From sequence record NC_054918.1: a stretch of 64,000 nucleotides of DNA. One strand, written 5' to 3'. Below the pieces are notes generated by a model, which was not told the origin of the DNA, made no database searches, and saw only the letters and a list, made by a program, of their open reading frames with translations. The position numbers and the translations under genes were made by a program. Below, one piece after another: positions 1-64,000 of the stretch; position 1 is the stretch's first letter, and each line of letters begins with the position of its first letter. The stretch comes from Escherichia phage vB_EcoM_G4498.

Positions 1-2178
1 TTAGGCCGCAAGGGCCTTCATAGTTTTAGCGATTTGGGAAACTTCATCATCACTCAAAGAGTTGCGATAACCGATGAAGTCGGAAACAATACGGAATTTC
101 TTGGTAAACTCAGCAACCATTTTATCACTGTTTTTTGAAGCATTATTTGATAATACATCAAAAAGATTAGTTACTGTCCAGATGTCATGACCGATGGTAT
201 CTTTTCCACCATTAAAATATACACCGCGCAATGAACTAACTATATTAGCGAGTCGTGTATATTCTTCAGAAACTTCATCTGTACTGAAGTACTTCATCAT
301 AAAATCTAGTTCAGGATACTTGATAATTTTATCAATATATCGTTGAGCTGAACTTGAATAACCTACGTACTTATCATAATCTACATCATCAAAAGCATCT
401 ACATATAAATCACGCAGAGTTTCAAAAATACATTGGCACTGACCGAGTTCTTTTACCTTTTTCTGCAAAAGCGGACGAATAACATAAAACTCATTAATGC
501 CAATAAGATTAGCCATACGAATCAAAATATTCATAGATGGATGACAAAGAGATGTAGTACCATCCATAGAGAAAATATCAGAACGATGCATATACGCTAC
601 ATACCCAGTAATTTCATCTGCTTCTGATGTGAGCGTAAATAATTCCTCTTTTTCCCAGCGCCCGTCTTTAATTTCAAACTTAAATGCTGTAGCAGCTTTA
701 GGACGAGAAGCTTTACTTTTAACTACCTTTGGAATATAGCTTTTAACTAAAGCTTCAATTTCTGACAAATAATGAATGTTAACTTCATCACTTTCAAACA
801 TCGCCATAATATCAGGAAGTAAATCAATCTGCGATTCTACTTCTGGATTAATAAACAGAAGACGCTCATTATGATGAATATTCAAAGTGTTATTAAATTC
901 ACTATCATCTAACGCTCGTGCTAATCCACGAACAATATTAACACGATTTTTAATATTATCAATAACGATATTAATTTTTGTTGTATTAATACCAAACAGA
1001 CGATAACTTGATGCAACGGCTGAAGTTTCATGACTTTGCTTAATGCGCTTCAGTCGAGGGTCAAGATTTACTTCATACACAACTCCTGCATTACATAACT
1101 TATTGTCAGGTTCAAACATGCTCTGCATCTTTTTATATGACAGATTTTTAGTCGTGAATTTGACTGAATTACTAATCATATAATCTCGAGCAGAATATCC
1201 CATCTTCATCAATTCACGATATGTGTGACGAGGAGATGTAGATTCTTTAAATCGTTTTACATCTTCATTAAATGCTTTCTCACTGAGTTCTTTAACTCGT
1301 TCAATAATATTTTTACGAGTACGATCATCTAGTGAAAGAGCTTCGCGTGATGGAGCAATATCAAGCGAACCCATTGGAAACTTAATGTAATTCACTTCAT
1401 TACGAATGCTTAGCCAGTTACGGTCTTTAATAACACCATCGATAGGATAAACAATACCGCCATAGATAGCATATAATCCACCACGATCAGGCCAGTATCT
1501 TTCTGGATTTATGCCGTAATAATCATCAAAATCCGGAAAATAATCAATTTCGCGGTCAAGACCATTAATGATAGCCAAATCTTTGAATGGTCGCATGATA
1601 TAAGAAACTTCATAAGCAAAGTTTCTAAAGTCTTTTTCTTCAACTGGAACTACGATTTCAATACCAGTTTTATCATCTGGACCCATTTCTTTTACGAATG
1701 TAGGTTTAATCTGTGGACCATCACCATCCATGTAAGCTACATAACCACGAATTTCACCTTTATGATACGAAGTAATACTAAATGTATCAGTATAACTAAA
1801 CGGAGATTTAGAACCTAAACCAAACCCGCCAATAAAGTCATTAGATTCAGCCTTAGATGAACTGAAGTATGAATTATATAACCCAGGAGAATTATCATCA
1901 CCCTGAATATCAAAATCACTCATACCCGGACCAAAATCTCGACAAACAAATCGCGGATCTAATCGTCCTGGAACTTGTATGATAAATTTTTCAGGATTTC
2001 CATTAAGTGCATGGGCATCAATCATATTAGTAATTAATTCACGGACTACTGCACGAATCTTGTTTGTATACAAATCAGATGACAGAATTTTAAATACTTT
2101 AGGAGATGCTGTGATGCTAAATGCTTTTGATTTAGAACCATTGCCAAGAATTGTTTCTTTTTCAGTGGTGATAATCAT
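1..2178 (-). CDS. rIIA: rIIA membrane-associated protein (rapid lysis / lysis-inhibition locus), complete 725 aa
   Basis: 725-aa ORF, same length as T4 rIIA and at the same genome position; stop codon is at window positions 1-3. Identified from memory of the T4 protein. Confidence 0.85.
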
Positions 2179-2188
2179 AATTTCCTCA

Positions 2189-2392
2189 TTAATTCATATT
2201 ACGCTTAATAACTTCAGCAACTTCTAGTAATTCATCTTTAGTTGCAGTGTCGGATTGAATTTTATCTCTAATATCTTTAAAGCGGTTTTTAAATTCTTCG
2301 GCTTCTCCCATATCGAAAAAGCGTTGAATGATTCTATATTCTCGATGAACTGCTTTATCAAAAAGTTCTAAATTTACTTTATATGATTTCAT
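2189..2392 (-). CDS. small hypothetical protein (rIIA.1 position)
   Basis: 67-aa ORF directly downstream of an early promoter and upstream of rIIA; synteny only. Confidence 0.5.
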
Positions 2393-2414
2393 TTCAATAT
2401 CCTCATTTGCCCAA

Positions 2415-2448
2415 TTAATTATACCACATCCTTGTGGTAAAGTAAACT
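2415..2448 (-). promoter_or_regulatory. early (sigma70-type) promoter
   Basis: Minus strand reads GTTTAC-N17-TGGTATAAT (plus strand: attataccacatccttgtggtaaagtaaac). Confidence 0.7.
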
Positions 2449-4267
2449 ACTGGCTCATCCATTCTTTACGAAGGTCAGCATTATCTCCCATGAGCATTTC
2501 AAAAAGCTCTTTCCAGTTCTCAGGAAGTTTAACAACATCATATACTGGATTTTGAATCATCTCACGATATTCAGATTTTTCCAAAGAGCCAAGTCCTTTA
2601 ATATAACGGATGCTATGTTTAGGTAGAGCATCTTTAGCACTCTCATATTCAGCGACTGTATAAAACCATTCTTGTTTTTTACCAATCTGTGCGATGATTA
2701 CAGGAGTTTTGACAAAGCGAATTCGTCCTTGCTCAAACAGTTCTGGCCAATTACTAAAAAATCCAAGCAGAGAAGGATAAATGCTTCCTAGACCATCATG
2801 GTCAGCATCAGTCATAATAGCAATATTATGATAATTCAAGTTTTCAGCTTTTTCACCGAGAACTAATCCAGTGATTGCGCAAATATCAAACAGTTCTTTG
2901 TTTTTAAGCATGTCAGCATATGACATACCCCAACTGTTGAGAACTTTACCACGTAATGGATAACCACCGTGAAGTTCTTTATCACGAACATCAATAAGAT
3001 ATCCGATAGCCGAATCACCCTCAGTCAAGAAAAGAGTAGTATCAGCATCTTTACCACAAAGATTCGCTTTAATATGTTTATGAACCTTAGCTTTAGAAGC
3101 CTTTTTAGCTGCTTTAGTTTCTGCTGCTTTTTCTGCCGCCAATTTACGAGCCAAAGCAGCTTCAATAATCGGCATTAGAATTGCTTCATTATTTAGAATA
3201 GCGCGTGAAATCTTTTTAGCATCAAGTTGAATATGACTACGAATTTCGCCAAATGGAGAAGTCAAACGCTCTTTAGTTTGAGAATCAAATCGCATGTTTT
3301 TCATATCACGAACAAACATAACGATAGTCAAACATTCTTTAACACGCGCTTTAGTTACATCAATTTTGAACTTACGTTTGATTTGTGGAATAAGGTCTTC
3401 ACAAATATCATCCATAACACAGTCAATGTGATGGCCACCATTCTTAGTGTGAATGTTATTGACGTATGTTAATTGACGAAAACCATCCGGTGAACGACCA
3501 ACCGCAATAGAACAATTTTCTTGTTCTTGAACAATAGCATGCTCATCATATTGGCGTGCATATTTCTTAAAATTGCCCTGAACCTTTTTACCATTAAAGG
3601 TAAATTGAATATCAGGATAAACAACAGCAAGTGTCTGGAGACGATCTAATGTAATGTCAAGATAAACTTGAGATAATTCATTAGTTTCAAATGACATAAA
3701 ATCTGGAATGAAAGTAACACGAGTTCCTTTCCATTTTCCAGGAATAGTTTCCCATGATTTATTTTCCATGCCATTTGAACAACGAACTACAATATTATTT
3801 TGACCATCGCCAGTTTCACCGACAAACATCACAGAAAAAATGTTAGTTAAACTAGAACCAACACCATTCATACCACCGGTGACGCGTTCTTTATCATCAC
3901 CAAAGTTACCACCTGCTTTTGGAATAGTCCACGCAGCAACTGGACCAGGAATTTCTTCACCGGTAGGTGTTTTGACCATCGCTTGTGGAATACCACGACC
4001 GTTATCTTCAACTGTTACTTGATTGTTTTTAATAGTAACATTAATTTTATTTGCGAATTTAAACTTAGTACGAATACCTTCATCTACTGAGTTATCGATA
4101 ATTTCATCAATAAGCTTAACAAGACCAGGTACATACTGAACACTTTCCCATTTACCAAACAGAAAGCGCTCATGCATTTCATTAGCGGAAGAGCCAATGT
4201 ACATGCCGCTACGCTTTTTGATATGTTCAATATCGCTCAGAATTTTAATTTCATTCTTAATCATCAC
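2447..4267 (-). CDS. 39: DNA topoisomerase II large (ATPase, GyrB-like) subunit, unsplit 606-aa form
   Basis: 606-aa ORF with GHKL ATPase region (EDNGRGIP, GGMNGVGSS) and TOPRIM-like region (LFLTEGDSA, DADHDG); single continuous frame. Confidence 0.9.
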   Translation of the reverse strand: MMIKNEIKILSDIEHIKKRSGMYIGSSANEMHERFLFGKWESVQYVPGLVKLIDEIIDNSVDEGIRTKFKFANKINVTIKNNQVTVEDNGRGIPQAMVKTPTGEEIPGPVAAWTIPKAGGNFGDDKERVTGGMNGVGSSLTNIFSVMFVGETGDGQNNIVVRCSNGMENKSWETIPGKWKGTRVTFIPDFMSFETNELSQVYLDITLDRLQTLAVVYPDIQFTFNGKKVQGNFKKYARQYDEHAIVQEQENCSIAVGRSPDGFRQLTYVNNIHTKNGGHHIDCVMDDICEDLIPQIKRKFKIDVTKARVKECLTIVMFVRDMKNMRFDSQTKERLTSPFGEIRSHIQLDAKKISRAILNNEAILMPIIEAALARKLAAEKAAETKAAKKASKAKVHKHIKANLCGKDADTTLFLTEGDSAIGYLIDVRDKELHGGYPLRGKVLNSWGMSYADMLKNKELFDICAITGLVLGEKAENLNYHNIAIMTDADHDGLGSIYPSLLGFFSNWPELFEQGRIRFVKTPVIIAQIGKKQEWFYTVAEYESAKDALPKHSIRYIKGLGSLEKSEYREMIQNPVYDVVKLPENWKELFEMLMGDNADLRKEWMSQ

Positions 4268-4289
4268 TTATCCTCGTTTGGTTTCGGGA

Positions 4290-4316
4290 ATATTATACTC
4301 CGGTAATCATAAAGCT
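4290..4316 (-). promoter_or_regulatory. putative MotA-dependent middle promoter for gene 39
   Basis: Minus strand: aGCTTTA (MotA-box-like) - 12 bp - TATAAT inside GGAGTATAATAT; sits just downstream of a terminator hairpin. Confidence 0.45.
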
Positions 4317-4335
4317 AAAGGCCCGAAGGCCTTTT
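4317..4335 (-). terminator. GC hairpin with CGAA/UUCG loop between 39.1 and 39
   Basis: aaaGGCCcgaaGGCCttt, flanked by a U-run on the minus-strand transcript. Confidence 0.55.
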
Positions 4336-4603
4336 ATTTAAAACGAATAGTCGAATCCTTGAAGAATAGTCCAGAACATACTGTTCCTTCTACTTTCTGC
4401 CCAGTAGGTCCAATAGCACGAAATCCAGTATGTTGGAAATCATTTTCAGAACAACCGAACCAGTTATATCCAGTGATTTCAATATTAGTAAAACCGCTTG
4501 AAGACAAAACTTTGGTTGCATTATCAGCATCAGTACATCCTACTAAAGACACTGCTAATACTAATGCCGCGATAGAACGATTAATATATTTCATAATTTT
4601 CAC
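4334..4603 (-). CDS. small lipoprotein (39.1 position)
   Basis: 89 aa; N-terminal signal peptide with lipobox LVGC. Confidence 0.55.
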   Translation of the reverse strand: MKIMKYINRSIAALVLAVSLVGCTDADNATKVLSSSGFTNIEITGYNWFGCSENDFQHTGFRAIGPTGQKVEGTVCSGLFFKDSTIRFK

Positions 4604-4971
4604 TTAAATTTAATGGCTTGAAGAAGACTAATAATTCTCAAGCGACTTCCTTCATCTTTAACTGTAAAAGAAAGAGGGTCACCAGATTTCATAGTGATAG
4701 TGCATTCAAAAGCAAAACCTTCGGGAACTTCTTCGAAGAAGTCAAATTCTTCATCATAAATTAGAACATTACTCTGAAAACTGTGAAGAATTTTTCCGTC
4801 ATTTCCAGATGCTGTACTAATCATTGTAACATTATTACCTTTCATATCTTCAACGATAAATTCGCTTGTAGATATTACAGCATTAATAGAACCATTCCTA
4901 TAAATAGCAGAAAATAGATATTTCTTTTCTTCACCTTCGCGAATGCGATATTTCTTACCGATTTTAAACAT
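4600..4971 (-). CDS. hypothetical protein (39.2 position)
   Basis: 123-aa ORF, start overlaps upstream stop; synteny. Confidence 0.5.
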   Translation of the reverse strand: MFKIGKKYRIREGEEKKYLFSAIYRNGSINAVISTSEFIVEDMKGNNVTMISTASGNDGKILHSFQSNVLIYDEEFDFFEEVPEGFAFECTITMKSGDPLSFTVKDEGSRLRIISLLQAIKFK

Positions 4972-5152
4972 AATTACCCTTTAAGTAAGTCGTAAAATCC
5001 GCCATTCACATGCTTAGGGGCAGAGACTAACCGAATAGCAATCCGATGACAATCAGGACATACATCAGTATCTCTTTCAGAAATTTTCTTGATTTTTTCG
5101 TATTCTTTTGCGCAGTCTTTTGATTGACATTTATAATCATAAAGCGGCATAA

Positions 5153-5566
5153 TTATTCCTTAAAGTGAGCTTTCAACATCTGATACAAGGACCATGCCTG
5201 TTCATCATTTTCAATAGTAACTTTCATTACAGGGAATTTAGATTGATCAGTTATCGGTGCAGATTCTTCCTGCTCTTCAGCTGCCTGGTATGGATTTTCA
5301 ACTTCATTAAAGAATTCAGCTTCATTCGATGAAAGCCAAATAAAATCTTCATCCAAAATATCTTTACCAGAAGATAGTACTAAATTTCCAGCAAATGACA
5401 TAATTTTAATAGGACGCCCAAGAGCATCCACATCTAAAATTTTAAAAGGATGCATACCTAAACGGCGTGCATAGATTCCGTTATCAGTATGGTCTTTAAT
5501 AAAATTTTCTTGAGCTTGTTTATTTTTAAATTGATACCATTTATTAACTTCAAATTTAATAGCCAT
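5153..5566 (-). CDS. hypothetical protein (goF/comC-alpha position)
   Basis: 137-aa ORF; size and position resemble T4 goF, sequence not verified. Confidence 0.45.
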
Positions 5567-5781
5567 TAATAAATTTCCTTCCAGTAAGTTGTACCATCTT
5601 CAGTGATTTCACGAAATACACCGTAAATTGGTTGTTTATCCCCAACCTTTTCATACACATAAACCGAAGTCAAGTGAGTAAACTTAGCAGTGTGTTCCTT
5701 TTGAACTACTACCAAATCTGGATCGAATAACACATCTTCAAATTCGTCATTAGTGCAGTTCTGAACAATTTTACGTTTCAT
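5566..5781 (-). CDS. small hypothetical protein (cef position)
   Basis: 71-aa ORF with SD GAGGAAA upstream. Confidence 0.45.
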
Positions 5782-5880
5782 TACAATTTCCTCGTTAATT
5801 GAACATTGGAGCGATGCGTTTCAGAAGAGTAGCAGCACCTTTGGCAAATTTTCCATTTTATTCTCCAAGTTATTTTCTGT

Positions 5881-5923
5881 ATCAGTAGTTGATATTGATA
5901 TAGTACCATAATCAACTACTGAT
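5881..5923. repeat. 13-bp perfect inverted repeat (atcagtagttgat / atcaactactgat) bracketing a promoter -10-like core
   Basis: Arms at 5881-5893 and 5911-5923 with a 17-nt spacer containing tatagtacca; lies in a 170-nt ORF-free gap. Confidence 0.6.
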
Positions 5924-5952
5924 GTATATAGTTTTATGAAAAATTTTAAACT

Positions 5953-6444
5953 TTATGCATAGCGAGCTTTGCTGTAGTGTTTAATCCAACTTTCAGGAAT
6001 GACTTTGTATGTTCCTAAAAATACCGCGTTGTATAACTTAACGCCATCTTCTACCCATTGATCAGTAATGTATGCACACATAGCGCGAGTACGGTTAACA
6101 ACACCTTCCTCACCTTCAGTAAATTCAAACTCATAAGGAGCAACGAACTTGATAGCTTGACCGAGTTTCCACTTAAAGTCTACACCTACATGCGAAGTAT
6201 CAATCGTTTCAATTCCTTTAGCGGGAACAGCTTTCAAAAACGCAGGCTCAAGAAATTTCCATCGAACATAACCAAACTGAGGTTTAGACATTCCATCTTT
6301 AGGAATGATACGCACTTTTACTTCAGAATCTTCATCTTTAACACCATGTTTAAGCTGAATGCTTACGACTTCAACCAATTTTCCTGCTGCTTTAGAACGG
6401 GATTTATCAGATACACGAGCAATTTCACCGATATTAATATTCAT
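5953..6444 (-). CDS. motB: MotB-like protein
   Basis: 163 aa (T4 MotB is 162 aa) at the syntenic position; sequence identity not verified. Confidence 0.5.
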   Translation of the reverse strand: MNINIGEIARVSDKSRSKAAGKLVEVVSIQLKHGVKDEDSEVKVRIIPKDGMSKPQFGYVRWKFLEPAFLKAVPAKGIETIDTSHVGVDFKWKLGQAIKFVAPYEFEFTEGEEGVVNRTRAMCAYITDQWVEDGVKLYNAVFLGTYKVIPESWIKHYSKARYA

Positions 6445-6520
6445 AATTATCTCTCACTTGTTAAAAAGATTTTATACTCCGCAGGACCATTATACTCTGG
6501 TCCCAAGAGTTTGTAAACTA

Positions 6521-7063
6521 TTAATTCAAAATAGCTACCACTGCACTACGAGGTACTACACTAAAATCACCTGCATGAACAACGTTCAGAAGTTCAACAC
6601 CATCTTCAATCCACTGGTCTGTTACCCAACCACAGACCGAAATAAATGGGGTCTTGATAGCTACAGCACGAGTTAGAAGGTCAGTAGGATCGCATTCTTG
6701 GAAGAGGATAAGCTCTGCTTCAAAGACTATAGTTTTAATTACTTCATCATTATCTAAGCGTTGTGCTCGAATCACATAAGCTTTATTCTTATCATGCCAA
6801 TTACTTTTTGAAAAACTTTTAACCACAAACTCGCCTTCACCCAAAACACTGGTCAATGCTTTATAACCCAAACTTAGTTCAGTAGTTTTAATTTCAGTTT
6901 CAACCAGTTTGTAGGTTTTGCCAATTTCGATGGTTCGAGCAGTCATAAAGGTTTCCTTAATTTCTAATGGTTTAACAAGAGTGCCGTACATGCTTGCTAT
7001 ATCCATATCAAATATTTTATCTATAGGATTTGGGGTGTATTCAGGATTATAATTAAATTTCAT
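6521..7063 (-). CDS. MotB paralog (hypothetical)
   Basis: 180 aa; C-terminal segment CGWVTDQWIEDGVELLNVVHAGDFSVVP parallels CAYITDQWVEDGVKLYNAVFLGTYKVIP of the neighbouring ORF. Confidence 0.5.
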   Translation of the reverse strand: MKFNYNPEYTPNPIDKIFDMDIASMYGTLVKPLEIKETFMTARTIEIGKTYKLVETEIKTTELSLGYKALTSVLGEGEFVVKSFSKSNWHDKNKAYVIRAQRLDNDEVIKTIVFEAELILFQECDPTDLLTRAVAIKTPFISVCGWVTDQWIEDGVELLNVVHAGDFSVVPRSAVVAILN

Positions 7064-7065
7064 AA

Positions 7066-7566
7066 TTATCTCATTTCAATAAAATCTACAAGTTCAGCAT
7101 GGGATTTGCGGAACATTACTTGGTGCCCGCCAATGATAACTTGGTCATCTGGCACTTCGTATACAGCAAGATAAAATCCTTTAGAAGATAATTCTTCACG
7201 CTCTTCTCGTGTGAACCATCTCATCATATCATATTCACTAGCGAAAGCAAAATGATAAAGAGCTATAAACCATCCTGGAATATGATATTCTACTCCAACA
7301 TAATCTTTCTTGAACTTAGTATTAATTGCTGTATTAGCGTTTTTAACTAATAGTTTATCTTCATGCGGTACAGGAATTCTTTTATTATTATCGCTATGAT
7401 GCATAAAATTAGGTCTGTCATAACCTACGCGTAATAACCACTCTTCGCTCCATGAATCTATTATACTCCTGTATGGTGTTATTTGAACACAAAGATTTCG
7501 ACGCATTGTTATAGCATCTTCACAATTAAGAATACTAAAAGATGATTCAACACGATAAATTTTCAT
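7066..7566 (-). CDS. hypothetical protein
   Basis: ORF track gives 7066-7605, but that start lies inside the upstream promoter; ATG at 7566 (MKIYRVESS...) with SD GAGGAT is the likely start. Confidence 0.5.
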   Translation of the reverse strand: MKIYRVESSFSILNCEDAITMRRNLCVQITPYRSIIDSWSEEWLLRVGYDRPNFMHHSDNNKRIPVPHEDKLLVKNANTAINTKFKKDYVGVEYHIPGWFIALYHFAFASEYDMMRWFTREEREELSSKGFYLAVYEVPDDQVIIGGHQVMFRKSHAELVDFIEMR

Positions 7567-7589
7567 TTTATTATCCTCAGTAGCTATGG

Positions 7590-7625
7590 TGTTATAGTAC
7601 CACAACTAACCGAGGAAGTAAACAA
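7590..7625 (-). promoter_or_regulatory. early promoter
   Basis: Minus strand GTTTAC-N17-TGGTACTATAAC. Confidence 0.6.
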
Positions 7626-7629
7626 CTTT

Positions 7630-8313
7630 TTATCGTTTTGTTGGAAGAGACAGAGGATCGCACTCTTCCTCTGACGGAGCATCTTCAAGACCCATAGCAT
7701 ATCGCAAAGCGTACTTCATCATCAGGATGTCTTTCGCACAGTCATGAATAGAATCATGTGCAACGAATCCATCTAAAGTTCCCTTTGGAAGAGGACATGT
7801 GGTCATATCACGAACAAGCAGAAGTGCTTCAATTCTGGTACGAATATCACGCTGATTCCAGAATTTACATGGTTCTAACTTAAATGTGTCAAGCTCATTC
7901 TCAGATACACCATTAAGGCGTTGAATATCACGAATGAGATCGACTAAAATTGGAAAATCAAACGACATTCCACGGCACCAGCCTTGAGATTTCCAAGGAT
8001 CGATATTATGTGCATTGATGTAATCATTAAATTTCGCAATACCGTCGATAGTGCTTACATCTTCATCGGACGGTGCAATATTTTTTCGAGCTTCAGGAGA
8101 TTGATTCTTCCACCATTCGATAGTACTTTTAGTAAAAAGACGATGTCCTTTTTGGCTTTTTAAATCAAATTTGATTTTAATGCCACGTGAAACTAATTCA
8201 TCGAATGTTTCAACCACTTCTGGATTAGGGTCAAAAGCAATTACAGCTAAATCAATAACCGCTGCTTTTTCACCGCTTCCCATTGTTTCAAAATCTATAA
8301 TAAAATCAAACAT
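7630..8313 (-). CDS. dexA: exonuclease A (DnaQ/DEDD-like 3'-5' exonuclease)
   Basis: 227 aa (T4 DexA length); N-terminal FIIDFETMG exonuclease motif I. Confidence 0.8.
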   Translation of the reverse strand: MFDFIIDFETMGSGEKAAVIDLAVIAFDPNPEVVETFDELVSRGIKIKFDLKSQKGHRLFTKSTIEWWKNQSPEARKNIAPSDEDVSTIDGIAKFNDYINAHNIDPWKSQGWCRGMSFDFPILVDLIRDIQRLNGVSENELDTFKLEPCKFWNQRDIRTRIEALLLVRDMTTCPLPKGTLDGFVAHDSIHDCAKDILMMKYALRYAMGLEDAPSEEECDPLSLPTKR

Positions 8314-8570
8314 TAAATTTTCCTCGCTAAATCACGAATTTGACCTACAGTATAGTCTTGAATATAAACTTTATTAATAGGCTCATCAATAAATTTTGCC
8401 ATAGATTCAATATCTTTTTGTATCTCTTCAAGACTGTATACTATCTTTAAAGCTTTTTCGCGAATAGTAACATTATCAGGTCCTGAATTTTCTTGAATGA
8501 CAGCTTTAACATTTGCCATAAGAGATTTAAACTGGTACCAACTTAATTCAATCATTAATAATCGCCTCAT
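8313..8570 (-). CDS. small hypothetical protein
   Basis: 85 aa; paralogous to the adjacent 8548-8808 ORF. Confidence 0.45.
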   Translation of the reverse strand: MRRLLMIELSWYQFKSLMANVKAVIQENSGPDNVTIREKALKIVYSLEEIQKDIESMAKFIDEPINKVYIQDYTVGQIRDLARKI

Positions 8571-8808
8571 AAAGATAGCTAATTTCGCCTAAAACGTAAT
8601 CATTGATTGTAACAGTTTTCACTTCACCACAAAAGAATTCTAACGCAATTAAATCTCGTTCAATTTCTTCTAATTGAAGCATCAACTTACTAGATTCAAT
8701 TTTTACAGTTTCACGATTTTTACCATGAGCAATTTCATAAATTTCGCTAACTTTATCCTGAAGAAGATAAAACTGATCTTTAGTTATTTCCACGAATAGC
8801 TTCCTCAA
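8548..8808 (-). CDS. small hypothetical protein
   Basis: 86 aa; shares N-terminal pattern MRxL...QF and central EEIxxDL with the 8313-8570 ORF. Confidence 0.45.
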   Translation of the reverse strand: MRKLFVEITKDQFYLLQDKVSEIYEIAHGKNRETVKIESSKLMLQLEEIERDLIALEFFCGEVKTVTINDYVLGEISYLYEAIIND

Positions 8809-9040
8809 ATTTAATTAGTAATTTACAGACACTTTCATCTAGTGTAATTACCGTATCTGTATTACTGTGATATGATTGTTTTTCAATTCGTTTAATTGCT
8901 AATATAGTATCACTTATAAGATAAAGCTTATGAAGGAGCTCAGCTCCTGTTACCATAACATTAAGATTATCTTGCTTATTAGTATGCTTCCTTATACCAT
9001 CTATTAGACGATTTAAATATTTTGAATTGATGTTAATCAT
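8780..9040 (-). CDS. small hypothetical protein
   Basis: 86-aa ORF between dda and dexA. Confidence 0.45.
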   Translation of the reverse strand: MININSKYLNRLIDGIRKHTNKQDNLNVMVTGAELLHKLYLISDTILAIKRIEKQSYHSNTDTVITLDESVCKLLIKFEEAIRGNN

Positions 9041-9046
9041 ATATCC

Positions 9047-10366
9047 TCACACATAAAATACGTCATAACGACCACGGGTAACACCAACATAAAGAAGTTG
9101 TTGAGCCAATTCAGCATCTGCATAATGAATACAAGGCGTATAAATGAAAGCACGGTCTACAGACATACCCTGAGCTTTATGGAATGTTGATGCAGGAAGT
9201 GCTTTCACTTTACTAAACTGTGATTTAGCATCCCAAAAATCACTCCACGGAGCTTTTCCGCCTTTGTTCCAATTTTTATAAGTTTCTGCAGTTTTACCTA
9301 AAAATAGGTTAAACTTATATAGCTCTTCATCAGATGAAATTATTTTAATCTTTTCACGATAATATTCATCATCGCCGTAAGTTTCTACTGTTAAATCCCA
9401 ATGACGAATTAAGTATTCTCCAGGAACACCACGGGCTTTAACAAACGTTGATGTATACTCTGCTTCTATAATACGAACTAATTGTCCGTTATTAAAAATA
9501 ATTTCTGACACAGGCTTTCCATCAATTTTATATGTTTTAATTAATGGTTCCTGCATTACAATAATTTCACCTACAATAAAATCTTTATCAGTTTCAAAAA
9601 TCTTTTTACGAATAATGCTATTTAACTTGTCAACAGATTTATTCGTAAATGCCATCACGCGATTTTCAAACAAATCATCTAGAGATTTGACGATTGAAAA
9701 ATAATTTACCATAAAATCGCGTAAAGCGGTATCACCAGTAAATCCACGTACTCCATGCCCGTCAACAACTTTATCATAAATCCACTTACCGTTACGAACG
9801 TCAGTAGCTACATCAATAATAGGAGCATTACTGCGTTTAACTTCAGTAAGTTCACACTGATAAAAATCTTTGTGTGTAAAGAATGGACTGATATAAGCAG
9901 TATTTTCTCCTGGATCAACAGGTCTAATTTGCTTATTATCACCTATTCCAATTATAGTACACCAAGGTGGAATAGTTGAAAGCAGAATTTTAAATAGCTT
10001 TCTATCATACATTGACACTTCGTCGCAGATTAATACCCTGCATTTAGCTAAATCTGGTACTTCCTTCTGTTCAAAAAGAACGTTTTCTTCATACGTAACT
10101 GGGTTAATTTTAAGAATACTGTGAATAGTACTCGCTTCTTTCCCCGACAGTTTTGAAAGAATCTTTTTAGCTGCATGTGTAGGAGCTGCCAAAATGATAC
10201 CAGTTTCGCCTGTTGATATTAAAGCTTCAATGATGAACTTAGTAAGAGTAGTCTTACCAGTACCAGCAGGTCCATTAATAGTTACATGATGTTTCTTTTC
10301 TTTAATAGCCCTCATAACGATGTTAAAGGCATTTTTCTGGCCTTCTGTCAAATCATCAAATGTCAT
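9047..10366 (-). CDS. dda: Dda DNA helicase (SF1B)
   Basis: 439 aa (T4 Dda length); Walker A GPAGTGKTT, Walker B LICDEVSM. Confidence 0.9.
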   Translation of the reverse strand: MTFDDLTEGQKNAFNIVMRAIKEKKHHVTINGPAGTGKTTLTKFIIEALISTGETGIILAAPTHAAKKILSKLSGKEASTIHSILKINPVTYEENVLFEQKEVPDLAKCRVLICDEVSMYDRKLFKILLSTIPPWCTIIGIGDNKQIRPVDPGENTAYISPFFTHKDFYQCELTEVKRSNAPIIDVATDVRNGKWIYDKVVDGHGVRGFTGDTALRDFMVNYFSIVKSLDDLFENRVMAFTNKSVDKLNSIIRKKIFETDKDFIVGEIIVMQEPLIKTYKIDGKPVSEIIFNNGQLVRIIEAEYTSTFVKARGVPGEYLIRHWDLTVETYGDDEYYREKIKIISSDEELYKFNLFLGKTAETYKNWNKGGKAPWSDFWDAKSQFSKVKALPASTFHKAQGMSVDRAFIYTPCIHYADAELAQQLLYVGVTRGRYDVFYV

Positions 10367-10674
10367 CGGAAAGTCCCTGCAATTGGAATACTAACAATAC
10401 GCCCAGTATCTAGAATTCGTTGATATAATCTTTGTGTATCTACATCAGGCTTAACATGTTTAACTTCTATTTTATTAAACCAAAACTTGCGTGGAGTCTC
10501 AACTAGTCTTGGAATTCCCATACCTAAAGCTAGTTTATATTGGTCTTTGAGAGTAGTAAAAACTCTATCAGCAATCTCTCTTTCAAAAAACACAGCAGGA
10601 CGATGTTCATCAAGTGGAACTGGCGCCGTAAATCCGTCTTTGTCTCGGTAAACTATCGCATATACATAAACCAT
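10363..10674 (-). CDS. hypothetical protein (dda.1 position)
   Basis: 103-aa ORF, stop/start overlap with dda. Confidence 0.5.
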   Translation of the reverse strand: MVYVYAIVYRDKDGFTAPVPLDEHRPAVFFEREIADRVFTTLKDQYKLALGMGIPRLVETPRKFWFNKIEVKHVKPDVDTQRLYQRILDTGRIVSIPIAGTFR

Positions 10675-10675
10675 A

Positions 10676-11422
10676 TTATCCTCGGATAAGTTTAAAAATT
10701 GAACAATTTAGCGGGTATCCTCTTTTCAGTTTAAGTTTATCAATAAAAGACAAATTTTGATACCGCTCTACACCTTGAATAATTTTATCACACATATCAT
10801 ATTGCATTTCTGCTTCTGACAGCTTTTTCACAATTTTCCAATCCGAGCCTTTAAGAAGAACGTTCAATTTAACAACTTCAGCGCCTTCTGCTATGCGAGA
10901 ACCATCAATACGTGCTTTAAGTGCTATAATCCTTAGCTTAATGTCAGAGGTCTGTTTTGATTTAGAAAGCTGAGAAATGTGTTCAATTCGGTTTTCACGT
11001 TTTTTCTGTATAGCTTTAATTTGATTATAAGTCTTTTTGATTTTAGCCCATTTCTTTTCATCTAAATTTAGTTTATGAACTTTTTTCGCAGATGAACGAC
11101 CAATTCGCAAAGCAAATAAATCCCGTTTTTCAATCAACTCTTCTAAAGTATAATCAGAACGAAATGTATTATACTTTTTCTTTACTGCAATAACATTCCC
11201 TTTAATGTATCCAATGTTATTATTAAAACGTTCTAATGATAATTTCTCTCCTTCAATACGATTATCAAAAGGTTCTCCCGAGTAAGCACAAACTTTTTGA
11301 TCTAAAATGTTCTTAATGTAATTGAAGTCTAAGTTAAAATCTTTAGAACGTCTTTTTGCAGATGCCTGAGTATGCTCTAGACGACGTTTAATTTTACGAA
11401 TTTGATTATTAGACAGCTTCAT
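10676..11422 (-). CDS. hypothetical basic protein (Srd position)
   Basis: 248 aa, Lys/Arg-rich; size and position resemble T4 srd, not verified. Confidence 0.45.
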   Translation of the reverse strand: MKLSNNQIRKIKRRLEHTQASAKRRSKDFNLDFNYIKNILDQKVCAYSGEPFDNRIEGEKLSLERFNNNIGYIKGNVIAVKKKYNTFRSDYTLEELIEKRDLFALRIGRSSAKKVHKLNLDEKKWAKIKKTYNQIKAIQKKRENRIEHISQLSKSKQTSDIKLRIIALKARIDGSRIAEGAEVVKLNVLLKGSDWKIVKKLSEAEMQYDMCDKIIQGVERYQNLSFIDKLKLKRGYPLNCSIFKLIRG

Positions 11423-11452
11423 ATTTTTCTCACATCTTACGGACGGTTAACT

Positions 11453-11490
11453 ACTTATACTATAACATTTTTACCTTAACTTGTAAACAA
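11453..11490 (-). promoter_or_regulatory. early promoter upstream of 10676-11422
   Basis: Minus strand GTTTAC-N17-TGTTATAGTAT. Confidence 0.55.
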
Positions 11491-11545
11491 CTTTATGTAA
11501 AAATGCTTTAAAACTTTCATGGTATAATGAATCTAAGTCCTTCCA

Positions 11546-12148
11546 TTATAGATTAAATCCTTCAAAATCAAGAGTATAGATAGTGTATGTTGAATACTTT
11601 TTGTACTCATATCTATCTGCAATTCTAAATACACTTCCAGCTGGTATCATTACTTCTTGTTCATCTGAAACTAATTCCATATTACGATAACGATGGCTAT
11701 CTGGAAACTTAAAGTTTGGATTGTATTCTTTACAGCGTAGAGCTTTTATAGCATACTCCTGGAAATTGAATACCATAGGAGCTTTGAATTCAAAAATAAC
11801 TTGTGTGTTATACTCTAAACCGGAAGCAAAATGTAGAGCTATATTTTTATCATATGAAGCTGATACTACTTTATCAAATGTAATAATATCAATTCCTTGA
11901 TTTAATATTTGTTTAGTCTCAGCTGGAACACCTCTCCAAAGAGGTTTATCGTTTGGAACCAAACGAGATTTGATTATTTCATTTAACCAAGTATGGTCAT
12001 CTGGCTTATTAGTAATACAATGAATTAAAAGTTCAATTTCAGATAAATTAAACCCTTCAGAAAGTAATTCTTCACGAATAGAAGCACGCACCGATGCATC
12101 CATTGATTTTATTTTAAAATCTTTTAGTTGCATTACTGAGTATTTCAT
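11546..12148 (-). CDS. modA: ADP-ribosyltransferase ModA
   Basis: 200 aa (T4 ModA length); R-S-E pattern (LWRG, SASYD, SDEQEVMIP). Confidence 0.75.
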   Translation of the reverse strand: MKYSVMQLKDFKIKSMDASVRASIREELLSEGFNLSEIELLIHCITNKPDDHTWLNEIIKSRLVPNDKPLWRGVPAETKQILNQGIDIITFDKVVSASYDKNIALHFASGLEYNTQVIFEFKAPMVFNFQEYAIKALRCKEYNPNFKFPDSHRYRNMELVSDEQEVMIPAGSVFRIADRYEYKKYSTYTIYTLDFEGFNL

Positions 12149-12768
12149 TCAACTACCTCAATATCATAAACTTTAAATGTTCCAAATGAATCGTGTAATT
12201 TTTCTTTTGAAATAGAAGTTATTTTATACTTTCCAATTGGAATCATCCATTCTTGTTCACGCACAATCATCATTAAGTTATCAGTACGCTCTGAATCTAA
12301 TCCATCAGTATCTTCATACGTGTACTTAAACTCAGTATTAGGAGAAGAAAGTATAATATCGCTGATATGGTCAGAATAATTAAAAGCTTTATTAGTTTTT
12401 AAGCGAAGTATTATTTTAGTAAAATATTCAGCGTAAGAAAAAGAACATGCTGTGAGCAAACTAGTAGTAAATGAATCTACTCTATTCGTTGAAAACACTT
12501 CTCCGACTTGTAAATCTTTAATGAGTTCTTTTGTCGATTTTGATATACCACGATATAGCTGATAAGGCGATTTAGTTAAATGCTTTTTAACGATTTTATT
12601 CAACTGCCGATGAAGAGCTTCATTCTTTTTGGCTTCCATACATTGCCAAAGAACTGACTGCTCAAAGTCAGTAAATTTTTCACAGACCTTTTTATACATA
12701 TCATATTGAAAATCAACGCTTTCAGCTTTTATAGATAACTGTTCAACATCTGCAAGATTAATAATCAT
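12145..12768 (-). CDS. modB: ADP-ribosyltransferase ModB
   Basis: 207 aa (T4 ModB length); QLYRG, STN, REQEWMIP motifs; SD GGAGG upstream. Confidence 0.75.
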   Translation of the reverse strand: MIINLADVEQLSIKAESVDFQYDMYKKVCEKFTDFEQSVLWQCMEAKKNEALHRQLNKIVKKHLTKSPYQLYRGISKSTKELIKDLQVGEVFSTNRVDSFTTSLLTACSFSYAEYFTKIILRLKTNKAFNYSDHISDIILSSPNTEFKYTYEDTDGLDSERTDNLMMIVREQEWMIPIGKYKITSISKEKLHDSFGTFKVYDIEVVE

Positions 12769-12791
12769 GATAGCCTCCGTATACTTCAGAA

Positions 12792-12826
12792 GCTATCATA
12801 TCATCGTTAGAAAGGAAAGTAAACAA
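12792..12826 (-). promoter_or_regulatory. early promoter upstream of modB
   Basis: GTTTAC at -35 (plus 12819-12824) with an A/T-rich -10 region. Confidence 0.5.
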
Positions 12827-12835
12827 CTTTTTGAA

Positions 12836-13018
12836 TTATTTTGCCCAGGGAGCCCAAGGCGGAGGGTCAAGATGGTATGAAGCTAGTTCTTCTAGAAGAG
12901 CATCTGGGGCTTCAATTCCATAATTCTGTAATACTATACGGTACTCTTTCTTATAATCACTAGAATCATTCTGGATATTCGTAGAATGATTATCTTCTAA
13001 CATCTCAAATAAATCCAT
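12836..13018 (-). CDS. small hypothetical protein
   Basis: 60-aa ORF. Confidence 0.4.
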   Translation of the reverse strand: MDLFEMLEDNHSTNIQNDSSDYKKEYRIVLQNYGIEAPDALLEELASYHLDPPPWAPWAK

Positions 13019-13026
13019 ATTAATTC

Positions 13027-13497
13027 CTAGCGATAAAAACCAAAGTGACGATTAGCTTCAACAATCTTTCTTTCTTCTTCAGACATTCTCCAGCGTAGTC
13101 CAACATCAAAATGAGCCCAGACCATCTTAACAAATGCGTGTATGTCTTTAATATCTTCAATAATGAATGTTTTACTTTTAAAAGGCTGACTCGCTAATTT
13201 AACTTTATCATCTTCAAACAGGTCAAAAAGACCATATTCATGAGCTCTTTTATAGCCTTTAATAGTTAAAGCTTCAGAAGAAGAAAACGGTGAATCAGTA
13301 TTCTGCAAAATATCTTCAGTATGCTTTATAATTAGAATAATATTTTCTGGATATTTTCTTTCTTTTATATCTTTAATTAAAAAATCCGGATTTTCTGCTA
13401 AAGGAATAATTAATGAGCATTTTTTATCAAGTGTATTTACTGATTTACCTTCTTTAGACATAAATTCTATTGAATAATGTTTTGCTACTTCAATCAT
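13027..13497 (-). CDS. hypothetical protein
   Basis: 156-aa ORF in the mrh/srh-equivalent region. Confidence 0.5.
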
Positions 13498-13650
13498 GGG
13501 ATTTCCTTTTGCCTACTAATGGACCGTCAGGAATTTTGTTTTCCTGAATGTATTTCTCATTTTCTTCCATCATTTTACTACCGATTTTAAGAAGCAAATC
13601 TAACGCTTCATTTGCTTTAGCCTTAGCCTCTTCTAACGTCATGTTCTTGT

Positions 13651-13854
13651 TCATGATTTATCCCCATAGATGTCTCTCATCAATTTAAGCGCTGAGCGCT
13701 CTAATTTCTTTTCTTTCTCAGCACTAATCATTGATTTCATCCATTCTTCTGATTCGTTCTGCATTTCTTTATTTGCCTGTTCAACCCAACCGTCATCAAT
13801 ATACATTGAGTTTGGTCTATTGAACCATTCAAGCATCTTCTTCAGAACTTTCAT
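13651..13854 (-). CDS. small hypothetical protein
   Basis: 67-aa ORF. Confidence 0.4.
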
Positions 13855-14347
13855 TCGTTTTACCTAAAACAATAGTAGGAGCATCGTCAAATTTATGAAT
13901 TTTTAGCAAATTTGGATTTAAACTATTCCATAAAGAGGTAATAAAATATGATAGCGCATTTTCTTCCGTAATTATAAATTTATTTCCCTTATCTATTTTC
14001 CAGTCATATATTGAATCATATGAATATAATGGCAGCGGTTTATTATTATAATATGCTTCAGCAACATCAATATAGTTAGATTTAGTAAATGCTTGAATTG
14101 CCATAAATGGAGAATTTTGTACAGTTTCAATAATTCCGATCTTTTTAAGTTTTATTTCAACATCTTCTGGAATTGGCATTGAAATAAAATCTTCTACTAG
14201 ATACATGTCATTGTCATATCTTTTATCAATCATTACTGCTACGGTAATTGGAACATCCTTGACAAACGCCATACTAATACTATTGATAGACATTTCAAAC
14301 AAAATTGCTTCCATAATTTTCCTCAATCGCAAGATGTAGATGAACAA
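13829..14347 (-). CDS. hypothetical protein
   Basis: 172-aa ORF; true start may be an internal Met. Confidence 0.5.
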
Positions 14348-14664
14348 CTAGAATCACAAGAACTTCCGCATGAATCACCTGCCCATACATGAACAGGAAC
14401 ATTAGTGTCATATGAATCAGAACTAGACTGTGTATTCTGTGTGTTAGATGATGTAGTAGGTACTGACCATCGCCAAGGATTTTTATAATATTCTTGGGCT
14501 TCTTCATAAGTCATAGTAACTGCTTCTACTGTTCCATCTCCCATATAAACATACTCAACTACAGTTAAAGGAAGGTAGTCATTTGAAATAGGAACTACAC
14601 CTTCTCCCGGAGTTGTAGAGAAAAAATCTGTAAAGAAATTTTTAAACCAATTAAAGATAAACAT
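14323..14664 (-). CDS. hypothetical protein with Cys/Ser-rich C-terminus
   Basis: 113 aa ending [15 protein letters not shown]. Confidence 0.5.
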
Positions 14665-14870
14665 TACAAAAAGCCTCTTTTGAATTCGACTTGCTTCTCA
14701 CCATAATCATATCGAATCTCTGCATTAAATTCGACAGAACCATCTGCGTACATCATAAATGAATGAACAACAACTTCTGTAGACCATGGTTGCAGTTCAT
14801 ATTTCTTCATTACATGCCGTGAAATGATAATATCTAAATCTTCATTTGGTTTAATCCAACGATTTAACAT
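14664..14870 (-). CDS. small hypothetical protein
   Basis: 68-aa ORF directly downstream of an early promoter. Confidence 0.5.
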   Translation of the reverse strand: MLNRWIKPNEDLDIIISRHVMKKYELQPWSTEVVVHSFMMYADGSVEFNAEIRYDYGEKQVEFKRGFL

Positions 14871-14895
14871 AGTGCTCTCCTCTATAAGATAATTC

Positions 14896-14927
14896 TATTA
14901 TACCATACTCATTTTGGAAAGTAAACC
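14896..14927 (-). promoter_or_regulatory. early promoter
   Basis: Minus strand GTTTAC-N17-TGGTATAAT. Confidence 0.7.
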
Positions 14928-14941
14928 GTTTAAATGAAAAA

Positions 14942-14961
14942 AGGACTCCCGAAGGAGTCCT
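14942..14961 (-). terminator. rho-independent terminator after soc
   Basis: AGGACTCC-cgaa-GGAGTCCT hairpin followed by a U-run on the minus-strand transcript. Confidence 0.7.
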
Positions 14962-14966
14962 TGAAT

Positions 14967-15212
14967 TTATTCACCAGTTACTTTCCACAAATCTTCATTT
15001 GCAGCAATCCATTCAGTACGTTGATTTTCTTCATATACTGTAGAATATGCTGCTTTTTCTGAAGGGAATGTCTGGTAATGTGCACCAGAAATTTTGTGAA
15101 CGTCAGAATAAAGAGGGAAAGCTACGGAAATTTCCTTTCCTTCAATTTTCTTATTTCCATCTAATTTCTGCTCAAATGTTTTGATATTAACATAACCGCG
15201 AGTACTAGCCAT
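14967..15212 (-). CDS. soc: small outer capsid protein Soc
   Basis: 81-aa ORF MASTRGYVNIKTFEQK... matches T4 Soc as I remember it. Confidence 0.9.
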   Translation of the reverse strand: MASTRGYVNIKTFEQKLDGNKKIEGKEISVAFPLYSDVHKISGAHYQTFPSEKAAYSTVYEENQRTEWIAANEDLWKVTGE

Positions 15213-15242
15213 GTAATTCTCCTTTTATTTAAATTACATGAT

Positions 15243-15250
15243 TATTTATA
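15243..15250 (-). promoter_or_regulatory. late promoter (TATAAATA) for soc
   Basis: Minus strand TATAAATA about 30 nt upstream of the soc ATG. Confidence 0.65.
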
Positions 15251-15280
15251 ATAAATTCTCGCGGCTTTTAAGACGAGCTG

Positions 15281-15799
15281 TTAATAACCTCGGTCTTGAC
15301 GAGCGAAATTTTCAGCATTTTTCAGATAATAAAGTTTAAAGATTTCTTCTGCTGTAAGACCAAGACCTTGAAACATGTTCAGAACAAAATGGAGAATATC
15401 AATCATTTCGAATTTGATTTCTAACTGGTCCTGTGGAGACAAATCAGTAATCAGAGTTTCACGACGTTCACCATGCTGAGCTTTCCACGGCTTCCATACA
15501 GCAGATGCATCTTTTTCGCCATTACTCATACCACCAAGAGAAGTCAGAAGTTCGCGGAATTCATCATCAATATAATCTTTCTGATTACGCAGCCAATCAA
15601 CAACTTCACCTGCAGTAGCCAAATCATCAGGATGACGGTTATATTCAGGTTTATCTTTAGCTAAACGAACTTGCAGAGATTTCTGCATATCAAGCATTAC
15701 CTGCAGCGGGTCTTTTTCATCACCGAGAATATCCCAATATTCATTTTGAGCTTTATCAGCGCCTTCGATCAGTTGACTACATTCGTTGAAATGTGGCAT
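15281..15799 (-). CDS. 56: dCTP pyrophosphatase (dCTPase/dUTPase, MazG-like)
   Basis: 172 aa; size and position of T4 gp56. Confidence 0.8.
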   Translation of the reverse strand: MPHFNECSQLIEGADKAQNEYWDILGDEKDPLQVMLDMQKSLQVRLAKDKPEYNRHPDDLATAGEVVDWLRNQKDYIDDEFRELLTSLGGMSNGEKDASAVWKPWKAQHGERRETLITDLSPQDQLEIKFEMIDILHFVLNMFQGLGLTAEEIFKLYYLKNAENFARQDRGY

Positions 15800-15800
15800 G

Positions 15801-16451
15801 TTATTTTTCCTTTCTTATGAAGTTTTCTATCATATGTCTATAGCAGATATTAGGATAACCTGCCTTGACAGCTATTTTATTAAATTTTGTGCGCTTAGGT
15901 CTATTATTATAAACCCATAATTCATAAAGCGCATCATAACTATTCCATATTTCTCCTCGCCTAGGATTTGGTAAACCATATCGAGGTGAATTTTTACCGC
16001 TAAATCTTCCTTTTCGGGCTTTACTCATATTAGCCTTGGCTTCATCGGATATAATTTTACCTTTATGAGCTAGACGCATTTTGGCTTTAGTTTCTTCTGG
16101 GGTCTTTTTGCCTTTAATCCATGACGGCTTGCCATATCTAGGATTATTTTCACCCGAGAAAAGAACAGAGTTTTGGATTTTAAGGGTTTCTATTAATCTA
16201 CTTGTTAATTTAACACCTTTATTATATCGCATTAAATTTACAGCATAATGCAATCCTCTCACATCTGGATATATTTTAGTTAATAATCTATGAGCTATAA
16301 AATGCTCACGCGCAGTTAACTCAACAAGATTGTTTTTGTCATCTGCTCCTCCTATACATCTAGGAATTATATGATGGCGTTCTTTATATCCGCCAAGATG
16401 CCGGCATTTAGCTTTTGTAATTAAAGCCGAGTAAATTTTTTGGTAATTCAC
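15801..16451 (-). CDS. HNH homing-endonuclease-like protein
   Basis: 216 aa; HHIIPRCIGGADDKNNLVELTAREHFIAH HNH motif; NUMOD-like GENNPRYGKP / GKNSPRYG repeats; GTG start with SD AAAGGA. Confidence 0.75.
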   Translation of the reverse strand: MNYQKIYSALITKAKCRHLGGYKERHHIIPRCIGGADDKNNLVELTAREHFIAHRLLTKIYPDVRGLHYAVNLMRYNKGVKLTSRLIETLKIQNSVLFSGENNPRYGKPSWIKGKKTPEETKAKMRLAHKGKIISDEAKANMSKARKGRFSGKNSPRYGLPNPRRGEIWNSYDALYELWVYNNRPKRTKFNKIAVKAGYPNICYRHMIENFIRKEK

Positions 16452-16483
16452 ATATATCCTTTCAATTCATGGGTTAGTAGATT

Positions 16484-16508
16484 AATTATACAATAAATAT
16501 ATAAAGCA
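16484..16508 (-). promoter_or_regulatory. MotA-box middle promoter upstream of the HNH gene
   Basis: Minus strand TGCTTTA - 11 bp - TATAAT. Confidence 0.5.
16492..16499 (+). promoter_or_regulatory. late-promoter-like element (AATAAATA)
   Basis: 7/8 match to TATAAATA, about 22 nt upstream of the plus-strand small ORF. Confidence 0.35.
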
Positions 16509-16521
16509 ATAAGGAGGACAT

Positions 16522-16722
16522 ATGGTACAAAAATTAATGGCACTTGTTAATGCCATAAAAGGTAATAAGAAACGTATAGCTTTTACTATTTCTGCTATGG
16601 TAGGAATTTTACTCTGGAACTTTATTTTATCACCTGTTGCAATTGCACATGGTATTAATATTCCAGTAGTTACTCTTGATACATTCGTAGATTTAGCATT
16701 TGCTTTAGTTGGGTTAATTTAA
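16522..16722 (+). CDS. small hydrophobic (membrane) protein, plus strand
   Basis: 66 aa; strong SD AAGGAGGA 6 nt upstream; hydrophobic segments; convergent with gene 61. Confidence 0.5.
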   Translation: MVQKLMALVNAIKGNKKRIAFTISAMVGILLWNFILSPVAIAHGINIPVVTLDTFVDLAFALVGLI

Positions 16723-17747
16723 ATCTTAGCATATTTAGATAGCCGCATTTTAGCCATCAACCCCTGGGCAATATTATTTTTCATATATTCCATAATTTGT
16801 TCAGGGGTTGCACCTTCCTTTCTAATCATATCATTAACATCTTTTGATTTCCAGGGAGATTTATCCCAAAACATAACCCTTTCTCCTACATCAACTAATT
16901 TAGTCATTCGCTTGATAGTGTCAGGGTGACGAGGTTCATTATCTAAAACCCACACTCGTCTATCTTTAAATGGAACAACTTCTAGGTCTAATTGACCACC
17001 CGTAATAGCTATACCATTTTCAATAAAAAGTGAATCTATAGGTCCTTCTAGAACATATACATCACCATCTTTAACTCGTTCAACACCGTAAATTTTTGTT
17101 GCCTCAGGATAAGCTTTAATGGTGATATATTTTTGAGGAGCATCTTTCTTTAATGCACGTCCTTGAAAAGACTCAGCTTTTCCATTAGCATTATAAATTG
17201 GAATAACAAGACGAGGCTCAGAAATTTCCTTTTTGTATGTTCCCGGTGCTATGCTATTAACTAATTTAGGCCATTCGGTTGTAAACCAAAGATATTTCCA
17301 TTTATCCTTTGGAATACAACGAGCTTTTACATATTTTATAATTGGATGGTCTTCCGCCAGTTTATCTAATCTAACACATGACGGAAGAGATTTAATTATT
17401 TTCTTCTCAGGTTGCTTAGGAAGTTCTTTAGGTTTTTCTACTGGACGACTTTTACCTTTTTCTTTTCTTATTTCAAAAATATACTCACGATATAAATCAG
17501 GTTCAAACTCCTTTAAATATATTCCGATTGGTGCATGATAGTTACAGTTATAACAATGAATATTTCCTTCATTATTATCGCCGTAATACCATCCACGGGC
17601 TTTATTTTGGTCGGTTTTTGAATCTCCACAAACAGGGCATCTAAACCGTAATTTAAAAGTTGAACTATTATTTACTTGTGTGAATTTAGGTAAATGAGCT
17701 AGCGCACGGTATGCAAACTCATTATCAATCCAAGGTATTGATGACAT
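16719..17747 (-). CDS. 61: DNA primase
   Basis: 342 aa (T4 gp61 length); N-terminal zinc ribbon CPVCGDS...CYNC; TOPRIM-like core. Confidence 0.9.
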   Translation of the reverse strand: MSSIPWIDNEFAYRALAHLPKFTQVNNSSTFKLRFRCPVCGDSKTDQNKARGWYYGDNNEGNIHCYNCNYHAPIGIYLKEFEPDLYREYIFEIRKEKGKSRPVEKPKELPKQPEKKIIKSLPSCVRLDKLAEDHPIIKYVKARCIPKDKWKYLWFTTEWPKLVNSIAPGTYKKEISEPRLVIPIYNANGKAESFQGRALKKDAPQKYITIKAYPEATKIYGVERVKDGDVYVLEGPIDSLFIENGIAITGGQLDLEVVPFKDRRVWVLDNEPRHPDTIKRMTKLVDVGERVMFWDKSPWKSKDVNDMIRKEGATPEQIMEYMKNNIAQGLMAKMRLSKYAKI

Positions 17748-17749
17748 TT

Positions 17750-17914
17750 TTACTCTTCTTTTTCTTTAGATTCCTCTTTTTTCTTTTTAGGAATCTGTTC
17801 AGGACCTTTATTTACTACAGCGCCTGATGCTGTTCCAGTAGAGATATTTTCAGGATTACCACCTGAATCTCCAGCGACCATATCTTCTTTGATAAATTCT
17901 TTATATGTTTTCAT
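17750..17914 (-). CDS. small ORF (54 aa) with capsid-targeting-sequence-like N-terminus
   Basis: Not in ORF track (<60 aa). ATG 17914 with SD GAGGT; translation MKTYKEFIKEDMVAG...EKEE; N-terminus resembles MKTYQEFITE of the ip gene at 63049-63522. Confidence 0.45.
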   Translation of the reverse strand: MKTYKEFIKEDMVAGDSGGNPENISTGTASGAVVNKGPEQIPKKKKEESKEKEE

Positions 17915-17915
17915 A

Positions 17916-18542
17916 TTAACCTCTATTCATAAAAGCATTAAAAATTTGGTCATCAATAGAAACATTCACTTTAGACTGTTTTTCTGATGGTAATTCATAT
18001 CCACATATTACAATTTTATGATCAATATCAAAATACACAGAAGCAATATGATTAATGATGTTTTCAGTAAAGTCTAAATCAACATCAATATCTTTTTGAC
18101 CACAGCCCAAAGGATAAATAATGCGAGTAATTCGATTATCTTTAACAAAGATTCCACCGATATACTCTGTGCTGCGTTCAAAGTCTACACGCCGACGAAA
18201 TGAAAAATATTCAGGCTCTTTATGAGCTCGGCTCATAGGACACAACGAGTAACTAGAATAAGAGATGTCAAATCCTACGCCTTCAATATGAGCCAAATTA
18301 TCATGATTAAACCAATTATAATCGTACGCCAAGTCCATTAGATTATAATATGTGAAAGGCACCGGATTAACATCACTAGTCGCAAGCATGTAATTAGCAA
18401 CTGCTATAATTTCGTTGTTTTTAACGAATACAAACCGCGATTGATGCGAATGACCTGGACCTGCGTTTTCACGATTAATGATATAACACTGGGCACCTTT
18501 ATATTTGTACGTGTCTTTGCACTTGTGCATTTGATAAAGCAT
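17916..18542 (-). CDS. hypothetical protein (61.1 position)
   Basis: 208-aa ORF. Confidence 0.55.
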   Translation of the reverse strand: MLYQMHKCKDTYKYKGAQCYIINRENAGPGHSHQSRFVFVKNNEIIAVANYMLATSDVNPVPFTYYNLMDLAYDYNWFNHDNLAHIEGVGFDISYSSYSLCPMSRAHKEPEYFSFRRRVDFERSTEYIGGIFVKDNRITRIIYPLGCGQKDIDVDLDFTENIINHIASVYFDIDHKIVICGYELPSEKQSKVNVSIDDQIFNAFMNRG

Positions 18543-18835
18543 TATTCACCTACCACTTCAGCGATGATATTTTTATTATTGAAGTTTTTATCACAATACA
18601 GAACGTAATTATACTGCATTACACCACCAGACTTAAGCTGTTTTTGTACTTCAGCTTTCATTTCAGGGCGATCACGCTCAACGATATTCATAATATCTGC
18701 TTCAATCTGAGTTTCAACCTCAGTCTGATCTGCGGTCATAGACCATTCACACAAATCTTTATCATAACCTGCCATAGCAGGCTGAGCAGCACAAGAAGCC
18801 AAAGCAAAAATTGCAGCAAAAACAAATTTTTTCAT
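18542..18835 (-). CDS. sp: Spackle periplasmic protein (superinfection exclusion)
   Basis: 97 aa with signal peptide MKKFVFAAIFALASCAAQPAMA; matches remembered T4 Sp. Confidence 0.8.
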   Translation of the reverse strand: MKKFVFAAIFALASCAAQPAMAGYDKDLCEWSMTADQTEVETQIEADIMNIVERDRPEMKAEVQKQLKSGGVMQYNYVLYCDKNFNNKNIIAEVVGE

Positions 18836-18892
18836 GATAATCTCCTCAGTAGTTTATGTTTATATAGTATCTCAATTTCCAACAAAAGTAAA

Positions 18893-19147
18893 CTATTTTA
18901 TTTCCTCAAGTTCGTTAATCAATAAAAGTTCTCTGACGCTAAAAACAAAGAAAAATGTGTTCCCATCAACCAGAGCATGACCGCTAATAGAACACCCTCT
19001 GCGGAATTTAGAAACTTCACAATCTAGAACTGTAAAGGGTTTTAATCCTATGACTTTAGCTATGCGTCTATTCAGTTCACAACCACTTGCGAATTTTTCC
19101 AAATCTTCTTCTGATTTAAACTGATATTCTCTATTAACTAGCATCAT
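18893..19147 (-). CDS. small hypothetical protein
   Basis: 84-aa ORF downstream of an early promoter; SD GGAGA. Confidence 0.5.
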   Translation of the reverse strand: MMLVNREYQFKSEEDLEKFASGCELNRRIAKVIGLKPFTVLDCEVSKFRRGCSISGHALVDGNTFFFVFSVRELLLINELEEIK

Positions 19148-19177
19148 TTTCTTTTCTCCGCGATTAGCTGATAGAAT

Positions 19178-19210
19178 TACTATAACACAACTCTATCAGC
19201 TTGTAAACTA
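19178..19210 (-). promoter_or_regulatory. early promoter
   Basis: Minus strand GTTTAC-N17-GTGTTATAGTA. Confidence 0.55.
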
Positions 19211-19453
19211 CTATTTTACTAGCATCAATAACTGTTTCTCTAACTTGACGATTTTACGAAAGTATCTTTTGCATTGGCGAATCTGCCGCTTCGTAGGGCG
19301 CACAGCAAACTTAATAAATTCAACTCGACCAAATGGAGGACTTTCTTCTGCTGGAATATCTAACACCAATTCCCACGTATCTGCAATAAGTGCTTTGAAT
19401 TGAGTATTTTTCCTGACATTATACGGAGTAGGTTTAAATAAAACAATGTGCAT
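19211..19453 (-). CDS. small hypothetical protein
   Basis: ORF track gives 19211-19495 with a TTG start; ATG at 19453 with SD GAGGA, 1 nt after the dmd stop, is more plausible. Confidence 0.45.
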   Translation of the reverse strand: MHIVLFKPTPYNVRKNTQFKALIADTWELVLDIPAEESPPFGRVEFIKFAVRPTKRQIRQCKRYFRKIVKLEKQLLMLVK

Positions 19454-19454
19454 A

Positions 19455-19637
19455 TTATCCTCGGCAATCCACTTCGCATACTTTCTTGTCATCAATGAAA
19501 GCTTTAACTAATGCTTTATTAACTTCAGCATATTGAGTAGTAGCCCATTGAACGTCGTCTTTCATCATTGTGATTTCTTTAGTAAACATGCTTTCATTCT
19601 TAAACCACCCCATAAAAACTACCTTTACCAATTCCAT
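19455..19637 (-). CDS. dmd: Dmd, antitoxin against host RnlA/LsoA
   Basis: 60 aa MELVKVVFMGWFKNESMF...; matches remembered T4 Dmd. Confidence 0.85.
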   Translation of the reverse strand: MELVKVVFMGWFKNESMFTKEITMMKDDVQWATTQYAEVNKALVKAFIDDKKVCEVDCRG

Positions 19638-19665
19638 AACAATCTCCTCATTTAACCAACAAGAC

Positions 19666-19698
19666 TACTATACCATAGTCCTGTCAGCTTGTAAACTA
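19666..19698 (-). promoter_or_regulatory. early promoter upstream of dmd
   Basis: Minus strand GTTTAC-N17-TGGTATAGTA. Confidence 0.65.
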
Positions 19699-21123
19699 AA
19701 ATTTTAATTCATTTGCCAAAGCATCTAACTGGGCTCGAGTAGATTCGTTTCTTTGATAGCGATTCTGCTCAGCCTGAATCTGCTGTGAACCTGCTACTTC
19801 GTTAACTTCAGTTGGAGTAGAATCTTGCTCAATTTCTACCCATTTTTGATTTCCTTTTTGAACACCCATCAAAAACTTATTCCATTTATTCTTATCACCA
19901 TATCGTGATTTGATTTGCTTAATGAGTTGTTGTTCAGCAGCTGCTAACTCCTCGGTTTCAATGACCGCAAGCATAAAATCAGCTGTTGCTGGAAGACCAG
20001 CAGATTCTGCAATATCGCTCATGTTAACATCAGAAGAATCCCAAGCTTGTTTACCAACCTGCGCTGCAGTCCAAAGAACAGTTTCGGTTTCAACAGCCAG
20101 AGCACGCAATTCCTCTGCAATAGCTTTAACAGTTGTGTAACTATTTTCTGAATAAACTCTAATGCGGCAAGATTTACAAATACCTAGATAGTCGACAATA
20201 ATGATTGTTGGAACAAAATTCTTCTTGAGCTTCAATTCGTTTAAAAGTGATCGAAATGTATTAGCATCTGCTCCACCGGTAGGATACTGTTTAACGATTA
20301 AACGACCGAGAGTAGATTTCTCACGCCATTTTTCCATTTTTCCTTTATACTCAGCGTAAGAAATATGCCCATCATCAATGTCATCAAGAGAAACATCAAG
20401 CATATTAGCATCAATACGCTTAGCACAGACTTCTTCTGCCATTTCCATGGAAATGTAAAGAACGTTATGACCAAGCTGCAAATAATCTGCTGCCAATGAA
20501 CACAATCCTAATGACTTACCAACGTTAACGCCAGCCATTAAAACGTTCAGTGTTCCAGTCTCAGCTCCGCCTTTAGTAATTTTGTTTAGAATTCTGAGTT
20601 TAAATGGAACCTTACGAGCTTTATTCATATAAGATAGCCAACGCGCTTCGTAGTCATCCATCCAGTCATGACCAACGTAGCTATCAAATGAAATTGATAA
20701 TGCTTGCCGCATGATGTCAGGAATAGCACCAACATCCGGCATTTTCTTATTTCGTTTTTCCGGAGGAAGCTCAGCATTAGTTTGAATTTCGATTATTTTA
20801 GACGTAGCATTAAACATCGCCCTTTGCTGAACATATTTTTCTGTTTCTTTTACTAACCAGCTGTGGTCTTCCGGAGAATCAGCCAGTTTTGAAATAAGTG
20901 TTTTTACACCAGAATATTCTGTTTCAGTAAATGAACTATTTTCTAATGCAACATTTAACGCATTAATAGATGGAACGCTATGATACTCATTAACATGAGA
21001 TTTAATTAATTTGAATGTATTTTTAGCTGGACCACTTTCAAAATATTCTGAATCCATATATGGCCAAACTTTTGAAAAATAAGCTTGATCAAATATGAGA
21101 TGAGAAAGAATAATTTCTACCAC
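19696..21123 (-). CDS. 41: replicative DNA helicase (DnaB-like)
   Basis: 475 aa (T4 gp41 length); Walker A GVNVGKS. Confidence 0.9.
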   Translation of the reverse strand: MVEIILSHLIFDQAYFSKVWPYMDSEYFESGPAKNTFKLIKSHVNEYHSVPSINALNVALENSSFTETEYSGVKTLISKLADSPEDHSWLVKETEKYVQQRAMFNATSKIIEIQTNAELPPEKRNKKMPDVGAIPDIMRQALSISFDSYVGHDWMDDYEARWLSYMNKARKVPFKLRILNKITKGGAETGTLNVLMAGVNVGKSLGLCSLAADYLQLGHNVLYISMEMAEEVCAKRIDANMLDVSLDDIDDGHISYAEYKGKMEKWREKSTLGRLIVKQYPTGGADANTFRSLLNELKLKKNFVPTIIIVDYLGICKSCRIRVYSENSYTTVKAIAEELRALAVETETVLWTAAQVGKQAWDSSDVNMSDIAESAGLPATADFMLAVIETEELAAAEQQLIKQIKSRYGDKNKWNKFLMGVQKGNQKWVEIEQDSTPTEVNEVAGSQQIQAEQNRYQRNESTRAQLDALANELKF

Positions 21124-21132
21124 ACTTACTCC

Positions 21133-21501
21133 TTAAAAGAATTTAAATTTTTTCTTTGACCTTTTATTAAATGCATCTTGTAGTTGCATTGTAATACATT
21201 TTTCTACATGAGGAGCTAACTCAGCTTTTCTTTCTTGGTCAAGAACAGCAAAGTCCATTACAACCTTTCCATCAACCCAATCCAGTTTAGTTACATACAC
21301 TATATGTGTAGAACCATCTTCTAGTTTAATGACAATCTCCTGGATAACATTTTCCATAGCGGATTTAATTATCTTAAGAGACTCATTAAAAAGACGTTCT
21401 TTTCTTTCTTCTTCCCCCTCCGAAGAGGGGGATTCATCGATAATTTCTAGATCTAAATCTAAATCTAAATCATCTTTATTCATTAAATTCTTCCATATCA
21501 C
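21133..21501 (-). CDS. hypothetical acidic protein (gene 40 position)
   Basis: 122-aa ORF between uvsX and 41; contains DLDLDLDLE repeat; assignment by synteny only. Confidence 0.45.
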   Translation of the reverse strand: MIWKNLMNKDDLDLDLDLEIIDESPSSEGEEERKERLFNESLKIIKSAMENVIQEIVIKLEDGSTHIVYVTKLDWVDGKVVMDFAVLDQERKAELAPHVEKCITMQLQDAFNKRSKKKFKFF

Positions 21502-22657
21502 TTAACTGTTCGAGGTCAGTTTCTAAATCAGCAGCTGATTTACTTTTACTTTCTGGAGATTTAAATTTTTCAACCTTTGAGTTAATCAATTCATCAACTT
21601 CAGCTTCAACAATTTCATTGCTATCAATAGCACCTAACTGATAAGCACGTTTAATAGCATCTCGGAATGGTTGATGCTTAAATAAAGGACCCCAGAATGT
21701 AGTGCAGTTGGTATCTTTTGCACGCCAAGATTTTTCTTCGCGAATCATCTCACCGGTTTCTTCATCAAGAAATTCACGAGCATACCAACCGTTCTTAGGT
21801 TTTACCACGAATCCTAATTCTAGAGCCATATCTAACAATCCAGAATAAGGATCGATACCACCGTCAAATTTAACATCAATAAAGAATTTACTTTTTTCTT
21901 TAACGGTACGAGATTTTTCTACATTTAGAACAAATTGATACCCCTGAAGATCAGAACCATCTTTAATCTGGCGCTTACCGATAATGAATACGGTATCAGC
22001 TGAATACATTACGCCTGTACCACCTGTCATCACGGTTTTACTAAACATTTCAATTGTTTCAATTGTATGGTTAACCGCAACGCACGGAATATTTTTAATG
22101 CTAAAATAAGGAGTAACAATACGGAATAATGACTTCAGTGATTTAGCACGAGTCATATCTGCCACAGATTTTTCATTCAAGGCATCTTCCGTTTCTTTCT
22201 TAGAAGCCATATTACCGATTGAGTCGATGAATACAATAACCTTTTCACCACGCTCAATAGCTTCAAGCTGGTTCACCATATCAATTTTCAGTTGTTCAAC
22301 TGACTGAATCGGCGTATGAATTACTCGTTCCGGGTCAACTCCCATGGATCGCAAATAAGCTGGAGTAATACCAAATTCACTATCATAGAATAGACAAACC
22401 GCGTCAGGATATTTGTTCAAATATGCCGCAACCATAGTCAAAGACATATTTGATTTAAAGTGTTTAGAAGGCCCTGCGAAAATAGTTAAACCAGACTGCA
22501 TACCGCCATCAATCGCACCAGAAATAGCAATATTAAGCATTGGAATTTTTGTACGAATTACATCCTTTTCATTAAAGAATTTAGATGTAGTCAGTTCAGC
22601 AGTCATTTTAGAAGTGGAAGCTTTAATCAAACGGGATTTTAAATCTGCAATAGACAT
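21476..22657 (-). CDS. uvsX: UvsX RecA-like recombinase
   Basis: 393 aa; RecA-fold P-loop GPSKHFKS; size and position of T4 UvsX. Confidence 0.9.
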   Translation of the reverse strand: MSIADLKSRLIKASTSKMTAELTTSKFFNEKDVIRTKIPMLNIAISGAIDGGMQSGLTIFAGPSKHFKSNMSLTMVAAYLNKYPDAVCLFYDSEFGITPAYLRSMGVDPERVIHTPIQSVEQLKIDMVNQLEAIERGEKVIVFIDSIGNMASKKETEDALNEKSVADMTRAKSLKSLFRIVTPYFSIKNIPCVAVNHTIETIEMFSKTVMTGGTGVMYSADTVFIIGKRQIKDGSDLQGYQFVLNVEKSRTVKEKSKFFIDVKFDGGIDPYSGLLDMALELGFVVKPKNGWYAREFLDEETGEMIREEKSWRAKDTNCTTFWGPLFKHQPFRDAIKRAYQLGAIDSNEIVEAEVDELINSKVEKFKSPESKSKSAADLETDLEQLSDMEEFNE

Positions 22658-22735
22658 TCATTTTTTTCCATAGGCATCATTATATTTTCCTCACTGGTTA
22701 AAGATAGAGTAATTATAACACAATAAATTTAGGCA

Positions 22736-23578
22736 TTAATCAACTGCTATTGGATGAATAGCATTAAACTTATGAAATGCTTCTGATTTTTCTTTACGCG
22801 AAACGCACATGCGAAGAACCTTTAATGGCTCGTCTTCTTCACCCAACGATTTTCGTTTTTCAATATTAGAAGTTTTCCAACGAGCTTGCTCTGGAAACTC
22901 TCTATTGATTTGCTCAAGCGCTCTATTATGTTTAGAATTACTACGAATTGAACTGCACCCTCCAGGAGCTTGTGCTTTTCCAGATACAACCAGATATTTG
23001 AACAAGGCCAAATGCGGATAACCTTGATTAATTAAATTGAGAAATGCATACATATCTTCGCACAAATCAATTTTTCCATACCCAATTTGTTCTGTCGTAA
23101 GTTTTCCAAGGTCATACCATGTATTCGTGAATCCATATGAATTTTCACGATAATTACCCCAAGATGAAGTAATTTTAAAAATTGGTAGGCGAGCATGACC
23201 GTGATAATACCCACAATCCATGGCATCTTCGACGTATTGAATCAATTCATAGAACTGTTCACGAGTCAATTGATTGACTTTATCCACACAACGACGATCA
23301 TCTCTTTTTCGCATTGAACTCATACGAATAGTAGTATCATCGTCAATCATCCAGATTCGTTGACCTGCATACATATCAGTAATTGCTTTACGAGTACCGG
23401 CAATTCCATTAACATCATCAGGAATAGTTACAATTTTAGCTTTAGACCCATAGGCATCATAATAAGCTTTTTCTTCATGTTCACGTACTACGATATGAGG
23501 TTCATAATCAGTCGGAAACATATCAAGGGCAGAAACTGCCCCTACACGTTGATAGCTCGGAATTACGAATTGAATCAT
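22736..23578 (-). CDS. glycosyltransferase at the b-gt locus (GT-A-like, DxD); candidate b-glucosyl-HMC-a-glucosyltransferase
   Basis: 280 aa; WMIDDDTT DxD motif; unlike the 351-aa T4 b-gt. Confidence 0.55.
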   Translation of the reverse strand: MIQFVIPSYQRVGAVSALDMFPTDYEPHIVVREHEEKAYYDAYGSKAKIVTIPDDVNGIAGTRKAITDMYAGQRIWMIDDDTTIRMSSMRKRDDRRCVDKVNQLTREQFYELIQYVEDAMDCGYYHGHARLPIFKITSSWGNYRENSYGFTNTWYDLGKLTTEQIGYGKIDLCEDMYAFLNLINQGYPHLALFKYLVVSGKAQAPGGCSSIRSNSKHNRALEQINREFPEQARWKTSNIEKRKSLGEEDEPLKVLRMCVSRKEKSEAFHKFNAIHPIAVD

Positions 23579-24216
23579 TTAAGTGCCTTACATTTGTCAA
23601 AATGGTATCTTGTCATATTTGGCCCACGTCCTTTTAGTCCGCAATGCGGACATATTTTTTCTATCAAATTATGAGGTTTTCCTTTACGATTTTTAGACAT
23701 CGTTTCTTTAATTATTTTAGCTTTTTCTACGCCAAAAATTTCTTCATAAGTTTTACCAGAATTTTCCTTGGCTCGATTTATAATTCCATATGCCTGCTCA
23801 TTTTTACCATACATTGGATTACCTTCGCCTTTCATTCTTTTAGAATGATCAGGACGCTTGATTCCACGAAAGGCATTTCCGCACTTATATCTTTCTTCTG
23901 GAGATAGTTTTTTACCGTACATTCCATTTAATTTGCCTGGAAAACTTCCTCCCCATGCTTCATTCTTTAAATTATATGAATCCGGACAATTAGCAGCATC
24001 TAAACAAGTTAAAATAATTTCTTCAACCTGTCTAAACATTGGTCCTTCATATAATATTTCTTTATTAAAGGATTTTATTCCATATTTCTTTTTAGCATGT
24101 TGCCAAACTACACCCGAACCATCATAATTCGGGTTGTGACCATCATGACTTCCTATATACCACTTTTTAGTTTTAGGATGTTTATACTTATAAACATGCG
24201 GCACATTTACTTCCAT
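23575..24216 (-). CDS. GIY-YIG homing-endonuclease-like protein (Seg-like)
   Basis: 213 aa; N-terminal VYKYKHPKTKKWYIGS...YDGSG; NUMOD-like GKLNGMYGKK / GNPMYGK; C-terminal CPHCG...HFDKC zinc finger. Confidence 0.7.
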   Translation of the reverse strand: MEVNVPHVYKYKHPKTKKWYIGSHDGHNPNYDGSGVVWQHAKKKYGIKSFNKEILYEGPMFRQVEEIILTCLDAANCPDSYNLKNEAWGGSFPGKLNGMYGKKLSPEERYKCGNAFRGIKRPDHSKRMKGEGNPMYGKNEQAYGIINRAKENSGKTYEEIFGVEKAKIIKETMSKNRKGKPHNLIEKICPHCGLKGRGPNMTRYHFDKCKALK

Positions 24217-24947
24217 TTTCCAGTATAATCCTTTTTAGCAATATGAGTCTCACCGGTGTTCCACCAATGGTCAACTAAATAAAACTGATTTTCGTACACA
24301 TGAAGACTTCCAACGTTCCATATAATAGAACCTGCTTTATATTGCCGCGATGGGTCGCCTGCATTCAAATCAGATACTAATTTATCTAGTACGTATTTTT
24401 GCCAAGCATAATCATTACGATAGCCTGCCCAGCAATCATTGCTTCTCATGCTAACAACCGCATTGACTTTCTTATCACGAATCAGGTACTGTACTGTATT
24501 AGTACACATGAAATCTGACATACCATCTTTATTGTAGTCAAATTGCATGGATGGACGAGTATAAATCATGATACCACGCCGAGAATCAGGATTTTGACCA
24601 AGTTCAGCTAAACACATATCATACTGGGCATAGTTATCTTCTGACCAAATAGCCCAACCATAATTCGAGTTAATTTCGCCTTTAGAAGATGCTACCTGCT
24701 GCCAAATCTTTGGTGTTTCACCTGGAATATCTTTAACAAACAAGCTCTTAGATTTATACCATTCAAGTTCACGCTGAATGTATTCATCATTAAGAGCGCC
24801 AAAAATAAACGGTTCATCTGCTACAAATGATGCGCCAATAATTTCAATAGTTTTAACACCAGTTTTATCAACTACGAAATCTTTTTCTTTTAATGCAAGC
24901 CCCAAATGAAGACGGATTTCTTCAACTGTCATAGAGTCACTAATCAT
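24207..24947 (-). CDS. 42: dCMP hydroxymethylase
   Basis: 246 aa (T4 gp42 length); thymidylate-synthase-like fold. Confidence 0.85.
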   Translation of the reverse strand: MISDSMTVEEIRLHLGLALKEKDFVVDKTGVKTIEIIGASFVADEPFIFGALNDEYIQRELEWYKSKSLFVKDIPGETPKIWQQVASSKGEINSNYGWAIWSEDNYAQYDMCLAELGQNPDSRRGIMIYTRPSMQFDYNKDGMSDFMCTNTVQYLIRDKKVNAVVSMRSNDCWAGYRNDYAWQKYVLDKLVSDLNAGDPSRQYKAGSIIWNVGSLHVYENQFYLVDHWWNTGETHIAKKDYTGKWK

Positions 24948-25100
24948 TTAAACCTCAATTGATACATTCATATTTAACTTGTAACAGTAATAAACCCCAA
25001 CCTAAAATAATAGTTGGAATCATAAGAGGAACCGTTACACTATAGTATATACTTATTATAATCATCAAGATTAAAAGCAACACTGTTATAATTTTGCTTT

Positions 25101-25352
25101 TCATTCCTTCTCTCTGATGATAATTACCTGGTTTGGTTGTGCAGACTTTTTAGTTTCACCCGCAATTGACCAAATAAATGTAATAAACCAACCAATAATT
25201 GACCAGTTAAACAGTAAAGACGTGAAAAAGATTCCTACTGTCGATTTTGACCCACGCATCAAAGCAATAAACCATGGAAGCATGTATATAATAATAGCCA
25301 ACACGCCTGAAACTAAAACCATAAAAATTGAACCTGCTACTAAAGTTTCCAT
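25101..25352 (-). CDS. imm: Imm superinfection immunity membrane protein
   Basis: 83 aa with two hydrophobic helices; size and position of T4 Imm. Confidence 0.8.
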   Translation of the reverse strand: METLVAGSIFMVLVSGVLAIIIYMLPWFIALMRGSKSTVGIFFTSLLFNWSIIGWFITFIWSIAGETKKSAQPNQVIIIREKE

Positions 25353-25359
25353 GTTTTCC

Positions 25360-25740
25360 TCACTTAGTCAAATTTTTTACACATGAATTATAAGAATTCA
25401 CTACATACTCCATCGGAGCATTTTTACCAGTACGCCATTGGTAATTATTAGCCCAATTAGCCCAAATTTCGGCGCAGTAGTTTTCAATTTTTTCTTCGTG
25501 TGTAATTACATCAGAATTACGATATGCTTGAGCAGATTCATCTGGACGAATAGCTTCGTCAAAATTCGCCTGCATTTGTTCGACTGTTTGCTTTGGAGCT
25601 TCTTTATAACACTTGACATTAGGATTATAAAATTTGCTTGAACAGTTTACAATTTTTCCTGCATCAGACTGATTTACTACCGGTCCTTGAGCTACACAAC
25701 CAGTAAGACCTAATGCAATAACCAAAATAGCGATTTTCAT
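25360..25740 (-). CDS. lipoprotein
   Basis: 126 aa; signal peptide with lipobox LTGC. Confidence 0.55.
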   Translation of the reverse strand: MKIAILVIALGLTGCVAQGPVVNQSDAGKIVNCSSKFYNPNVKCYKEAPKQTVEQMQANFDEAIRPDESAQAYRNSDVITHEEKIENYCAEIWANWANNYQWRTGKNAPMEYVVNSYNSCVKNLTK

Positions 25741-25750
25741 AATAATTTCC

Positions 25751-25987
25751 TCAAATGCAAGTAGTAATTACTCCAGTAGTGCTTATGCAGGTATTACCCA
25801 TTTGCACACCTAAAGATCCATTTGTATTCACATGAAGATTATCATCAATTTTAACTGATATTTTACCATTAGTGTGAATAACAGTGCTAGATTCAATCAC
25901 AGGTTGAGTATCATTTTCAACACTAACAAATGGAACTGCTGCTAATGCAACTAAACAAACTGCTAAGCATCCCATAACAATTTTCAT
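25751..25987 (-). CDS. small secreted/membrane protein
   Basis: ORF track start 26044 lies inside the promoter; ATG at 25987 (MKIVMGCLAVCLVALAAV...) with SD GGAGAA is the likely start. Confidence 0.5.
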   Translation of the reverse strand: MKIVMGCLAVCLVALAAVPFVSVENDTQPVIESSTVIHTNGKISVKIDDNLHVNTNGSLGVQMGNTCISTTGVITTCI

Positions 25988-26022
25988 TTTATTCTCCAAA
26001 TCCGTATCAGTAGTTGATAGTT

Positions 26023-26056
26023 GTATAGTACCATGGAAGAACATTCTTGTAAACAG
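26023..26056 (-). promoter_or_regulatory. early promoter with conserved leader cassette
   Basis: Minus strand GTTTACA-N17-TGGTACTATACAACTATCAACTACTGATACGGATTTGGAGAATAAAATG. Confidence 0.65.
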
Positions 26057-26142
26057 TTTTGTGAAAATTTTTTAGGGAATTCTAAATGTCCAGAATCATC
26101 TGTTTTTCATAAGTATAGATTTATATTACTTGTATGAAAAAG

Positions 26143-26158
26143 GGACCCGGAGGTCCCT
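26143..26158 (-). terminator. terminator hairpin after gene 43
   Basis: GGGACC-cgga-GGTCCC followed by a U-run on the minus-strand transcript. Confidence 0.6.
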
Positions 26159-26170
26159 AGATTTATTCTA

Positions 26171-28867
26171 TCAGCCAAACAGGAAGTCTAACGAAGCTTT
26201 TTCTTCATAGTCCATACCAGCCGATTCACACATGCCCGCAAGCGGTTTAACAAACGATTTTTGGAACAAAGTTGAGTAGTCAATCCAAGACAGTACGTCA
26301 GAACGAATTTCTTTTGGAAGTTCTGTACCCGACGGCCAAGCAATGCATTTGTCACCAAATGGATTTCCTTCACGCAATGGAAGAACCATTACTTTATTTC
26401 CATCCAAAATTGGAGCTACACCTAAACCGCTAACAGCTCGACGATAAGTTAGCACACCACGAATATGGAACGGACATTTAAATCCTGGCCAACCTTTATC
26501 ATCATATTTCGCTATATCGTTCGCAGTTTTTACTTCAGCAATAACTTTATAGTCAAGTTGACGATATTCTTTCTCGAAGTTCTTGTAATATTCTTGGACA
26601 GACTCTTCACCTTCCTGAAGAATACGACGAATACTTTCTTCGAGAGCTTCTTGGACCGCTTTAGGCGTTGAACTTTGCTGAGTTTCCATACCCATGATTT
26701 TTAGATGCGGTTCAGCAAATCGCTTATCTTCCATATCATAAACGTTCAGAGCATAACGCTTTTTCGCTTTCCAAAATCCACCAACACCCTTTGAACCAAG
26801 TGGAGGGCAAGAAATAGCTTCACGGTCCATATGCATCAGATGCTCGCGGTTATTCATATAATCACATAACTCACGATATGCAACATCAATCATAGGTTCC
26901 ATCTTTTTCTTACCGAACTGATTCATGAATTCAACTAAATCGTTCTGCTCTTTGAATCGGTCAAGACCAACTTTTTCAATAACTTTATCTACACAAACAT
27001 ATACCGAATCAGTATCACCTGCTGCGATGAAATCTTCACCATTAGTTCCGCATACTTTATTCAGATATTCATTAATTTTACGAGCAATCCACTGAATACC
27101 GACTTGGCCGAAAATTGTGATAGCAGTAGCATTTCGCAGATCATAATAACGGAAATGAATATTACCAAGAGCACCATAAAGACTATTAATGAGAATTTTA
27201 CGGTTCAGCTGATTTGTGTTAGCAAGTGTAGCTGCTTTTTCACATTCTTCAATCAAACTATTGAGAACAGATTCAGTATAATTCGATAGTTCATTTAAGA
27301 AATCATCACTGAACTTAACATATCGTTCAACTTCAGGTTTAGTTGAACAAGACCCTGCGCCTTTCATAATAATCTTTTTAATAGCTTCGGCATTCATTTC
27401 TTCAGCGAACATTTTCTTTTTCCAATCTTTACGCTGGAAAAATACTTTAGCGATTTCCTTTGGAATGATACCTTCTTGATGCTTATCATACATCCATCCA
27501 TTCGGAGAACAAGAATATTCATCACTTGGTTTAGGAGCTGTTCCTGCGATATATTCATGAATTGGATGAACTTTAAACTGTCCACGAATAGTCTCAGGAC
27601 TAATGTTAACCTGACGAATAATGCTCGGATACAGAGACGTCAAGTCAAAACTCATAATATATCGACGAGCAATTGGTTTAGGTTCAAACACAAATGCACC
27701 CGGAAAACTCTGTTTAACGTGCGAACCTTGTTGAGGAATAACCTTGTGTTCACCTTTCAATGAGTTAAAAATAATAGCATCCCAAGTTTTAATAGGACTC
27801 ATTACACCAGAAAAAGGCATTTTAGCGTAATAAGACATACTTAAAACTAGATCGATAAACCCGCGAATTTTATCAATTGCTTGAACTGATTCTACGTCAA
27901 TGATGTTATAACTAATGTATCGTTGATGATTAGTCTCACGAAGTTTATTAATAGGACCGTCGTATGGTAATTTACCTTTTTTGGTTTCATGTTGAGCAAC
28001 TGATTCCAAAGAGAATGACGGCAAATTAGTAAAAGCGAATTTCTTGTACAAATCTAAATAATCAAGAATAGATACGCCATCAATAGAATAAATTTCTTTG
28101 CTACCGTACATATTTTGAATTAGTTTAGATTTTACTCGACCGATTGGAGAGAAGCGTTTCATACTGCGTTCACCTAGAATCATTTTAACACGATTCATGA
28201 TATACGGAACGTCAAACCCCTCAATATTCCAACCAGTAAAAATAGCAGGTCGTTTCTGTTCCCAGAGATTAATATATTCCATGAGCATATCACGCTCATT
28301 ATCGAATGGCATATAAATTACTCGGTCAAGAATTTCTTGAGGAACTTCATCACCACCTTCACAGTCAAGCTTAGCAGCTAACTTTGCATCCCATTTTGAT
28401 ACTGAACCGTACATTGAATTCAAAAGGTCGAAAACATAAAAACGGTCATCAATTGAATCGTAATGAGTGATAGCATCAATTTCATATTCAGCTTTCATTG
28501 GGTCAGGAAATTTATCACCAGTAACCTCAATGTCGCAGTTAGCTACACGAACAAATTTTCGGTCATAAACAATTTCTGAACCATACGTATCACTGATATA
28601 AGCGAGTTTAAAATCGTTCATACCGAGAGCTTCGAGACCGATGTCTTCCATTCGTTTCATCCAATCTCGAGCATCTTTCATTGATGGAAATTTTTGAGGA
28701 GCACAGTTTTTACCATAGATGTCTTTGTACTTTGACTCTTCCTTACAATGTCTAAACATAGTTGGAAGATATTCTACTTCACGAGTACGTTCCTTTCCGT
28801 TTTCATCAATATAACGTTCAACAATGTTATTTCCGACTGTTTCGATAGAGATATAAAATTCTTTCAT
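26171..28867 (-). CDS. 43: DNA polymerase (family B) with 3'-5' exonuclease
   Basis: 898 aa (T4 gp43 length); DIE exo motif (NCDIEVTG), DxxSLYPS, YGDTDS. Confidence 0.95.
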   Translation of the reverse strand: MKEFYISIETVGNNIVERYIDENGKERTREVEYLPTMFRHCKEESKYKDIYGKNCAPQKFPSMKDARDWMKRMEDIGLEALGMNDFKLAYISDTYGSEIVYDRKFVRVANCDIEVTGDKFPDPMKAEYEIDAITHYDSIDDRFYVFDLLNSMYGSVSKWDAKLAAKLDCEGGDEVPQEILDRVIYMPFDNERDMLMEYINLWEQKRPAIFTGWNIEGFDVPYIMNRVKMILGERSMKRFSPIGRVKSKLIQNMYGSKEIYSIDGVSILDYLDLYKKFAFTNLPSFSLESVAQHETKKGKLPYDGPINKLRETNHQRYISYNIIDVESVQAIDKIRGFIDLVLSMSYYAKMPFSGVMSPIKTWDAIIFNSLKGEHKVIPQQGSHVKQSFPGAFVFEPKPIARRYIMSFDLTSLYPSIIRQVNISPETIRGQFKVHPIHEYIAGTAPKPSDEYSCSPNGWMYDKHQEGIIPKEIAKVFFQRKDWKKKMFAEEMNAEAIKKIIMKGAGSCSTKPEVERYVKFSDDFLNELSNYTESVLNSLIEECEKAATLANTNQLNRKILINSLYGALGNIHFRYYDLRNATAITIFGQVGIQWIARKINEYLNKVCGTNGEDFIAAGDTDSVYVCVDKVIEKVGLDRFKEQNDLVEFMNQFGKKKMEPMIDVAYRELCDYMNNREHLMHMDREAISCPPLGSKGVGGFWKAKKRYALNVYDMEDKRFAEPHLKIMGMETQQSSTPKAVQEALEESIRRILQEGEESVQEYYKNFEKEYRQLDYKVIAEVKTANDIAKYDDKGWPGFKCPFHIRGVLTYRRAVSGLGVAPILDGNKVMVLPLREGNPFGDKCIAWPSGTELPKEIRSDVLSWIDYSTLFQKSFVKPLAGMCESAGMDYEEKASLDFLFG

Positions 28868-28905
28868 AGATATTCCTTAGTTTATAGCCCGAGTTATTAG
28901 GCTCT
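28868..28905 (-). promoter_or_regulatory. gene 43 translational operator (RNA hairpin plus SD)
   Basis: mRNA reads GAGCCUAAUAACUCGGGCUAUAAACUAAGGAAUAUCU-AUG: 5-bp stem, 8-nt loop, next to the SD, as remembered for the T4 gp43 autoregulatory operator. Confidence 0.65.
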
Positions 28906-28927
28906 TGATATATTATACTCCAAATAA

Positions 28928-28941
28928 GGGGCCGAAGCCCC
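28928..28941 (-). terminator. GGGGC-UUCG-GCCCC hairpin after regA
   Basis: Perfect 5-bp GC stem with tetraloop, followed by UUAUUU and then GGAGTATAATAT. Confidence 0.55.
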
Positions 28942-28945
28942 TTGC

Positions 28946-29314
28946 TTAATTACCAATCGTATATTTAGGAACGAGTTTCCATTCATGTTTTTGTTTAAAA
29001 GAAATAACTCGGAAGTTATTAGTTAAATCTTTCATAAAAGTTCTTTGACCAGGAACGATTTCAATCAGTCCCCAATCTTCTAATAGCCATGCAATCGAAT
29101 CACGACGAACTTCATCTTCTTCTGTCATTTCAACTTGGCGACCATCCATACGAAGCATTTCTTTAAAATGAACGATATAGTATAGTCCTTTTTTCTGAAG
29201 AATATGACAGGACTGATACAGAACTTTATCTTTATTATTAGCAATTCCCATACGAGTCAAAGTTTCTTTTACTTTCAGAAAATCTTCAGGTTTTTTAAGA
29301 GTAATTTCAATCAT
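28946..29314 (-). CDS. regA: RegA translational repressor
   Basis: 122 aa MIEITLKKPEDFLKVKETLTRMGIANN...; T4 RegA length and sequence as remembered. Confidence 0.85.
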   Translation of the reverse strand: MIEITLKKPEDFLKVKETLTRMGIANNKDKVLYQSCHILQKKGLYYIVHFKEMLRMDGRQVEMTEEDEVRRDSIAWLLEDWGLIEIVPGQRTFMKDLTNNFRVISFKQKHEWKLVPKYTIGN

Positions 29315-29315
29315 T

Positions 29316-29879
29316 TTACCATTCCAATGCTAGTTTTTTGAGTTGTTTCTGTTCTTTTACGTTCTTAGTCACTTCTTTCAAAAAATCATCCGTGACTAAA
29401 CCTTTTAGTTCTTTTAATACTAAAGGAAGTTTTCCATTTTTAGTAAGAATTGATTTATAGTTAATTGCATCATTTGTATTAACTTGATACCGCTTAGCAA
29501 GTAACCTAATAATCAATACTTCGGTGGAATCTTCAACCAGTTTTGCCCATTTACCATATCTTTTACCACGAGGAACTGCAGCCATTAGATAATTAAAATG
29601 AGCTTCATCACTTAAACCTGATCCAATTAAATTCATAGCATATACAGCTGGCATGCACTCTGGAAATTGTGATAATGCATTTTCAACCATGAATTTTGAA
29701 TAATCTTTTTGAGCAATAGAGCATTTAGTTTTATTATTAATAGCTCCAATTATTTCAAAAAACTCATTTTCAGCTTTTTCTTTAAAAGAATCAGCAGCGG
29801 ATTGGACAGCTGTCCAATCTTTTGAATACCAAGCAACTTGATGCTCGTTTAATTGAATATCATCTTCAAATAAGCTCAT
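29316..29879 (-). CDS. 62: clamp loader small subunit
   Basis: ORF track 29316-29900; start at [20 protein letters not shown] (ATG 29879) gives 187 aa as in T4 gp62. Confidence 0.85.
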
Positions 29880-29880
29880 A

Positions 29881-30840
29881 TCACTTCCACTGCATTTCAC
29901 ATGCTAATTGAATGAAAAGATAAGCTAAATGCAATTCAGTATTAGCTGCAATTCCATGATACTGATTATTTTCACCAACAATTTCGTACATACGAATAAT
30001 ACTTTGTGGAGTTACGCGTGAATAGATTTCTTCGGCAAGTTTACCCACGAACCACGAATAATCAGCCGCATATTTTGGTGCTAAAGCTCTGAGTTGTTTA
30101 ACATCTTTATTTTTGAGAGACTCAAGAACATCATCAATAGCACCACGATCGTTAGTAACCAGTGATAAAATACCAGCATCCAAAACACCTTTAGATGAAT
30201 AACTATCGAGCTCGCCAATAGTTTTACGAAAATCAGGAAAATTCTTTTTAACCAAAGCTGCTACAACTTTCATATCAGCTATAGCAATTCCTTCATGCTT
30301 GCAGATTTCAGTCAATCGACGAATCATCTGCTTCATCATTTCAATTTTATCTTCATCAGTTGGTTGACCGAATGTAATAACTCGGCAGCGTGACTGAAGC
30401 GGTTTAATAATACCATCAATATTGTTAGCAGTAATAATAATACTACAGTTTGAACTATAAGCTTCCATAAAGGAACGAAGATGTCGCTGAGACTCTGCTA
30501 GCCCTGAACGGTCAAATTCATCAATAACGATTACTTTTTGACGACCATCAAATGAAGCGGCACTGGCAAAATTAGTCAAAGGACCACGAACGAAATCAAT
30601 TTTACAATCTGATCCATTCACAAACATCATATCAGCATTTACATCATGACACAATGCTTTTGCTACAGTTGTTTTACCTGTTCCTGGAGAAGGAGAATGA
30701 AGAATAATATGTGGAATCTTACCTTTACTTGTAATAGATTTAAAGGTTTCTTTATCAAAGGCGGGAAGAATACATTCATCGATAGTAGATGGACGATATT
30801 TCTGTTCAAGAATGTGTTCTTTTTCATTTACTGTAATCAT
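29881..30840 (-). CDS. 44: clamp loader large subunit (AAA+)
   Basis: Track start 30855 is TTG; ATG at 30840 (MITVNEKE...) with SD GAGGAAA gives 319 aa; Walker [11 protein letters not shown]. Confidence 0.9.
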
Positions 30841-30874
30841 AATTTCCTCATTCAAGTTTTAGTGTAAATTATAA

Positions 30875-30888
30875 AGGGCCGAAGCCCT
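30875..30888 (-). terminator. GGGC-UUCG-GCCC hairpin between genes 45 and 44
   Basis: agGGCcgaaGCCct; may act as partial terminator or mRNA stability element. Confidence 0.45.
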
Positions 30889-30891
30889 CTA

Positions 30892-31578
30892 TTAAAAATC
30901 GTGGGTAGAATCAGCTTCAAGAGCTACTACATAATTCGCGTGTTCACCTTCAAATTTAGCAGCGCCTTGTTTACCTTTTGCCCAGAGCAGAAGTTTATAA
31001 TTTCCTGGTTGCATTTTCATATTTGCCATATTGATAATGAAATTAAATGTATTTTCACCATCATAATCACCAAGAGTCAAAGAATATTTAACACGGGTCA
31101 GAGCAGAATCTTCTACTTTATTAAAACCGTTAATTACGATTTTACCTTCTTTTACCGTGATAGCAATTGTATCAATTTGCAGACCACGAGATACACGCAA
31201 CAGTTGTTGAAGGTCTTCAGCTTTAATTTCAGTAACAACAGATGCTACCGGGAATGGAATTGGTTTATTAGGAGCAACTACTGTACTCGGATCGGCTGCT
31301 GGCCAAAAAATTGTTGAACGAGCATCAGCAATTTTAATATTTCCATCTTCTGACTGGGAAATTTCTGCATCATCATTAACTAGCGACAGAATACCGAGAA
31401 AACCGTTCAAATCGTAAATTGCTACATCAAAATCAATAACGTCAGAAATATTTGCTTCCGCATAAGTTGTACCATTAACTGCGCGAGTCATAATAAATTG
31501 ACCGGATTTAAGCATAATACCGGAGTTAATAGTAGCGAAATTTTTAAGCAGAGCAGTAGTATCTTTAGACAGTTTCAT
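30892..31578 (-). CDS. 45: sliding clamp
   Basis: 228 aa (T4 gp45 length) MKLSKDTTALLKNFA... Confidence 0.9.
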   Translation of the reverse strand: MKLSKDTTALLKNFATINSGIMLKSGQFIMTRAVNGTTYAEANISDVIDFDVAIYDLNGFLGILSLVNDDAEISQSEDGNIKIADARSTIFWPAADPSTVVAPNKPIPFPVASVVTEIKAEDLQQLLRVSRGLQIDTIAITVKEGKIVINGFNKVEDSALTRVKYSLTLGDYDGENTFNFIINMANMKMQPGNYKLLLWAKGKQGAAKFEGEHANYVVALEADSTHDF

Positions 31579-31607
31579 GTAATTTCCTTCAATTCAAATG
31601 AGATTTA

Positions 31608-31634
31608 ATTTTATAACTAATTTAATAAAGCAAT
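31608..31634 (-). promoter_or_regulatory. MotA-dependent middle promoter for gene 45
   Basis: Minus strand TGCTTTA - about 10 bp - TATAAA, about 30 nt upstream of the gene 45 ATG. Confidence 0.55.
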
Positions 31635-32023
31635 TAACGATTAAAATCAGCCGCAATTGTTTCCGCAACAATTTGAGCAGCAACAATTAGACGTTCATCT
31701 GCATTACCACAATAATCATCTTCAAGGCGTTCACCACATGAAGTCATAATAAATTTAGCACCGGCGTTTAGGGATTCTGTAGTATGTTTGCGCATTAGTT
31801 CAATCCATTTATTACTTACTTCACGATCGATAGCTTCATAATACGCATGACGAGCAGGTGCAGATTTAATTTTGTTCTGAATAACTTCCATTGCGTTATC
31901 AGAAAGAGACAAAACCCATGCTCGACGAATTTTATTTTGGTTTTGTGGATTTGATTCAGAACGCACGTGTTTTGGCTGAATATCTTTTACGTCAACAGTA
32001 TAATTCACAGTAATTTTAGTCAT
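31634..32023 (-). CDS. rpbA: RNA polymerase binding protein RpbA
   Basis: 129 aa at the T4 rpbA position. Confidence 0.7.
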
Positions 32024-32032
32024 AATACACCT

Positions 32033-32224
32033 TTAGTCATAATAATCAGTAACAGTCCAAGCTTCATTTCTATTGGACATTATTTTTGTATATTCTGCTT
32101 TAAATGCATTCCTAAGCATAGATTCAGTAACTATATGCTCTTCATTAGAAAAATTATTTCTCAGAATATATCGTTTTATTTCAGGAATAGTTAATAGATG
32201 CTGTCCAGTTGAATATTCTGCCAC
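32033..32224 (-). CDS. small hypothetical protein (45.2 position)
   Basis: 63-aa ORF. Confidence 0.5.
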   Translation of the reverse strand: MAEYSTGQHLLTIPEIKRYILRNNFSNEEHIVTESMLRNAFKAEYTKIMSNRNEAWTVTDYYD

Positions 32225-32234
32225 AGTTCCTCCG

Positions 32235-32242
32235 TATAAATA
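32235..32242 (+). promoter_or_regulatory. late promoter TATAAATA driving the plus-strand HNH gene
   Basis: Exact TATAAATA 34 nt upstream of ATG 32276; SD AAGGA. Confidence 0.6.
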
Positions 32243-32275
32243 TGTTTATCACTCGCTGTATCAAAAGGATATGTT

Positions 32276-32992
32276 ATGAATTATAAACTAATTTATGAAA
32301 AGTTAATCTCTAATGCTAAATCTCGAAAACTTGATTGCTATACTGAATCTCATCACATTATACCACGCTGTTTAAACGGTAGTGATGATGCTTCAAACTT
32401 AGTAGATTTAACGCCAGAAGAGCACTATGTAGCTCATCAACTTTTAGTAAAAATTTATCCTTCTGAACCAAAATTAGTCTATGCTGCTAACATGATGACA
32501 GTTTCCACGAAATACGCTAAACGCAACAATAAAACTTTCGGTTGGATTCGTCGTAAACTCTGGGAAATAGAAAAGAACAAAGAATTCTCCCAGGAGACAC
32601 GAAAGAAAATGTCTGATGCAGTAGCTAATAAAGCAAGACTAACTTGTCCTCATTGCGGTAAGTCTGGATTAAGCGGGAATATGAATCGTTGGCATTTTGA
32701 TAACTGTCCAAATCACCCTAATCCTAAAGTTAGACCACCATTGTCTAAAGAACACAGAAATAATATCTCAAACGGGCTTAAAGCAATCGTTCTTGAAGAA
32801 ACATCCTGCGAATTCTGTGGAATGATAGGCAAGAAATGCGTTATCGCAGCGCATAGAAATTTCTGCAAGAAAAATCCAAATGGACGCAAGAAAACTGAAA
32901 AGACTGGTACTTGCGTCCATTGTGGTAAAGTTACCACTTTCGGAAATTTATCAAGATGGCATAATGATAACTGTAAATATAAACCTAGCTAA
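32276..32992 (+). CDS. HNH homing-endonuclease-like protein, plus strand
   Basis: 238 aa; HHIIPRCLNGSDDASNLVDLTPEEHYVAH; repeated CxxCG...W-H-x-D-N-C zinc-finger modules; N-terminal ~70 aa paralogous to the 15801-16451 HNH protein. Confidence 0.75.
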   Translation: MNYKLIYEKLISNAKSRKLDCYTESHHIIPRCLNGSDDASNLVDLTPEEHYVAHQLLVKIYPSEPKLVYAANMMTVSTKYAKRNNKTFGWIRRKLWEIEKNKEFSQETRKKMSDAVANKARLTCPHCGKSGLSGNMNRWHFDNCPNHPNPKVRPPLSKEHRNNISNGLKAIVLEETSCEFCGMIGKKCVIAAHRNFCKKNPNGRKKTEKTGTCVHCGKVTTFGNLSRWHNDNCKYKPS

Positions 32993-34673
32993 TCTTAGCT
33001 AAACTAAATCTACCAACTTTTTCCATCTGAATATGCTGACCATATTCTTGTGGGTCATGGTCTTTATGCGAAATTATGAAGAAGTTGGTATCCTTCAAAC
33101 CATCTAAAATTTTAGCTACATTTTTAATACCTTCAGCATCAAATGCACCGTCATATACTTCATCAAGAAATAAACAGCTTATTTTAACACCTGAAACTTT
33201 TTCAGCAATATCACGCCAAGTAAATAAAAGAGCAATATCAATTCGCGCTTTTTCACCTTGACTGAATGAAGCATAACTAAAATCTTCACGACCACGGGAT
33301 TTAATTGTCTCATTAAATTCTTCATCTAATGTAAACACATAATCCGCTTCCATTATTTTAAGATAATGGTTAATCTGCTTATTAAATAATGGAATGTACT
33401 TTTTAATAATAGCACCTTTAATACCAGAATCTTTGAGCATATCAGTCAAAATTCCTCGGTGGTATTTTTCCATTACTAAATTAGTTTTTGTCTTAACAAT
33501 TTTATCAAGTTCTTCTTGAAGCAGTGCTATTTCATCAGCATGGTCAATAAACTCAGAAGATGCTTTTTCTATAGCTGCTTTAACTTTTTTAGCTTTATCT
33601 ACTGTCGTGATTAGAGATTGCTTTTTATTGCGAATATCATTTGCCAACGACTGCTGGGTTTTAATATTATCTCGGTATTCATCAACAAGAACTTTTAAAT
33701 TATCACGATGTGTTGAAAGCTGTTCAAACGAATGCGTGCATTCAGAAACTTTATCTTTAATTTTAGAAACAACTTTATCACCGGAACTTAATTGCGACAA
33801 ACAGGTTGGACATAATCCACCTTCGTGATACATATTAATGACTTTATTATATGAGTCAATTTTTGATTTAATTAAAACTGCTTCTTGACCGATTTTATTA
33901 AATGCATCAGTCGGGTCTTCATCCAAAACAATATTAACTAATCTTTCATTAGCTTCTTCTATTTCCGATTTTAGCGTTCTAGCTTCTTTTGCCAAATCAT
34001 CGTACATATTTTGCAGACGAGTAAGATTGTCACCCGTTAATTTTTTCTGGCGTTCAACGTTATCATTATATATTTTAATTTGTTGGATAATACTATCTTT
34101 TTTAACATCAAGCACTTGGTTTTGTGAATTTAATTCACGTATTAGTGCTTTATTAAGCTTATCCATTTCAGCTAATGTTCCTACCTCAAGCAGGTCTTCC
34201 ACAAGCTTTCTTCGCGCAGGGGTCGACAAACCCATGAAAGGGGTATACCCTGCTGTACCAAGGACAACAATCTGCTTGAAACTGGCATATGACATTCCGA
34301 TAAGCTGTTCAAATTCTGCTTGGAAATCTTTACTGCTGGCAGATTCATTAAGACGTGTACCGTTAACGGTGATTTCGAAAACGTTTGGTTTTTGTCCTCT
34401 TTTGATATAGTACTTTTTCTCATCATATTCCATCCACAGTTCAACTAAAAGTTCTTTCTTATTTGTGCTGTTTATTAATTGACCTTTCTTTACATCACGA
34501 AATGGTTTGCCAAAAAGCCCAAATGTGATGGCTTCTAACATAGTAGACTTACCACCGCCATTTCGGCCAGTAATAAGAGTTTTTTGAACCTTATCTAGTT
34601 GAATGTCAATAGGATTTCCACCTACTGACATTATATTTTGATACCTAACTCGGTTTAGTTTAAAATTCTTCAC
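32985..34673 (-). CDS. 46: recombination endonuclease subunit (Rad50/SbcC-like)
   Basis: 562 aa; Walker A GRNGGGKST, central coiled coil with CPTC zinc hook, signature FSQGEK, Walker B LFLDE. Confidence 0.9.
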   Translation of the reverse strand: MKNFKLNRVRYQNIMSVGGNPIDIQLDKVQKTLITGRNGGGKSTMLEAITFGLFGKPFRDVKKGQLINSTNKKELLVELWMEYDEKKYYIKRGQKPNVFEITVNGTRLNESASSKDFQAEFEQLIGMSYASFKQIVVLGTAGYTPFMGLSTPARRKLVEDLLEVGTLAEMDKLNKALIRELNSQNQVLDVKKDSIIQQIKIYNDNVERQKKLTGDNLTRLQNMYDDLAKEARTLKSEIEEANERLVNIVLDEDPTDAFNKIGQEAVLIKSKIDSYNKVINMYHEGGLCPTCLSQLSSGDKVVSKIKDKVSECTHSFEQLSTHRDNLKVLVDEYRDNIKTQQSLANDIRNKKQSLITTVDKAKKVKAAIEKASSEFIDHADEIALLQEELDKIVKTKTNLVMEKYHRGILTDMLKDSGIKGAIIKKYIPLFNKQINHYLKIMEADYVFTLDEEFNETIKSRGREDFSYASFSQGEKARIDIALLFTWRDIAEKVSGVKISCLFLDEVYDGAFDAEGIKNVAKILDGLKDTNFFIISHKDHDPQEYGQHIQMEKVGRFSLAKIS

Positions 34674-34933
34674 AAAAGATTCCTTTTAATGTATCTTTTA
34701 GACCATTCTATCATATCATCATAATCTAAAAAGTATTCATCAAATTCAGCCATGCAAACAACGCCTTGTGCTGTTTTTGATGTAATATAAATTATTCCAA
34801 CATATCTAGAATCTTCTTCGGTATAATCAATGTTTGCTATGAATTCATCATTAATGTCAAATGTCGAAAACTTCACAGTATGCATCCTTAATACAAGATA
34901 CAGCCATATCTCGTAATGATTTAGGTGTGTCAT
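34670..34933 (-). CDS. small hypothetical protein (46.1 position)
   Basis: 87-aa ORF; start uncertain, overlaps neighbour. Confidence 0.45.
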   Translation of the reverse strand: MTHLNHYEIWLYLVLRMHTVKFSTFDINDEFIANIDYTEEDSRYVGIIYITSKTAQGVVCMAEFDEYFLDYDDMIEWSKRYIKRNLL

Positions 34934-35120
34934 TATCTAAAATGTTGAAGTTAAAAGATACAGCCCAGTCAGTGCAGACTGTAACCTTTTTAATACAATT
35001 ATCTTCAACCTCTAACGGTTCAAACCAATATTCAATAATTTCTTTATGCCCAATATCATCTTTTACTTCGCATTCAAAATGCTGACTCATCATAACATTT
35101 TTAAATTCATCAAAAGTCAT
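34857..35120 (-). CDS. small hypothetical protein (46.2 position)
   Basis: 87-aa ORF. Confidence 0.45.
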   Translation of the reverse strand: MTFDEFKNVMMSQHFECEVKDDIGHKEIIEYWFEPLEVEDNCIKKVTVCTDWAVSFNFNILDNDTPKSLRDMAVSCIKDAYCEVFDI

Positions 35121-36136
35121 TGTGTTGCCTCTACATATAGCTGATTTGCATATTGAATAAGTGCTTCACGGTCAGAATCGGTGATGTCTGGAATTGCATT
35201 AATGTATTCTTCCATCAACGTCTGAAGAGATTGAACTTCAACTTCTTCACTGTCATCTGACTCGACAGAGTTATCAATTTTTGACACAACTCGTAATGAA
35301 TGCACAACTTTTTCTAGTTCAGATTCGAACTTCGTTAGATTTTTGTCTACTTCAGTTACTATAACACGTACTGATAGATTTGTAAAATCTTTATAGTCAA
35401 TTTTTCCTTTAAATGGATAATGAATTCTACGATGCCAGGTAGTGTTGTTTGGAATAAATTCCATTCGTTCTGTTTCTGTATCAAACATCCAGAACCCGCG
35501 AGGGTCATTCTCGTCACCTGCAGTTAGTGTCCATGGTGTCCCAATATATCTGACGTTAGCAGCCTCAGAAATAGTATGGAAGTGACCAGACCACACCTCT
35601 TTATAAGTCTTAAGGAAATCAGGTTCAAGACCATGAGATTTCATTCCTTTATAAAAATAAAATCCATTCAGCTCCCAGTGACCAACACAAAAAGAAGCAG
35701 AAGAAGTTTTTATGTGCTCGAGAATTTCACCAGTATTTTCTTCACACATCCAAGGAATTAAATCAATCAAACATCCGTCAAAATCTACTGTAGTAGGCTT
35801 ATCATATACTTTAACATTATGATATTTAGCCAAAAGCTCAGTAGAGGCATTTGGAGTTAAAGTATTTTTAAAGTGCATATCATGGTTTCCTACAACAGTA
35901 TGTAGGGTAATACCAGCATCATCAAGCATTTGAACTATTTCACGAGCGAACTCCATAGTTTTATGCGTGATTGCTTTTCGCACATCAAAAATATCGCCGT
36001 ATTGAATCCAGGTAGTAATTCCATTTTTCTTAGAATATTCTATCGCTTGCTTAATTCCATCCAACTGAATGGATTGAACCCATTCATCATCGGCTTTAAC
36101 ACCTAAATGCCAATCACCTAAATTTAAAATTTTCAT
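35117..36136 (-). CDS. 47: recombination endonuclease subunit (Mre11/SbcD-like)
   Basis: 339 aa; calcineurin-like phosphoesterase motifs GDWHLG, GDIFD, GNHD, GHFH. Confidence 0.9.
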   Translation of the reverse strand: MKILNLGDWHLGVKADDEWVQSIQLDGIKQAIEYSKKNGITTWIQYGDIFDVRKAITHKTMEFAREIVQMLDDAGITLHTVVGNHDMHFKNTLTPNASTELLAKYHNVKVYDKPTTVDFDGCLIDLIPWMCEENTGEILEHIKTSSASFCVGHWELNGFYFYKGMKSHGLEPDFLKTYKEVWSGHFHTISEAANVRYIGTPWTLTAGDENDPRGFWMFDTETERMEFIPNNTTWHRRIHYPFKGKIDYKDFTNLSVRVIVTEVDKNLTKFESELEKVVHSLRVVSKIDNSVESDDSEEVEVQSLQTLMEEYINAIPDITDSDREALIQYANQLYVEATQ

Positions 36137-36270
36137 ATATCAAGAACCGTCATTGAAATGCAAAATAAAATTATTGAAATAAATCCATCTGGAGTGCTAA
36201 AGAACCCAATCCAACATGCTCTAGTGAATAGATAAAATGCAAGAAAAAGTATCACATATCCAAGAAATAT

Positions 36271-36298
36271 CATTATATCAAACTCCGTATAAAGCTAA
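36271..36298 (-). promoter_or_regulatory. putative middle promoter for gene 47
   Basis: Minus strand aGCTTTA - 11 bp - TATAAT immediately after the terminator hairpin. Confidence 0.45.
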
Positions 36299-36315
36299 AG
36301 GGCCGAAGCCCTTTA
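36298..36315 (-). terminator. terminator hairpin after a-gt
   Basis: AAAGGGC-cgaa-GCCCTTT with flanking U-run. Confidence 0.6.
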
Positions 36316-37515
36316 TTTTGTAATAATGTCAAACTGTTCTTTAAAACAGAAGCTTGAATCTTGGTGCTGATACAAAAATTCATATGCTTTTTCTCGCTCA
36401 CGGTCATAAAGAGCTCGGTCAGATGACAGTTCTTTAATACGTTCAAACGCTGATTCCATATCATTTTCATCAAACCAAATGATACCGCTATCATGCGAGG
36501 TCAAAGGAGTATTATCAACACGGAATTTTAAATTTTCGCCAGTAGATTTCCAAAATACCGGAATTGTTCCACATGCACCAAGCTCGAGATGAGTATATTC
36601 TAAAGAGCGCTGTAGATATTTTTTATCCAACTTACTCAACTGATAACCAAATCCGGATTTACTCATACGTTCAAGCATTTCGCTATTTACATAACGATCG
36701 AGAATTTGCGTTGGTAAATTAGGAGCAATTTTAATTTGGTCTACTTGATGAAGACGATAATACTCGTATGGAATTCCTTTTTCTTTAATAGGAATGAACG
36801 CTGGAGAACGTTCCAGACCTTCCATAATAGTACTTAGTCCTGCAGGTTTAAGATGTTTTTCGTGAAAATCAAACATCTGATAAAAACCTTTCCATGTAGT
36901 CGTACGACCAATCCAACGGTTGACATTCATGTTAATTTCAGAAACATCTTTCCAGTAGGTTGACCGAACCTTCGCAATATCCATAGGAGGCTGAAAGTTA
37001 TATACGGTCGGCGCTTCTTCAATATCATCAAACAGAGAAACAGTTTCTGGATACCATTCTTTCATCAGAACTTTATTAAAATCACCATTATCAGAATGGC
37101 TAAAAATAACATCAGCTCGACGAACAGTTTCTTCTAATCCCAAATTTCGACGCAAAGAAAGAGAAGAATGGTCATGTTGATAAACTACAACACGAACCGA
37201 AGGTTTAATGTTATCAATAATTTTTTTATAGTTATTAATAGTGTCTTCTTCAACTGAAGTAGCAGGAACTGAATTGATAATTAGAATATCACAATCATTT
37301 ACCAGCTTAAGTGTTTTATCGTATTCTTTTGCCAATAAAACCGGAATTGAAAATGATTTATAATCATGCGCACAGTTACGAGTAAATGATTTATCTTTGG
37401 CATAAACCAAAGTTACTTCATGACCATTTTTAATAAACCAATCACGTTGCTCGAGTGAGAATTTTGTTACACCACAACCTTCAAGACCTCGAGCCATAAA
37501 AATACATACTTTCAT
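36313..37515 (-). CDS. a-gt: DNA alpha-glucosyltransferase
   Basis: 400 aa (T4 a-gt length); N-terminus M-K/R-x-CIFMARGLEGCGVTKFSLEQRDWF as remembered. Confidence 0.85.
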   Translation of the reverse strand: MKVCIFMARGLEGCGVTKFSLEQRDWFIKNGHEVTLVYAKDKSFTRNCAHDYKSFSIPVLLAKEYDKTLKLVNDCDILIINSVPATSVEEDTINNYKKIIDNIKPSVRVVVYQHDHSSLSLRRNLGLEETVRRADVIFSHSDNGDFNKVLMKEWYPETVSLFDDIEEAPTVYNFQPPMDIAKVRSTYWKDVSEINMNVNRWIGRTTTWKGFYQMFDFHEKHLKPAGLSTIMEGLERSPAFIPIKEKGIPYEYYRLHQVDQIKIAPNLPTQILDRYVNSEMLERMSKSGFGYQLSKLDKKYLQRSLEYTHLELGACGTIPVFWKSTGENLKFRVDNTPLTSHDSGIIWFDENDMESAFERIKELSSDRALYDREREKAYEFLYQHQDSSFCFKEQFDIITK

Positions 37516-37527
37516 TTAATATCCTCT

Positions 37528-37556
37528 TTGTTTTGGTTTATTTTACCAAAAATTTA
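37528..37556 (-). promoter_or_regulatory. MotA-dependent middle promoter for a-gt
   Basis: Minus strand TGCTTTA - 11 bp - TAAAAT. Confidence 0.5.
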
Positions 37557-37566
37557 TAAAGCAATA

Positions 37567-37584
37567 TAGGAGCCGAAGCTCCTA
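37567..37584 (-). terminator. hairpin TAGGAGC-cgaa-GCTCCTA
   Basis: Perfect 7-bp stem with tetraloop; overlaps the stop of the small ORF below. Confidence 0.5.
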
Positions 37585-37698
37585 TCCGCATAATACGCCA
37601 TACAAAGGCTCATTAGAACTTCTAAATTTTATGCGCTTATATGTTATAGTTCCTTCTGCTTTAGCTTTATCATAAGACTCTTTAAAGCGTCTCATCAT
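37582..37698 (-). CDS. small ORF (38 aa), not in ORF track
   Basis: ATGATG start with SD AAGAGGAA; translation MMRRFKESYDKAKAEGTITYKRIKFRSSNEPLYGVLCG. Confidence 0.35.
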   Translation of the reverse strand: MMRRFKESYDKAKAEGTITYKRIKFRSSNEPLYGVLCG

Positions 37699-37758
37699 TT
37701 CCTCTTTAGAGGAACGAATTTTATTATAATCTATTTCAGAAGTCTGGATGTTCATCTT

Positions 37759-37965
37759 TCATAACTGCCACCATTTTTTGACTTGATAAGAATCAACCCA
37801 CACTTTCATATTAGGGTCTGCTCTTACAATAGGAGGATTAACTTCTTTAATTGAACTATCATGGTATTCTTTTTCAGAAATTTTCACACAAAGATGACCA
37901 TTCAAAGATTCAGTAAATCCTGCATTAATTTTAAGACGCTTGAATTTTACGTGTGTAAGCATCAA
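37759..37965 (-). CDS. small hypothetical protein
   Basis: 68-aa ORF. Confidence 0.4.
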   Translation of the reverse strand: MMLTHVKFKRLKINAGFTESLNGHLCVKISEKEYHDSSIKEVNPPIVRADPNMKVWVDSYQVKKWWQL

Positions 37966-38248
37966 TCATATCCTCAATTTGCGATCTAGTAGTCTTCCAA
38001 AGAATACTGATGAGTTCATCGTTATATGGCTGTTTTAGAATATCCCGACTTTTCTTGATAGCATATTCGTATTGAGCAAAATTATTATTTTCAGCCGCAA
38101 TCTGAGCATGCTTATAAAGACGATTCAGTTCGCGTTTGTTTTTAGACAATAACTTATTTGCTTTTCTTTCTGCTTCAAGACGGTTCTTTTCTTCAATAGA
38201 AGAAATAAGCTTTTCCACTTCATCATTAATTTCGGGTTTATCAATCAT
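37931..38248 (-). CDS. small hypothetical protein (coiled-coil)
   Basis: 105-aa ORF. Confidence 0.45.
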   Translation of the reverse strand: MIDKPEINDEVEKLISSIEEKNRLEAERKANKLLSKNKRELNRLYKHAQIAAENNNFAQYEYAIKKSRDILKQPYNDELISILWKTTRSQIEDMIDAYTRKIQAS

Positions 38249-38249
38249 A

Positions 38250-38468
38250 TTATTTCTCTAATATAAAATAAAAATCATCATCTGTTAAATGATACCTGTA
38301 ATTTAATTCTACACCATTAGATTTAAAAGCGGTATCATACGGATTTTCTGGATCAATATCAATGTCAAGAGCTAAAACTTCCCTGAGATACATTTTAAGT
38401 AAATAGGGAATAGCTTCAACTTCAGGTATTTCTTCCAAGAATCCGGAGAGGTTAATCGTTAGCCTCAT
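38250..38468 (-). CDS. small hypothetical protein
   Basis: 72-aa ORF. Confidence 0.45.
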
Positions 38469-39009
38469 ATAAAAAATCCAAACTAGGAGAATCGTCTACA
38501 ACACTTTTCTTTTCAGCCCCCGGTGTTCTATAGGTTGATTCTTCGTAATGCGTCATTTTATCATAGATGTCTTGAATAAAAGTTTCATCTACTAACGCAA
38601 CCATATCGTCGTCACGGCTGTCATAGACATTGTGAACGAAGTAACTATATTTCTTTGCAACTTCCTTACGTTCTTTTTTAATACGTTGGACGAATGCATT
38701 AAAACAAGCTTGAGTTATATATGCATGTGGGTTTTTATATTTCGTTTCATCAAAATTGTGAAGCCCCTTAATAGAAGCTTCTATACCATCTGCAATCATT
38801 TCTTGTTTCCAAGACTGGGTGTATCCTGAAAAGTTGAAACGTTTAGATAAGCCTTCTGCAATAAGCATAATGGCTAATCCGATAGTATCATTCTGACGAA
38901 CTACTTTATTTGGGTCTTTATTATTTGCTAATTCTGTTTTCCAATCAATAATAGCCTGTAAAAGCTCTTTATTGTTTACGTAATTATATTTAGGCTTAGT
39001 TTCTGACAT
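38452..39009 (-). CDS. 55: late-transcription sigma factor
   Basis: Start at [24 protein letters not shown] (ATG 39009) gives 185 aa as in T4 gp55; ORF track adds 2 residues. Confidence 0.85.
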
Positions 39010-39087
39010 TTTCACCTCTTAGCTCAATTCATAGATCTATTATATCATAATATTTGAAGATCTATCTTAAAGCATAGAGGATATCAG

Positions 39088-39357
39088 TTATCTAAGTAAG
39101 CAGTATGCTTGGAACACTTTCTCCATCATCTTTTTAAATTCATGAATATCTATATAATGACTAGTTAAATCAGCATGATATAAAAAGTCTAAAAACTTTT
39201 CATGTGTGCTAACATATTCACTTTCATTTAATTCAGAAACATGACTTTCCCAATATCCAACACCAGTCTTATTTGGGAAAAATGAAATTTTCATATATTG
39301 GTCAACATAGAAAATGCCATAATTTTCAATAGTAATAGAAATATTAATAAATTTCAT
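39088..39357 (-). CDS. small hypothetical protein
   Basis: 89-aa ORF. Confidence 0.45.
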   Translation of the reverse strand: MKFINISITIENYGIFYVDQYMKISFFPNKTGVGYWESHVSELNESEYVSTHEKFLDFLYHADLTSHYIDIHEFKKMMEKVFQAYCLLR

Positions 39358-39569
39358 ACATTCATCAACTTAGCCGCTTCGAGAGCTGCATCTAGTGAAT
39401 CAAATTGGTCAACATATTCAATCAATTCGCCGTAATTAGCATATAACCACCATTGGCTAAATTCATACTCAAGGATGAATCCGTTTCCTTCAATTTGAGT
39501 TAAACCAATGCCATTTGTATTTACTTCATATCCAGCAAGACGCAAATCGTTAATAAGAGCTTCGTTCAT
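39354..39569 (-). CDS. small hypothetical protein
   Basis: 71-aa ORF. Confidence 0.45.
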   Translation of the reverse strand: MNEALINDLRLAGYEVNTNGIGLTQIEGNGFILEYEFSQWWLYANYGELIEYVDQFDSLDAALEAAKLMNV

Positions 39570-39571
39570 AA

Positions 39572-39898
39572 TTATACCTTAGCAATTTTCAGGTCTGCAA
39601 ATTTTTTCTTGCGTTGATTTTTCATGCGACGAATAGTTTTATCGGAAATTTCATGCTTTTGATAAGCTTTAGATTCTACACCAAAAGCTTTAACATCAAA
39701 TTCTGACAAGATATATTGAACCAACAATTCACGGACAGTATTGCGTCCAATCTTCTGATCATTCTGTTTCATCGTCTGATGAAGCTCTTTTTCCCATTTA
39801 TCCAAAATTTGAGGAGTTACAATATCGCCTTTTTCTAGCAAAGAAACTACTTTATCGTATGCGTAAGAATTGATGGCGTTTTTAATTTGAATAGTCAT
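39572..39898 (-). CDS. small hypothetical protein
   Basis: 108-aa ORF; SD GAGGATAAT. Confidence 0.5.
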   Translation of the reverse strand: MTIQIKNAINSYAYDKVVSLLEKGDIVTPQILDKWEKELHQTMKQNDQKIGRNTVRELLVQYILSEFDVKAFGVESKAYQKHEISDKTIRRMKNQRKKKFADLKIAKV

Positions 39899-39937
39899 AC
39901 ATTATCCTCAATTGCGTTAAAATTTTATTATCCAAAA

Positions 39938-39953
39938 AGGGCCGAAGCCCTTA
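39938..39953 (-). terminator. hairpin AAGGGC-cgaa-GCCCTT
   Basis: GC stem with tetraloop, flanked by A/U runs. Confidence 0.5.
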
Positions 39954-40151
39954 GCTAAACTTTTTGGCACCCTTCCAGCCTTCATACATCATTGCGGCTG
40001 ATATTAATATTGCTCCTGAGCAACTTGAATATTTGTGATTCCAAAACCAGTTTAGAAAAACTTCGTCATCAATACCTTGTGCTATCATATTTTCAAAGAA
40101 CTGACGACGAGCTTCGGCAATTCGCTGCGATAATTTAGATTCAGGATTCAT
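39951..40151 (-). CDS. small hypothetical protein
   Basis: 66-aa ORF. Confidence 0.45.
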   Translation of the reverse strand: MNPESKLSQRIAEARRQFFENMIAQGIDDEVFLNWFWNHKYSSCSGAILISAAMMYEGWKGAKKFS

Positions 40152-40283
40152 TTAAATTTTCCAATTACCGTTTTCATCAATGAATTTAATCCAGTCATTT
40201 ACTGACCACTTAGTTGTATCGCCTTTTGGAGTAACATTTAAAGTATATAGCCCTTGCTTAAAAAGCATTCGTTTGATATTCAT
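40152..40283 (-). CDS. small hypothetical protein
   Basis: Track ORF 40152-40367; ATG at 40283 with SD GAGGAAAAT (MNIKRMLFKQ...) avoids the overlap; start uncertain. Confidence 0.35.
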   Translation of the reverse strand: MNIKRMLFKQGLYTLNVTPKGDTTKWSVNDWIKFIDENGNWKI

Positions 40284-40290
40284 ATTTTCC

Positions 40291-40584
40291 TCAGCTGTAA
40301 CGATAACACTCGTTTGATTTACGTTTAGCAACTCGTTGAGAAGTATTATAATCAAAATCATCGTCAATGTAAACTGATTTTTTCAACTTTCTTACTTCAC
40401 CACGTAATTGGCGATTTAGCTCATCTTTAACTTCTGAATCAATACCTTTCATTCTACGCCATTTATCTGAGCGAAAAATGTTTTCAACCATATCTTTATG
40501 ACTTACACCATCAGGAGCTTTACGCTTTCCGAAATAGTCATAATCACGTACTTTTAAATCTTTACGACGATACGTTTTACCCAT
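40291..40584 (-). CDS. small basic hypothetical protein
   Basis: Track ORF 40291-40629 has a GTG start overlapping its neighbour; ATG at 40584 is an alternative; start uncertain. Confidence 0.4.
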   Translation of the reverse strand: MGKTYRRKDLKVRDYDYFGKRKAPDGVSHKDMVENIFRSDKWRRMKGIDSEVKDELNRQLRGEVRKLKKSVYIDDDFDYNTSQRVAKRKSNECYRYS

Positions 40585-40759
40585 GGAGTTTAATTTCCTT
40601 AGCAACTGAACTAAATACAGCACGGTCACAAATCATGTGTTTATGTAACTTAAGTATAAGATAATAAACATCATAACCATTTACGTAAGTAACGCGAACA
40701 GCATTACCATTAATAAGATAATACTGTCCCTTTTTAATTTCTTTATCAATCATAACCAT
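40577..40759 (-). CDS. small hypothetical protein
   Basis: 60 aa; SD GAGGAA; downstream of an early promoter. Confidence 0.5.
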   Translation of the reverse strand: MVMIDKEIKKGQYYLINGNAVRVTYVNGYDVYYLILKLHKHMICDRAVFSSVAKEIKLHG

Positions 40760-40786
40760 ATCAATTCCTCAAAGGCAATTCATGTG

Positions 40787-40821
40787 TTAATAATACCACA
40801 GTTTGAGCTCGCTGTAAACAA
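40787..40821 (-). promoter_or_regulatory. early promoter
   Basis: Minus strand GTTTACA-N17-TGGTATTAT with an A/T-rich UP region. Confidence 0.65.
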
Positions 40822-40900
40822 CTTTGTGAAAAATATTTTAGGGAATGATAAGAAAGGAACGATAGCTTAGAATGGTAATATACAGAATGTGAGAAAGAAA

Positions 40901-40914
40901 GGCCCAGAGGGCCC
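40901..40914 (-). terminator. GGCCC-aga-GGGCC hairpin after the nrdH-like gene
   Basis: Short GC hairpin flanked by A/U-rich sequence. Confidence 0.4.
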
Positions 40915-40917
40915 GTC

Positions 40918-41226
40918 TTAATCTTCTATGATATCTCTATCATATCCAAGTGAAATGAGAGTTTCTTTGAAGTGTTTAATGTTCTTTTGTCTAGAATCAT
41001 TAATGAAAATGACTGGATAACGAATGTTAAGAGATGTGAATCCAGCTCGTTTAGCAAGAGATACAATCAGTGGACGATCATACTCAATCTTACCATTATT
41101 TGTAAGAACTTTATAGAAAGTAAAAGGAGCATTGAGCTCCTTTAGAAGTTTTGTAACTGATTGACATCCAGGACAACGACCTACTTCATCTGGAATTCCA
41201 TAGACTTCAATCTTATTTTGTTTCAC
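40918..41226 (-). CDS. nrdH: glutaredoxin-like protein (NrdH-like redoxin)
   Basis: 102 aa with CPGC redox motif near the N-terminus. Confidence 0.6.
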   Translation of the reverse strand: MKQNKIEVYGIPDEVGRCPGCQSVTKLLKELNAPFTFYKVLTNNGKIEYDRPLIVSLAKRAGFTSLNIRYPVIFINDSRQKNIKHFKETLISLGYDRDIIED

Positions 41227-41228
41227 AA

Positions 41229-41441
41229 CTATTCCTTACTAAGAGCAGCATTCAGCTTGTTAGTAATTTTATCCAGACGCTCATTGAACTCACTAGAAGA
41301 TAATCCCTTTTCTGGAGAAATCAAACTAATCACGAAAAATATAGCAATAAAAGGAATAAGGAAAATAGCTCCAACTGCCATAAACAGAAAGAATGTTACA
41401 GTTGTAAGAAAATCAGCTAAACCTTTACGAAATTTATACAT
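41229..41441 (-). CDS. small membrane protein
   Basis: 70 aa with one long hydrophobic segment. Confidence 0.5.
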   Translation of the reverse strand: MYKFRKGLADFLTTVTFFLFMAVGAIFLIPFIAIFFVISLISPEKGLSSSEFNERLDKITNKLNAALSKE

Positions 41442-41556
41442 ATTTTACCCTTAATTAATTAACCAAGCATTGATAAGCACTAAACTATACTGCGAATAAA
41501 ATTCTGGACCAAAATGAAAAATCATATCATTTATAGTATCCATAATGTAATTCAAT

Positions 41557-42027
41557 TTAATCATGTTTCCACACCCCATCGGTATTTGACCAAAGTCGCT
41601 GATTATCTGATCCTCGCCACAGCTTTTTAGTCGGAAGATTTTTCTCATACTTCCCATCAATAATAACATCAACATATTTAAGCATTTCTAGTTGTTTAAT
41701 ATCTTCAAACTTATATCCTGTCCACAACCAAATGCTTTTATTGGGATAAAGATTTTTTACTGTTTGAACAATGCAATGAATAACATCTCGATTGTCAGGA
41801 TAGAGAGGGTCTCCTCCAGTTATAGTTAATCCTTCTATATAATCATTATTCAAACATTCAATCAATTGTTCTAGTGTTTCACCAGTGAATGGAATACCAT
41901 TTCTAGCATTCCATGTTGATTTATTATAACACCCTTCACATTTATGCAAACAACCTGTAACGAAAAGAACGACCCTGCAACCAGGGCCATTCACAAAATC
42001 GCAAGGATAAAATCTATCATAATTCAT
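41557..42027 (-). CDS. nrdG: anaerobic ribonucleotide reductase activating protein (radical SAM)
   Basis: 156 aa; CxxxCxxC cluster (GCLHKCEGCYN). Confidence 0.85.
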   Translation of the reverse strand: MNYDRFYPCDFVNGPGCRVVLFVTGCLHKCEGCYNKSTWNARNGIPFTGETLEQLIECLNNDYIEGLTITGGDPLYPDNRDVIHCIVQTVKNLYPNKSIWLWTGYKFEDIKQLEMLKYVDVIIDGKYEKNLPTKKLWRGSDNQRLWSNTDGVWKHD

Positions 42028-43841
42028 TGGTGCTTAACCCTATGCATGATTTCTTTATTTTTACCGAGATTAAATCCGCGTTCGTTCGGATTTCCCAAAT
42101 AACCGCATGTTCTTCTTATGGTATTCATCTTTTTAGGATCAGTTTCTCCACAAATAGAACAAACAAATCCGTTTTCAGTAGGAATCATTTCATGGGTACT
42201 TCCGCATGTAAAACATTTATCTACTGGCATATTAACACCAAAATAATCTAAATGTTGTGCAGCATAATCCCATACAGCCTCAAGACCTTTTAGGTTATTT
42301 TTCATATCAGGAAGTTCAACATAAGAAATGTGACCACCTGTCGCAATGAAATGATATGGCGCTTCACGAGAAATCTTTTCAAACGGAGTAATATTTTCTT
42401 CTACTGAAACGTGGAAACTGTTAGTGTACCAGCCTTTATCGGTAACATCTTTTACACTTCCATATTTTTCTGTATCAAGTTTACAGAAGCGGTAACAAAG
42501 GTTTTCAGCAGGAGTCGAATATAAACTAAAAGCAAATCCGGTTCTTTCAGTCCACTGTTTAAGATGAGCATTCATTTTAGTTAAAATTTCTTGTCCAATA
42601 TCACGACCGACAAGAATATTCAATTCGTGAATACCAATGTATCCCAAAGACACTGAACTTCTGCCGTTTTTAAATAACTCAATTATATCGTCATCAGGTT
42701 TAAGACGAACCCCGAATGCACCTTCTTGGTAAAGAATAGGAGCAACAGTCGCTTTAACTCCTTTTAAGGAACTAATTCTACACATCAAAGCTTCAAAACA
42801 CAGATCCATTCGTTCATTAAATAGCTCAACAAATTTCTGCTCATTGAATTGAGTTCCAATATAAGAATCTAATGCGATGCGAGGAAGATTCAATGTTACA
42901 ACACCAAGATTATTACGTCCATCAAGAATTTCATTACCGGTTGAATCTTTCCACACACTCAAAAAACTGCGGCAACCCATTGGAGAAACAGGAATAGATG
43001 AACCGGTGATAGCTTTGTTATTCTTAGCCGAAATGATGTCAGGATACATTCTTTTGCTTGCACACTCTAAAGCAAGCTGTTTAATATCATAGTTAGGATC
43101 GTCTTTATAAAGATTAACACCTTCTTCAACGAACATAACAAGCTTAGGGAAAATAGGAGTTATCCCATCACGACCAAGACCTTTAATACGATTTTTCAGA
43201 ATTGCTTTCTGAATCATTCGTTCAGTCCAGTCAGTTCCTGTACCAAATGTAATTGTTACAAAAGGTGTTTGTCCGTTTGAACTAAAGAGAGTATTTACTT
43301 CATATTCATAAGCTTGGAATGCATCGTATACATCTTTTTCTGTTTTAGATTGAGCATAATTTAACGCATCAGCGATTTGCCATTTTTCTGCATCCTCAAT
43401 ATGTTTTGCATAGGTGCGTTTAACATAAGGAGAAAGTACTTTATCTACATTAGCAAAAGTCGTTCCGCCGTATTGATGGGAAGCAACCTGTGCAGTAATT
43501 TGTGCCATAATTGCAGTAGCAACACCGATTGATTTAGGAGTTTCAATCTGTGCATTACCAAGCTTAAATCCATTCTCAAGCATTCCTTTTAAATCTACTA
43601 AACAACAATTAGTAAATGGAAGAGCAGGGGAATAATCAATATCGTGGAAATGGATAATTCCGCTTTCATGCGCTTTCATAATAAAAGACGGGACCATATT
43701 TTTGGCAATGTGTTTAGACACAATACCAGCCATAAGGTCCCGTTGAGTTGGAAAAACACGAGAATCTTTATTAGCATTCTCATTCAAAAGGTCTTTATTA
43801 GTTTTATGAATCAATCCTTCAATTTCTTTTTCAATTGTCAT
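42024..43841 (-). CDS. nrdD: anaerobic ribonucleoside-triphosphate reductase (glycyl radical enzyme), uninterrupted
   Basis: 605 aa; C-terminal Zn ribbon CFTCG...CSICG and glycyl-radical motif RRTCGYLG. Confidence 0.9.
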   Translation of the reverse strand: MTIEKEIEGLIHKTNKDLLNENANKDSRVFPTQRDLMAGIVSKHIAKNMVPSFIMKAHESGIIHFHDIDYSPALPFTNCCLVDLKGMLENGFKLGNAQIETPKSIGVATAIMAQITAQVASHQYGGTTFANVDKVLSPYVKRTYAKHIEDAEKWQIADALNYAQSKTEKDVYDAFQAYEYEVNTLFSSNGQTPFVTITFGTGTDWTERMIQKAILKNRIKGLGRDGITPIFPKLVMFVEEGVNLYKDDPNYDIKQLALECASKRMYPDIISAKNNKAITGSSIPVSPMGCRSFLSVWKDSTGNEILDGRNNLGVVTLNLPRIALDSYIGTQFNEQKFVELFNERMDLCFEALMCRISSLKGVKATVAPILYQEGAFGVRLKPDDDIIELFKNGRSSVSLGYIGIHELNILVGRDIGQEILTKMNAHLKQWTERTGFAFSLYSTPAENLCYRFCKLDTEKYGSVKDVTDKGWYTNSFHVSVEENITPFEKISREAPYHFIATGGHISYVELPDMKNNLKGLEAVWDYAAQHLDYFGVNMPVDKCFTCGSTHEMIPTENGFVCSICGETDPKKMNTIRRTCGYLGNPNERGFNLGKNKEIMHRVKHQ

Positions 43842-44311
43842 TTTAAACTCTTTCTAAGCTGCTTCTTAAATGAAGCTATTAACTGTGTTTTAGTGTCAGA
43901 TTCATTATATTCAAATCCTCTTTGAAGCATCTCAGCCATCATTTCCTCTTTTCCTAAACGAGAAAATTCCTTTGATTTATCTCCAACAAAGTTAGGGTGA
44001 ATATTATTTTGGGTGTAATCGGATTTTAAGTAAGTAAGTAAATTTTCTAACCATTCAAGATAATCAACACCTTGTCCCTTTAAGCCAGAACGATTAAATT
44101 TATGCTTCATTTGACCTTCTGCGGCATTGCATAGATTACAAAGCAATCCACGCACCTTTCCTGCTTTTGGTCCATTTAATTCATGGTCATGGTCGAGGTG
44201 ATTAGCTTGAACATCAGGATTTAGTTCTCGTTGGCAAATTAAGCATTTACCGTTTTGTGCATTATAAAATTTTTGTTTTTCTTCTTTATATAATTTGCCA
44301 GTCAATAACAT
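43838..44311 (-). CDS. 49: endonuclease VII (Holliday junction resolvase)
   Basis: 157 aa MLLTGKLYKEEKQKFYNAQNGKCLICQ...; matches remembered T4 gp49. Confidence 0.85.
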   Translation of the reverse strand: MLLTGKLYKEEKQKFYNAQNGKCLICQRELNPDVQANHLDHDHELNGPKAGKVRGLLCNLCNAAEGQMKHKFNRSGLKGQGVDYLEWLENLLTYLKSDYTQNNIHPNFVGDKSKEFSRLGKEEMMAEMLQRGFEYNESDTKTQLIASFKKQLRKSLK

Positions 44312-44353
44312 AATAAAACCCTTACCTTAAATAGATAAGGGTATTTATTATTT

Positions 44354-44857
44354 TCAAGTATTGTAAAACATTTGATGCAATCGCTTATATTGCTGAATCA
44401 TTCGGTCAGAAAAAGAAATTTGAGTTTCAAGCCATTCAATGTATTCTGCAGCAGCTTGCATCAGGTTACCTTCATAGCCATCGTTATTTTCTTGTGCAGC
44501 TAATTTAGCTAATGCGTATGAAATACGTTCACCTTGAAAATCGGCTTTAGGCTTCTGAACAACTTGATTAGTTCGCTCTACAACTTCTTCAATTTCGCCA
44601 TTTTCGACTGATTCAGTATTCCACAAACACCAATACGTAATTGGCTTATCGTAGATGTTAATAATCTTTCCGTCGGAAAGTTCAATTTCAATAATTCCAG
44701 TATCAGGTTCTATATCATCTTCGCATTCTTTTGCAAGTTCACGAACTTTAAAGACAGTACCTGCACTAAGTTCCGGCCAGTAATTACACAGCCCTGTATC
44801 AGCACGATTAATTCTAAACCACTTATCTACTGTAATCATGTCCCATCTCCATATCAA
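44354..44857 (-). CDS. hypothetical protein (possibly pin-equivalent)
   Basis: 167-aa ORF next to gene 49; assignment by position only. Confidence 0.4.
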   Translation of the reverse strand: MIWRWDMITVDKWFRINRADTGLCNYWPELSAGTVFKVRELAKECEDDIEPDTGIIEIELSDGKIINIYDKPITYWCLWNTESVENGEIEEVVERTNQVVQKPKADFQGERISYALAKLAAQENNDGYEGNLMQAAAEYIEWLETQISFSDRMIQQYKRLHQMFYNT

Positions 44858-44962
44858 TTAAATCATTTATCGTTGGTTCATTATATACTGTTTCTTCATC
44901 AGTGTAAACCGGTTCTTCCGACTCTGGCTCTACAGTTTCCCATCTAGCCGCCCACCAAGGTT

Positions 44963-45283
44963 TTATAGCGTAATCCATTCTCGTACTGTCTGAGTTACTA
45001 CACGTTCTCGAAGCTCGACTAGTTCAACAGTCGGAACTGCATAATACCAGTCAGAATGATAAGAACCCGAACGGCATTCATTTACGGAAACATGTACGTT
45101 ATGTTTTGGACTAAAATAAACACACTGACGATATTGACATTTGCCGTCTTGCACCCAGTCTTCTATTTCGACAGGTTTAAGATAATCGGAAAAATCGAAA
45201 TCATAGTTTTCTGAAAATGCATCATGGTCTTCAATGATTTCACTCAGAACTGCATCAACATCTAATTTATTTTCAGTATTCAT
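44963..45283 (-). CDS. hypothetical protein
   Basis: 106-aa ORF. Confidence 0.45.
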   Translation of the reverse strand: MNTENKLDVDAVLSEIIEDHDAFSENYDFDFSDYLKPVEIEDWVQDGKCQYRQCVYFSPKHNVHVSVNECRSGSYHSDWYYAVPTVELVELRERVVTQTVREWITL

Positions 45284-45293
45284 TTTTCACCAA

Positions 45294-45503
45294 TTAATTT
45301 CGCAATTTATTAAGTTCTTCATAATCAATCCAGGATTCTAATCCTGATGGCAAATCAGATTCAATTTCCCAAAGAAGTTCTTCAATTTTATGAAGACGAT
45401 CTAGTTCTTCAGCAGGAATAGTAACCACTGACGGAGCTCTTGCTACATTAATATCGTAAATCATATTTACCCCAGTTTGACCATACAATCGCCGTATTTC
45501 CAC
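45294..45503 (-). CDS. small hypothetical protein
   Basis: 69-aa ORF. Confidence 0.4.
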   Translation of the reverse strand: MEIRRLYGQTGVNMIYDINVARAPSVVTIPAEELDRLHKIEELLWEIESDLPSGLESWIDYEELNKLRN

Positions 45504-45682
45504 TTAGAAATAGACTTTTCACCATTAGAATAATAAACTTCAAGTTTAGCACGATTATTTTTAATTTGAATAACCTTTGCTGCCATCAAAGTTCCATACC
45601 CATAATAAACTGCAACTTCATCACCTACATATACCGCGCTTCCGCGGTAATCGTGAATATAGTCAGTTCCTTCGAGCATCAT
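45467..45682 (-). CDS. small hypothetical protein
   Basis: 71-aa ORF. Confidence 0.4.
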   Translation of the reverse strand: MMLEGTDYIHDYRGSAVYVGDEVAVYYGYGTLMAAKVIQIKNNRAKLEVYYSNGEKSISKWKYGDCMVKLG

Positions 45683-45942
45683 TTAAAATATTCTCGCAGT
45701 TGGTCAAATCCACCAATATGACTTCCATCAGGAGCAAATACCTGGGGCATTGTCAAGCCGATTTGAGTATCACGACCTAATTTAGTCAGAAGCTCAGCGA
45801 TTTTCTCATCATCAAAAACACCTTTTTCCGGCATAATGTTGATAAATTCAAACGGCTGTTTCTTCACGATCAAAAGACGTTTTGCATTATCGCAATACAC
45901 ACATTTATGAATGTTACTATCATAACCATATACTTTAAACAT
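45679..45942 (-). CDS. nrdC: thioredoxin/glutaredoxin (RNR reductant)
   Basis: 87 aa (T4 NrdC length); CVYC active site. Confidence 0.85.
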   Translation of the reverse strand: MFKVYGYDSNIHKCVYCDNAKRLLIVKKQPFEFINIMPEKGVFDDEKIAELLTKLGRDTQIGLTMPQVFAPDGSHIGGFDQLREYFK

Positions 45943-45943
45943 A

Positions 45944-46345
45944 TTATTCCTTAATTCCTAGTACTTGTTTAAAAGTCTCGTCGTAATCAAGACTTTGGCC
46001 CGTTTGTTCTTTATGTTTGTATATAATATCACTTACTTCTGATAGCATATTTTTATATGAACGAGTTAAAGCAGATTTAAGCACGCTGTATCTATCAGGA
46101 AATTTACCATGTTCATTATAATAAGCTATTGCTAATTCACGGACTGCCTTTTCAGCAGCCTCCATATATTCTTTACGCTTGGTCATTTTCTTCTCGGTCA
46201 AATCGGTGTTTACAATGGCGACATTTATAACGAAGATTACTAGTCTGCCAATGGACCAATTGCACCTGTTCAGTTCCACATTCAGGGCAATTAGGAACGT
46301 TTTTAGAAGCACGTTCGCGACGTTCAACCATAACCATAATGGCAT
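45944..46345 (-). CDS. hypothetical protein (start uncertain)
   Basis: ORF track gives 133 aa but its 5' part overlaps the next gene; an internal Met ([13 protein letters not shown]...) is the likely start. Confidence 0.4.
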
Positions 46346-46490
46346 CCCAAGCAGGAGGTTTAAAGTCTAAATCGTCACAACCATGAATCTTTCCACGCAT
46401 TTCCAAATCGTCTTCTTCACCAGCCATAATAATTTTAATTAGACTAGAATTACTTGAAGCTGCAATGTCTTCTAATAGACGCTTTTTCAT
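46173..46490 (-). CDS. zinc-ribbon hypothetical protein
   Basis: 105 aa with CPECG...CRHCKH. Confidence 0.5.
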
Positions 46491-47416
46491 TTCAATACCT
46501 CAATAGCATTACGTAAACCATTTGCTTTTGCATTAAGAGCTTTTAACAATTTGGTGTGTTCTGCAATTTGGGCTTCAACTTCAATCAAACGAGCATTGAG
46601 ATATTCGCGTTCTTCACTCAGATTATCAACCTTTTCTACTTTAGGCTCTTTTACAACTGTCTTATATGTATTAGGGTTCTTCAGTTTAATTAGAATGCGT
46701 GAACTGTATAACATTGAACCATTATTTTCGGTTTCGTCATACATTTCTACTACATCCATAATTTTTAACATCATGCGGAGTTTATAAGACAACGAACGAA
46801 TAGTTTTGTTGTGCTTATTAATTTCTTTAGCTGTCATGGTGCCGAGATTACGTGAGTAATAATAAGGAACCTGGATATTAATTAATACTGATGAACCACC
46901 TGGCTTGTGTGTTACTTCATCAGCAATAACCCAGTCCTTAACATGAACTGTATTTGTACGGTCATCACCCGCGGTAAACAGTTTGCGAGCATGCTTAAAA
47001 AGCATATTCACTTGGTCATTGAATTGACAAGCAAATTTATCAGCAAATTTAGTTTCAGGAATGGTAGATAACCAATCAGCCAAATGGGTCTTTTTAACAT
47101 CGTTAACAATAGTAAATTCAACCAAATCGGTTATAGATGTCGCAGATTTAACAAAGTTCGGCTTCATAAAGTTTTTAATGTTATCGTGAGCTACAGTAGA
47201 AGATAACATACGAGAACGTTTAAACCATTCAAGCAAATTGCCTAACGAATGAGAATAAGCGTTTTGAGTATCTTTACAGATATGATTTTCCTGGCTAACA
47301 TATTGAAGGAAATCACGAAGAATATTATTGATTACTGCTCTGTGTCCGATCTGATAATTACGATGTTTAGTAATAAGACTGTCAAAATAATCAATATAAT
47401 GTTTACGAGTTTTCAT
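46487..47416 (-). CDS. hypothetical protein with C-terminal coiled coil
   Basis: 309-aa ORF; C-terminus [42 protein letters not shown]. Confidence 0.55.
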   Translation of the reverse strand: MKTRKHYIDYFDSLITKHRNYQIGHRAVINNILRDFLQYVSQENHICKDTQNAYSHSLGNLLEWFKRSRMLSSTVAHDNIKNFMKPNFVKSATSITDLVEFTIVNDVKKTHLADWLSTIPETKFADKFACQFNDQVNMLFKHARKLFTAGDDRTNTVHVKDWVIADEVTHKPGGSSVLINIQVPYYYSRNLGTMTAKEINKHNKTIRSLSYKLRMMLKIMDVVEMYDETENNGSMLYSSRILIKLKNPNTYKTVVKEPKVEKVDNLSEEREYLNARLIEVEAQIAEHTKLLKALNAKANGLRNAIEVLK

Positions 47417-47470
47417 GTTCTTCTCACTTGGTTAATGATTTATACTCCGAGCCATCCTTGGCTTTAAATT

Positions 47471-48472
47471 TTACTTAATTAACTGTAAAGCCTGTTCTAA
47501 ACGATCAAGACGATTAACAGATTCTTCCCAAATCCTTTTAGCCTGCTCATATTCTTTCTGCGCTTTATTAGAAATTTCTAGAACTTCTTTATAAGCTTTT
47601 TCTAATGCAATAACTTCTGGACGAATTTCTACCTGTTCAGGTGAATCATCAAGACATTCCATTAGTTCCTCAAGGGTAGTTTCTTCTTTAGGAGTATTCA
47701 CAATTTCATCACATTTTTGTTGGTAAATTTCTTTATTAGTCGGTGAGTACGCACACTTTACTTCACGAAGACTAATTATAATTTTATATCCTTCCCATCC
47801 ACACATATTTTTGAAAGGATATGTATGAATACTTTTTACAGTTTCCATACAGCCCAAAGCCGTCTCTAATTGATGAGTTATAGTGCTAGCAATTGAGAAA
47901 AATTTATTAATGTTCTTTTGATTAGCTGCTGGTGTAAAAAATCCATAATTCACAAAAATAGCTACTTTATTTTTATCAAGCTCATATTCTTTTACGATAA
48001 TCATATCAGAAGCCAAAGGATGAATTTGACGATAATCGCCATAACATAATTTAGAAGCTGATTTTAGAATTTGTCCTTTGAAAAGTCTGAAATTACTAAT
48101 CCAACGACGAGTAAAAATATTCTCAGGGTCTTCTTTGATATTAAGATGATAAGAATTAACATCACCGAACCAATTATATCCTACTACATCTTTGGTTCGT
48201 TTAATTTCTTTCCCAAAATTACCAAGAATATCCCGATTAACCAAATATGAAAGAAGACGAGATCCTTTAAAGGTTTTCTTAATGGCATCTTTATTTGTAC
48301 GACTAGAAATTTCATGAACTTCATGAATAAATTTGCCGGAAGAAACAATACTTGCATCAATATTATTGAGCCATTGATTGATAATAGAAAGAACACTATT
48401 TTGGCCAAACAGCGGTATAACTTTATCATCAATAACGCTATTGAATGATTTGATATATTCGTTACGAGTCAT
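47471..48472 (-). CDS. hypothetical protein with C-terminal coiled coil
   Basis: Track start 48502 lies on the promoter -10; ATG at 48472 (MTRNEYIKSF...) with SD GAGGAG is likely, giving 333 aa. Confidence 0.55.
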   Translation of the reverse strand: MTRNEYIKSFNSVIDDKVIPLFGQNSVLSIINQWLNNIDASIVSSGKFIHEVHEISSRTNKDAIKKTFKGSRLLSYLVNRDILGNFGKEIKRTKDVVGYNWFGDVNSYHLNIKEDPENIFTRRWISNFRLFKGQILKSASKLCYGDYRQIHPLASDMIIVKEYELDKNKVAIFVNYGFFTPAANQKNINKFFSIASTITHQLETALGCMETVKSIHTYPFKNMCGWEGYKIIISLREVKCAYSPTNKEIYQQKCDEIVNTPKEETTLEELMECLDDSPEQVEIRPEVIALEKAYKEVLEISNKAQKEYEQAKRIWEESVNRLDRLEQALQLIK

Positions 48473-48498
48473 ATTAATCTCCTCAGTAGAAAGTAAGA

Positions 48499-48530
48499 AC
48501 ATTATACCACATCCTTGTGGCGAAGTAAAC
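48499..48530 (-). promoter_or_regulatory. early promoter
   Basis: Minus strand GTTTAC-N17-TGGTATAAT. Confidence 0.7.
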
Positions 48531-49549
48531 TAGTTCAGTGCATTTAGTGCGTTGTTCAGTTTAGAACGTTGCTTCGTGAGATTTTTGACTTTTTCTTGAG
48601 CTTTTTCTAGCATCTTTTCAGCTTCTAGCACTTCATTGGTCGCTTTAACGAGTTCATCATCTACTGCCTTGATAGACTTCTCAATCGCATCCGCGTGCCA
48701 TTTTTCAACAGGTTTAAGACTCGGATTTTCAATAGGAAGAAAATTCACTTTATTGAATTTCCATGCATCTTTATTGCCTGAACTATACATCCAAAATTTA
48801 GGATCGTTTGATGAGTAATTAGATAAATTTAAGTTATCTTGCACTTCTTGCTTTTTCTCTTGCGGGACTTCATCCTTTCTCAAAAAATCGTATTTAAATG
48901 AAACGATCATATCAAGTTCATATGTTGTTGTATGTTCCCAATTTCGCTCAAAACGAGGTAAAATCTTAGAATGAACAGCGGCAACAACATCCATATACTT
49001 AAATGCTTCTGTCAACTGCGATTTAAGGCATTCGCAAATTGAAAGAGAATTTTTTGTATTAGGTTTAAAGCTAATTCGTGCAGTTCTATTATTTTCTTTT
49101 AATGGTCTTACTTCCATCTGAAGAGTATAACCATCAAATTTCAGGTTCTTTAAGTTAATGTCAGAACCTTTTAATCGACTAGCCGTCGACAAAATTTGCT
49201 TTAATTGTTTACGGAATAGAGCAATAAATCTCCATTCAATACGATAATGATTTGGATTGAAAAATCCAGATGATAAATCGACCTTACTCTGACCAACACC
49301 TTGAACAAACAGAGGATTTTTATAATCAATAGTTTTACAGAAATCGGTGAGCTGCTCACGAGCAGTCATTTGTGTAATATACCCCGCTTTACTAAAATGA
49401 CGTAACCATTCACTGCTATTCATATATTTAAAGTGAATATCACGATTAACTTTATCAGGGTCTAAATTATTTTGGCACAAAAATGTCATAACATCACGAG
49501 TATAGCTGGCATTACGAACCATATCTTCAATTTGAGAACGAGTTTTCAT
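48530..49549 (-). CDS. hypothetical protein with C-terminal coiled coil
   Basis: 339-aa ORF. Confidence 0.55.
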   Translation of the reverse strand: MKTRSQIEDMVRNASYTRDVMTFLCQNNLDPDKVNRDIHFKYMNSSEWLRHFSKAGYITQMTAREQLTDFCKTIDYKNPLFVQGVGQSKVDLSSGFFNPNHYRIEWRFIALFRKQLKQILSTASRLKGSDINLKNLKFDGYTLQMEVRPLKENNRTARISFKPNTKNSLSICECLKSQLTEAFKYMDVVAAVHSKILPRFERNWEHTTTYELDMIVSFKYDFLRKDEVPQEKKQEVQDNLNLSNYSSNDPKFWMYSSGNKDAWKFNKVNFLPIENPSLKPVEKWHADAIEKSIKAVDDELVKATNEVLEAEKMLEKAQEKVKNLTKQRSKLNNALNALN

Positions 49550-49557
49550 GGTGTTCC

Positions 49558-50466
49558 TTAAGATTTAAGTAAATCAACAATTTTAATTAACTTTTCACGC
49601 TCAGATTTAGCTTTACTACTCAATCCAGATAGTCTGAAAATTTCATCGTCATACTGTTGAATAGAAATATTCAGCTCTTCAATTTGCTTATTAAAATAAT
49701 CAATTTGCTCAGAATGTTTTTCATTACTGCGAACTGGTACAGGTTTTGTAGGCAATTTAGTTAAACTGGATTCATCCGGGCGATAAATTAAAATACAACT
49801 TGAACCAATCGGGCATTTAGCACCAGACACATATTCTAATGTTCCGGCTTCTTTTAAAACTTCAAAAGCTAAACAGAGATGATGCCCCATATTAACATAA
49901 TCTGTAGAGCGAGCTCTGACGTAATAATCATCGCCGCGAATACTAAATTTAAAGCATTTAAGGTCTTCTGTATTATTGGTCTTAAAAATCATTTGTTTAT
50001 CTAGACCTTTAGCTAATCGAGCGCCTAATGCTAATAATCGTCGTTGATTTTCCCACAAATCTGCGATCATTTGGTCAAATGATAATTTCGGCATTAGTCG
50101 ACCGTAAAGATCATAGCCTTTATTATAATTGCGAAGAATTTCACTTGCATTAATACGAGACAATGCTCCAATTTTATTAAGGGCTTTCATAATGCGATTA
50201 GATAAACCCATTCCAGACCCGTTTGTTCGCTGTAAATGTTTTTCTAATCCAAATCCAATATCAACTTTAAACTTATCTAAAATTTCTGCATGAACATCTC
50301 TGTCAATAACATTCAAATCCAAAGTTGGGTTAAATCTATGAAAAAATTTATCTGGCTCTCCACGACGAAGTACAGTCCATTCATTCAATTTTTTATTAAC
50401 TAAAGATTTAATTACTGCATTGACATTATTAATTACTACTGACATATTTTCCTCACTCAATTTCAA
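49558..50466 (-). CDS. hypothetical protein with C-terminal coiled coil
   Basis: 302-aa ORF. Confidence 0.55.
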   Translation of the reverse strand: MKLSEENMSVVINNVNAVIKSLVNKKLNEWTVLRRGEPDKFFHRFNPTLDLNVIDRDVHAEILDKFKVDIGFGLEKHLQRTNGSGMGLSNRIMKALNKIGALSRINASEILRNYNKGYDLYGRLMPKLSFDQMIADLWENQRRLLALGARLAKGLDKQMIFKTNNTEDLKCFKFSIRGDDYYVRARSTDYVNMGHHLCLAFEVLKEAGTLEYVSGAKCPIGSSCILIYRPDESSLTKLPTKPVPVRSNEKHSEQIDYFNKQIEELNISIQQYDDEIFRLSGLSSKAKSEREKLIKIVDLLKS

Positions 50467-50860
50467 TTTTACTAAATACGCAGAATATGATGGAAAAGAC
50501 TATATAAGCACCGCATACAGATTGAACTAATACCATTCCAAAGAACCAAACAATATTATCAAACAATGTCTGTTTTACGTCGAAAGGACGTAAACTTACA
50601 GTAATATTATCGCCTTTTTCTATTGATGAATACATCTCTGGGGAAATATATTCGCTAAATCTATAACCGTCTTTGAGTTCATATACGGCAATAAACGATA
50701 AACTAGACCCCTTTCCTTGAGTTCCTGTAAGGGTATTAACTACAGTAACATCATAATCTTTATAATGCATATAATCATTAATTGCGTAATAACCATATGC
50801 AATTACTATACATAAACAACATATCAATAAATTCAATCTTTTAATTATCAACTGTTTCAT
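50453..50860 (-). CDS. membrane protein (N- and C-terminal TM segments)
   Basis: 135 aa; hydrophobic stretches LLICCLCIVIAYGYYAI and IVWFFGMVLVQSVCGAYIVFSIIFCVF. Confidence 0.55.
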   Translation of the reverse strand: MKQLIIKRLNLLICCLCIVIAYGYYAINDYMHYKDYDVTVVNTLTGTQGKGSSLSFIAVYELKDGYRFSEYISPEMYSSIEKGDNITVSLRPFDVKQTLFDNIVWFFGMVLVQSVCGAYIVFSIIFCVFSKIEIE

Positions 50861-50915
50861 AATAATCTCAATTAAAAGGGCTTAGAACCATTATACCATC
50901 CTTGGTATAAAGCGG

Positions 50916-51443
50916 TTATGCGAGTACCGTCTTTAACCGTTCTTCAAACTTCCGAAGAGTATTTTGGCGTTCAGCTCTTTGCTTTTTGTAAGTTTCAATA
51001 CGCTCTGAAATGAGAGTGTATCGTTCATTTACTGATTCTTTCATAAAATCAGGAATTTCACGAGAAGCTTTAATCTCGTCAAATTTATCAATAACAGCTT
51101 GCTCTTCAGCAATTAAGTTATCATACATCAAAATATCTTTCTTGATGAACTCAATATCTTCTTGAGTTACACGAGATAATTTAGATGCTTTATCCTTTTT
51201 GTACTGTTCGTTAGTATCACGAGACCAGTGTAATGTACGATTTTTATTCATATTCTTGTAAATTTCTACAATACCAATCTCATCGATAATAACGATCCAA
51301 TTCCAACGGGATTTGTAAATTTGTCCTCCATCAACAGTGATTTCACCTCCGATTGAGATGTCATTAAAGAACTTGCTTTGTGCTTCAGATTTAAATTTAC
51401 CATCATTGTAGTTTACCAAGTTGAAAATATCTTTAGCATTCAT
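50916..51443 (-). CDS. hypothetical protein
   Basis: Track start 51503 reads through the promoter; ATG at 51443 (MNAKDIFNLV...) with SD GGAGGA gives 175 aa. Confidence 0.55.
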   Translation of the reverse strand: MNAKDIFNLVNYNDGKFKSEAQSKFFNDISIGGEITVDGGQIYKSRWNWIVIIDEIGIVEIYKNMNKNRTLHWSRDTNEQYKKDKASKLSRVTQEDIEFIKKDILMYDNLIAEEQAVIDKFDEIKASREIPDFMKESVNERYTLISERIETYKKQRAERQNTLRKFEERLKTVLA

Positions 51444-51467
51444 TTTCTGTTCCTCCGTAGTTGATAG

Positions 51468-51503
51468 TTGTATAGTACCACAGAGGAACGGTCTTGTAAA
51501 CAA
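51468..51503 (-). promoter_or_regulatory. early promoter with conserved leader cassette
   Basis: Minus strand GTTTACA-N17-TGGTACTATACAACTATCAACTAC. Confidence 0.65.
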
Positions 51504-51818
51504 CTAAAAGAAACTTCTTTCACAATTTTTTCCACTGAACCACGCACTCACTGCTTTCTTAGTCTCAGGAGCAGTGTTATCCATAAACCATTCAAAGGCA
51601 GCCTTTTTATGATTCTGGAGGGCTTCTCGGGCTTTAATCTGCTCACGGTCTATTAACACTAACATATGAGCCTTTCTTGTCACCAGGGGCTTCTTATGAT
51701 TTTTTGAATACTCCCAATCATTTGTCCATCGCATCGTTGTTGCGAATTGAAGTACAGCTTCCTTAATCTTAGTTTCGTAAATTTCACGAGCCTTTGAGTA
51801 TAACATCACTACCTCCAT
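51504..51818 (-). CDS. hypothetical protein
   Basis: 104-aa ORF. Confidence 0.5.
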   Translation of the reverse strand: MEVVMLYSKAREIYETKIKEAVLQFATTMRWTNDWEYSKNHKKPLVTRKAHMLVLIDREQIKAREALQNHKKAAFEWFMDNTAPETKKAVSAWFSGKNCERSFF

Positions 51819-51907
51819 TTACCAGTTTAATTCTAGTCATCTTTTTGATGGCAGTCCATATAATCTATTTCTGAACTGCCTTTTTGTCATAGAAATCCTC
51901 TTATGAA

Positions 51908-52876
51908 TTATTTCAGAAGAGTAACCTCAGCGATTTCTTCCCAACCGTTTTTGTCGGTCATAATAAAGTCAGCAAGATAAAGCGCAGTACGCAGTGAAAC
52001 ATTGCGTAAACGATTAACATTGACTTTCATCCATGATAATGCTTTATAAGTTTCTTCATCAGAAAGACCACGCTTTTGCATCATGTCAGTTGAAAGAATA
52101 ACATCTTCAACCCTGACCATAATTTCTTCATTAGTGTGAACACCCAAATCCAAATAAACTGAGCGGGACACTAATGCTTGTAAATGTGGAGCAAGTTTAG
52201 TACCACGGTCTAATTCGCGGTCAATGTCAACGTTTGTGATAAAAACAATCGTTCCTTTAAATTCAAACTCACGCTCAATGCCTTTTTCTTCTAAGTAAGA
52301 AGATGCAGTGCTCCAGCAGACTTTACGGGTCTCTCCAGTGTCCAGAGCAGCTTTCAGAAGATTAAGAATGTCCATATCAGAGAAAACATCCACATCATCA
52401 ATCAAAAGGACAGAATTCTCTTCACGATTATTCCAGAGCTGTTCATAAAGACCGATACCAGAGATTTTACCGTTAATGCTTTTATATTCAATGTATCCAA
52501 TATCATTTGCTTTATTTAAAGCTTTATCTAAAGAATACGTTTTACCAATGCCTGCTGCGCCAGAGATAATTAATGAACGAATGTTTCCGTTAATAATACC
52601 ATTCGTCATCATTCCCATAACATTAAATCTTTTATTAATACGGGTTTTCATATCTTCATATGATTCTTTAACTTCTTCAACTTTTACGCCATCATATGAA
52701 ATGTCTGATTTGTAAACCCAAACACCGCGACGTTTACCGTCAATTTCAACAAAAACTTTACCATCTCCTTGTGCATCTACCGGAGCATTATCAGGGAACC
52801 ACTCACCTAAGAGTTCAAAAGTTCCAGAGATTTCTTTACCGAAGTAGATACCCTTATTGATAGTTACAGTTTTCAT
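51908..52876 (-). CDS. P-loop (AAA-like) ATPase, function unknown
   Basis: Track start 52942 reads through the promoter; ATG at 52876 (MKTVTINKG...) gives 322 aa; Walker A GAAGIGKT, Walker B VLLIDDVD. Confidence 0.6.
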   Translation of the reverse strand: MKTVTINKGIYFGKEISGTFELLGEWFPDNAPVDAQGDGKVFVEIDGKRRGVWVYKSDISYDGVKVEEVKESYEDMKTRINKRFNVMGMMTNGIINGNIRSLIISGAAGIGKTYSLDKALNKANDIGYIEYKSINGKISGIGLYEQLWNNREENSVLLIDDVDVFSDMDILNLLKAALDTGETRKVCWSTASSYLEEKGIEREFEFKGTIVFITNVDIDRELDRGTKLAPHLQALVSRSVYLDLGVHTNEEIMVRVEDVILSTDMMQKRGLSDEETYKALSWMKVNVNRLRNVSLRTALYLADFIMTDKNGWEEIAEVTLLK

Positions 52877-52907
52877 TTTATTCTCCAAATCCGTATCAGT
52901 TGATAGT

Positions 52908-52942
52908 TGTATAGTACCATAAAGCTTTATGCTTGTAAACAA
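52908..52942 (-). promoter_or_regulatory. early promoter with conserved leader cassette
   Basis: Minus strand GTTTACA-N17-TGGTACTATACAACTATCAACTGATACGGATTTGGAGAATAAAATG. Confidence 0.65.
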
Positions 52943-52970
52943 CTTTGTGAAAAAATTTTGAAATAAAAAA

Positions 52971-52989
52971 GGGAGCCCGAAGGCTCCCT
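52971..52989 (-). terminator. rho-independent terminator
   Basis: GGGAGCC-uucg-GGCUCCC followed by UUUUUUAUUU on the minus-strand transcript. Confidence 0.7.
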
Positions 52990-52990
52990 A

Positions 52991-54004
52991 TCATTTATAA
53001 TAACTTCGATGGTTTTCAAGATAGACCTTCTCAAGGAAGTCATCCCAGAAACCCATGTCAACTTTTTGTTGCATACCGTTCTTAGAAGCTTCAGTAGATG
53101 CTGCTTCTACTTGATCGACCACATCTTCCAAAAACTCTTGAACCGTTTTAAATGGATGTTTACCCAACTTCACGTCGAGAATAAATGGAGCATCTTGGAG
53201 TGGATAAATCAAGTCGCCAGTTTTGTAAATTTCCAATAGTTGAAGTCCACCACGACAAGCATGACTCAGAGCTTTCCAGTCAATACCTTCGTTGGCTTCG
53301 GCCTTACGAGCGCGTTCACCGTATTCAGCATCTAATTTGTTCAGTGACTGCTTAAGCTCAATAAGAGAAAGCGTTGTCTGATATTTACGACCCAACACAG
53401 TGTAAAACGTCTGTGGGCCTGTTTTCTCATGATTATGAAACACCCATTCACAGAATTCGTTTTCTGGAAGACGATGCTTAATATCTTCAACTTTAGTGCG
53501 ACGCTGCTTAATAGAACCATCTTCTTGGTAATCAATCCATTGCTCAGGGATTTGATTAACTACTTTCAATACATCACGTAATGCAGCCAAACGAGAACCC
53601 TTGACACCGTATTTAGAAGCTTGCTTACGGACATATCCTAAATAGGATTTCATGTTAGTCGTATAAAAACGAGAACGGTTGTCTTGAATAAACTTCCACA
53701 CATCAGGCAAATCAGATTTAACCACTAGCTCAGGTGGAGTGTGAAGCATATCTAATGCTACAGTTTCACCATCTGCTGCTAATTTAAAGAAATATTTAAG
53801 ACTGTATAGTTCATGGTCAATATCATCTTTAGTGTTTTTAGATGATGTGTTGTTAGTGTTTTTACTCATGTGCTCTTTGACATTTCCGATAAGAATATCA
53901 CGAGCAGGAGGAACAAAAATTTCTTTAAAATCTACATCAGATTCTGGGGTAGAAGTTCCATAAAGATGACTACCAAAATAGCTTTTCATTACTGTTTTCA
54001 TCAT
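52991..54004 (-). CDS. nucleotidyltransferase-fold protein (Pol-beta-like NTase motif), function unknown
   Basis: 337 aa; N-terminal YFGSHLYGTSTPESDVDF fits the hG[GS]-x10-DxD minimal NTase signature. Confidence 0.5.
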   Translation of the reverse strand: MMKTVMKSYFGSHLYGTSTPESDVDFKEIFVPPARDILIGNVKEHMSKNTNNTSSKNTKDDIDHELYSLKYFFKLAADGETVALDMLHTPPELVVKSDLPDVWKFIQDNRSRFYTTNMKSYLGYVRKQASKYGVKGSRLAALRDVLKVVNQIPEQWIDYQEDGSIKQRRTKVEDIKHRLPENEFCEWVFHNHEKTGPQTFYTVLGRKYQTTLSLIELKQSLNKLDAEYGERARKAEANEGIDWKALSHACRGGLQLLEIYKTGDLIYPLQDAPFILDVKLGKHPFKTVQEFLEDVVDQVEAASTEASKNGMQQKVDMGFWDDFLEKVYLENHRSYYK

Positions 54005-54462
54005 TCAGCCTTATATTCAATAACAGGACATACTTTAGCTTTACGAGCTTTTAAAAATTCGACGATAATCGATTTCTTGGGTTGAATAGGAGGTAAACCT
54101 TTATACGCTCTATCAATATTTTCTACGTGTAAAGCATAATCCTTTTTCCATTTATAATCTTTATATTTTTCATGCAAATGTGCAGGAATAACAAATGAAC
54201 CGATAATAAGTAAAACAACCAAAAGCGCAAGTATAAATGCCGATGGAAGAAGAGTCCATAAACTACCGAAAATAAGCCAACGATGTAGGCTTTCTGCACA
54301 AATAATTGTTAGCCCTACGAGTATAGCACATCCAAAAATAGAAACGAAAAATGTAGGAATGGCAATAGACCAAAAATATGCGCATAGTGTCTTAGGTCGT
54401 TGCCATTCATCGTTAAACAATTTGAATAATTTATAATGCCAAGAGTTTTCATTAATAATCAT
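54001..54462 (-). CDS. integral membrane protein
   Basis: 153 aa with at least three hydrophobic helices. Confidence 0.55.
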   Translation of the reverse strand: MIINENSWHYKLFKLFNDEWQRPKTLCAYFWSIAIPTFFVSIFGCAILVGLTIICAESLHRWLIFGSLWTLLPSAFILALLVVLLIIGSFVIPAHLHEKYKDYKWKKDYALHVENIDRAYKGLPPIQPKKSIIVEFLKARKAKVCPVIEYKAE

Positions 54463-54464
54463 AA

Positions 54465-54986
54465 TTATCCTTTCATTGAAGGCGTAACAGTTGTTAAATA
54501 CTTAATCATAGCTTCAGCTTCTGATTTTGATAATGAAATTTCTCCATTGTTTTGACGAATAGAAATAAAATCCGGATGACGGTCACCACCAGCTTTTAAA
54601 ACACACATATAAGTATCAACTTCATCTTCAATATTTGAAATGATTGAAGCAGTTCCACATGAATGCGGTTTTTGATAAATCAATGCAGCCTTTCTTCCGC
54701 CATTTGACTGTTCATAAACTTTTAATACATCAAACAAATCACTTCTTTTATCAATAGCTAAAATGTTATTTTCATCTTCAATGTTAAATCCTTCGGATAC
54801 TTCATAAAGTGTCACCCATAAATCGCCAATATCAATAACAGCGTTCACTTTTCCATGATTTTCAAGAGCATGACAAATTTTCTTGATTTCGTCATAACTC
54901 ATTTTAATAATATCATCTCCTTGAATAAGAAAGATGTCATTTTTAAATTCAACACGAATTAAACCACTTCCACTTGAAATAAACAT
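54465..54986 (-). CDS. hypothetical protein (paralog pair, member 1)
   Basis: 173 aa; C-terminus ISLSKSEAEAMIKYLTTVTPSMKG. Confidence 0.5.
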   Translation of the reverse strand: MFISSGSGLIRVEFKNDIFLIQGDDIIKMSYDEIKKICHALENHGKVNAVIDIGDLWVTLYEVSEGFNIEDENNILAIDKRSDLFDVLKVYEQSNGGRKAALIYQKPHSCGTASIISNIEDEVDTYMCVLKAGGDRHPDFISIRQNNGEISLSKSEAEAMIKYLTTVTPSMKG

Positions 54987-54992
54987 ATTTCC

Positions 54993-55547
54993 TCACTTTG
55001 AAATCATAGTTGGAATGACAGAATCAAGATAAGTCTTTAGCGCAATAGCTTCGTCTTTGGTAAATGTGACAATATGTGCTCGAGAATCATCATTTTGGCG
55101 AACAAGTACGACATCGCCATCTTCATAAGAAGTCTTGACATCCAAAGTCGTAGTATAGTTTGCAGCTACTGGATTAATAATGTTAGCACCGCGATCTTTA
55201 GCCCATTGAAGTTTAGCCTTTTCGGGTGTTTCGACTGTTTCAGATTCTAAGAATTCTTTCACCTTGGCAACGAATGTTGCCCAATTGTTGATAGAAAGAC
55301 ACATAAATTCAGTTTCAATATTACCGCCGTAAAGGCCACGATAAAAACGAACTTGGAGGTCGCTTGTAATATTAGTTACACCGGTAACTCCTGAGGGAGC
55401 ATAAGATAAAATCGCAGCCAGTTCCATAGGAAGAATAGTAATACTATCGTCTTCCTGCGTCAGAACGTATACATTATCACGTTTTTCGATAACCAGGTCA
55501 CCGAACAAATCAGTTGTTTCAATTACAGCTTTCATATTATTTACCAA
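54993..55547 (-). CDS. hypothetical protein (paralog pair, member 2)
   Basis: 184 aa; C-terminus VTFTKDEAIALKTYLDSVIPTMISK resembles the neighbour. Confidence 0.5.
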   Translation of the reverse strand: MVNNMKAVIETTDLFGDLVIEKRDNVYVLTQEDDSITILPMELAAILSYAPSGVTGVTNITSDLQVRFYRGLYGGNIETEFMCLSINNWATFVAKVKEFLESETVETPEKAKLQWAKDRGANIINPVAANYTTTLDVKTSYEDGDVVLVRQNDDSRAHIVTFTKDEAIALKTYLDSVIPTMISK

Positions 55548-55722
55548 TTAAAGTTTCAATATAAGAATCAAGATTTACTTTAGCTTCTTCCATAAGAGTT
55601 TTGTATTTAATCTTGTTAGCATGTCCGGAGAAAGCTGATTCATCAATAATTGTTGATGTATGAACAGCTTTACTATACGTCTCAATTAATTCTCTTAATT
55701 TAAAAGCCTGCTCACTTGTCAT
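55537..55722 (-). CDS. small hypothetical protein
   Basis: 61-aa ORF; its ATG overlaps the stop of an upstream 34-codon ORF (TAATG). Confidence 0.45.
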   Translation of the reverse strand: MTSEQAFKLRELIETYSKAVHTSTIIDESAFSGHANKIKYKTLMEEAKVNLDSYIETLIGK

Positions 55723-55826
55723 TACATACTCCTCTGAATCATATCAATAATGTTGTTTACCAAATTATAAGTAAACATTGGGTAATTATATTGAATCATC
55801 ACATACACAACAAACAAAACTTTCAT
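55722..55826 (-). CDS. tiny ORF (34 aa), not in ORF track
   Basis: SD AAGGAG 7 nt upstream of ATG 55826; MKVLFVVYVMIQYNYPMFTYNLVNNIIDMIQRSM; directly downstream of an early promoter. Confidence 0.3.
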   Translation of the reverse strand: MKVLFVVYVMIQYNYPMFTYNLVNNIIDMIQRSM

Positions 55827-55852
55827 TCTCTTCTCCTTGGCAGTTGACAAGA

Positions 55853-55885
55853 TTACTATACCATAACCTTGCCAACTTGTAAACC
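55853..55885 (-). promoter_or_regulatory. early promoter
   Basis: Minus strand GGTTTACA-N17-TGGTATAGTA. Confidence 0.6.
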
Positions 55886-55886
55886 A

Positions 55887-56060
55887 TTAAATGACGTTTT
55901 CGATAAAATTCTGAAGCTTTGTATGAGCATCAACCATGATTTTCAATTCTTCTTTAGCGAAAGCCGTACCTCTTTCCCGAGCAGAATACTCATAGTCAGA
56001 AACTGCATTAGCATATTCTTCAATTAGCTTCATTAAAAACATCTGCTTTTCAGTTTTCAT
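55887..56060 (-). CDS. small ORF (57 aa), not in ORF track
   Basis: ATG 56060 with SD AGGTGG; MKTEKQMFLMKLIEEYANAVSDYEYSARERGTAFAKEELKIMVDAHTKLQNFIENVI. Confidence 0.35.
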   Translation of the reverse strand: MKTEKQMFLMKLIEEYANAVSDYEYSARERGTAFAKEELKIMVDAHTKLQNFIENVI

Positions 56061-56244
56061 TATTCCACCTAATCATTTCAAGATATTGAACTAACTTAGC
56101 TTTGGATTTATCCAAATCCTTTTTAGCTGCTTCTATACCGTCGTATGAATATCCTTCACAATGCTCAACTGCTAATTGATATGAATCTATTTCAATATCA
56201 CGTGCTAATTTAATGATTTTTTCAAACTGTTCACGTGTTAGCAT
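56050..56244 (-). CDS. small hypothetical protein
   Basis: 64-aa ORF. Confidence 0.45.
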   Translation of the reverse strand: MLTREQFEKIIKLARDIEIDSYQLAVEHCEGYSYDGIEAAKKDLDKSKAKLVQYLEMIRWNNEN

Positions 56245-56246
56245 AC

Positions 56247-56486
56247 TTAAACTCTCGTATTATGATCGATAATTTCATCAAGAAACATATCTAACGCTTC
56301 TACAGCATTATTAACTTTATCTTCAAGTTCTTCAATACTTTTATTTGCAATGCCTGACGAAAACCAAGCAAAGTCACTAAGTTCCTCGTCTGCTTTACGA
56401 ATTAAAGCTACTAATTCCTTAATTTTATCTGCTTGTTCGATACTAATCATTATTCCACCACATATGAAAGAGAGAATATTGCACAC
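56247..56486 (-). CDS. small hypothetical protein
   Basis: 79-aa ORF. Confidence 0.45.
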
Positions 56487-56638
56487 GCCATGTGAGTTGC
56501 AACTTCATCACACATATTATAACGTTTCTTAAGAAGTTCTACAAGTTCTTCACTAGTAACTTCATCCATGTCGACGAAAAAATCACCATTAATGATGACG
56601 TAGATATTTCCTTCTTGATTGAGTGCTTCAATTTTCAT
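56450..56638 (-). CDS. small hypothetical protein
   Basis: Track start 56683 reads through the promoter; ATG at 56638 with SD GAGGAG ([10 protein letters not shown]...) gives 62 aa. Confidence 0.45.
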
Positions 56639-56664
56639 GATGTTCTCCTCTTTATCCGATAGTT

Positions 56665-56698
56665 GTATAGTATCACAGCTCAAACGGAAAGTAAACCG
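56665..56698 (-). promoter_or_regulatory. early promoter with conserved leader cassette
   Basis: Minus strand GGTTTAC-N17-TGATACTATACAACTATCGGATAAAGAGGAGAACATC-ATG. Confidence 0.6.
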
Positions 56699-56712
56699 GT
56701 AAAATGAAAAAA

Positions 56713-56728
56713 GTCTCCCGAAGGAGAC
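56713..56728 (-). terminator. rho-independent terminator
   Basis: GTCTCC-cgaa-GGAGAC hairpin followed by a U-run on the minus-strand transcript. Confidence 0.65.
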
Positions 56729-56733
56729 TAATG

Positions 56734-57120
56734 TTATTCGAGGGAAAGAAGATACTTACTCTGATAAAACATTCCAGTAATATCATCTATCGTGCTTTGG
56801 ATGGCTGGAGGCATTTCTTTATAAATGCTGTTAGATTGGTCTAGTATGCGATCAATCATTTTAATTGTGTCGGTAGGAAGTTTACTGGCATCTGGAATTG
56901 AAGGTGTGTATTTTCTACCAGAATACCCCAAATATTGCTCACCAAATTTATCAATCAAATCTGGCAACTCGGAGAAAATAAAATCGTATGCTTTGTGTCT
57001 AGCATAATTTTTAGTTTCAAAATGTGCAGAATGAAAATAAGCTTGTGCAGCCATTAATAAACCTAAGTATTCATCTGCCTTTGAAGGTTTTCCACTTTGT
57101 GAAAAGTCGCTGAATTTCAT
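56734..57120 (-). CDS. hypothetical protein (rI.-1 position)
   Basis: 128-aa ORF directly downstream of rI. Confidence 0.5.
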
Positions 57121-57410
57121 TCAGTCTCCAATTTAATGTTCATAATTCTAGCGTATGATTGTGCCATCTCCGCGCCTCGTTCTATACATTCAAAATCAGA
57201 AGAGCACGGGTCATTTTTATAGGTCGTTCTCATAAAACTATAGAACTGTTCAGACGATTCTACGCTTTTATTTTCAAAAAGCATATAAACGTGCCTAATA
57301 CCAGATTCCATAAATTTATCAAAATGAGGATCGACATTCGCTTCAATCGATGGAGATAAAACAAATGACAATCCTAGCATGGCAAAAAGTGCCGTTGCTT
57401 TTAAGGCCAT
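57117..57410 (-). CDS. rI: RI lysis-inhibition regulator (antiholin)
   Basis: 97 aa with N-terminal signal-anchor MALKATALFAMLGLSFVLSPSIEA; matches remembered T4 RI. Confidence 0.8.
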   Translation of the reverse strand: MALKATALFAMLGLSFVLSPSIEANVDPHFDKFMESGIRHVYMLFENKSVESSEQFYSFMRTTYKNDPCSSDFECIERGAEMAQSYARIMNIKLETE

Positions 57411-57422
57411 AAAGGCCTCCTA

Positions 57423-57635
57423 TCATTTTTGTCCTGTATTTACTTTATGCCGATGCACGGCCTTAACTTTATCAAGGTATTTTTCAAAATTTCGCAATCT
57501 AGTATAGTCTGCCGGAGATTGGTTGAGTGATACTTCTCGACGCAAAGCTGAAATGATATTTCCAACTTCCCTACGAATTTCATCTAATTGAAGCACAGTA
57601 AGATTGCGAAGTTGCTTTTCAGTTAATTGTAGCAT
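57423..57635 (-). CDS. small hypothetical protein (rI.1 position)
   Basis: 70-aa ORF. Confidence 0.45.
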
Positions 57636-57677
57636 ATATACCCCTTTAGTTAGATAAACCTATTTATAACTTTTGCA

Positions 57678-58259
57678 CTAACCGAGCTTTTTAGTTAATT
57701 CATTCCAATGTTTTCTACACAAAGAAACATAAATTTCATCACCAATACAGATTTGATTACCTTCTTTAACTGGTGTTCCATCTTCCATTAATCGAGCTGT
57801 CATAATCGCTTTTTTACCACAATGACAAACTGCCTTTAGTTCAATAAGTTTATCTGCAATCGCTAAAAGTTCTTTAGAACCTTCAAATAATTTTCCAGCG
57901 AAATCAGTCCTTAGCCCATAAGCCATAACAGGAACATTATATGTATCAACAATTCGGCTCAATTGATGCACCTGTTCAGTTTTTAAAAACTGAGCTTCAT
58001 CTACAAATACGCAATGAATATCTTTTTGTGCTTCAGCCCATTTATAGAACTCGAAAATATCCATATCATCTGTAATAATATTCGCTTCCTGCTTAATTCC
58101 AATGCGAGAAACGACTTCACAGACAGAATCGCGAGTATCAATAGCAGGCTTAAGAACTAATACACTCATTCCACGTTCTTTATAATTATGTGCAGCAGTC
58201 AAAAGAGAAGCAGATTTTCCAGCATTCATTGCTGCATAAGTAAAAATTAAACTCGCCAT
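57678..58259 (-). CDS. tk: thymidine kinase
   Basis: 193 aa; P-loop YAAMNAGKS; C-terminal zinc ribbon CHCGKK...C. Confidence 0.9.
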   Translation of the reverse strand: MASLIFTYAAMNAGKSASLLTAAHNYKERGMSVLVLKPAIDTRDSVCEVVSRIGIKQEANIITDDMDIFEFYKWAEAQKDIHCVFVDEAQFLKTEQVHQLSRIVDTYNVPVMAYGLRTDFAGKLFEGSKELLAIADKLIELKAVCHCGKKAIMTARLMEDGTPVKEGNQICIGDEIYVSLCRKHWNELTKKLG

Positions 58260-58268
58260 ATCACCTTC

Positions 58269-58454
58269 TTAAAGCGTATTCACATAAGCTATTAATTCAT
58301 TTTCTTTCTTATCAAACCGATCAGCAAATTCTTCCTGCTGTTCGGGAGATAGCGGGCCGTATTCATCATAAAAGGTGTTTGCTTCTGTATGCTCATCTAG
58401 AAGTTCATGGATAAGCTCAAACAATTTATCTTTTTGTTCTTTGCTTAGACTCAC
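58269..58454 (-). CDS. small acidic hypothetical protein
   Basis: 61-aa ORF. Confidence 0.45.
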   Translation of the reverse strand: MSLSKEQKDKLFELIHELLDEHTEANTFYDEYGPLSPEQQEEFADRFDKKENELIAYVNTL

Positions 58455-58623
58455 AGTATGTCAATCCCCAAAAGTTTTAAAATGACTCGTTTCTGATTCA
58501 TAACCGCTACGATTGAATGACCGTTAGGGTCTTTTTGACCCGATCCAATTATAAATCCTTTTTGTGCAGAAAGTTCAATCAAAACATCAAGTTCACGTAA
58601 TAATTGATATTTTAAATCATCAT

Positions 58624-58851
58624 TCATTTTGGTTTACCTTCTTTAACGAAATCAGGATAAGGATAAAATCCCGAATAAAATCCTTCACCTTTATGATTGA
58701 TGCATCCTTTATTAGAACAATAGCACCAATAATCGAAATCACAAGCCATTTCATCATTACATAAAGCAAAAACAACAGGCCATTTACACTTTTCACAATG
58801 GGCATTTTTAAGAATACTAGTTTGGCTCATAACCATGTAACCTTTAAGCAA
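58624..58851 (-). CDS. small Cys-rich hypothetical protein
   Basis: 75 aa with many Cys/His (CEKCKW...CNDEMACDFDYWCYCSNKGCINH). Confidence 0.45.
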   Translation of the reverse strand: MLKGYMVMSQTSILKNAHCEKCKWPVVFALCNDEMACDFDYWCYCSNKGCINHKGEGFYSGFYPYPDFVKEGKPK

Positions 58852-59054
58852 TATTCTTCTACGTGCTGTTTACGACCTTTCTTATCAATAAAGGTATATT
58901 CAACGAATGTTCCAATGTAGTCTTTATCTACATCATGTGGACTATTAATTGGACATTTAGTACGGCAAATGCGTTCCCATTGACGAATAATTACTGCTTT
59001 ATTCTTTGGGTCATATGGATGTGGATAATGTATATTCATAATAATGGTTCCCAA
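58827..59054 (-). CDS. small hypothetical protein
   Basis: 75-aa ORF. Confidence 0.45.
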   Translation of the reverse strand: MGTIIMNIHYPHPYDPKNKAVIIRQWERICRTKCPINSPHDVDKDYIGTFVEYTFIDKKGRKQHVEEYCLKVTWL

Positions 59055-59503
59055 TCAACAATCACAATTTCTAATTTAGAGGAATATGCATCTAAAATCC
59101 CCTCAATAATATCCCAGTTCCCTTTACCTATGCCTGCACCAATCCTAGGCATATAGATTGTAGGTTTAATCAGTTTATTTTCACCAAACTCATTTAATTC
59201 TAACATACAATTCATTAAAGCGGAATACTCAAAATTTGGCCCTGGTTGAAATTGAGTATAAAGGTTGAAGCAATACGCTTTATGAGTCCTAAAGTATTTT
59301 TCATAGACTGAGTAAGAACCGAGTTTAGTTACATCACCCCATTCAGTCTGTAATTTATCAGCTTCCAAAATTTTAGGGAAAGCTTTGGTTAATTGACCCG
59401 CTACGCCTGAACCCATAGTATGAAAACAATTACATCCATGCGCAATATTTTTACCTTCAGCGAAAAGGGCGACAATATCGCCCTTGATATATTTTACAAT
59501 CAT
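59036..59503 (-). CDS. macro-domain-like protein (candidate ADP-ribose binding / ADP-ribosylhydrolase)
   Basis: 155 aa; Gly-rich loops NIAHGCNCFHTMGSGVAGQ and PRIGAGIGKG resemble macro-domain signatures. Confidence 0.5.
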   Translation of the reverse strand: MIVKYIKGDIVALFAEGKNIAHGCNCFHTMGSGVAGQLTKAFPKILEADKLQTEWGDVTKLGSYSVYEKYFRTHKAYCFNLYTQFQPGPNFEYSALMNCMLELNEFGENKLIKPTIYMPRIGAGIGKGNWDIIEGILDAYSSKLEIVIVDWEPLL

Positions 59504-59847
59504 CTAGTACTCAATCCTCGATTATAAGAATCTACCAAACGGTCAACCATTGAATGACAAGCGGCTTTATCTTTCTCCTCCGCAACTGAGCATTCTAAGG
59601 TATTCCACTTTTTAGCATATCGTTTTAATAATGTATCGTTTTTGTATCTGCTTGATTTATCTCTTTCTCCGTCTTTATATGCATATATTAATTTCTGTGC
59701 AAATTCAGCTTGGCATGCTTTATTTTTCCCACAATAATCTGCCGCAGTGCGGTTTACATATTCTCTAATTTCAGTATATGATGTATCTGCTGATGCAGAA
59801 GCAGAAAATGAAATTAATCCTATACATAAAACCAAAATTTTAGTCAT
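59500..59847 (-). CDS. secreted hypothetical protein
   Basis: 115 aa with cleavable signal peptide MTKILVLCIGLISFSASASA and conserved Cys pairs. Confidence 0.5.
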   Translation of the reverse strand: MTKILVLCIGLISFSASASADTSYTEIREYVNRTAADYCGKNKACQAEFAQKLIYAYKDGERDKSSRYKNDTLLKRYAKKWNTLECSVAEEKDKAACHSMVDRLVDSYNRGLSTR

Positions 59848-60385
59848 TTACTATTTCCAAAAGTTTATTATTTTTAAGGTAATTAGCCTTTTCTAGGACT
59901 TCAGAAGCATATTTAGAACCTGCTTTAACATTCCATCCCGAATTATAAGAGGATATTGCTTTTCTTATATCGCCCTTATGTATATTTAACCAATAAGAAA
60001 GTTCAATGTACGCCCAGGAAGCTGAATTGGATCGTTTATTCAACATTCTTTTTATTTCAGCATCAGTCATATTATAACCAAGTTCCTTAACTCTCGCTCG
60101 CATAGTAGGCAAATAATTTTGGAACATTCCGTAGGCGTGATGCTTTGGTTTAGATTTTAAATTAACTCCGCCAGAGCTTTCTTGCCATAAAATGGCTGCC
60201 ATTATATGACCTAATCCGCTCTTGTGGATATTTTTGTGTGTTTTATATTTTCCATCCTTAGAAAATTGTTCCCCGAATTGATACGCGTAACGCATGTTAT
60301 CGAGTTGGACATTACTGAAAGTATGCTCGGAGCTATGTGCCATCATTGAAATGGCCAATAGACCAGCGAGTAGTGCTTTTCTCAT
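59840..60385 (-). CDS. secreted lytic-transglycosylase-like (SLT domain) protein
   Basis: 181 aa; signal peptide; ILWQESSGG resembles the SLT catalytic E-S motif. Confidence 0.55.
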   Translation of the reverse strand: MRKALLAGLLAISMMAHSSEHTFSNVQLDNMRYAYQFGEQFSKDGKYKTHKNIHKSGLGHIMAAILWQESSGGVNLKSKPKHHAYGMFQNYLPTMRARVKELGYNMTDAEIKRMLNKRSNSASWAYIELSYWLNIHKGDIRKAISSYNSGWNVKAGSKYASEVLEKANYLKNNKLLEIVND

Positions 60386-60392
60386 GCTTACC

Positions 60393-60854
60393 TCATTGAG
60401 TTTTAATTACTGCTTTAGAAGCCTTTCCTGGTAAACGACGACTGTTAATAATTGCCATCCTACATTGAAGCGACGGGTCTTTGAACTTCTCATTAGGTTT
60501 ACAAACTGTAAATCCGAGCCAAAGATTTCCATCTGTGATTTCTAAACGTCCAGGACGATATTCAACCCCATCAATAAAATCCTCGTCAATGTCAGGACGC
60601 GGAGGCATACTTAGGAATTCATTAACTTCTAAAACATGGTCTTTTATTTTATGGAATAATTCAAAAACGTATGTCTCATCAATCTCCCGTTGAATTGCGC
60701 GATCAAGAAGATGCTGAGAATATTTTAGATGAAACGATGAGACTCCTGCTGCTTTTGATGCCTCACGAATCTCATTGTTAATTTGACGAAACTCCGACTC
60801 AAAGTGACGACGAAGCTTATTTCGACGGATAAAAACTTCTGTATTGATAGTCAT
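60393..60854 (-). CDS. regB: RegB sequence-specific endoribonuclease
   Basis: 153 aa (T4 RegB length); SD GAGGAG; early promoter upstream. Confidence 0.8.
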   Translation of the reverse strand: MTINTEVFIRRNKLRRHFESEFRQINNEIREASKAAGVSSFHLKYSQHLLDRAIQREIDETYVFELFHKIKDHVLEVNEFLSMPPRPDIDEDFIDGVEYRPGRLEITDGNLWLGFTVCKPNEKFKDPSLQCRMAIINSRRLPGKASKAVIKTQ

Positions 60855-60879
60855 GTTGTTCTCCTCTTAACTGATAGAA

Positions 60880-60913
60880 AAATTATACCACAGTCAAGAG
60901 GAAAAGTAAACAG
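60880..60913 (-). promoter_or_regulatory. early promoter for regB
   Basis: Minus strand GTTTAC-N17-TGGTATAAT. Confidence 0.7.
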
Positions 60914-61234
60914 TTATTCTTTAAATCTAATCAATTTATTCATAGACTTTGAAACTTCTGCACGAACCTCATGTAGATTTTTGAGCTGTTCAAGACGCTG
61001 CGTATAGTAAGCAATTTCATCTTCTTCGAGACAGTCCTGTGAATCTTCTTTAAGATAACGTGCATAGTCCTGAAAAGCGTTACGAACTACTTCCTGGAAA
61101 TCATCAAGACTTTGAATTTTCTTAGGAGCAGCAGATACACGACGAGGGGCAGTATAATACTCATAACCAAACCCTGCGCTTAATTGAGCCATTAGTATTT
61201 TTCCTCTGGTTGGAACACTGCACGACAAGCCCAC
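60914..61234 (-). CDS. hypothetical protein
   Basis: 106-aa ORF. Confidence 0.45.
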
Positions 61235-61494
61235 ATACTGGCTTCTTTGAGTTTCGTTTTAGCAATAGTTAACTGATCGAGGCTTTCAGCATAATTCTTC
61301 GCGAATTCACAGTCTTCACAATTATCTAGTGCTTCCCAGAATTCATCGTATAAAGCGTCAAAGATAAGTCCTAAACGAACTTCAGCGTCTTTGATTGCAT
61401 TCACTTTACCGATTTTCTCTTCAGTATGTGGCTTATAACCCTTAATATCTTCAATCATATTTGACTTCCTCACCAGTACATAAATCATATTCAA
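61192..61494 (-). CDS. small hypothetical protein (vs.4 position; candidate Acb2-like nucleotide sponge)
   Basis: 100-aa ORF two genes upstream of the GrcA-like gene; assignment by synteny only. Confidence 0.35.
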
Positions 61495-61672
61495 CTAAAC
61501 GAATGGGTTCATGAATGCCATATCCCTGAACAGAAATTTCTGTCGTAGGATAAATTCCATCAATATCACCCATATTCCACGCTTCATTAAATTGCTGTTC
61601 GCCTGAATTACTAAACCACTCGGCGAAAGCATTTAGCACATCTTCAGAACCTTCAATAATTATCTTTGCCAT
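61451..61672 (-). CDS. small hypothetical protein
   Basis: 73-aa ORF. Confidence 0.45.
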   Translation of the reverse strand: MAKIIIEGSEDVLNAFAEWFSNSGEQQFNEAWNMGDIDGIYPTTEISVQGYGIHEPIRLVEYDLCTGEEVKYD

Positions 61673-62034
61673 TACAAACTCTCGGTAAAGGTACGAGCGA
61701 TAACGTCGCGCTGCTGTTCCGGAGTCAGAGAGTTAAAGCGAACTGCATAACCGGATACACGGATGGTCAGCTGCGGATATTTTTCCGGATGCTTAACTGC
61801 ATCTTCCAGAGTTTCACGACGCAGAACGTTAACGTTCAGGTGTTGACCACCTTCAATTTTAACTGTAGGCTGTGGCTCAATTTCAATTTCACGGGCATGC
61901 AAACCATAGAAAATTTCTGGGTCTACAAAAGAGTCCTCTTTAAAGGTTTTAGAAACGATAATTCGTGCTTGAATACCATCTTCAAAATAAATAGTACCTT
62001 TATGTGTTCCTTCAAGAATTTGATATGCTTTCAT
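61672..62034 (-). CDS. autonomous glycyl-radical cofactor (YfiD/GrcA-like)
   Basis: 120 aa; C-terminal [25 protein letters not shown] glycyl-radical motif. Confidence 0.75.
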
Positions 62035-62041
62035 ATAAACC

Positions 62042-62419
62042 TCAATTAGAAAATAAATTTATCCAGGATTGTTCTTTAATTAAAAATGGCTCAGAATCAT
62101 ATGCCATTAAACTTTGGGTAATTAACCCTTTAAAAGGTCCATCAATAAATTCCATGGTAAAATATGGAATTTTATTCATTAGCCGTGCATTAGGAGCAGT
62201 ACATAAAACTCTGCATCCTTTGAATACACCTTTTTGTAATTTGTATTGCTTGGGATAAAATTCGCTCAAAATGTTATTATTTGCTAAAATTTCAAAATGA
62301 TTCACCAATTTATTTTTAATAGTTTTTGGCGAAAAATAAAGATATTCGAAAAGCTGAGTGTCTGTCATCATTGCATTCCGATTATGAAAAACTGTGGACG
62401 AGTAATACCACCAATGCAA
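62042..62419 (-). CDS. hypothetical protein
   Basis: 125-aa ORF. Confidence 0.45.
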
Positions 62420-62955
62420 CAGTTAATATTACAGCAGTGGTGTACAGTGTCAATATGGACACTATAAATCTTATCCATATCAGGAGATTTGACAGGCTCA
62501 TCAATTATATATAAAATTCGCGAAAGCGATAAACCTCTGAACTTGCTTCCTTTATTACCAATAAAACTGCGCACAGAATCAGTAAATAAACGAAAACGTA
62601 TATCATCATTAGAATAACGCGAAAATTCCTTTTTAATGTTATTTGCAGAAATTTTAGCGTAAGCTGAAGTATTAGAAAGAACAATAACTGTTCCGCCATC
62701 ATATAACCAATTAGCAGCAAAATTAGTCACAGCAATTGATTTACCGGATTGACGTCCACCATCTATACGAAGTGTGCAATACTGTTTAAGTAAGTCTTCA
62801 AATGGTGGGATATAATCGTTTTTACAAATTTCTTCTACTCTAGCATCAGAATGGTGTGTAAAAGCATTCATCAGGGATAGATAAGGACCAGTTAAAAATG
62901 TTCTCATTTTATTCTCTCTAGGTTTGGGCCATTCCGTGGCGCATGAATTGTCCAT
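62368..62955 (-). CDS. P-loop NTPase-like hypothetical protein (start uncertain)
   Basis: Walker-A-like GGRQSGKS and Walker-B-like LYIIDE; real start may be MRTFLTG... Confidence 0.45.
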   Translation of the reverse strand: MDNSCATEWPKPRENKMRTFLTGPYLSLMNAFTHHSDARVEEICKNDYIPPFEDLLKQYCTLRIDGGRQSGKSIAVTNFAANWLYDGGTVIVLSNTSAYAKISANNIKKEFSRYSNDDIRFRLFTDSVRSFIGNKGSKFRGLSLSRILYIIDEPVKSPDMDKIYSVHIDTVHHCCNINCCIGGITRPQFFIIGMQ

Positions 62956-62975
62956 TTCTGTATTTACCCATTACC
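62941..62975. repeat. 35-nt repeat, copy A (ip-locus flank)
   Basis: gcatgaattgtccatttctgtatttacccattacc; 33/35 identical to copy B at 63577-63611. Confidence 0.7.
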
Positions 62976-63048
62976 GCACTTGGGCTCGACCTTATTACAT
63001 GTTGGCGGGAATCCCTCACAAAATCATGAGGTCCAGGTTGTTCCCATG

Positions 63049-63522
63049 TTATTTGAACGATTTAACGTACTGAATAGAACCTTTACTATTCACAAAGGCA
63101 ATTTTACCATTTTTGTTATACATAGTAGCAGTACGTTGATAACCGTAAGTTTGTTTACCAGATTGATAACCAACTAATGCGAAATTATCTTCACCCATTT
63201 TATTCTGTTTAGCGCGAATGCGTTCATGACCATGTGCCATAAGAACCTTAGCATCACCAGTTGCAATGGATCGACGAGTTTTTTCATCTTCAGCTGTATT
63301 AACAAAGTCGTCAAATGAATCAAATTTAGCATGAGATTTATTATACAGTTTTCCATCTACTGCATAATTATATCCTTGTACATCCATCTCAACTTCTGTA
63401 CCATCATCTAATACAGCAGTAATTTTCTGTCCTTTTTTAAATTTCAAAAGATCAGTAAAAGATTCAGCAATAATTTGAGAATTAATAGCTGCCTCAGTAA
63501 TAAATTCTTGATATGTTTTCAT
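63049..63522 (-). CDS. internal protein (IPII/IPIII-like) with capsid targeting sequence
   Basis: 157 aa starting MKTYQEFITEAA, resembling the T4 internal-protein CTS. Confidence 0.7.
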   Translation of the reverse strand: MKTYQEFITEAAINSQIIAESFTDLLKFKKGQKITAVLDDGTEVEMDVQGYNYAVDGKLYNKSHAKFDSFDDFVNTAEDEKTRRSIATGDAKVLMAHGHERIRAKQNKMGEDNFALVGYQSGKQTYGYQRTATMYNKNGKIAFVNSKGSIQYVKSFK

Positions 63523-63563
63523 GTATATCCTTTAAATGTAAATAGTTTTATTCTTTAAGTTTT

Positions 63564-63589
63564 GGACAATTCACACGCATGAATTGTCC
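63564..63589 (-). terminator. perfect 10-bp hairpin GGACAATTCA-cacgca-TGAATTGTCC
   Basis: Inverted repeat between the upstream CDS and the ip gene; overlaps repeat copy B. Confidence 0.5.
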
Positions 63590-63611
63590 GTTTCTATATT
63601 TACCCATTACC
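63577..63611. repeat. 35-nt repeat, copy B (ip-locus flank)
   Basis: gcatgaattgtccgtttctatatttacccattacc. Confidence 0.7.
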
Positions 63612-63630
63612 AGGTTCGAACTCGGCTTTA

Positions 63631-64000
63631 TTAAGAATTACCGCGGGCTGCATTAGCAACGGCGTAAGCGTACTGAACATTAGCGTCTTTAAACGTACCT
63701 TTAGAGGTATCTATTTCTGCCCTAAAGCCGCCTTTAGTCATAACATCGGCAAATTCTTTACGGAAAGCCATTGCATCAAGACTTCTCCATGATGATTTGT
63801 GCTTGGCAAATTCAAGACCTGCGAAGTTGACAGCTTTAGCCAATTTATTATCAATGACCCATTTACCGGCTTTAGGCACAAACTTCGGGCCTTTTTGTTT
63901 AGAGAACAGTTTTAAATTCCAGCGACGAAGGTCACTGTCGGCTTTAACAAAAGCTGCGTCTAAGTTACTAGCAACAACATCTTCAATATGAGCAAATTTA
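63631..64000 (-). CDS. hypothetical protein, 3' part only (CDS continues past window end)
   Basis: Minus-strand frame stays open from 64000 down to the stop at 63631; C-terminus ...KGGFRAEIDTSKGTFKDANVQYAYAVANAARGNS. Confidence 0.5.
   Translation of the reverse strand, partial: KFAHIEDVVASNLDAAFVKADSDLRRWNLKLFSKQKGPKFVPKAGKWVIDNKLAKAVNFAGLEFAKHKSSWRSLDAMAFRKEFADVMTKGGFRAEIDTSKGTFKDANVQYAYAVANAARGNS

Follow-up and report, generated by a model that had tools for sequence, protein, structure and literature searches.

Organization of the locus between genes 56 and 61

The window analyzed here is a 64,000-nt stretch of the genome of Escherichia phage vB_EcoM_G4498 (NC_054918.1). On its minus strand, the interval between gene 56 (dCTPase/dUTPase) and gene 61 (DNA primase) holds a single gene, a predicted homing endonuclease gene of 216 codons with a GTG start (hereafter HE), whose stop codon ends 1 nt ahead of the gene 56 ATG. 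On the plus strand lies a 66-aa ORF (orf66), which converges on gene 61 so that the stop codons of the two overlap (Table 1). An earlier sequence-only reading of the locus had listed the HNH ORF with its GTG start, a minus-strand TGCTTTA–N11–TATAAT element upstream of it, a plus-strand late-promoter-like element (7/8) with a strong Shine–Dalgarno (SD) sequence, and the tight packing of these signals, back to back, into a spacer of 70 nt; all of them were recovered, the minus-strand element at 16508–16485 in agreement with the MotA consensus.

Table 1. Features of the gene 56–61 region of the window.
Feature	Coordinates	Strand	Comment
Gene 56 (dCTPase/dUTPase)	15281–15799	−	Directly downstream of HE; presumed HE target; Pfam dUTPase_2, 1.1e-6
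HE-linked gene 56 start allele	15766–15803	−	...TAAC ATG CCA CAT TTC AAC GAA TGT AGT CAA CTG ATC G
HE (216 aa, GTG start)	15801–16451	−	Predicted free-standing Mob-family HNH/NUMOD3 homing endonuclease gene
Downstream GAAAGGA	15808–15814	−	Gene 56 SD, within the last codons of HE (…R K E K stop); from alignment with AR1 and T4
Upstream GAAAGGA	16457–16463	−	Originally the gene 56 SD, now the HE SD; same junction in Tequatrovirus and Jiaodavirus
MotA-type middle promoter	16510–16485	−	tATTGCTTTA 16510–16502, N11, TATAAT 16490–16485
AATAAATA	16492–16499	+	Late-promoter-like, 7/8 of TATAAATA, for orf66
SD AAGGAGGA of orf66	16511–16518	+	
orf66 (66 aa)	16522–16722	+	Predicted small membrane-protein gene; phrog_2024, 1.4e-31, full length
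Intrinsic-terminator-like hairpin	16527–16556	−	8-bp stem, 4-nt loop, T-run
Gene 61 (DNA primase)	16719–17747	−	Upstream flank

The HE protein belongs to the Mob family

Profile searches of the HE protein against Pfam yielded NUMOD3 in two stretches (8e-7, 29.3 bits at a cut-off of 20.4) and HNH at 0.0019, with a score of 18.8 bits slightly below the gathering cut-off of 21.4, and no methylase family; PHROG 655, “homing endonuclease,” matches at 1.3e-59. The protein aligns over its full length with MobD of RB9 (35% identity, E = 2e-35, 247 aligned columns), including a common C-terminal block W..YD.LY.LW...NRPKR..F....GYP, and its N-terminal part (residues 1–165) is 45–46% identical to MobE. 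Residues His26, His27, Asn41, His50, and His54 are invariant in an alignment of 35 sequences, forming the motif HHIIPRC...N41...EH50..AH54; in the AlphaFold (AF2) model, residues 24–60 form two strands (24–27 and 42–45) followed by a helix (47–60), with pLDDT above 90. The C-terminal region 169–215 consists of three helices, a feature common to MobD, and structure searches with the HE model gave no significant match.

Judging from these similarities, the 216-aa ORF encodes a Mob-family homing endonuclease and is an intact, free-standing gene; its product is composed of an N-terminal HNH nuclease, NUMOD3 repeats, and a predicted C-terminal helical DNA-binding module as in MobD. The assignment as a free-standing HNH homing endonuclease, already proposed in the sequence-only reading, is strengthened by the NUMOD3 and PHROG 655 matches and by the homology to MobD and MobE. 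The traits of the Mob family seen in HE are the HNH motif, homology to named Mob proteins, a modular DNA-binding region, a free-standing, intergenic, co-oriented, and host-promoter-reliant organization, and a sporadic distribution with linked flanking polymorphisms. A Dam-like function of the protein was considered and rejected: it contains no (D/N/S)PP(Y/F/W) motif, hence no DPPY, and no Pfam methylase match.

In GenBank, 57 phage records already label HE as “homing endonuclease,” and one record calls it “putative mobile endonuclease D”; a literature search found no experimental study of HE or its site.

HE separates the gene 56 SD from the gene 56 start codon

The insert of ~649 bp lies between the gene 56 SD, GAAAGGA, and the gene 56 ATG. 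Comparison with the Jiaodavirus locus puts its upstream border at 16455/16456, the inserted DNA starting at 16456. In AR1, a phage lacking HE, alignment with the window places the gene 56 ATG directly after GAAAGGA. The window gp56 is of the AR1/T2 type, being 98–100% identical to gp56 of AR1 and FL08, and only 74% identical, at the protein level, to gp56 of T4.

The predicted middle promoter belongs to gene 56

MotA-dependent promoters were defined by the box (a/t)(a/t)(a/t)TGCTT(t/c)A located ~11–13 nt upstream of a sigma-70 −10 box TAnnnT, with no −35 box. The core TGCTTTA at 16508–16502 of the minus strand, extended to tATTGCTTTA, agrees with the consensus of the MotA box. A search of the window for the relaxed pattern TGCTTNA–N11–13–TANNNT gave 16 occurrences, compared to 4.8 expected, and none of 100 shuffled sequences reached 16; a pattern scan found no other MotA-type motif inside the insert. 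The records of fPS-90 and fPS-2 label the site at 16510–16485 “predicted middle promoter.”

The window matches AR1 base for base over the whole stretch that runs from the orf66 start to GAAAGGA and takes in the MotA box, the −10 box, and the leader; in dam-containing phages, a different MotA-box promoter, annotated P(M)16.53 in T4, occupies the same position. Since the sequence is the same in HE-less AR1, where it directly precedes gene 56, the MotA-box promoter is predicted to be the resident promoter of gene 56, corresponding in position to T4 P(M)16.53, and not a promoter of HE itself. The sequence-only reading had credited HE with “its own middle promoter”; this does not hold, given the identity to AR1 and the insert border downstream of the promoter, and a cassette-borne promoter is rejected by the alignments with AR1, T4, and ELT1 and with the Jiaodavirus locus.

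The terminator-like hairpin is located downstream of gene 61, antisense within the 5′ end of orf66, and the fPS-90 and fPS-2 records annotate it as a terminator. We also considered whether the HE ribosome-binding site (RBS) is hidden in read-through transcripts, where CAUAUGUCCU, antisense of the orf66 RBS, pairs over 10 bp with AGGAUAUAUG, the HE RBS and start, in the minimum free energy (MFE) fold. This candidate was unsupported, the read-through MFE fold being no better than that of shuffled sequences (z = −1.45, 17 of 200 shuffles); the HE RBS is free of structure in the short transcript that would start at the middle promoter (z = 0.03).

The 66-aa ORF is a resident gene

The hydrophobic ORF converging on gene 61 proved to be a real gene: besides the match to phrog_2024, it is under purifying selection, with pN/pS of 0.15 and variable sites distributed over the three codon positions as 9/3/16. 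The hydrophobic segments span residues ~18–45 and 45–66; no Pfam or NCBIfam match was found. A total of 691 phage records contain it, in every case next to the primase gene, whatever the HE or dam status, and it is also present, unannotated, in T4. Because it is found in T4 and ~690 records independently of HE and dam, orf66 is, by its conservation, a resident gene of a predicted membrane protein and no part of the HE insert, which speaks against a cassette including the small membrane ORF. In T4, this conserved gene of a small membrane protein, located between dam and gene 61, is missing from the reference annotation. In the databases, orf66 is named only “hypothetical protein,” apart from one automatic UniRef label “Holin.”

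For late promoters of T4, dependent on gp55/gp33, the −10 sequence TATAAATA was used as the criterion. The octamer AATAAATA is depleted genome-wide, with three sites in the window compared to 14.7 expected; therefore, its presence at 16492 is not a composition effect. The element NATAAATA is kept 8–13 nt upstream of the SD in most orf66 lineages, among them Tequatrovirus, the Dhakavirus type, and several others; variants of the TATTAAATA type occur in a few orf66 lineages and the perfect TATAAATA in two (L014/L015).

HE and dam vary independently

The sequence-only reading placed T4 dam in the 56–61 interval and interpreted HE as a cassette at a DNA-modification locus, replacing dam. The former was borne out, as dam indeed lies between 56 and 61 in T4. 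The latter was not, as all four combinations of the two genes exist in sequenced relatives: T4 has dam without HE, ELT1 has both, AR1 has neither, and the window has HE without dam (no dam homologue was detected in the 64-kb window by tblastn with T4 Dam). IME537, like ELT1, carries both dam and HE. Since ELT1 and IME537 have both genes and AR1 has neither, HE is not a replacement of dam; on the sequence comparison, the two were inserted or deleted independently of each other, one on either side of the promoter, and HE goes with gene 56 rather than with dam. Thus, the presence or absence of dam is a polymorphism unrelated to HE.

Distribution of HE and the linked allele of gene 56

HE was found in only 57 phage records, compared to 761 records matching the region. 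It is located directly upstream of gene 56 in Tequatrovirus, Jiaodavirus, and Dhakavirus, with identical junctions in the first two. Identity between the window and Jiaodavirus DNA is 40–75% in gene 61 and orf66, jumps to 93–100% exactly at the insert border (16455), and drops ~35 nt into gene 56, where it goes from 98–100% in the HE-linked start allele to 67–80% just past it; the same comparison reveals internal mosaicism within HE.

The gene 56 start allele linked to HE (Table 1) is present in the window and in 10 out of 10 other HE-containing Tequatrovirus and Jiaodavirus loci; if Dhakavirus-type loci are included, the agreement is 12 out of 12 at the Ser8 codon (AGT). Most HE-less Tequatroviruses have A ATG GCT TAC TTT AAC GAA TGT TCA, and the HE-linked allele, at 95.6% identity or higher, occurs in only ~5–7 of ~240 HE-less records. 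HE-less Jiaodaviruses natively carry the same gene 56 5′ allele as the HE-containing phages. We read the HE-linked tract of ~35 nt, from these alignments, as a putative co-conversion or target-immunity tract; as the allele is native in HE-less Jiaodaviruses, the linkage in Tequatrovirus favors co-conversion, with such a phage as the donor, and does not pinpoint the immunity determinant. For the same reason, an attempt to read the target site off the differences in gene 56 between HE-containing and HE-less phages was abandoned.

Discussion

Taking all this into account, we consider it probable that a mobile, promoterless HE gene has been inserted between the resident promoter and SD of gene 56 and the gene 56 start codon, and that it spreads by homing, the latter by analogy with known systems. 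The anatomy suggests that HE transcripts would start at the gene 56 middle promoter, resident and MotA-dependent, just before which stands the terminator expected to end gene 61 transcripts, and that HE would be translated via the captured SD and the GTG start. A regenerated copy of the SD would be passed to gene 56, and, with the ATG 1 nt past the HE stop, the essential dCTPase would therefore remain expressed. The Dhakavirus-type variant (L017, L062) lacks an SD, and its ATG stands only ~6 nt past the −10 box; hence, expression from this promoter is not universal. The locus may serve as a clean natural case in which an endonuclease gene lacking a promoter took over a host SD and rebuilt one for the essential gene downstream.

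By analogy with MobE and nrdB or SegF and gene 56, in a mixed infection HE would nick or cut, in the HE-less genome, a site within or close to the 5′ end or the leader of gene 56, and recombinational repair from the HE-containing genome would copy HE together with the flanking tract, approximately the first 35 nt of gene 56. The true target of HE could nevertheless lie elsewhere than in the gene 56 5′ allele, because MobE, SegF, and SegG cut 100–300 bp from their own genes.

The strongest competitor to this ongoing homing, in our opinion unlikely, is that HE is stranded or domesticated and no longer homes, being kept because an imprecise deletion would be lethal or because it serves the phage through exclusion of competitors or recombinogenic nicks near oriA. 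The position of HE between the promoter and SD and essential gene 56 would guard it against deletion, as argued for mobE and nrdB (PMC2790892), a low and tolerated expression would agree with the weak GTG start and the close coupling to gene 56, and, as HE-less Jiaodaviruses have the “HE-type” allele of their own, many potential recipients could be uncleavable. On the other hand, the ORF is intact with every invariant HNH residue present, the DNA is 93–100% identical across genera whose flanks are 40–75% identical, the junctions are precise and the same in two genera, and the internal mosaicism points to continuing exchange.

Much less credible is the spread of HE by ordinary homologous or illegitimate recombination in co-infection, its own nuclease playing no part. 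Recombination is very active among T4-like phages, insertion or deletion could proceed by microhomology through the 7-bp GAAAGGA repeat present at either end, and the few HE-less phages with the HE-linked allele fit precise loss through this repeat. However, three genera carry HE at the same site, its identity borders are sharp, and its presence goes closely with that of a short flanking tract; such borders and linked tract are a signature of endonuclease-driven gene conversion in MobE, SegF, and SegG (PMC2790892; PMC2988022).

The displacement of dam at a DNA-modification locus by a self-contained cassette, made of HE, its own middle promoter, and perhaps the membrane ORF, draws on the location of T4 dam in the same interval and on a good MotA-type promoter being the nearest one upstream, with HE the first gene after it, but it retains hardly any probability and is already refuted by the four-way presence/absence pattern, in which ELT1 and IME537 hold dam together with HE, apart from the fact that the promoter and leader are the same in AR1, lacking both genes, that the insert begins downstream of the promoter, and that orf66 occurs regardless of HE.

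Two further consequences can be considered, both of them speculative and rather improbable. According to the T4 annotation, oriA is located 22 nt inside gene 56. The transcript from the MotA-dependent promoter of gene 56 is thought to prime replication at oriA, and recombination-dependent replication has been reported for the oriA region. As HE is inserted directly downstream of this primer promoter, the promoter is 651 bp away from the original origin DNA in HE-containing phages; hence, oriA could be inactivated or moved in these phages, or HE nicks near gene 56 could feed recombination-dependent replication. Separately, HE might home across genus and host-range boundaries, because the 93–100% island is shared with Klebsiella-infecting Jiaodaviruses and the examined HE-containing Tequatrovirus loci have the Jiaodavirus-type 35-nt tract. 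This cross-genus identity island is a ready system for studying inter-genus homing and the length of co-conversion tracts.

Comparison with known systems

The predicted middle promoter resembles T4 P(M)16.53, the promoter of gene 56 (“69”) and of the oriA primer, in its location directly upstream of the conserved gene 56 leader ATGAATTGAAAGGA and in its arrangement of a MotA box, spacer, and TATAAT, the spacer being 11 nt here and ~13–14 nt in T4. It differs in sequence, dam-less phages having TTGCTTTA–N11–TATAAT and dam-containing T4 having TTGCTTA, a longer spacer, and TATAAT, and in that 651 bp of the HE gene separate it from gene 56 in the window.

Among proteins, MobD of T4 and RB3 type, encoded at the nrdC.11/mobD.1 locus, aligns with HE over the full length and shares the N-terminal MNY.K.Y...HHIIP..GG.D..NLV.LTAREHFIAH; it differs in locus and size (259 aa compared to 216 aa), and the central region of HE is formed by two NUMOD3 repeats.

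The closest parallel in organization is T4 MobE, located between nrdA and nrdB, which has a homologous N-terminal HNH part (~46% over residues 1–165), is free-standing, promoterless, co-oriented, and directly upstream of its presumed target gene, and is accompanied by flanking polymorphisms linked to its presence (PMC2790892). MobE nicks the 5′ region of its downstream gene (PMC2790892), and most T4 mob and seg genes are promoterless cassettes relying on host promoters (PMC2988022). The two differ in the C-terminal DNA-binding part, in the site (nrdA/nrdB for MobE, the gene 56 leader for HE), and in the location of the host promoter, embedded in the mobE 3′ end and upstream of HE, respectively; unlike MobE, no internal terminator was found on the HE coding strand. 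HE changes the field little, adding one more probable Mob-family homing endonuclease in line with the T4 mob/seg paradigm.

Finally, T4 SegF, a GIY-YIG/HNH hybrid encoded between 56 and soc, is like HE free-standing and abuts gene 56, on its 3′ side; it is of an unrelated family, with no detected similarity to HE, and segF is absent from the window. As gene 56 is the documented target of SegF (PMC2988022) and the presumed target of HE, the comparison shows gene 56 to be a recurrent landing site of homing endonucleases, HE probably being the second one, unrelated to SegF, to use it.

Organization of the Locus

The window comes from a T4-like phage (Tequatrovirus), and its region 15200–17800, matched by 761 phage records, is 99.0% identical to Escherichia phage FL08. 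The sequence-only reading had placed a 216-aa HNH protein between genes 56 and 61, where it put dam in T4, and both points hold: the homing endonuclease gene (HE) is present, with 1 nt between its stop codon and the gene-56 ATG, and the T4 record has dam between 56 and 61. The gene segF, next after gene 56 in T4, is absent from the window at gene 56. Gene 56 is strongly mosaic inside Tequatrovirus: gp56 of the window is 74% identical to that of T4 and 70–71% to those of two relatives (loci L040 and L046), vs. 98–99% for the adjoining gp61. In Yersinia phage fPS-2 (L059 1–71, record 14912–15748) and PYPS2T-type phages, all with HE, the 3' end of gene 56 shares 11 nt with a gene for a 278-aa "hypothetical protein," whose position and overlap are those of segF in T4; thus, gene 56 of these phages may be flanked on both sides by mobile genes.

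Features of the window around gene 56, and identity of segments to the Jiaodavirus locus
Feature	Coordinates	Strand	Remark
soc	14967-15212	-	
TATAAATA, perfect	15243-15250	-	just upstream of soc
gene 56, dCTPase	15281-15799	-	62-82% identity beyond 15736
HE, 216-aa ORF	15801-16451	-	GTG start
second GAAAGGA	15814-15808		closes insert
HE 3' end	15915-15796		98-100% identity
HE central NUMOD3 part	16155-15916		77-82% identity
HE 5' part	16455-16156		93-100% identity
first GAAAGGA	16463-16457		insert is 3' of it
TATAAT, -10 box	16490-16485	-	
AATAAATA	16492-16499	+	
tATTGCTTTA, MotA box	16510-16502	-	
AAGGAGGA	16511-16518	+	
orf66, 66-aa ORF	16522-16722	+	ATG at 16522
terminator-like hairpin	16556-16537	-	with T-run
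gene 61, primase	16719-17747	-	
gene 61, orf66, spacer	17747-16456		38-75% identity
TATAAATA, perfect	32235-32242	+	ahead of second Mob-like ORF
second Mob-like HNH ORF	32276-32728	+	

The Endonuclease Family

Judged by its sequence, the HE protein is a member of the Mob family. It matches PHROG 655 "homing endonuclease" (1.3e-59), Pfam NUMOD3 (8e-7) and, slightly below the gathering score, HNH (0.0019), and 2453 database proteins match it at E ≤1e-10. In tblastn against phage genomes, MobE is 45–46% identical to it over residues 1–165 and MobD ~35% over the full length; pairwise with RB9 MobD (E 2e-35), the HNH N-terminus is common to both, as is the C-terminal block W..YD.LY.LW...NRPKR..F....GYP. 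Residues H26, H27, N41, H50, and H54 are invariant in a 35-sequence alignment. In the AlphaFold model (pLDDT 78), residues 24–60 form a confident strand-strand-helix, and two NUMOD3 helices are present along with a three-helix bundle at the C-terminus; whole-chain structure searches gave no significant match, and hence the HNH assignment rests on sequence. The protein has no DPPY-type motif, the Dam signature that the earlier reading had named as counter-evidence. A total of 57 GenBank phage records name the gene "homing endonuclease," "mobE" or "mobile endonuclease D"; our literature search turned up no paper, experimental or descriptive, that deals with it.

The second Mob-like ORF and the HE protein are 36% identical over residues 1–164, and the window has only four perfect late-promoter octamers, among them the TATAAATA ahead of this ORF.

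Insert Borders and Promoter

The minus-strand element earlier taken for HE's own middle promoter, TGCTTTA and TATAAT separated by 11 nt, is present, but an alignment of the 61–56 interval from the window, FL08, ELT1, AR1, and T4 indicates that it is resident. AR1, which has neither dam nor HE, is identical to the window all the way from the orf66 start across the MotA and -10 boxes and the leader ACTAACCCATGAATTGAAAGGA, directly after which stands its gene-56 start, AAAATA ATG GCT. The window has an insertion of 649 bp 3' of GAAAGGA, and the second GAAAGGA, inside the last HE codons (…R K E K stop), serves as the gene-56 SD. With a resident promoter upstream, HE is therefore a promoterless insert that would use the host promoter, as is usual for the mob and seg genes of T4 (PMC2988022; PMC2790892).

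In the dam+ phages T4 and ELT1, another MotA-box promoter stands immediately behind dam, ahead of the same ATGAATTGAAAGGA leader; the old T4 record X01416 annotates it as P(M)16.53, with mot-box, -10 box, and SD ahead of "gene 69" (now genes 56 and segF) "spanning an origin of replication." The window has 16 sites of the relaxed middle-promoter pattern vs. 4.8 expected by chance. The terminator-like hairpin lies upstream of the middle promoter, and the fPS-90 and fPS-2 records already annotate both.

In read-through RNA from gene 61 (16400–16570, minus strand), CAUAUGUCCU (antisense of the orf66 RBS) could form a 10-bp helix with AGGAUAUAUG (HE RBS and start), and a middle-promoter transcript would begin within the loop, its HE RBS free; this fold is no better than that of shuffled sequence (z -1.45).

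Relation to dam

The locus had also been read as a homing-endonuclease cassette at a DNA-modification locus; the free-standing endonuclease stands, while the tie to dam does not. The 64-kb window has no dam homologue, and all four states are found: dam without HE (T4), both (ELT1, IME537), neither (AR1), and HE without dam (window, FL08), with 184 phage records carrying dam and 57 HE. The promoter separates the dam insertion/deletion, upstream, from HE, downstream. These comparisons indicate that dam is a polymorphism independent of HE, and that HE is attached to gene 56. In IME537 (L060), an extra 186-aa hypothetical ORF (2123–2683, minus strand) between dam and orf66 adds yet another insertion/deletion to this interval.

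Distribution and Possible Donor

HE appears to be, or to have recently been, mobile; its distribution is sporadic, and it forms an island of cross-genus identity. Directly upstream of gene 56 it is also found in Klebsiella Jiaodaviruses, where identity is 92.6% in protein and 90.8% in DNA, in Dhakavirus UGJNEcP3 and VR5-type phages, at 78%, and in an IMG/VR contig. The Jiaodavirus junctions are those of the window, …TTGAAAGGA / TAT(A/C)TGTG … AAGAAAGGA / AAAATAAC ATG, and in a sliding-window profile against the Jiaodavirus locus, identity shifts abruptly at the borders of the insert (see the table). The Dhakavirus variant shows the opposite pattern, the central part being 90–92% identical and the HNH part diverged; HE is therefore internally mosaic.

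In the Dhakavirus-type loci L017 and L062, the HE ATG is ~6 nt past the -10 TATAAT, without an SD, so that a middle-promoter transcript could hardly be translated into HE; this variant would have to be expressed in another way, or it may be silent. IMG/VR contig 2974741249_000001 (L038/L051) has a rearranged locus: its HE copy (81% identity) lacks the first 16 codons, gene 56 is represented by two partial or diverged copies (54% over the full length and 90% from residue 39), gene-61 matches are fragmented, and a further NUMOD-like fragment lies downstream. The arrangement may be a scar of homing or repair, or an artefact of assembly.

The window and all 10 other HE+ Tequatrovirus/Jiaodavirus loci examined share the gene-56 5' allele …TAAC ATG CCA CAT TTC AAC GAA TGT AGT, of which Dhakavirus-type HE+ loci have only the AGT serine codon. 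Most HE-less Tequatroviruses have …TA ATG GCT TAC TTT AAC GAA TGT TCA, the same serine codon being switched from TCA to AGT, and a match to the HE-linked allele at ≥95.6% over 91 nt is seen in only ~5–7 of ~240 HE-less records. HE-less Jiaodaviruses carry it natively, and thus the simplest reading is that HE reached Tequatrovirus from a Jiaodavirus-like donor, probably with a co-conversion tract of ~35 nt. The allele does not locate the HE cleavage site.

The 66-aa ORF

The plus-strand AATAAATA, SD AAGGAGGA, and membrane-protein ORF (orf66) noticed earlier are all present. A conserved resident gene, orf66 matches phrog_2024 (1.4e-31) and is carried by 691 phage records, in every case next to the primase gene; its conservation extends through the Tevenvirinae lineages sampled, with homologues of ~50–57% identity in other genera. 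T4 has an intact copy (97%; L004 3239–3436, plus strand; T4 record ~17738–17935), with its own SD and GATAAATA upstream, in the 309-bp dam–61 gap that is unannotated in the RefSeq record. Within Tequatrovirus, pN/pS of 0.15 and 9/3/16 variable sites by codon position indicate purifying selection. Hydropathy predicts membrane segments at ~18–45 and 45–66, and homologues in the lineages sampled have a basic N-terminus, then …WN…P.A…G..LP; no functional name exists for the protein.

Upstream of the homologues' SD stands NATAAATA in most cases, TATTAAATA-type variants in a few, and perfect TATAAATA in two loci (L014, L015). Both TATAAATA (4 vs. 10.8 expected) and AATAAATA (3 vs. 14.7) are depleted in the window, which makes AATAAATA a plausible candidate late promoter of orf66. 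The TATAAATA upstream of soc fits a soc late promoter.

Comparison With Known Systems

The insert borders are mapped exactly; HE reuses the SD resident there and would be transcribed from the resident promoter. On the model of MobE/nrdB and SegF/56, HE would act in co-infection on genomes that lack it, nicking or cutting them within or close to the leader or 5' end of gene 56, and repair would then copy in HE with a short flank. The endonuclease is of a well-known kind, Mob, and its landing site is new.

What the first reader, a model, noticed from the sequence alone, without database searches (positions are those of the whole stretch)
17750..17914. Untracked 54-codon ORF between primase and 61.1 carries an internal-protein-like capsid targeting sequence
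The minus-strand ORF starts at ATG 17914 (SD GAGGT, 1 nt after the 61.1 stop) and ends 2 nt before the gene 61 ATG. Its first ten residues, MKTYKEFIKE, closely match the MKTYQEFITE leader of the ip gene at 63049-63522. In T4 that ~10-residue leader targets internal proteins into the prohead and is cleaved after Glu by the prohead protease. The rest is low-complexity Gly/Ser/Lys/Glu. This could be a small packaged protein sitting in the replication-gene cluster, or a relic of an ip-cassette leader.
Basis: partly seen in the sequence, partly recalled or inferred. Interest (0 to 1): 0.65.

Follow-up and report, generated by a model that had tools for sequence, protein, structure and literature searches.

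The report
T4 gene 61.1: capsid-protein mimic
The 54-codon ORF is the already annotated T4 gene 61.1, whose product carries a leader like that of packaged internal proteins followed by a copy of the cleavage site and N-terminal arm of the phage's own major capsid protein, which makes it a testable candidate for a small head-assembly or packaged peptide.

Summary
The ORF at 17750-17914 (minus strand) is real, and its leader MKTYKEFIKE fits the internal-protein capsid targeting sequence. It is not "untracked": it is T4 gene 61.1. The rest of the protein is not low-complexity filler. Residues 10-38 align without gaps to gp23 residues 65-93, which are the prohead-protease cleavage site LTE|A and the "N-fist" of mature gp23. 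This core is the most constrained part of the gene (pN/pS 0.14, against 0.35 for the leader).

Homologues lie next to the primase gene in about 1400 T4-like phage records. Distant ones are 127-177 aa, and the T4 form is only their C-terminal module. All forms keep a hydrophobic-x-Glu motif just before the module. The module matches the capsid-protein N-terminus of its own lineage across 12 lineages (permutation p = 5e-5), including Sinorhizobium phage phiM19.

In JS98 the ip leaders stay canonical while the 61.1 leader has drifted, so the leader is not a strictly maintained targeting sequence.

Best reading (about 0.45): a peptide targeted to the prohead, cut by gp21, that mimics the capsid protein's N-terminal arm. 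Packaging and cleavage are untested. I found no literature on its function.

The parts
17750..17914 (-). Gene 61.1 ORF (54 codons plus stop)
   Evidence: ORF list and sequence. Annotated as 61.1 in T4T and RB32 at the same position. phrog_1823 E = 1.1e-32. pN/pS below 1 in all segments.
17919..17923 (-). Shine-Dalgarno-like GAGGT, 4 nt (17915-17918) upstream of the ATG; it lies in the last codons of 61.2
   Evidence: Read directly from the sequence.
17885..17914 (-). Leader, codons 1-10 (MKTYKEFIKE), resembling the capsid targeting sequence; ends in I-K-E, which fits the gp21 L/I-x-E cleavage motif
   Evidence: 8/10 identical to T4 IPII/IPIII and to the window's ip ORF. Fits the pattern of eight ip leaders. 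Motif L/I-X-E from PMC9026906. pN/pS 0.35. AF2 predicts a helix at residues 4-13.
17801..17884 (-). Core module, codons 11-38 (DMVAGDSGGNPENISTGTASGAVVNKGP); aligns to gp23 residues 66-93, the N-fist of mature gp23*
   Evidence: BLASTP against T4 gp23: E = 7e-8, no gaps. Ungapped score 66 at gp23 offset 65, next best 12, 0 of 1000 shuffles reach it. The only significant PDB hit is gp23. HHalign 95.6%, E = 1.1e-8. pN/pS 0.14. N-fist defined as residues 66-91 in PMC7136217.
17753..17800 (-). Tail, codons 39-54 (EQIPKKKKEESKEKEE): conserved EQIP and a Lys/Arg cluster, then a variable acidic end
   Evidence: E39, P42 and K44 are invariant among the short forms of A4, E39 and P42 in the 16 unique short forms. 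T6-type frameshift variants replace the acidic end. All lineages have a basic cluster here.
16719..17747 (-). Context: gene 61 (DNA primase), directly downstream; the 61.1 stop is 2 nt before its ATG
   Evidence: 61.1 is the gene directly upstream of primase in CC31, JS98, Apostate, PspYZU05 and AsFcp_4. One small gene intervenes in MIZ3, KPN-12i and phiM19.
17916..18542 (-).
   Evidence: Pfam PF23813 E = 9.5e-135. T4T annotation.
63049..63522 (-). Comparator: internal-protein cassette (DUF7412) with the canonical leader MKTYQEFITE|A, at the ipII position

Best explanation
The ORF is gene 61.1, a small early-transcribed protein built from three pieces:
1. A 10-residue leader that fits the T4 capsid targeting sequence and ends in the gp21 protease motif I-K-E.
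2. A disordered module of about 30 residues that copies the N-terminal arm ('N-fist') of the mature major capsid protein gp23*, in exact register with gp23's own maturation cut (LTE65|A66).
3. A Lys-rich tail.

Proposed mechanism (inferred, not shown):
- The leader, and possibly the module itself, takes the protein into the scaffolding core of the prohead.
- gp21 cuts after Glu10 at the same time as it cuts gp23.
- The freed 44-residue peptide competes for or fills sites on the scaffold or shell that bind the gp23 N-terminal arm. Alternatively it stays on the DNA through its basic cluster.

Shown: the ORF is a conserved coding gene. The module is homologous to the gp23 N-terminus. The module tracks the capsid-protein N-terminus of its own lineage across distant phages. 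The hydrophobic-x-Glu motif is universal.

Inferred: prohead localisation, cleavage, and the site of action.
For: - Identity and conservation: annotated as 61.1. The module is found in 1409 phage records. pN/pS is 0.35 for the leader, 0.14 for the core and 0.02 for residues 39-42, with synonymous variation at almost every core codon.
- Leader: only two targeting-sequence-grade 10-mers occur in the six-frame scan. It fits the pattern of the ip leaders of T4T, JS98 and the window. Residues 4, 7, 8 and 10 are kept (PMC9026906).
- gp23 mimicry: BLASTP E = 7e-8, without gaps, Glu10 on Glu65. Ungapped score 66 against a next best of 12, and 0 of 1000 shuffles reach it. In all of PDB only gp23 is hit (E = 4.2e-5). 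HHalign 95.6%.
- Family invariants: 9 of the 13 invariant or nearly invariant positions in the region that aligns to gp23 (residues 10-38) equal gp23 residues.
- Cleavage motif: P3 is L/I/V/M and P1 is Glu in all short and long forms. The gp21 motif is L/I-X-E.
- Tracking of own capsid protein: the phiM19 homologue matches its own capsid protein exactly after the predicted cut (12/21, E = 0.003) and does not match T4 gp23. A marine homologue matches a marine capsid-protein fragment (E = 1e-5). The KVP40-like pair shares AVV.GD and TTGAVTN. In the 12-lineage matrix the permutation p is 5e-5, and 0.003 within the N-fist lineages.
- Precedent for head genes in this cluster: gene 40 lies next to gene 41 and soc next to gene 56.
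- The ip genes also have early RNA in T4 (PMC9697503 supplement).
Against: - There is no experimental evidence of packaging or cleavage. gp61.1 was not classified at protein level in the T4 time-course proteome (PMC9697503 supplement file 4). The text and held supplements of the T4 virion mass-spectrometry paper do not mention it.
- The leader is the least constrained part and is not kept canonical outside Tequatrovirus. JS98 61.1 has MKSFKEVMNE while five JS98 ip leaders keep MKTY.EF[IL].E. T4 itself has Phe4.
- P1' is Asp, Glu, Asn, Ser or Met rather than the Ala or Ser of the ip leaders.
- The processed peptide in this window is acidic (pI 5.0), unlike the basic internal proteins.
- There is no late promoter TATAAATA on this strand within tens of kb upstream.
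- The T4-type module is the least well matched to its own gp23 of the 12 lineages (rank 6).
- The permutation tests are not corrected for phylogeny. Three of the 12 pairs are not from the same genome. The compared segments were delimited by hand.
Confidence: 0.45

Rival explanations
1. A cytoplasmic mimic that is never packaged. The early-made, disordered copy of the gp23 N-terminus acts before and outside the prohead. It could be a decoy or antagonist for a host factor that recognises newly made capsid protein, such as a defence sensor, EF-Tu/Lit or a chaperone. It could be a decoy substrate or inhibitor of prematurely active gp21. Or it could cap capsomer contact sites on unassembled gp23.
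For: - RNA is early (PMC9697503 supplement), and there is no late promoter.
- The gene sits at the edge of the dmd-tifA-sp-adfA 'anti-TA island' (bioRxiv 10.1101/2022.04.14.488369).
- gp23 is a known trigger of Lit/Gol and of CmdTAC (PMC3014915; PMC11618068).
- Matching the own capsid protein fits any partner that reads the capsid-protein N-terminus.
Against: - 61.1 is far more widely conserved than the island genes. It stays next to primase where adfA is absent, as in JS98 and CC31. Anti-defence genes are usually patchy.
- The module stops exactly where the Gol region of gp23 would begin, on my recollection that Gol starts near residue 93.
- For CmdTAC, a decoy that binds the chaperone would be expected to trigger the system, not block it (inference).
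- This reading does not explain why the cleavage motif is kept in register, or why T-even forms carry a leader like the targeting sequence.
Confidence: 0.28
2. A replication-linked protein whose resemblance to the targeting sequence is incidental. The ancestral long form works with the primase/helicase module through its helical N-domain. The T-even form is a truncation whose new N-terminus is the remnant of the last helix of that domain. The gp23-like stretch would then be a shared linear motif with another role.
For: - The gene lies upstream of gene 61, directly adjacent or one small gene away, in every lineage examined, including phiM19.
- In the alignment the T4 leader lies over the last helix of the long-form N-domain (QKEIFEALPLFE).
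- The N-domain occurs in about 1800 representative proteins, one of them next to ribonucleotide reductase.
- The 61.1 stop is 2 nt from the gene 61 start in this window.
Against: - T-even phages lost the N-domain altogether (only the module matches) yet keep the module under strong purifying selection. The conserved function therefore lies in the capsid-like module.
- Lineage-specific matching to the capsid protein has no obvious explanation under a replication role.
- The tight spacing to gene 61 is not conserved: the gap is 38-39 nt in JS98 and CC31.
Confidence: 0.12
3. A translational-coupling leader ORF. The peptide itself would be unimportant, and the ORF would exist to deliver ribosomes to the gene 61 start.
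For: The stop is 2 nt before the gene 61 ATG, and the ORF has a good Shine-Dalgarno sequence.
Against: The amino-acid sequence is strongly conserved while synonymous sites vary freely (pN/pS 0.14 in the core). The spacing to gene 61 varies between genera.
Confidence: 0.04
4. A relic of an ip-cassette leader, or a chance ORF.
For: The leader is 8/10 identical to ip leaders. ip loci are known to be variable, and this window carries a different cassette at the ipII position.
Against: The gene is present at a fixed position in more than 1400 phage records across many genera. It is under purifying selection. Its long forms have no ip-type leader.
Confidence: 0.02

Closest known systems
T4 internal proteins IPI/IPII/IPIII and other ip-cassette proteins with a capsid targeting sequence (CTS)
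   Same: An N-terminal 10-mer MKTY.EF[IL].E ending in the gp21 motif. The critical residues 4, 7, 8 and 10 are kept. RNA is early in both.
   Different: - Not in an ip locus.
- Asp instead of Ala or Ser after the cut.
- The mature part is 44 aa, disordered and acidic here, rather than a basic folded protein.
- The leader is not conserved among orthologues, and distant orthologues have no such leader.
[quoted passage not shown]
   Same: Gapless alignment of 61.1 residues 2-38 with gp23 residues 57-93. Most family invariants are shared. The cleavage glutamates are in the same register. The module follows lineage-specific changes of the capsid-protein N-terminus.
   Different: There is no HK97-fold body and no Pfam Gp23 match. 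After Pro38 a Lys/Arg tail replaces the conserved AVMGMVRRAIPNL segment. Database names such as 'major capsid protein' for 61.1 are therefore misleading.
gp21 substrates processed at sites other than a simple N-terminal propeptide (Alt, cut at ITE-6 and LTE-619; core proteins gp22, gp67, gp68)
   Same: A short L/I-x-E site. In the long forms the site is internal, about 45 residues from the C-terminus, like the C-terminal cut of Alt (PMC5694885).
   Different: Cleavage of 61.1 has never been shown. P3 is V or M in many lineages.
Encapsulin cargo-loading peptides (a functional analogy recalled from general knowledge, not tested here)
   Same: A short, conserved, disordered C-terminal peptide follows a folded N-terminal domain in the long forms, in a system with an HK97-fold shell.
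   Different: There is no sequence relation. Here the peptide copies the shell protein's own N-terminal arm and is preceded by a protease site. T-even forms carry no cargo domain.

Membership tests
T4 gene 61.1 family (phrog_1823 short form, phrog_2086 long form) | Sequence match to the family profile over the whole protein | tested here: met
   phrog_1823 E = 1.1e-32 over residues 1-54. phrog_2086 E = 5.8e-16 over residues 8-53. 93-100% identity to database members.
T4 gene 61.1 family (phrog_1823 short form, phrog_2086 long form) | Position directly upstream of primase gene 61, same strand | tested here: met
   Window, T4T and RB32, CC31, Apostate, PspYZU05, JS98 and AsFcp_4.
CTS-bearing internal proteins of T4-like phages | N-terminal 10-mer matching MKTY[QKN]EF[IL]xE, with residues 4 and 7 (targeting) and 8 and 10 (processing) | tested here: met
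   MKTYKEFIKE. Pattern taken from T4T IPII/IPIII, five JS98 ORFs and the window's ip ORF. Critical positions from PMC9026906.
CTS-bearing internal proteins of T4-like phages | Small residue (Ala or Ser) immediately after the cleaved Glu | tested here: not met
   Asp11 in the window. All eight ip leaders examined have Ala or Ser.
CTS-bearing internal proteins of T4-like phages | Leader kept canonical in related phages | tested here: not met
   JS98 61.1 has MKSFKEVMNE while JS98 ip leaders are canonical. T4T has MKTFKEFIKE. Other genera have MTLLEKYKQSLSE or a 108-aa domain.
CTS-bearing internal proteins of T4-like phages | Basic mature protein encoded in a variable ip locus | tested here: not met
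   Mature peptide pI 5.0, against 9.1-9.7 for the internal proteins. The locus is fixed next to primase.
CTS-bearing internal proteins of T4-like phages | Presence in the virion and removal of the leader by gp21 | not testable with these tools
   No proteomic record was found. The protein class is 'NA' in PMC9697503 supplement file 4. It is absent from the text and held supplements of PMC5694885.
gp21 prohead-protease substrates | L/I-x-E motif at the cut, conserved among orthologues | tested here: met
   I-K-E in the window. P3 is L/I/V/M and P1 is Glu in all forms, in register with gp23 L-T-E65. Motif from PMC9026906.
gp21 prohead-protease substrates | Location inside the assembled prohead, and actual cleavage | not testable with these tools
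   Needs virion or prohead mass spectrometry, or an in vitro gp21 assay.
Major capsid protein Gp23 (Pfam PF07068), as some records name it | HK97-fold body matching the Gp23 profile | tested here: not met
   No Pfam hit even at E <= 10. The Pfam model covers gp23 residues 88-517. Only gp23 residues 57-93 (up to 50-103 with profiles) are matched.
Anti-defence genes of the T4 dmd-tifA-adfA island | Location in the island, patchy distribution, and a demonstrated target | tested here: inconclusive
   The gene is adjacent to adfA. Its distribution is broad and fixed to primase, not patchy. No target could be tested.
Gol peptide of gp23 (activator of the Lit protease) | Covers the conserved gp23 segment that begins around residue 93 (position recalled from memory; PMC3014915 gives only '29 residues in the first quarter') | tested here: not met
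   The BLASTP alignment ends at gp23 Pro93. Beyond that, 61.1 has EQIPKKKK in place of AVMGMVRRAIPNL.

The most novel reading that the evidence does not exclude
Gene 61.1 would be the minimal member of a widespread phage family. Each member carries a co-evolving copy of its own major capsid protein's N-terminal arm, protease site included. The copy would act as a portable signal that takes the bearer to the sites in the procapsid that hold the capsid protein's arm, or lets it compete for them. This self-mimicry would be functionally comparable to encapsulin cargo-loading peptides. In long forms it would load and then release a helical cargo domain of about 100 aa. In T-even phages only the mimic remains, re-fitted with an ip-type targeting leader.
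Probability: 0.3. Interest if true: 0.8.

Novelty: new variant of a known kind. Interest (0 to 1): 0.64.

Why it matters
Gene 61.1 is among the more widely kept genes of unknown function in T4-like phages, and T4 head assembly is a reference system. If the peptide is packaged and cut by gp21, it adds an overlooked component to the T4 prohead and shows the targeting sequence in use outside the ip loci. The lineage-specific copying of the capsid protein's N-terminal arm, seen from T4 to phiM19, points to a conserved interaction site for that arm on the scaffold, protease or neighbouring capsomer. A 44-residue natural ligand could be used to probe that site. The result also corrects records that call this gene a "major capsid protein". 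Simple experiments would settle the question: virion mass spectrometry, a leader-GFP packaging test, and a CRISPR knockout.

Tried and rejected
- **Pfam on the 54-aa protein:** no hit.
- **Rfam on 16500-19800:** nothing relevant.
- **HMMER against 1.84 billion representatives:** the profile came to be dominated by the long-form N-domain. The search mapped that domain (1801 hits) rather than all carriers of the N-fist motif.
- **Context of one distant N-domain protein:** next to ribonucleotide reductase, uninformative.
- **Third protein search, gp23 residues 1-135:** returned only 11 fragments. These were enough for a profile but not for pairing by genome.
- **Co-variation of the leader with ip leaders:** tested in JS98 and not found.
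- **Co-variation of the module with gp23 among close relatives only:** weak (14.31 against 14.04 of 31, p = 0.05). It became clear only when distant lineages were added.
- **Recent gene conversion between gene 23 and 61.1:** rejected. Nucleotide identity is 55%, and third positions match at 11 of 29.
- **Gol-peptide mimic:** rejected, because the alignment stops at gp23 Pro93.
- **Late promoter upstream:** none found.
- **Literature:** nine searches and several full-text look-ups found no statement on gp61.1 function, packaging, or its likeness to the targeting sequence or to gp23. The T4 genome review (PMC150520) is not held, so an older remark there cannot be excluded.

Full report
**What is in the window**

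The minus-strand ORF 17750-17914 exists exactly as described. It has 54 codons and translates to MKTYKEFIKEDMVAGDSGGNPENISTGTASGAVVNKGPEQIPKKKKEESKEKEE. GAGGT lies 4 nt upstream of the ATG. The ATG is 1 nt after the upstream stop codon, and the ORF's own stop is 2 nt before the gene 61 ATG.

A six-frame scan of every 10-mer in the 64 kb finds only two sites with 6 or more identities to the internal-protein leader MKTYQEFIAE. One is the ip ORF at 63522 (9/10) and the other is this ORF (8/10). The resemblance is therefore real and not chance.

**Identity**

The region is 97-99% identical to hundreds of Tequatrovirus genomes. In T4T and RB32 the same 54-codon ORF is annotated as gene 61.1, and the 208-codon gene upstream is 61.2.

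So the ORF is not untracked. 61.2 is AdfA, the anti-DarT factor (Pfam E = 9.5e-135). Further upstream lie spackle, two small ORFs (84 aa with no Pfam hit; 94 aa, DUF7279) in the T4 61.4 (tifA) region, and dmd. Srikant et al. called this stretch an anti-TA island.

Among short homologues the invariant residues are E10, MVAGD (12-16), G18, G19, I24, G27, T28, G31, N35-E39, P42 and K44.

Nei-Gojobori counts on 16 distinct short-form genes give these pN/pS values:

| Segment | pN/pS |
|---|---|
| Leader (codons 2-10) | 0.35 |
| Core (codons 12-38) | 0.14 |
| Codons 39-42 | 0.02 |

Synonymous variation occurs at almost every core codon. This is a translated gene, and its centre is more constrained than its leader.

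**The core copies the N-terminus of the major capsid protein**

- BLASTP against T4 gp23 aligns residues 2-38 with gp23 residues 57-93 without gaps (41% identity, E = 7e-8). Glu10 falls on Glu65, after which gp21 cuts gp23 (PMC9546572).
- The ungapped score of residues 10-38 is 66 at gp23 offset 65 and at most 12 at any other offset. None of 1000 shuffles reaches 66.
- A profile of long-form homologues searched against all PDB sequences hits only gp23 (E = 4.2e-5, profile positions 96-146 against gp23 50-101).
- A profile-profile comparison of the 61.1 family with gp23 N-termini gives 95.6% probability and E = 1.1e-8.
- gp23 residues 66-91 are the "N-fist". It is disordered and internal in the unexpanded head. 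After expansion it is externalised, makes contacts between capsomers and forms part of the Soc site. Capsid-length mutations map to A66, A94 and G97 (PMC7136217, PMC9546572).
- Several database records name 61.1 "major capsid (domain-containing) protein". This name overreaches, because there is no Gp23 Pfam match.

**Distribution and ancestry**

tblastn finds the module in 1409 phage records from Escherichia, Klebsiella, Aeromonas, Acinetobacter, Pseudomonas, Erwinia and other hosts.

In Karamvirus, Lazarusvirus, Pseudotevenvirus, Jiangsuvirus, Angelvirus and KVP40-like phages the gene encodes 127-177 aa: a helical N-domain followed by the same module. It lies directly upstream of primase, or with one small gene in between. 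The T-even 54-aa protein is only the C-terminal module. T-even genomes have no N-domain elsewhere.

The N-domain (phrog_2086/phrog_18642) occurs in about 1800 representative proteins with varied C-termini. It has no Pfam family and no structural neighbour. AF2 predicts the module to be disordered in both the long and the short form.

**A conserved cut site**

In every form a hydrophobic-x-Glu motif lies immediately before (D/E)MVAGD. Examples are FIKE, FVNE, VMNE, KLNE, SLSE, PLFE, LIKE, RLNE, ALQE, RMLE and SMLE. The gp21 motif is L/I-X-E (PMC9026906). The motif is in register with gp23 LTE65.

**The module follows the capsid protein of its own lineage**

This is the strongest new result.

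- *Sinorhizobium phage phiM19 (Emdodecavirus).* The homologue lies one gene from primase and ends ...YIVE|VEGSAVPSTNTGNIPDTVAKKSPVLKRKEK. Its own capsid protein reads ...LLQE|AAPTTNTGNIATYDPVLISLVRR. BLASTP places the best match exactly there (12/21, E = 0.003). Neither phiM19 61.1 against T4 gp23 nor T4 61.1 against the phiM19 capsid protein gives such a match.
- *A marine homologue.* It ends ...MINE|EPTNVIGDSGENDNIDTFDPIMKGMRRR and matches a marine capsid-protein fragment ...FLTE|AAPTNQTGDNIDNFDPVLISLVRR (E = 1e-5). The two sequences are not from one genome.
- *KVP40-like phages.* The 61.1 module (E|AVVAGD...TTGAVTNAGP) and gp23 (E|AVVNGD...TTGAVTNIGP) share features that T4 lacks.
- *All 12 lineages.* In a matrix of global alignment scores the own-lineage mean is 75.0 and permutation gives p = 5e-5. 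Within the ten N-fist lineages the means are 80.4 against 75.9 (p = 0.003). The own capsid protein ranks first in 5 of 12 lineages and first or second in 9 of 12.

Caveats:
- The segments were delimited by hand.
- Three pairs are only from the same genus (two pairs) or wholly unpaired (the marine pair), not from one genome.
- The test ignores the tree.
- The T4-type module is the least matched to its own gp23 (rank 6).
- Among close relatives alone the signal is weak (p = 0.05).

Recent gene conversion is excluded for T4. Nucleotide identity is 55% and third codon positions match at 11 of 29.

The module was not among the common hits in Synechococcus phages, although 389 of their records have gp23 homologues.

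**Is the leader a true capsid targeting sequence?**

For:
- The window's leader fits MKTY[QKN]EF[IL][ATKN]E. This pattern covers T4 IPII/IPIII, five JS98 ORFs and the window's ip ORF.
- It keeps residues 4 and 7 (targeting) and 8 and 10 (processing) (PMC9026906).
- Both of its deviations from MKTYQEFIAE, K5 and K9, occur in JS98 ip leaders.

Against:
- T4 itself has MKTFKEFIKE.
- JS98 61.1 has MKSFKEVMNE while JS98 ip leaders stay canonical.
- Other genera have MTLLEKYKQSLSE, longer leaders or the N-domain.
- In the family alignment the leader lies over the last helix of the long-form N-domain.
- The residue after the cut is Asp, not Ala or Ser.
- The processed peptide is acidic here (pI 5.0) but basic in CC31 and in T6-type frameshift variants.

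The end of the gp23 delta-piece (AFGSFLTE) has the same aromatic-x-x-F-hydrophobic-x-E spacing as the targeting sequence. The two signals may therefore be related. This is an inference from the sequences only.

**Expression**

There is no TATAAATA on this strand near the gene. In T4 omics data the 61.1 RNA is early and the protein is unclassified. The ip genes also have early RNA, and their protein accumulates late (PMC9697503 supplement). No virion proteome that I could read mentions 61.1.

**Interpretation**

The most economical reading joins three observations:
1. The leader is of a kind known to be sufficient for packaging.
2. A protease motif is conserved in register with gp23's cut.
3. 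The module is kept similar to the arm of the capsid protein that lies inside the prohead next to the scaffold.

On this reading gp61.1 enters the prohead core, is cut by gp21, and its module engages the sites that bind the gp23 arm. I put this at about 0.45.

The rivals are:

| Reading | Confidence |
|---|---|
| Cytoplasmic decoy or regulator | 0.28 |
| Replication-linked role with an incidental leader | 0.12 |
| Pure translational coupling to gene 61 | 0.04 |
| ip-cassette relic or chance ORF | 0.02 |

Genes 40 and soc show that head genes do occur in this early cluster.

**Novelty**

The gene is known and annotated, but its function is unknown. I found no paper on its function, on the resemblance of its leader to the targeting sequence, or on its relation to gp23. 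The T4 genome review could not be read. I classify the finding as a new variant of a known kind: a substrate-like protein of the prohead protease and targeting system, with the unusual property of copying the capsid protein's own N-terminal arm.

Noticed in passing
L043, L049-L052 (IMG/VR T4-like contigs, 37-151 kb, some from human-associated samples), around locus position 2500-2560: In-frame TAG codons lie inside the conserved 61.1 motif (GGNP*NIASG, where L043 has Gln) and 8 codons upstream of VVAGD. The real stop is TAA. This suggests TAG is read as Gln in this T4-like lineage.
   Followed up: partly
window 15801-16451 (-): A 216-aa ORF with a NUMOD3 motif, resembling a homing endonuclease, sits between gene 56 and gene 61, where T4 carries dam and dam.1. 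This phage lacks dam at that position.
   Followed up: partly
window 61672-62034 (-): A stand-alone 120-aa ORF consists of a glycyl-radical domain (Pfam PF01228, E = 2.8e-18) and ends ...RVSGYAVRF.... It looks like an autonomous glycyl-radical cofactor rather than a full nrdD or pfl gene.
   Followed up: no
window 63049-63522 (-) and 63631-64000 (-): The ORF at the ipII position is a different internal-protein cassette (DUF7412, phrog_3155) with a canonical targeting leader. The window ends inside ipIII, whose C-terminal 82 residues match T4 IPIII.
   Followed up: partly
P0002, P0004 (T6-type 61.1, 62 aa); equivalent to window 17750-17790: A frameshift in the A-run turns the tail KKKKEESKEKEE into KKKKRNLKKKKSKNVINTLD. 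The ORF then overlaps the gene 61 start and the peptide becomes basic (pI 10). The acidic end therefore seems dispensable.
   Followed up: partly
[not shown]
   Followed up: partly
window 17828-17830 (codon 29 of 61.1): This phage has Ala29 (GCA). In the 16 distinct short-form genes compared, the other 15 have Thr here, and gp23 has Thr at the aligned position (Thr84).
   Followed up: no
GenBank/UniRef records for 61.1 homologues (e.g. H15, H25, H72, H79, H97, P0002, P0064, P0104): 61.1 homologues are named 'major capsid protein' or 'major capsid domain-containing protein'. Only 30-40 residues of the gp23 N-terminus are matched, so these names are misannotations that will propagate.
   Followed up: yes

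Follow-up and report, generated by a model that had tools for sequence, protein, structure and literature searches.

A free-standing Seg-type endonuclease gene between gene 42 and ba-gt of an Escherichia phage, linked to a distinct gene 42 allele and predicted to home by cutting gene 42

The Seg enzymes of phage T4 cleave a conserved gene adjacent to their own, hundreds of base pairs away from the seg gene itself, and SegA to SegE have been reported to be active (PMC2988022, Table 1). SegF and SegG likewise cut within the neighbour gene, a long way from where they are inserted, and drag the flanking markers along in the process (PMC2988022). Here we describe a gene of this type, hereafter seg, in a window of 64,000 nt, the whole stretch of DNA analysed, from Escherichia phage vB_EcoM_G4498 (NC_054918.1). 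As observed for the T4 Seg family, the gene is located between conserved genes, and is present in some close relatives and absent from others. Homing or 'intron-like' endonuclease labels have already been attached to the ORF in the GenBank records of JK23, WL-3, REP2, AugustSocin and ACG-C40, among others. A seg gene at the junction with gene 42 was the subject of none of the papers retrieved in our literature searches. One more seg-like gene is in itself ordinary in phages littered with such genes, and will not surprise specialists.

The ORF is longer than expected by chance, as the probability of 213 open codons at the base composition of the window is ~5e-7, and 20 shuffles of the window yielded longest stop-free runs of 103-188 aa, compared to the 213 aa of seg. 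An earlier note on this DNA had proposed that the ORF starts within the end of gene 42, stops within the start of the downstream glycosyltransferase gene, and was inserted without a spacer, all of which we recovered. Gene 42 ends with AAA TGG AAG TAA, in which the seg start codon is embedded as A-ATG-G, generating a 10-nt overlap, and at the opposite end the TGA of seg overlaps the ATG of ba-gt as ATGA. In insert-free relatives it is the stop of gene 42 that overlaps the start of ba-gt as ATGA, an arrangement which the seg/ba-gt junction reproduces, and the difference between presence and absence in Tequatrovirus is exactly 632 nt. The downstream gene in the window is the T2/T6-type ba-gt rather than the b-gt of T4 (PHROG_842, 2.8e-89). 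The absence of a seg gene from this junction in T4, as put forward in the earlier note, was also confirmed: there, gene 42 and b-gt are separated by a 23-nt spacer that holds no gene, and T4 segA adjoins b-gt on its other side.

Table. Coordinates of seg, its neighbours, predicted protein domains and the linked gene 42 allele (window positions)
Feature	Position	Strand	Basis or detail
Seg-type free-standing homing endonuclease gene	23575..24216	(-)	213 aa, ATG start; ORF call
Gene 42 (dCMP hydroxymethylase), upstream neighbour, presumed target	24207..24947	(-)	Pfam Thymidylat_synt 1.3e-14
ba-gt (beta-glucosyl-HMC-alpha-glucosyltransferase), downstream neighbour	22736..23578	(-)	PHROG_842 2.8e-89; Pfam TAGT
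Overlap of seg start and gene 42 end, 10 nt, ATGGAAGTAA	24207..24216	(-)	Sequence
Overlap of seg stop and ba-gt start, ATGA	23575..23578	(-)	Sequence
GIY-YIG nuclease domain, aa 7-90	23947..24198	(-)	VY9, Y20-I-G22, Y31-x-G-S-G35, E65, N82
Two NUMOD3-like repeats, aa 94-138	23803..23937	(-)	GKLNGMYGKK and GEGNPMYGKN; Pfam NUMOD3 E = 0.0027, below cut-off
Helical region, aa 140-177, presumably belonging to the DNA-binding half	23686..23799	(-)	AlphaFold helices
C-terminal C2HC zinc knuckle, predicted beta-beta-alpha	23590..23661	(-)	C189-x2-C192-x12-H205-x3-C209
seg-linked allele over the final ~255 nt of gene 42, putative tract of co-conversion	24207..24461	(-)	Identity comparisons
Recoded block of gp42, M-R168-S-N-D-(VVFGF to CWAGY)-R; candidate cleavage/immunity site	24418..24461	(-)	Codon comparison

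Sequence comparisons confirm that the ORF is a real free-standing GIY-YIG homing endonuclease gene of the T4 Seg family, encoding a predicted nuclease. The A1 family HMM recognized SegC (102 bits), SegB (86), SegE (81), SegA (72) and SegD (69), with SegF reaching a weak 25 bits and SegG a non-significant 7.5 bits, and BLASTP retrieved SegC, SegB, SegD, SegA and SegE with E values of 3e-12 to 1e-6 at 31-38% identity over the N-terminal domain. The initial Seg-like assignment, for which a comparison with SegA to SegG had been suggested, is hence supported by homology to SegA-E that includes the Y-x-G-S-G motif. The protein also matches PHROG_314 ('homing endonuclease', 2.3e-31). Searches for the Pfam GIY-YIG families PF01541 and PF19835 (SegE_GIY-YIG) returned no match for the full protein or aa 1-94 at E values up to 10; among 54 seg homologs, 17 are matched by PF19835 and 8 by PF01541. 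A single-sequence search of PDB sequences indicated a sugar-binding protein, which was dismissed as a chance match. An intron-encoded endonuclease was also rejected, as Rfam detected no intron or RNA in positions 22600-25200 (E up to 1), and the ORF is flanked by intact copies of gene 42 and ba-gt.

The motifs VYKYK, WYIGS and YDGSG, on which the GIY-YIG-like N-terminus was originally proposed, are all found in the translation, and the proposal is reinforced by the family profile against the T4 Segs and by modelled strands. The AlphaFold model (pLDDT 88.4) displays the alpha/beta fold of GIY-YIG domains, with strands at residues 7-12 and 19-24 and a spacing of 10 residues from V8-Y9 to Y20-I21-G22. 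Conservation among the 54 homologs is 90% or higher at Y9, Y20, G22, E65 and N82, N82 being invariant, and in a profile alignment to I-TevI (1LN0/1MK0) E65 corresponds to E75 and N82 to N90. The equivalent of I-TevI R27 is a gap in this alignment, where the seg family possesses Y31-x-G-S-G35 and K44; T4 SegA-E deviate likewise at this position, and Y-x-G-S-G is common to them.

Downstream of the nuclease domain, both copies of the G-x-x-N-[GP]-M-Y-G-K repeat (aa 94-103 and 129-138) are present, as the earlier note had stated when calling them NUMOD-like, yet the corresponding Pfam family NUMOD3 (PF07460) attained only 18.0 bits, below the gathering cut-off of 20.4 bits (E = 0.0027). The same family matches 35 of the 54 homologs, at best with 4.5e-10. 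Helices are modelled at 140-152, 157-161 and 163-177, a region to which no family could be assigned, followed by the C-terminal finger, which had been described as Cys4 and is actually of C2HC type, with three cysteines and one histidine. Each of these ligands, C189, C192, H205 and C209, is at least 90% conserved among the 54 homologs, and the model shows strands at 186-188 and 195-197 and a helix at 201-204. It is the sole finger of the protein, as a Cys4 finger of the I-TevI type is absent from the inter-domain linker, and Pfam searches with the whole protein and each half yielded no match for the finger region. Other phage ORFs join the C2HC module to an HNH or an orthodox GIY-YIG domain. 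The combination of NUMOD3 with the C2HC module is shared with HNH enzymes and may interest builders of chimeric nucleases.

A scan for sigma-70 promoters at seg returned matches at the level of chance expectation, the late-promoter TATAAATA was not detected near the gene, and RNA folding in the vicinity of the start codon (z-score -1.06) gave no evidence of a sequestered ribosome-binding site. We therefore assume that expression of seg is achieved by read-through and coupling.

We then assessed the distribution of the gene. Of 505 Tequatrovirus records, 76 (~15%) carry it; T2, T4 and T6 do not. The population comparison was based on BLAST identity bands and hand-picked records, as the five close Tequatrovirus loci of IMG/VR were too few for this purpose. 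Both states occur within one species, with seg in JK23 and an empty junction in WilhelmHis. An ortholog with 70% identity occupies this junction in approximately 14 Klebsiella Jiaodavirus records, where presence and absence likewise differ by 632 nt, and in some Jiaodavirus a 174-aa HNH endonuclease gene replaces Seg between gene 42 and gt. Among IMG/VR Seg homologs with at least 51% identity, a gene-42/TS-type gene is located immediately upstream in 16 of 16, while the downstream genes vary. The gene defines a Seg clade that is linked to gene 42 in at least three T4-like lineages.

Is the gene still functional? The ORF is full length in the 76 records, 70 of them with at least 99% protein identity and spanning several species, the catalytic residues are conserved across the family, and dN/dS relative to orthologs is 0.17-0.43, revealing purifying selection. 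Moreover, seg is 99.2-99.8% identical among phages with a background identity of 96-98%; being more conserved than its flanks, it appears to have spread recently. These observations all speak against a decaying or inactive endonuclease gene that no longer homes and is retained for translational coupling of ba-gt or because precise deletion is rare. Homing endonuclease genes often degenerate once fixed, truncated relics exist at the junction (the last ~34 codons in Klebsiella phage GF and a 35-aa relic in loci L073-L075), and the lack of a detectable dedicated promoter would also fit such decay, which we nevertheless consider very improbable.

Even less credible, in our view, is that seg has been co-opted for a role beneficial to its host, with homing being secondary. 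Candidate roles are phage exclusion, segmental amplification, or regulation of gene 42/ba-gt through DNA binding, and there are precedents, as T4 Seg enzymes produce marker exclusion of T2 (PMC2988022) and SegB reportedly amplifies anti-defence loci in T6 (PMC13096335). The location of seg within a DNA-modification operon points in the same direction. However, no data point requires such a role, and the sporadic distribution, together with the within-species polymorphism, is better suited to a selfish element.

Indications of the target come from gene 42. Its last 300 nt (24217-24516) are 95-100% identical among phages with seg (seg+), but only 82-83% identical to those of the seg- phages RB5 and WilhelmHis, against the background of 96-98%, and the seg-linked differences begin at window position ~24459, equivalent to nt 489 of gene 42. 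The association holds at the population level: an 84-nt segment of the 3' end shows at least 95% identity in exactly 76 records and 80-90% in 425, and allele and seg occur together in 76 of 76 records. At sites in the last 290 nt that separate the window from RB5, seg+ KP185 agrees with the window 31:11 and a seg- outgroup 18:29 (Fisher p = 0.0012). On the ba-gt side there is no seg-linked tract, as identity is 93-94% right past the junction; the tract is hence asymmetric and extends into gene 42. At its far end, from seg- to seg+, CGC TCA is replaced by AGA AGC, the following AAT GAC by AAT GAT, and GTG GTC TTC GGA TTC by TGC TGG GCA GGC TAT. Seg+ Jiaodavirus show this recoding too, with VVFG[FY] turned into CWAGY and the Arg and Ser changes synonymous in both genera.

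In Tequatrovirus as well as Jiaodavirus, divergence between seg+ and seg- gene 42 starts only at nt ~489-507, and in a third lineage (locus L104 compared with L024) the mosaic boundary falls on the Arg codon of that lineage's RSND motif, at nt 489. The boundaries of three lineages thus map to nt 489-507, within ~20 nt of the RSND Arg-Ser codons, and we predict cleavage there, at a position that would correspond by homology to the td site of I-TevI. PD112-type phages contain the recoded block without seg, as expected for leftovers of conversion tracts that end before seg. We did not take a ~626-nt deletion in phage GF to mark the cut site, because it truncates an essential gene and comes from a record designated 'partial genome'.

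The same pattern may be approached differently, with seg being a genuine Seg gene and the divergent gene 42 3' end representing hitch-hiking donor DNA, the real site being elsewhere. Crossovers between diverged phages tend toward conserved stretches, and between the genera gene 42 is most conserved in the 60 nt preceding RSND (83-85%), so that the breakpoints could be set by this stretch without a break. Furthermore, the xWAGY and VVFG[FY] types also follow the gp42 phylogeny, several seg-less loci are already xWAGY, and the tract of the third lineage extends upstream of the boundary, away from seg. Hitch-hiking is however less easily reconciled with boundaries that coincide so closely in three independent lineages, with synonymous recoding of the Arg and Ser codons (TCA to AGC) in both genera, with the missing tract on the ba-gt side, and with gene 42, rather than the downstream gene, being the constant neighbour throughout the clade. 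We therefore regard it as unlikely. Alternative sites in that scenario would be further upstream in gene 42, ba-gt, or the empty gene 42/ba-gt junction.

Aggregated, the data render it likely that seg encodes a Seg-family homing endonuclease, assembled from a nuclease domain, NUMOD3-like repeats, helices and the C2HC knuckle, which homes by cutting gene 42. In our reading, seg is a cassette with no promoter of its own that lies within the early transcript running from gene 42 to ba-gt, and its translation is linked to both neighbours, through the 10-nt overlap upstream and ATGA downstream. During co-infection with a seg-less relative, the enzyme would cut the seg-less gene 42 allele ~215-250 bp upstream of the insertion point, at the codons of the nucleotide-binding motif M-R-S-N-D-V-V-F-G-F or directly beside them. 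Double-strand-break repair from the seg+ genome would then copy both the 632-nt cassette and the recoded, presumably uncuttable 3' end of gene 42, equivalent to intronless homing with co-conversion. Nuclease activity, cut position and immunity of the seg+ allele are here inferred from the sequence. The prediction is precise, placing the cut near nt 489-530 of gene 42 and attributing immunity to a 28-nt recoded block, and the seg+ and seg- members of one species represent a clean natural system for homing crosses. If confirmed, a site homologous to that of I-TevI/I-BmoI would bear on target choice and switching by GIY-YIG endonucleases.

More tentatively, the seg lineage may be a dCMP hydroxymethylase specialist that cuts the R-S-x-D codons, at the position equivalent to that of I-TevI and I-BmoI, and a cross-genus carrier of the resistant gene 42 3' end, an extension that we view as possible rather than probable. 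The R-S-x-D position in the thymidylate-synthase fold is what we take to be the target of the intron-encoded I-TevI (td) and I-BmoI (thyA), I-BmoI being an isoschizomer of I-TevI. The genera concerned by the cross-genus carriage are Tequatrovirus and Jiaodavirus, along with uncultured T4-like phages. If correct, free-standing and intron-borne GIY-YIG enzymes would target one active-site motif in parallel, and homing would drive cross-genus exchange of a segment of an essential DNA-modification gene.

How does seg relate to the known systems? It shares with T4 SegA-E a homologous N-terminal nuclease domain, including the GIY, YIG and Y-x-G-S-G elements, and is likewise free-standing, sporadic and placed between conserved genes in one orientation. 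It is however orthologous to none of the seven T4 seg genes, it resides at gene 42/ba-gt rather than at the uvsX/b-gt locus of segA, and its C-terminal half differs, with a C2HC knuckle that is present in no T4 Seg. The overlap of its start with the upstream gene end is reminiscent of segF (11 nt for segF/gene 56, 10 nt for seg/gene 42). SegF (gene 56/soc) and SegG (gene 32/59) are also comparable as promoter-less cassettes with cutting in the neighbour gene, which is predicted for the window seg; whereas cleavage and co-conversion are experimental for these two, they are predicted from the gene 42 alleles here, and sequence similarity is weak or absent. Unlike I-TevI (td) and I-BmoI (thyA), seg is free-standing and not intron-encoded, and unlike I-TevI it has no Cys4 linker finger and its R27 equivalent falls in an alignment gap. 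The presumed cut of seg is 215-250 bp off the insertion point, as compared to 23-25 bp for I-TevI/I-BmoI, and Seg cleavage motifs are not known to obey an I-TevI-like CNNNG rule. Finally, SegH/Hef reportedly stand in place of mobE/mobC, as alternative homing endonuclease genes at one locus. Although other loci and other proteins are involved, the gene 42/gt junction is similar in this respect, holding either Seg or, in Jiaodavirus, the 174-aa HNH gene.

The open reading frame that the earlier note had placed between gene 42 (dCMP hydroxymethylase, gp42) and a glycosyltransferase gene was recovered on the minus strand at exactly that position, in a Tequatrovirus of the T2/T6 kind, which carries ba-gt (beta-glucosyl-HMC-alpha-glucosyltransferase). 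A frame of this length is not a chance expectation, since its probability is about 5e-7 for the window's base composition, and 20 shuffles of the window produced no stop-free run longer than 188 aa. Both junctions are likewise as described: the ATG of this gene, here called seg, lies within the final gene 42 codons (…AAA TGG AAG TAA), giving a 10-nt overlap, and its TGA overlaps the ATG of ba-gt as ATGA. Over the seg region, Salmonella phage UAB_60 and Shigella phage JK23 are 99.9% identical to the window. Most GenBank submitters call the ORF hypothetical, some label it a homing or 'intron-like' endonuclease or similar to segC, and a literature search turned up neither experimental nor comparative work on it; it is an uncharacterised addition to the well-known Seg-type endonucleases.

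Location of the features discussed, in window coordinates unless another record is named
Feature	Location	Strand	Length	Remarks
seg ORF	23575..24216	-	213 aa	
gene 42, dCMP hydroxymethylase	24207..24947	-		upstream of seg; Pfam Thymidylat_synt 1.3e-14
ba-gt, T2/T6-type	22736..23578	-		downstream of seg; PHROG_842 2.8e-89
second free-standing endonuclease-like ORF	32276..32992	+	238 aa	
stop-to-stop open frame	15804..16466	-	221 aa	NUMOD3 1.1e-6; weak HNH match 1.9e-3
segA-like homing endonuclease gene	L096 (Escherichia phage PD112) 2967..3632		221 aa	between uvsX and ba-gt
HNH endonuclease gene	L182 (Klebsiella phage KpnM6E1) 932..1456		174 aa	also in Phi_KR8 and Hyena_ER38

The encoded protein is a member of the Seg family, as all tests other than direct Pfam scans agree. 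A direct scan recognised no GIY-YIG domain, the sole match being a sub-threshold NUMOD3. PHROG_314 'homing endonuclease' was matched at 2.3e-31, and 54 of 70 database homologs gathered were aligned into a profile (A1), of which 17 match PF19835 (SegE_GIY-YIG), 8 PF01541 and 35 NUMOD3. In the PDB, this profile found the I-TevI catalytic domain (E = 0.0069), pairing Y9, Y20, E65 and N82 with I-TevI Y6, Y17, E75 and N90; an equivalent of I-TevI R27 cannot be aligned, a deviation shared by T4 SegA-E. The three top Foldseek matches of an AlphaFold model on A1 (pLDDT 88.4) were all I-TevI. Compared with T4 proteins extracted from NC_000866, the N-domain is 31-38% identical to SegC, B, D, A and E by BLASTP, and the A1 HMM scored SegC at 102, SegB at 86, SegE at 81, SegA at 72 and SegD at 69 bits, with weaker values for SegF (25) and I-TevI (21) and no significant score for SegG or I-TevII. 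The VYKYK, WYIGS and YDGSG motifs and GxxxMYGK repeats on which the Seg-like GIY-YIG reading had been based are all present, the Seg hallmark Y-x-G-S-G appearing as NYDGSG (GYMGSG in T4). The gene is orthologous to no T4 seg gene and is under purifying selection (dN/dS 0.17-0.43 against orthologs).

The nuclease domain is followed by a pair of NUMOD3-like repeats, G-x-x-N-[GP]-M-Y-G-K, then by three helices and finally by a knuckle, C189-x2-C192-x12-H205-x3-C209. With three Cys and one His at classical zinc finger spacing, the latter is C2HC and not the Cys4 finger previously claimed; its motif, NMxRYHFx[KN], is matched by more than 600 IMG/VR stretches. Judged from sequence, the NUMOD3 and C2HC unit is a portable module, because in ORFs alike only in this C-terminal part it is joined to HNH or orthodox I-TevI-like GIY-YIG N-termini. 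All seven T4 Seg proteins, in contrast, are without it.

Two further frames of the window are endonuclease-like. The neighbours of the 238-aa ORF, an rpbA-like gene (31634..32023) and gene 46 (32985..34673), are both on the opposite, minus strand. The ORF has an N-terminus that is HNH-like (ESHHIIPRCLNGSDD…EEHYVAH), together with three knuckles of the form C-x2-C…H-x3-C, resembling that of the gene 42 Seg. It gave no Pfam match at E up to 0.01 and 4.9e-17 with the A1 HMM, and an exact T4 late-promoter consensus, TATAAATA, stands 34 nt upstream of its ATG (32235..32242, plus strand). The 221-aa frame lies at about the T4 segF coordinates (15606-16280, between 56 and soc), and part of it is 32% identical to the SegA C-terminal region.

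Among phage records matching the junction, 76 of 505 contain seg. In most of those that lack it, gene 42 and ba-gt overlap directly (ATGA), shortening the span by 632 nt, which bears out an insertion without spacer. T2, T4 and T6 are all without the insert, T4 in agreement with the earlier note; the T4 junction holds only a 23-nt spacer, and the b-gt of T4, a different gene, has segA on its other side. Recent horizontal spread of seg is evident: the seg+ phage JK23 and the seg- WilhelmHis are one species (Tequatrovirus gee4498), protein identity reaches 99% or more in 70 records, and the DNA is 99.2-99.8% identical among phages with a background identity of 96-98%. Klebsiella Jiaodavirus repeats the pattern, about 14 records having an ortholog of 70% identity at this junction and about 125 having none, with a difference of again 632 nt. 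A few Jiaodavirus records have at this junction, instead of seg, the unrelated 174-aa HNH gene, which begins at a GTG that overlaps the stop codon of gene 42. At least two endonuclease families therefore use the junction as a hotspot.

The association of this Seg group with gene 42 is clade-wide. In IMG/VR loci with a Seg homolog of at least 51% identity, a gene-42/TS-family gene is immediately upstream in 16 of 16, at 3-126 nt (440 nt in two), and the downstream genes vary; among more distant homologs, only one (L120) adjoins a gene 42. Relics of seg, its last ~35 codons, lie downstream of gene 42 in three loci (L073-L075) and in Klebsiella phage GF. Relative to the seg+ Jiaodavirus KP185, vB_KpnM_GF has a deletion of ~626 nt (L007 ~2396-2400) that takes the last ~35 gene 42 codons and the first ~180 of the seg ortholog, leaving a 34-codon relic fused next to the glucosyltransferase gene; this is possibly an assembly artefact, as the record is marked partial genome.

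A segment of the essential gene 42 travels with seg. Over the 84 nt of gene 42 adjoining the insert, exactly 76 records share at least 95% identity with the window, 7 share 90-95% and 425 share 80-90%. Sliding identity for the seg+ ACG-C40 and MLP2 is 99-100% from seg through gene 42 and drops to 85-96% directly on the ba-gt side; for the seg- RB5 and WilhelmHis, identity in two gene 42 bins is as low as 74-78%. Within Tequatrovirus the differences cluster in blocks, seg+ versus seg-: CWAGY/VVFGF at gp42 residues 172-176, DPSRQ/DSTRQ, ENQ/SRH and the tail TGKWK/NGEWK. In Jiaodavirus, KP185 is mostly 97-100% identical to the seg- JD18, JEC and M6E1 over the initial 480 nt of gene 42, where a single 60-nt bin is at 93%, and 67-82% from there to the end, with the same seg-linked switch (CWAGY/VVFGY) and the same synonymous recoding, TCA to AGC, in the preceding Arg and Ser codons. 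At the positions in the last 290 nt of gene 42 that distinguish the window from RB5, KP185 agrees with the window over RB5 by 31:11, as against 18:29 and 16:22 for seg- outgroups and 9:40 for T4 (Fisher p for the contrasts, 0.0012 and 2e-7). In an uncultured third lineage, the seg+ locus L104 and the seg- L024 show 55 differences from gene 42 nt 210 to 489 and only one differing site beyond, the final clustered one being the Arg codon of the RSND motif (nt 487-489 in that lineage's numbering). The mosaic boundaries of all three lineages thus fall within ~20 nt of the Arg-Ser codons.

On these data, the cut by the Seg enzyme would fall in gene 42 of seg-less phages, at or close to the codons for M-R168-S-N-D-V-V-F-G-F (window ~24418-24461) and 215-250 bp away from the seg gene itself, and repair would copy the recoded block together with seg. 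We give cleavage at this place about an even chance; the chief rival reading is that the boundary reflects no more than the place where recombination resolves, in the best-conserved stretch of gene 42. The recoded block is also present, without seg, in the PD112-type phages (7 records). PD112 itself has the segA-like gene, and the identity of its uvsX to the window is no more than 87.6% (other phages ~98%), which fits SegA-linked conversion of uvsX. In Escherichia phage RPN226 (L094 1187..3559), the annotation splits the uvsX region into three ORFs, of 648 nt, 714 nt and 930 nt (the last a 'RecA-like' part), which suggests an insertion inside uvsX, an intron or another endonuclease gene. The ba-gt 5' half (window 23151..23574) is 93-97% identical and more variable than background in all comparisons independent of seg status, lowest at 23200-23299 (85-93%).

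No sigma-70-like or late promoter tied to the window seg, no significant RNA structure at its start and no intron at the locus were found, and the gene looks like a promoter-less cassette read off the gene 42 message. The ortholog in L104, an uncultured T4-like phage from IMG/VR, differs in this region (~2470-2500): instead of the overlap it has a 54-nt spacer, in which an exact late-promoter consensus, TATAAATA, closely precedes the seg ATG. Within the first 20 ba-gt codons (23524..23544, minus strand), a GC-rich hairpin precedes a T-rich tract (TAGGGGCAGTTTCTGCCCTTG ATATGTTTCC); it is also kept in insert-free phages and Jiaodavirus, and the annotation of Yersinia phage fPS-2 marks it as a terminator.

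Known systems offer parallels. T4 segF overlaps gene 56 by 11 nt, resembling the arrangement of seg with gene 42. Free-standing T4 endonucleases cleave hundreds of bp from their genes, leading to co-conversion and marker exclusion (PMC2988022), and the distant cut and co-conversion match those proposed for the window Seg. The testable target prediction and a parallel with I-TevI add slightly to the interest of seg. gp42 is a thymidylate-synthase paralog, and T4 td exon 1 ends …TAT CAA CGC TCA GTA GAT GTT TTC TTG GGT before the intron. I-TevI cleaves at CA^AC^G (PMC5009752), in the codons for Q and R of QRSVDVFLG|LPFN; the gene 42 block, ATG CGC TCA AAT GAC GTG GTC TTC GGA TTC, occupies the homologous position of the fold, a correspondence that may be more than coincidence.
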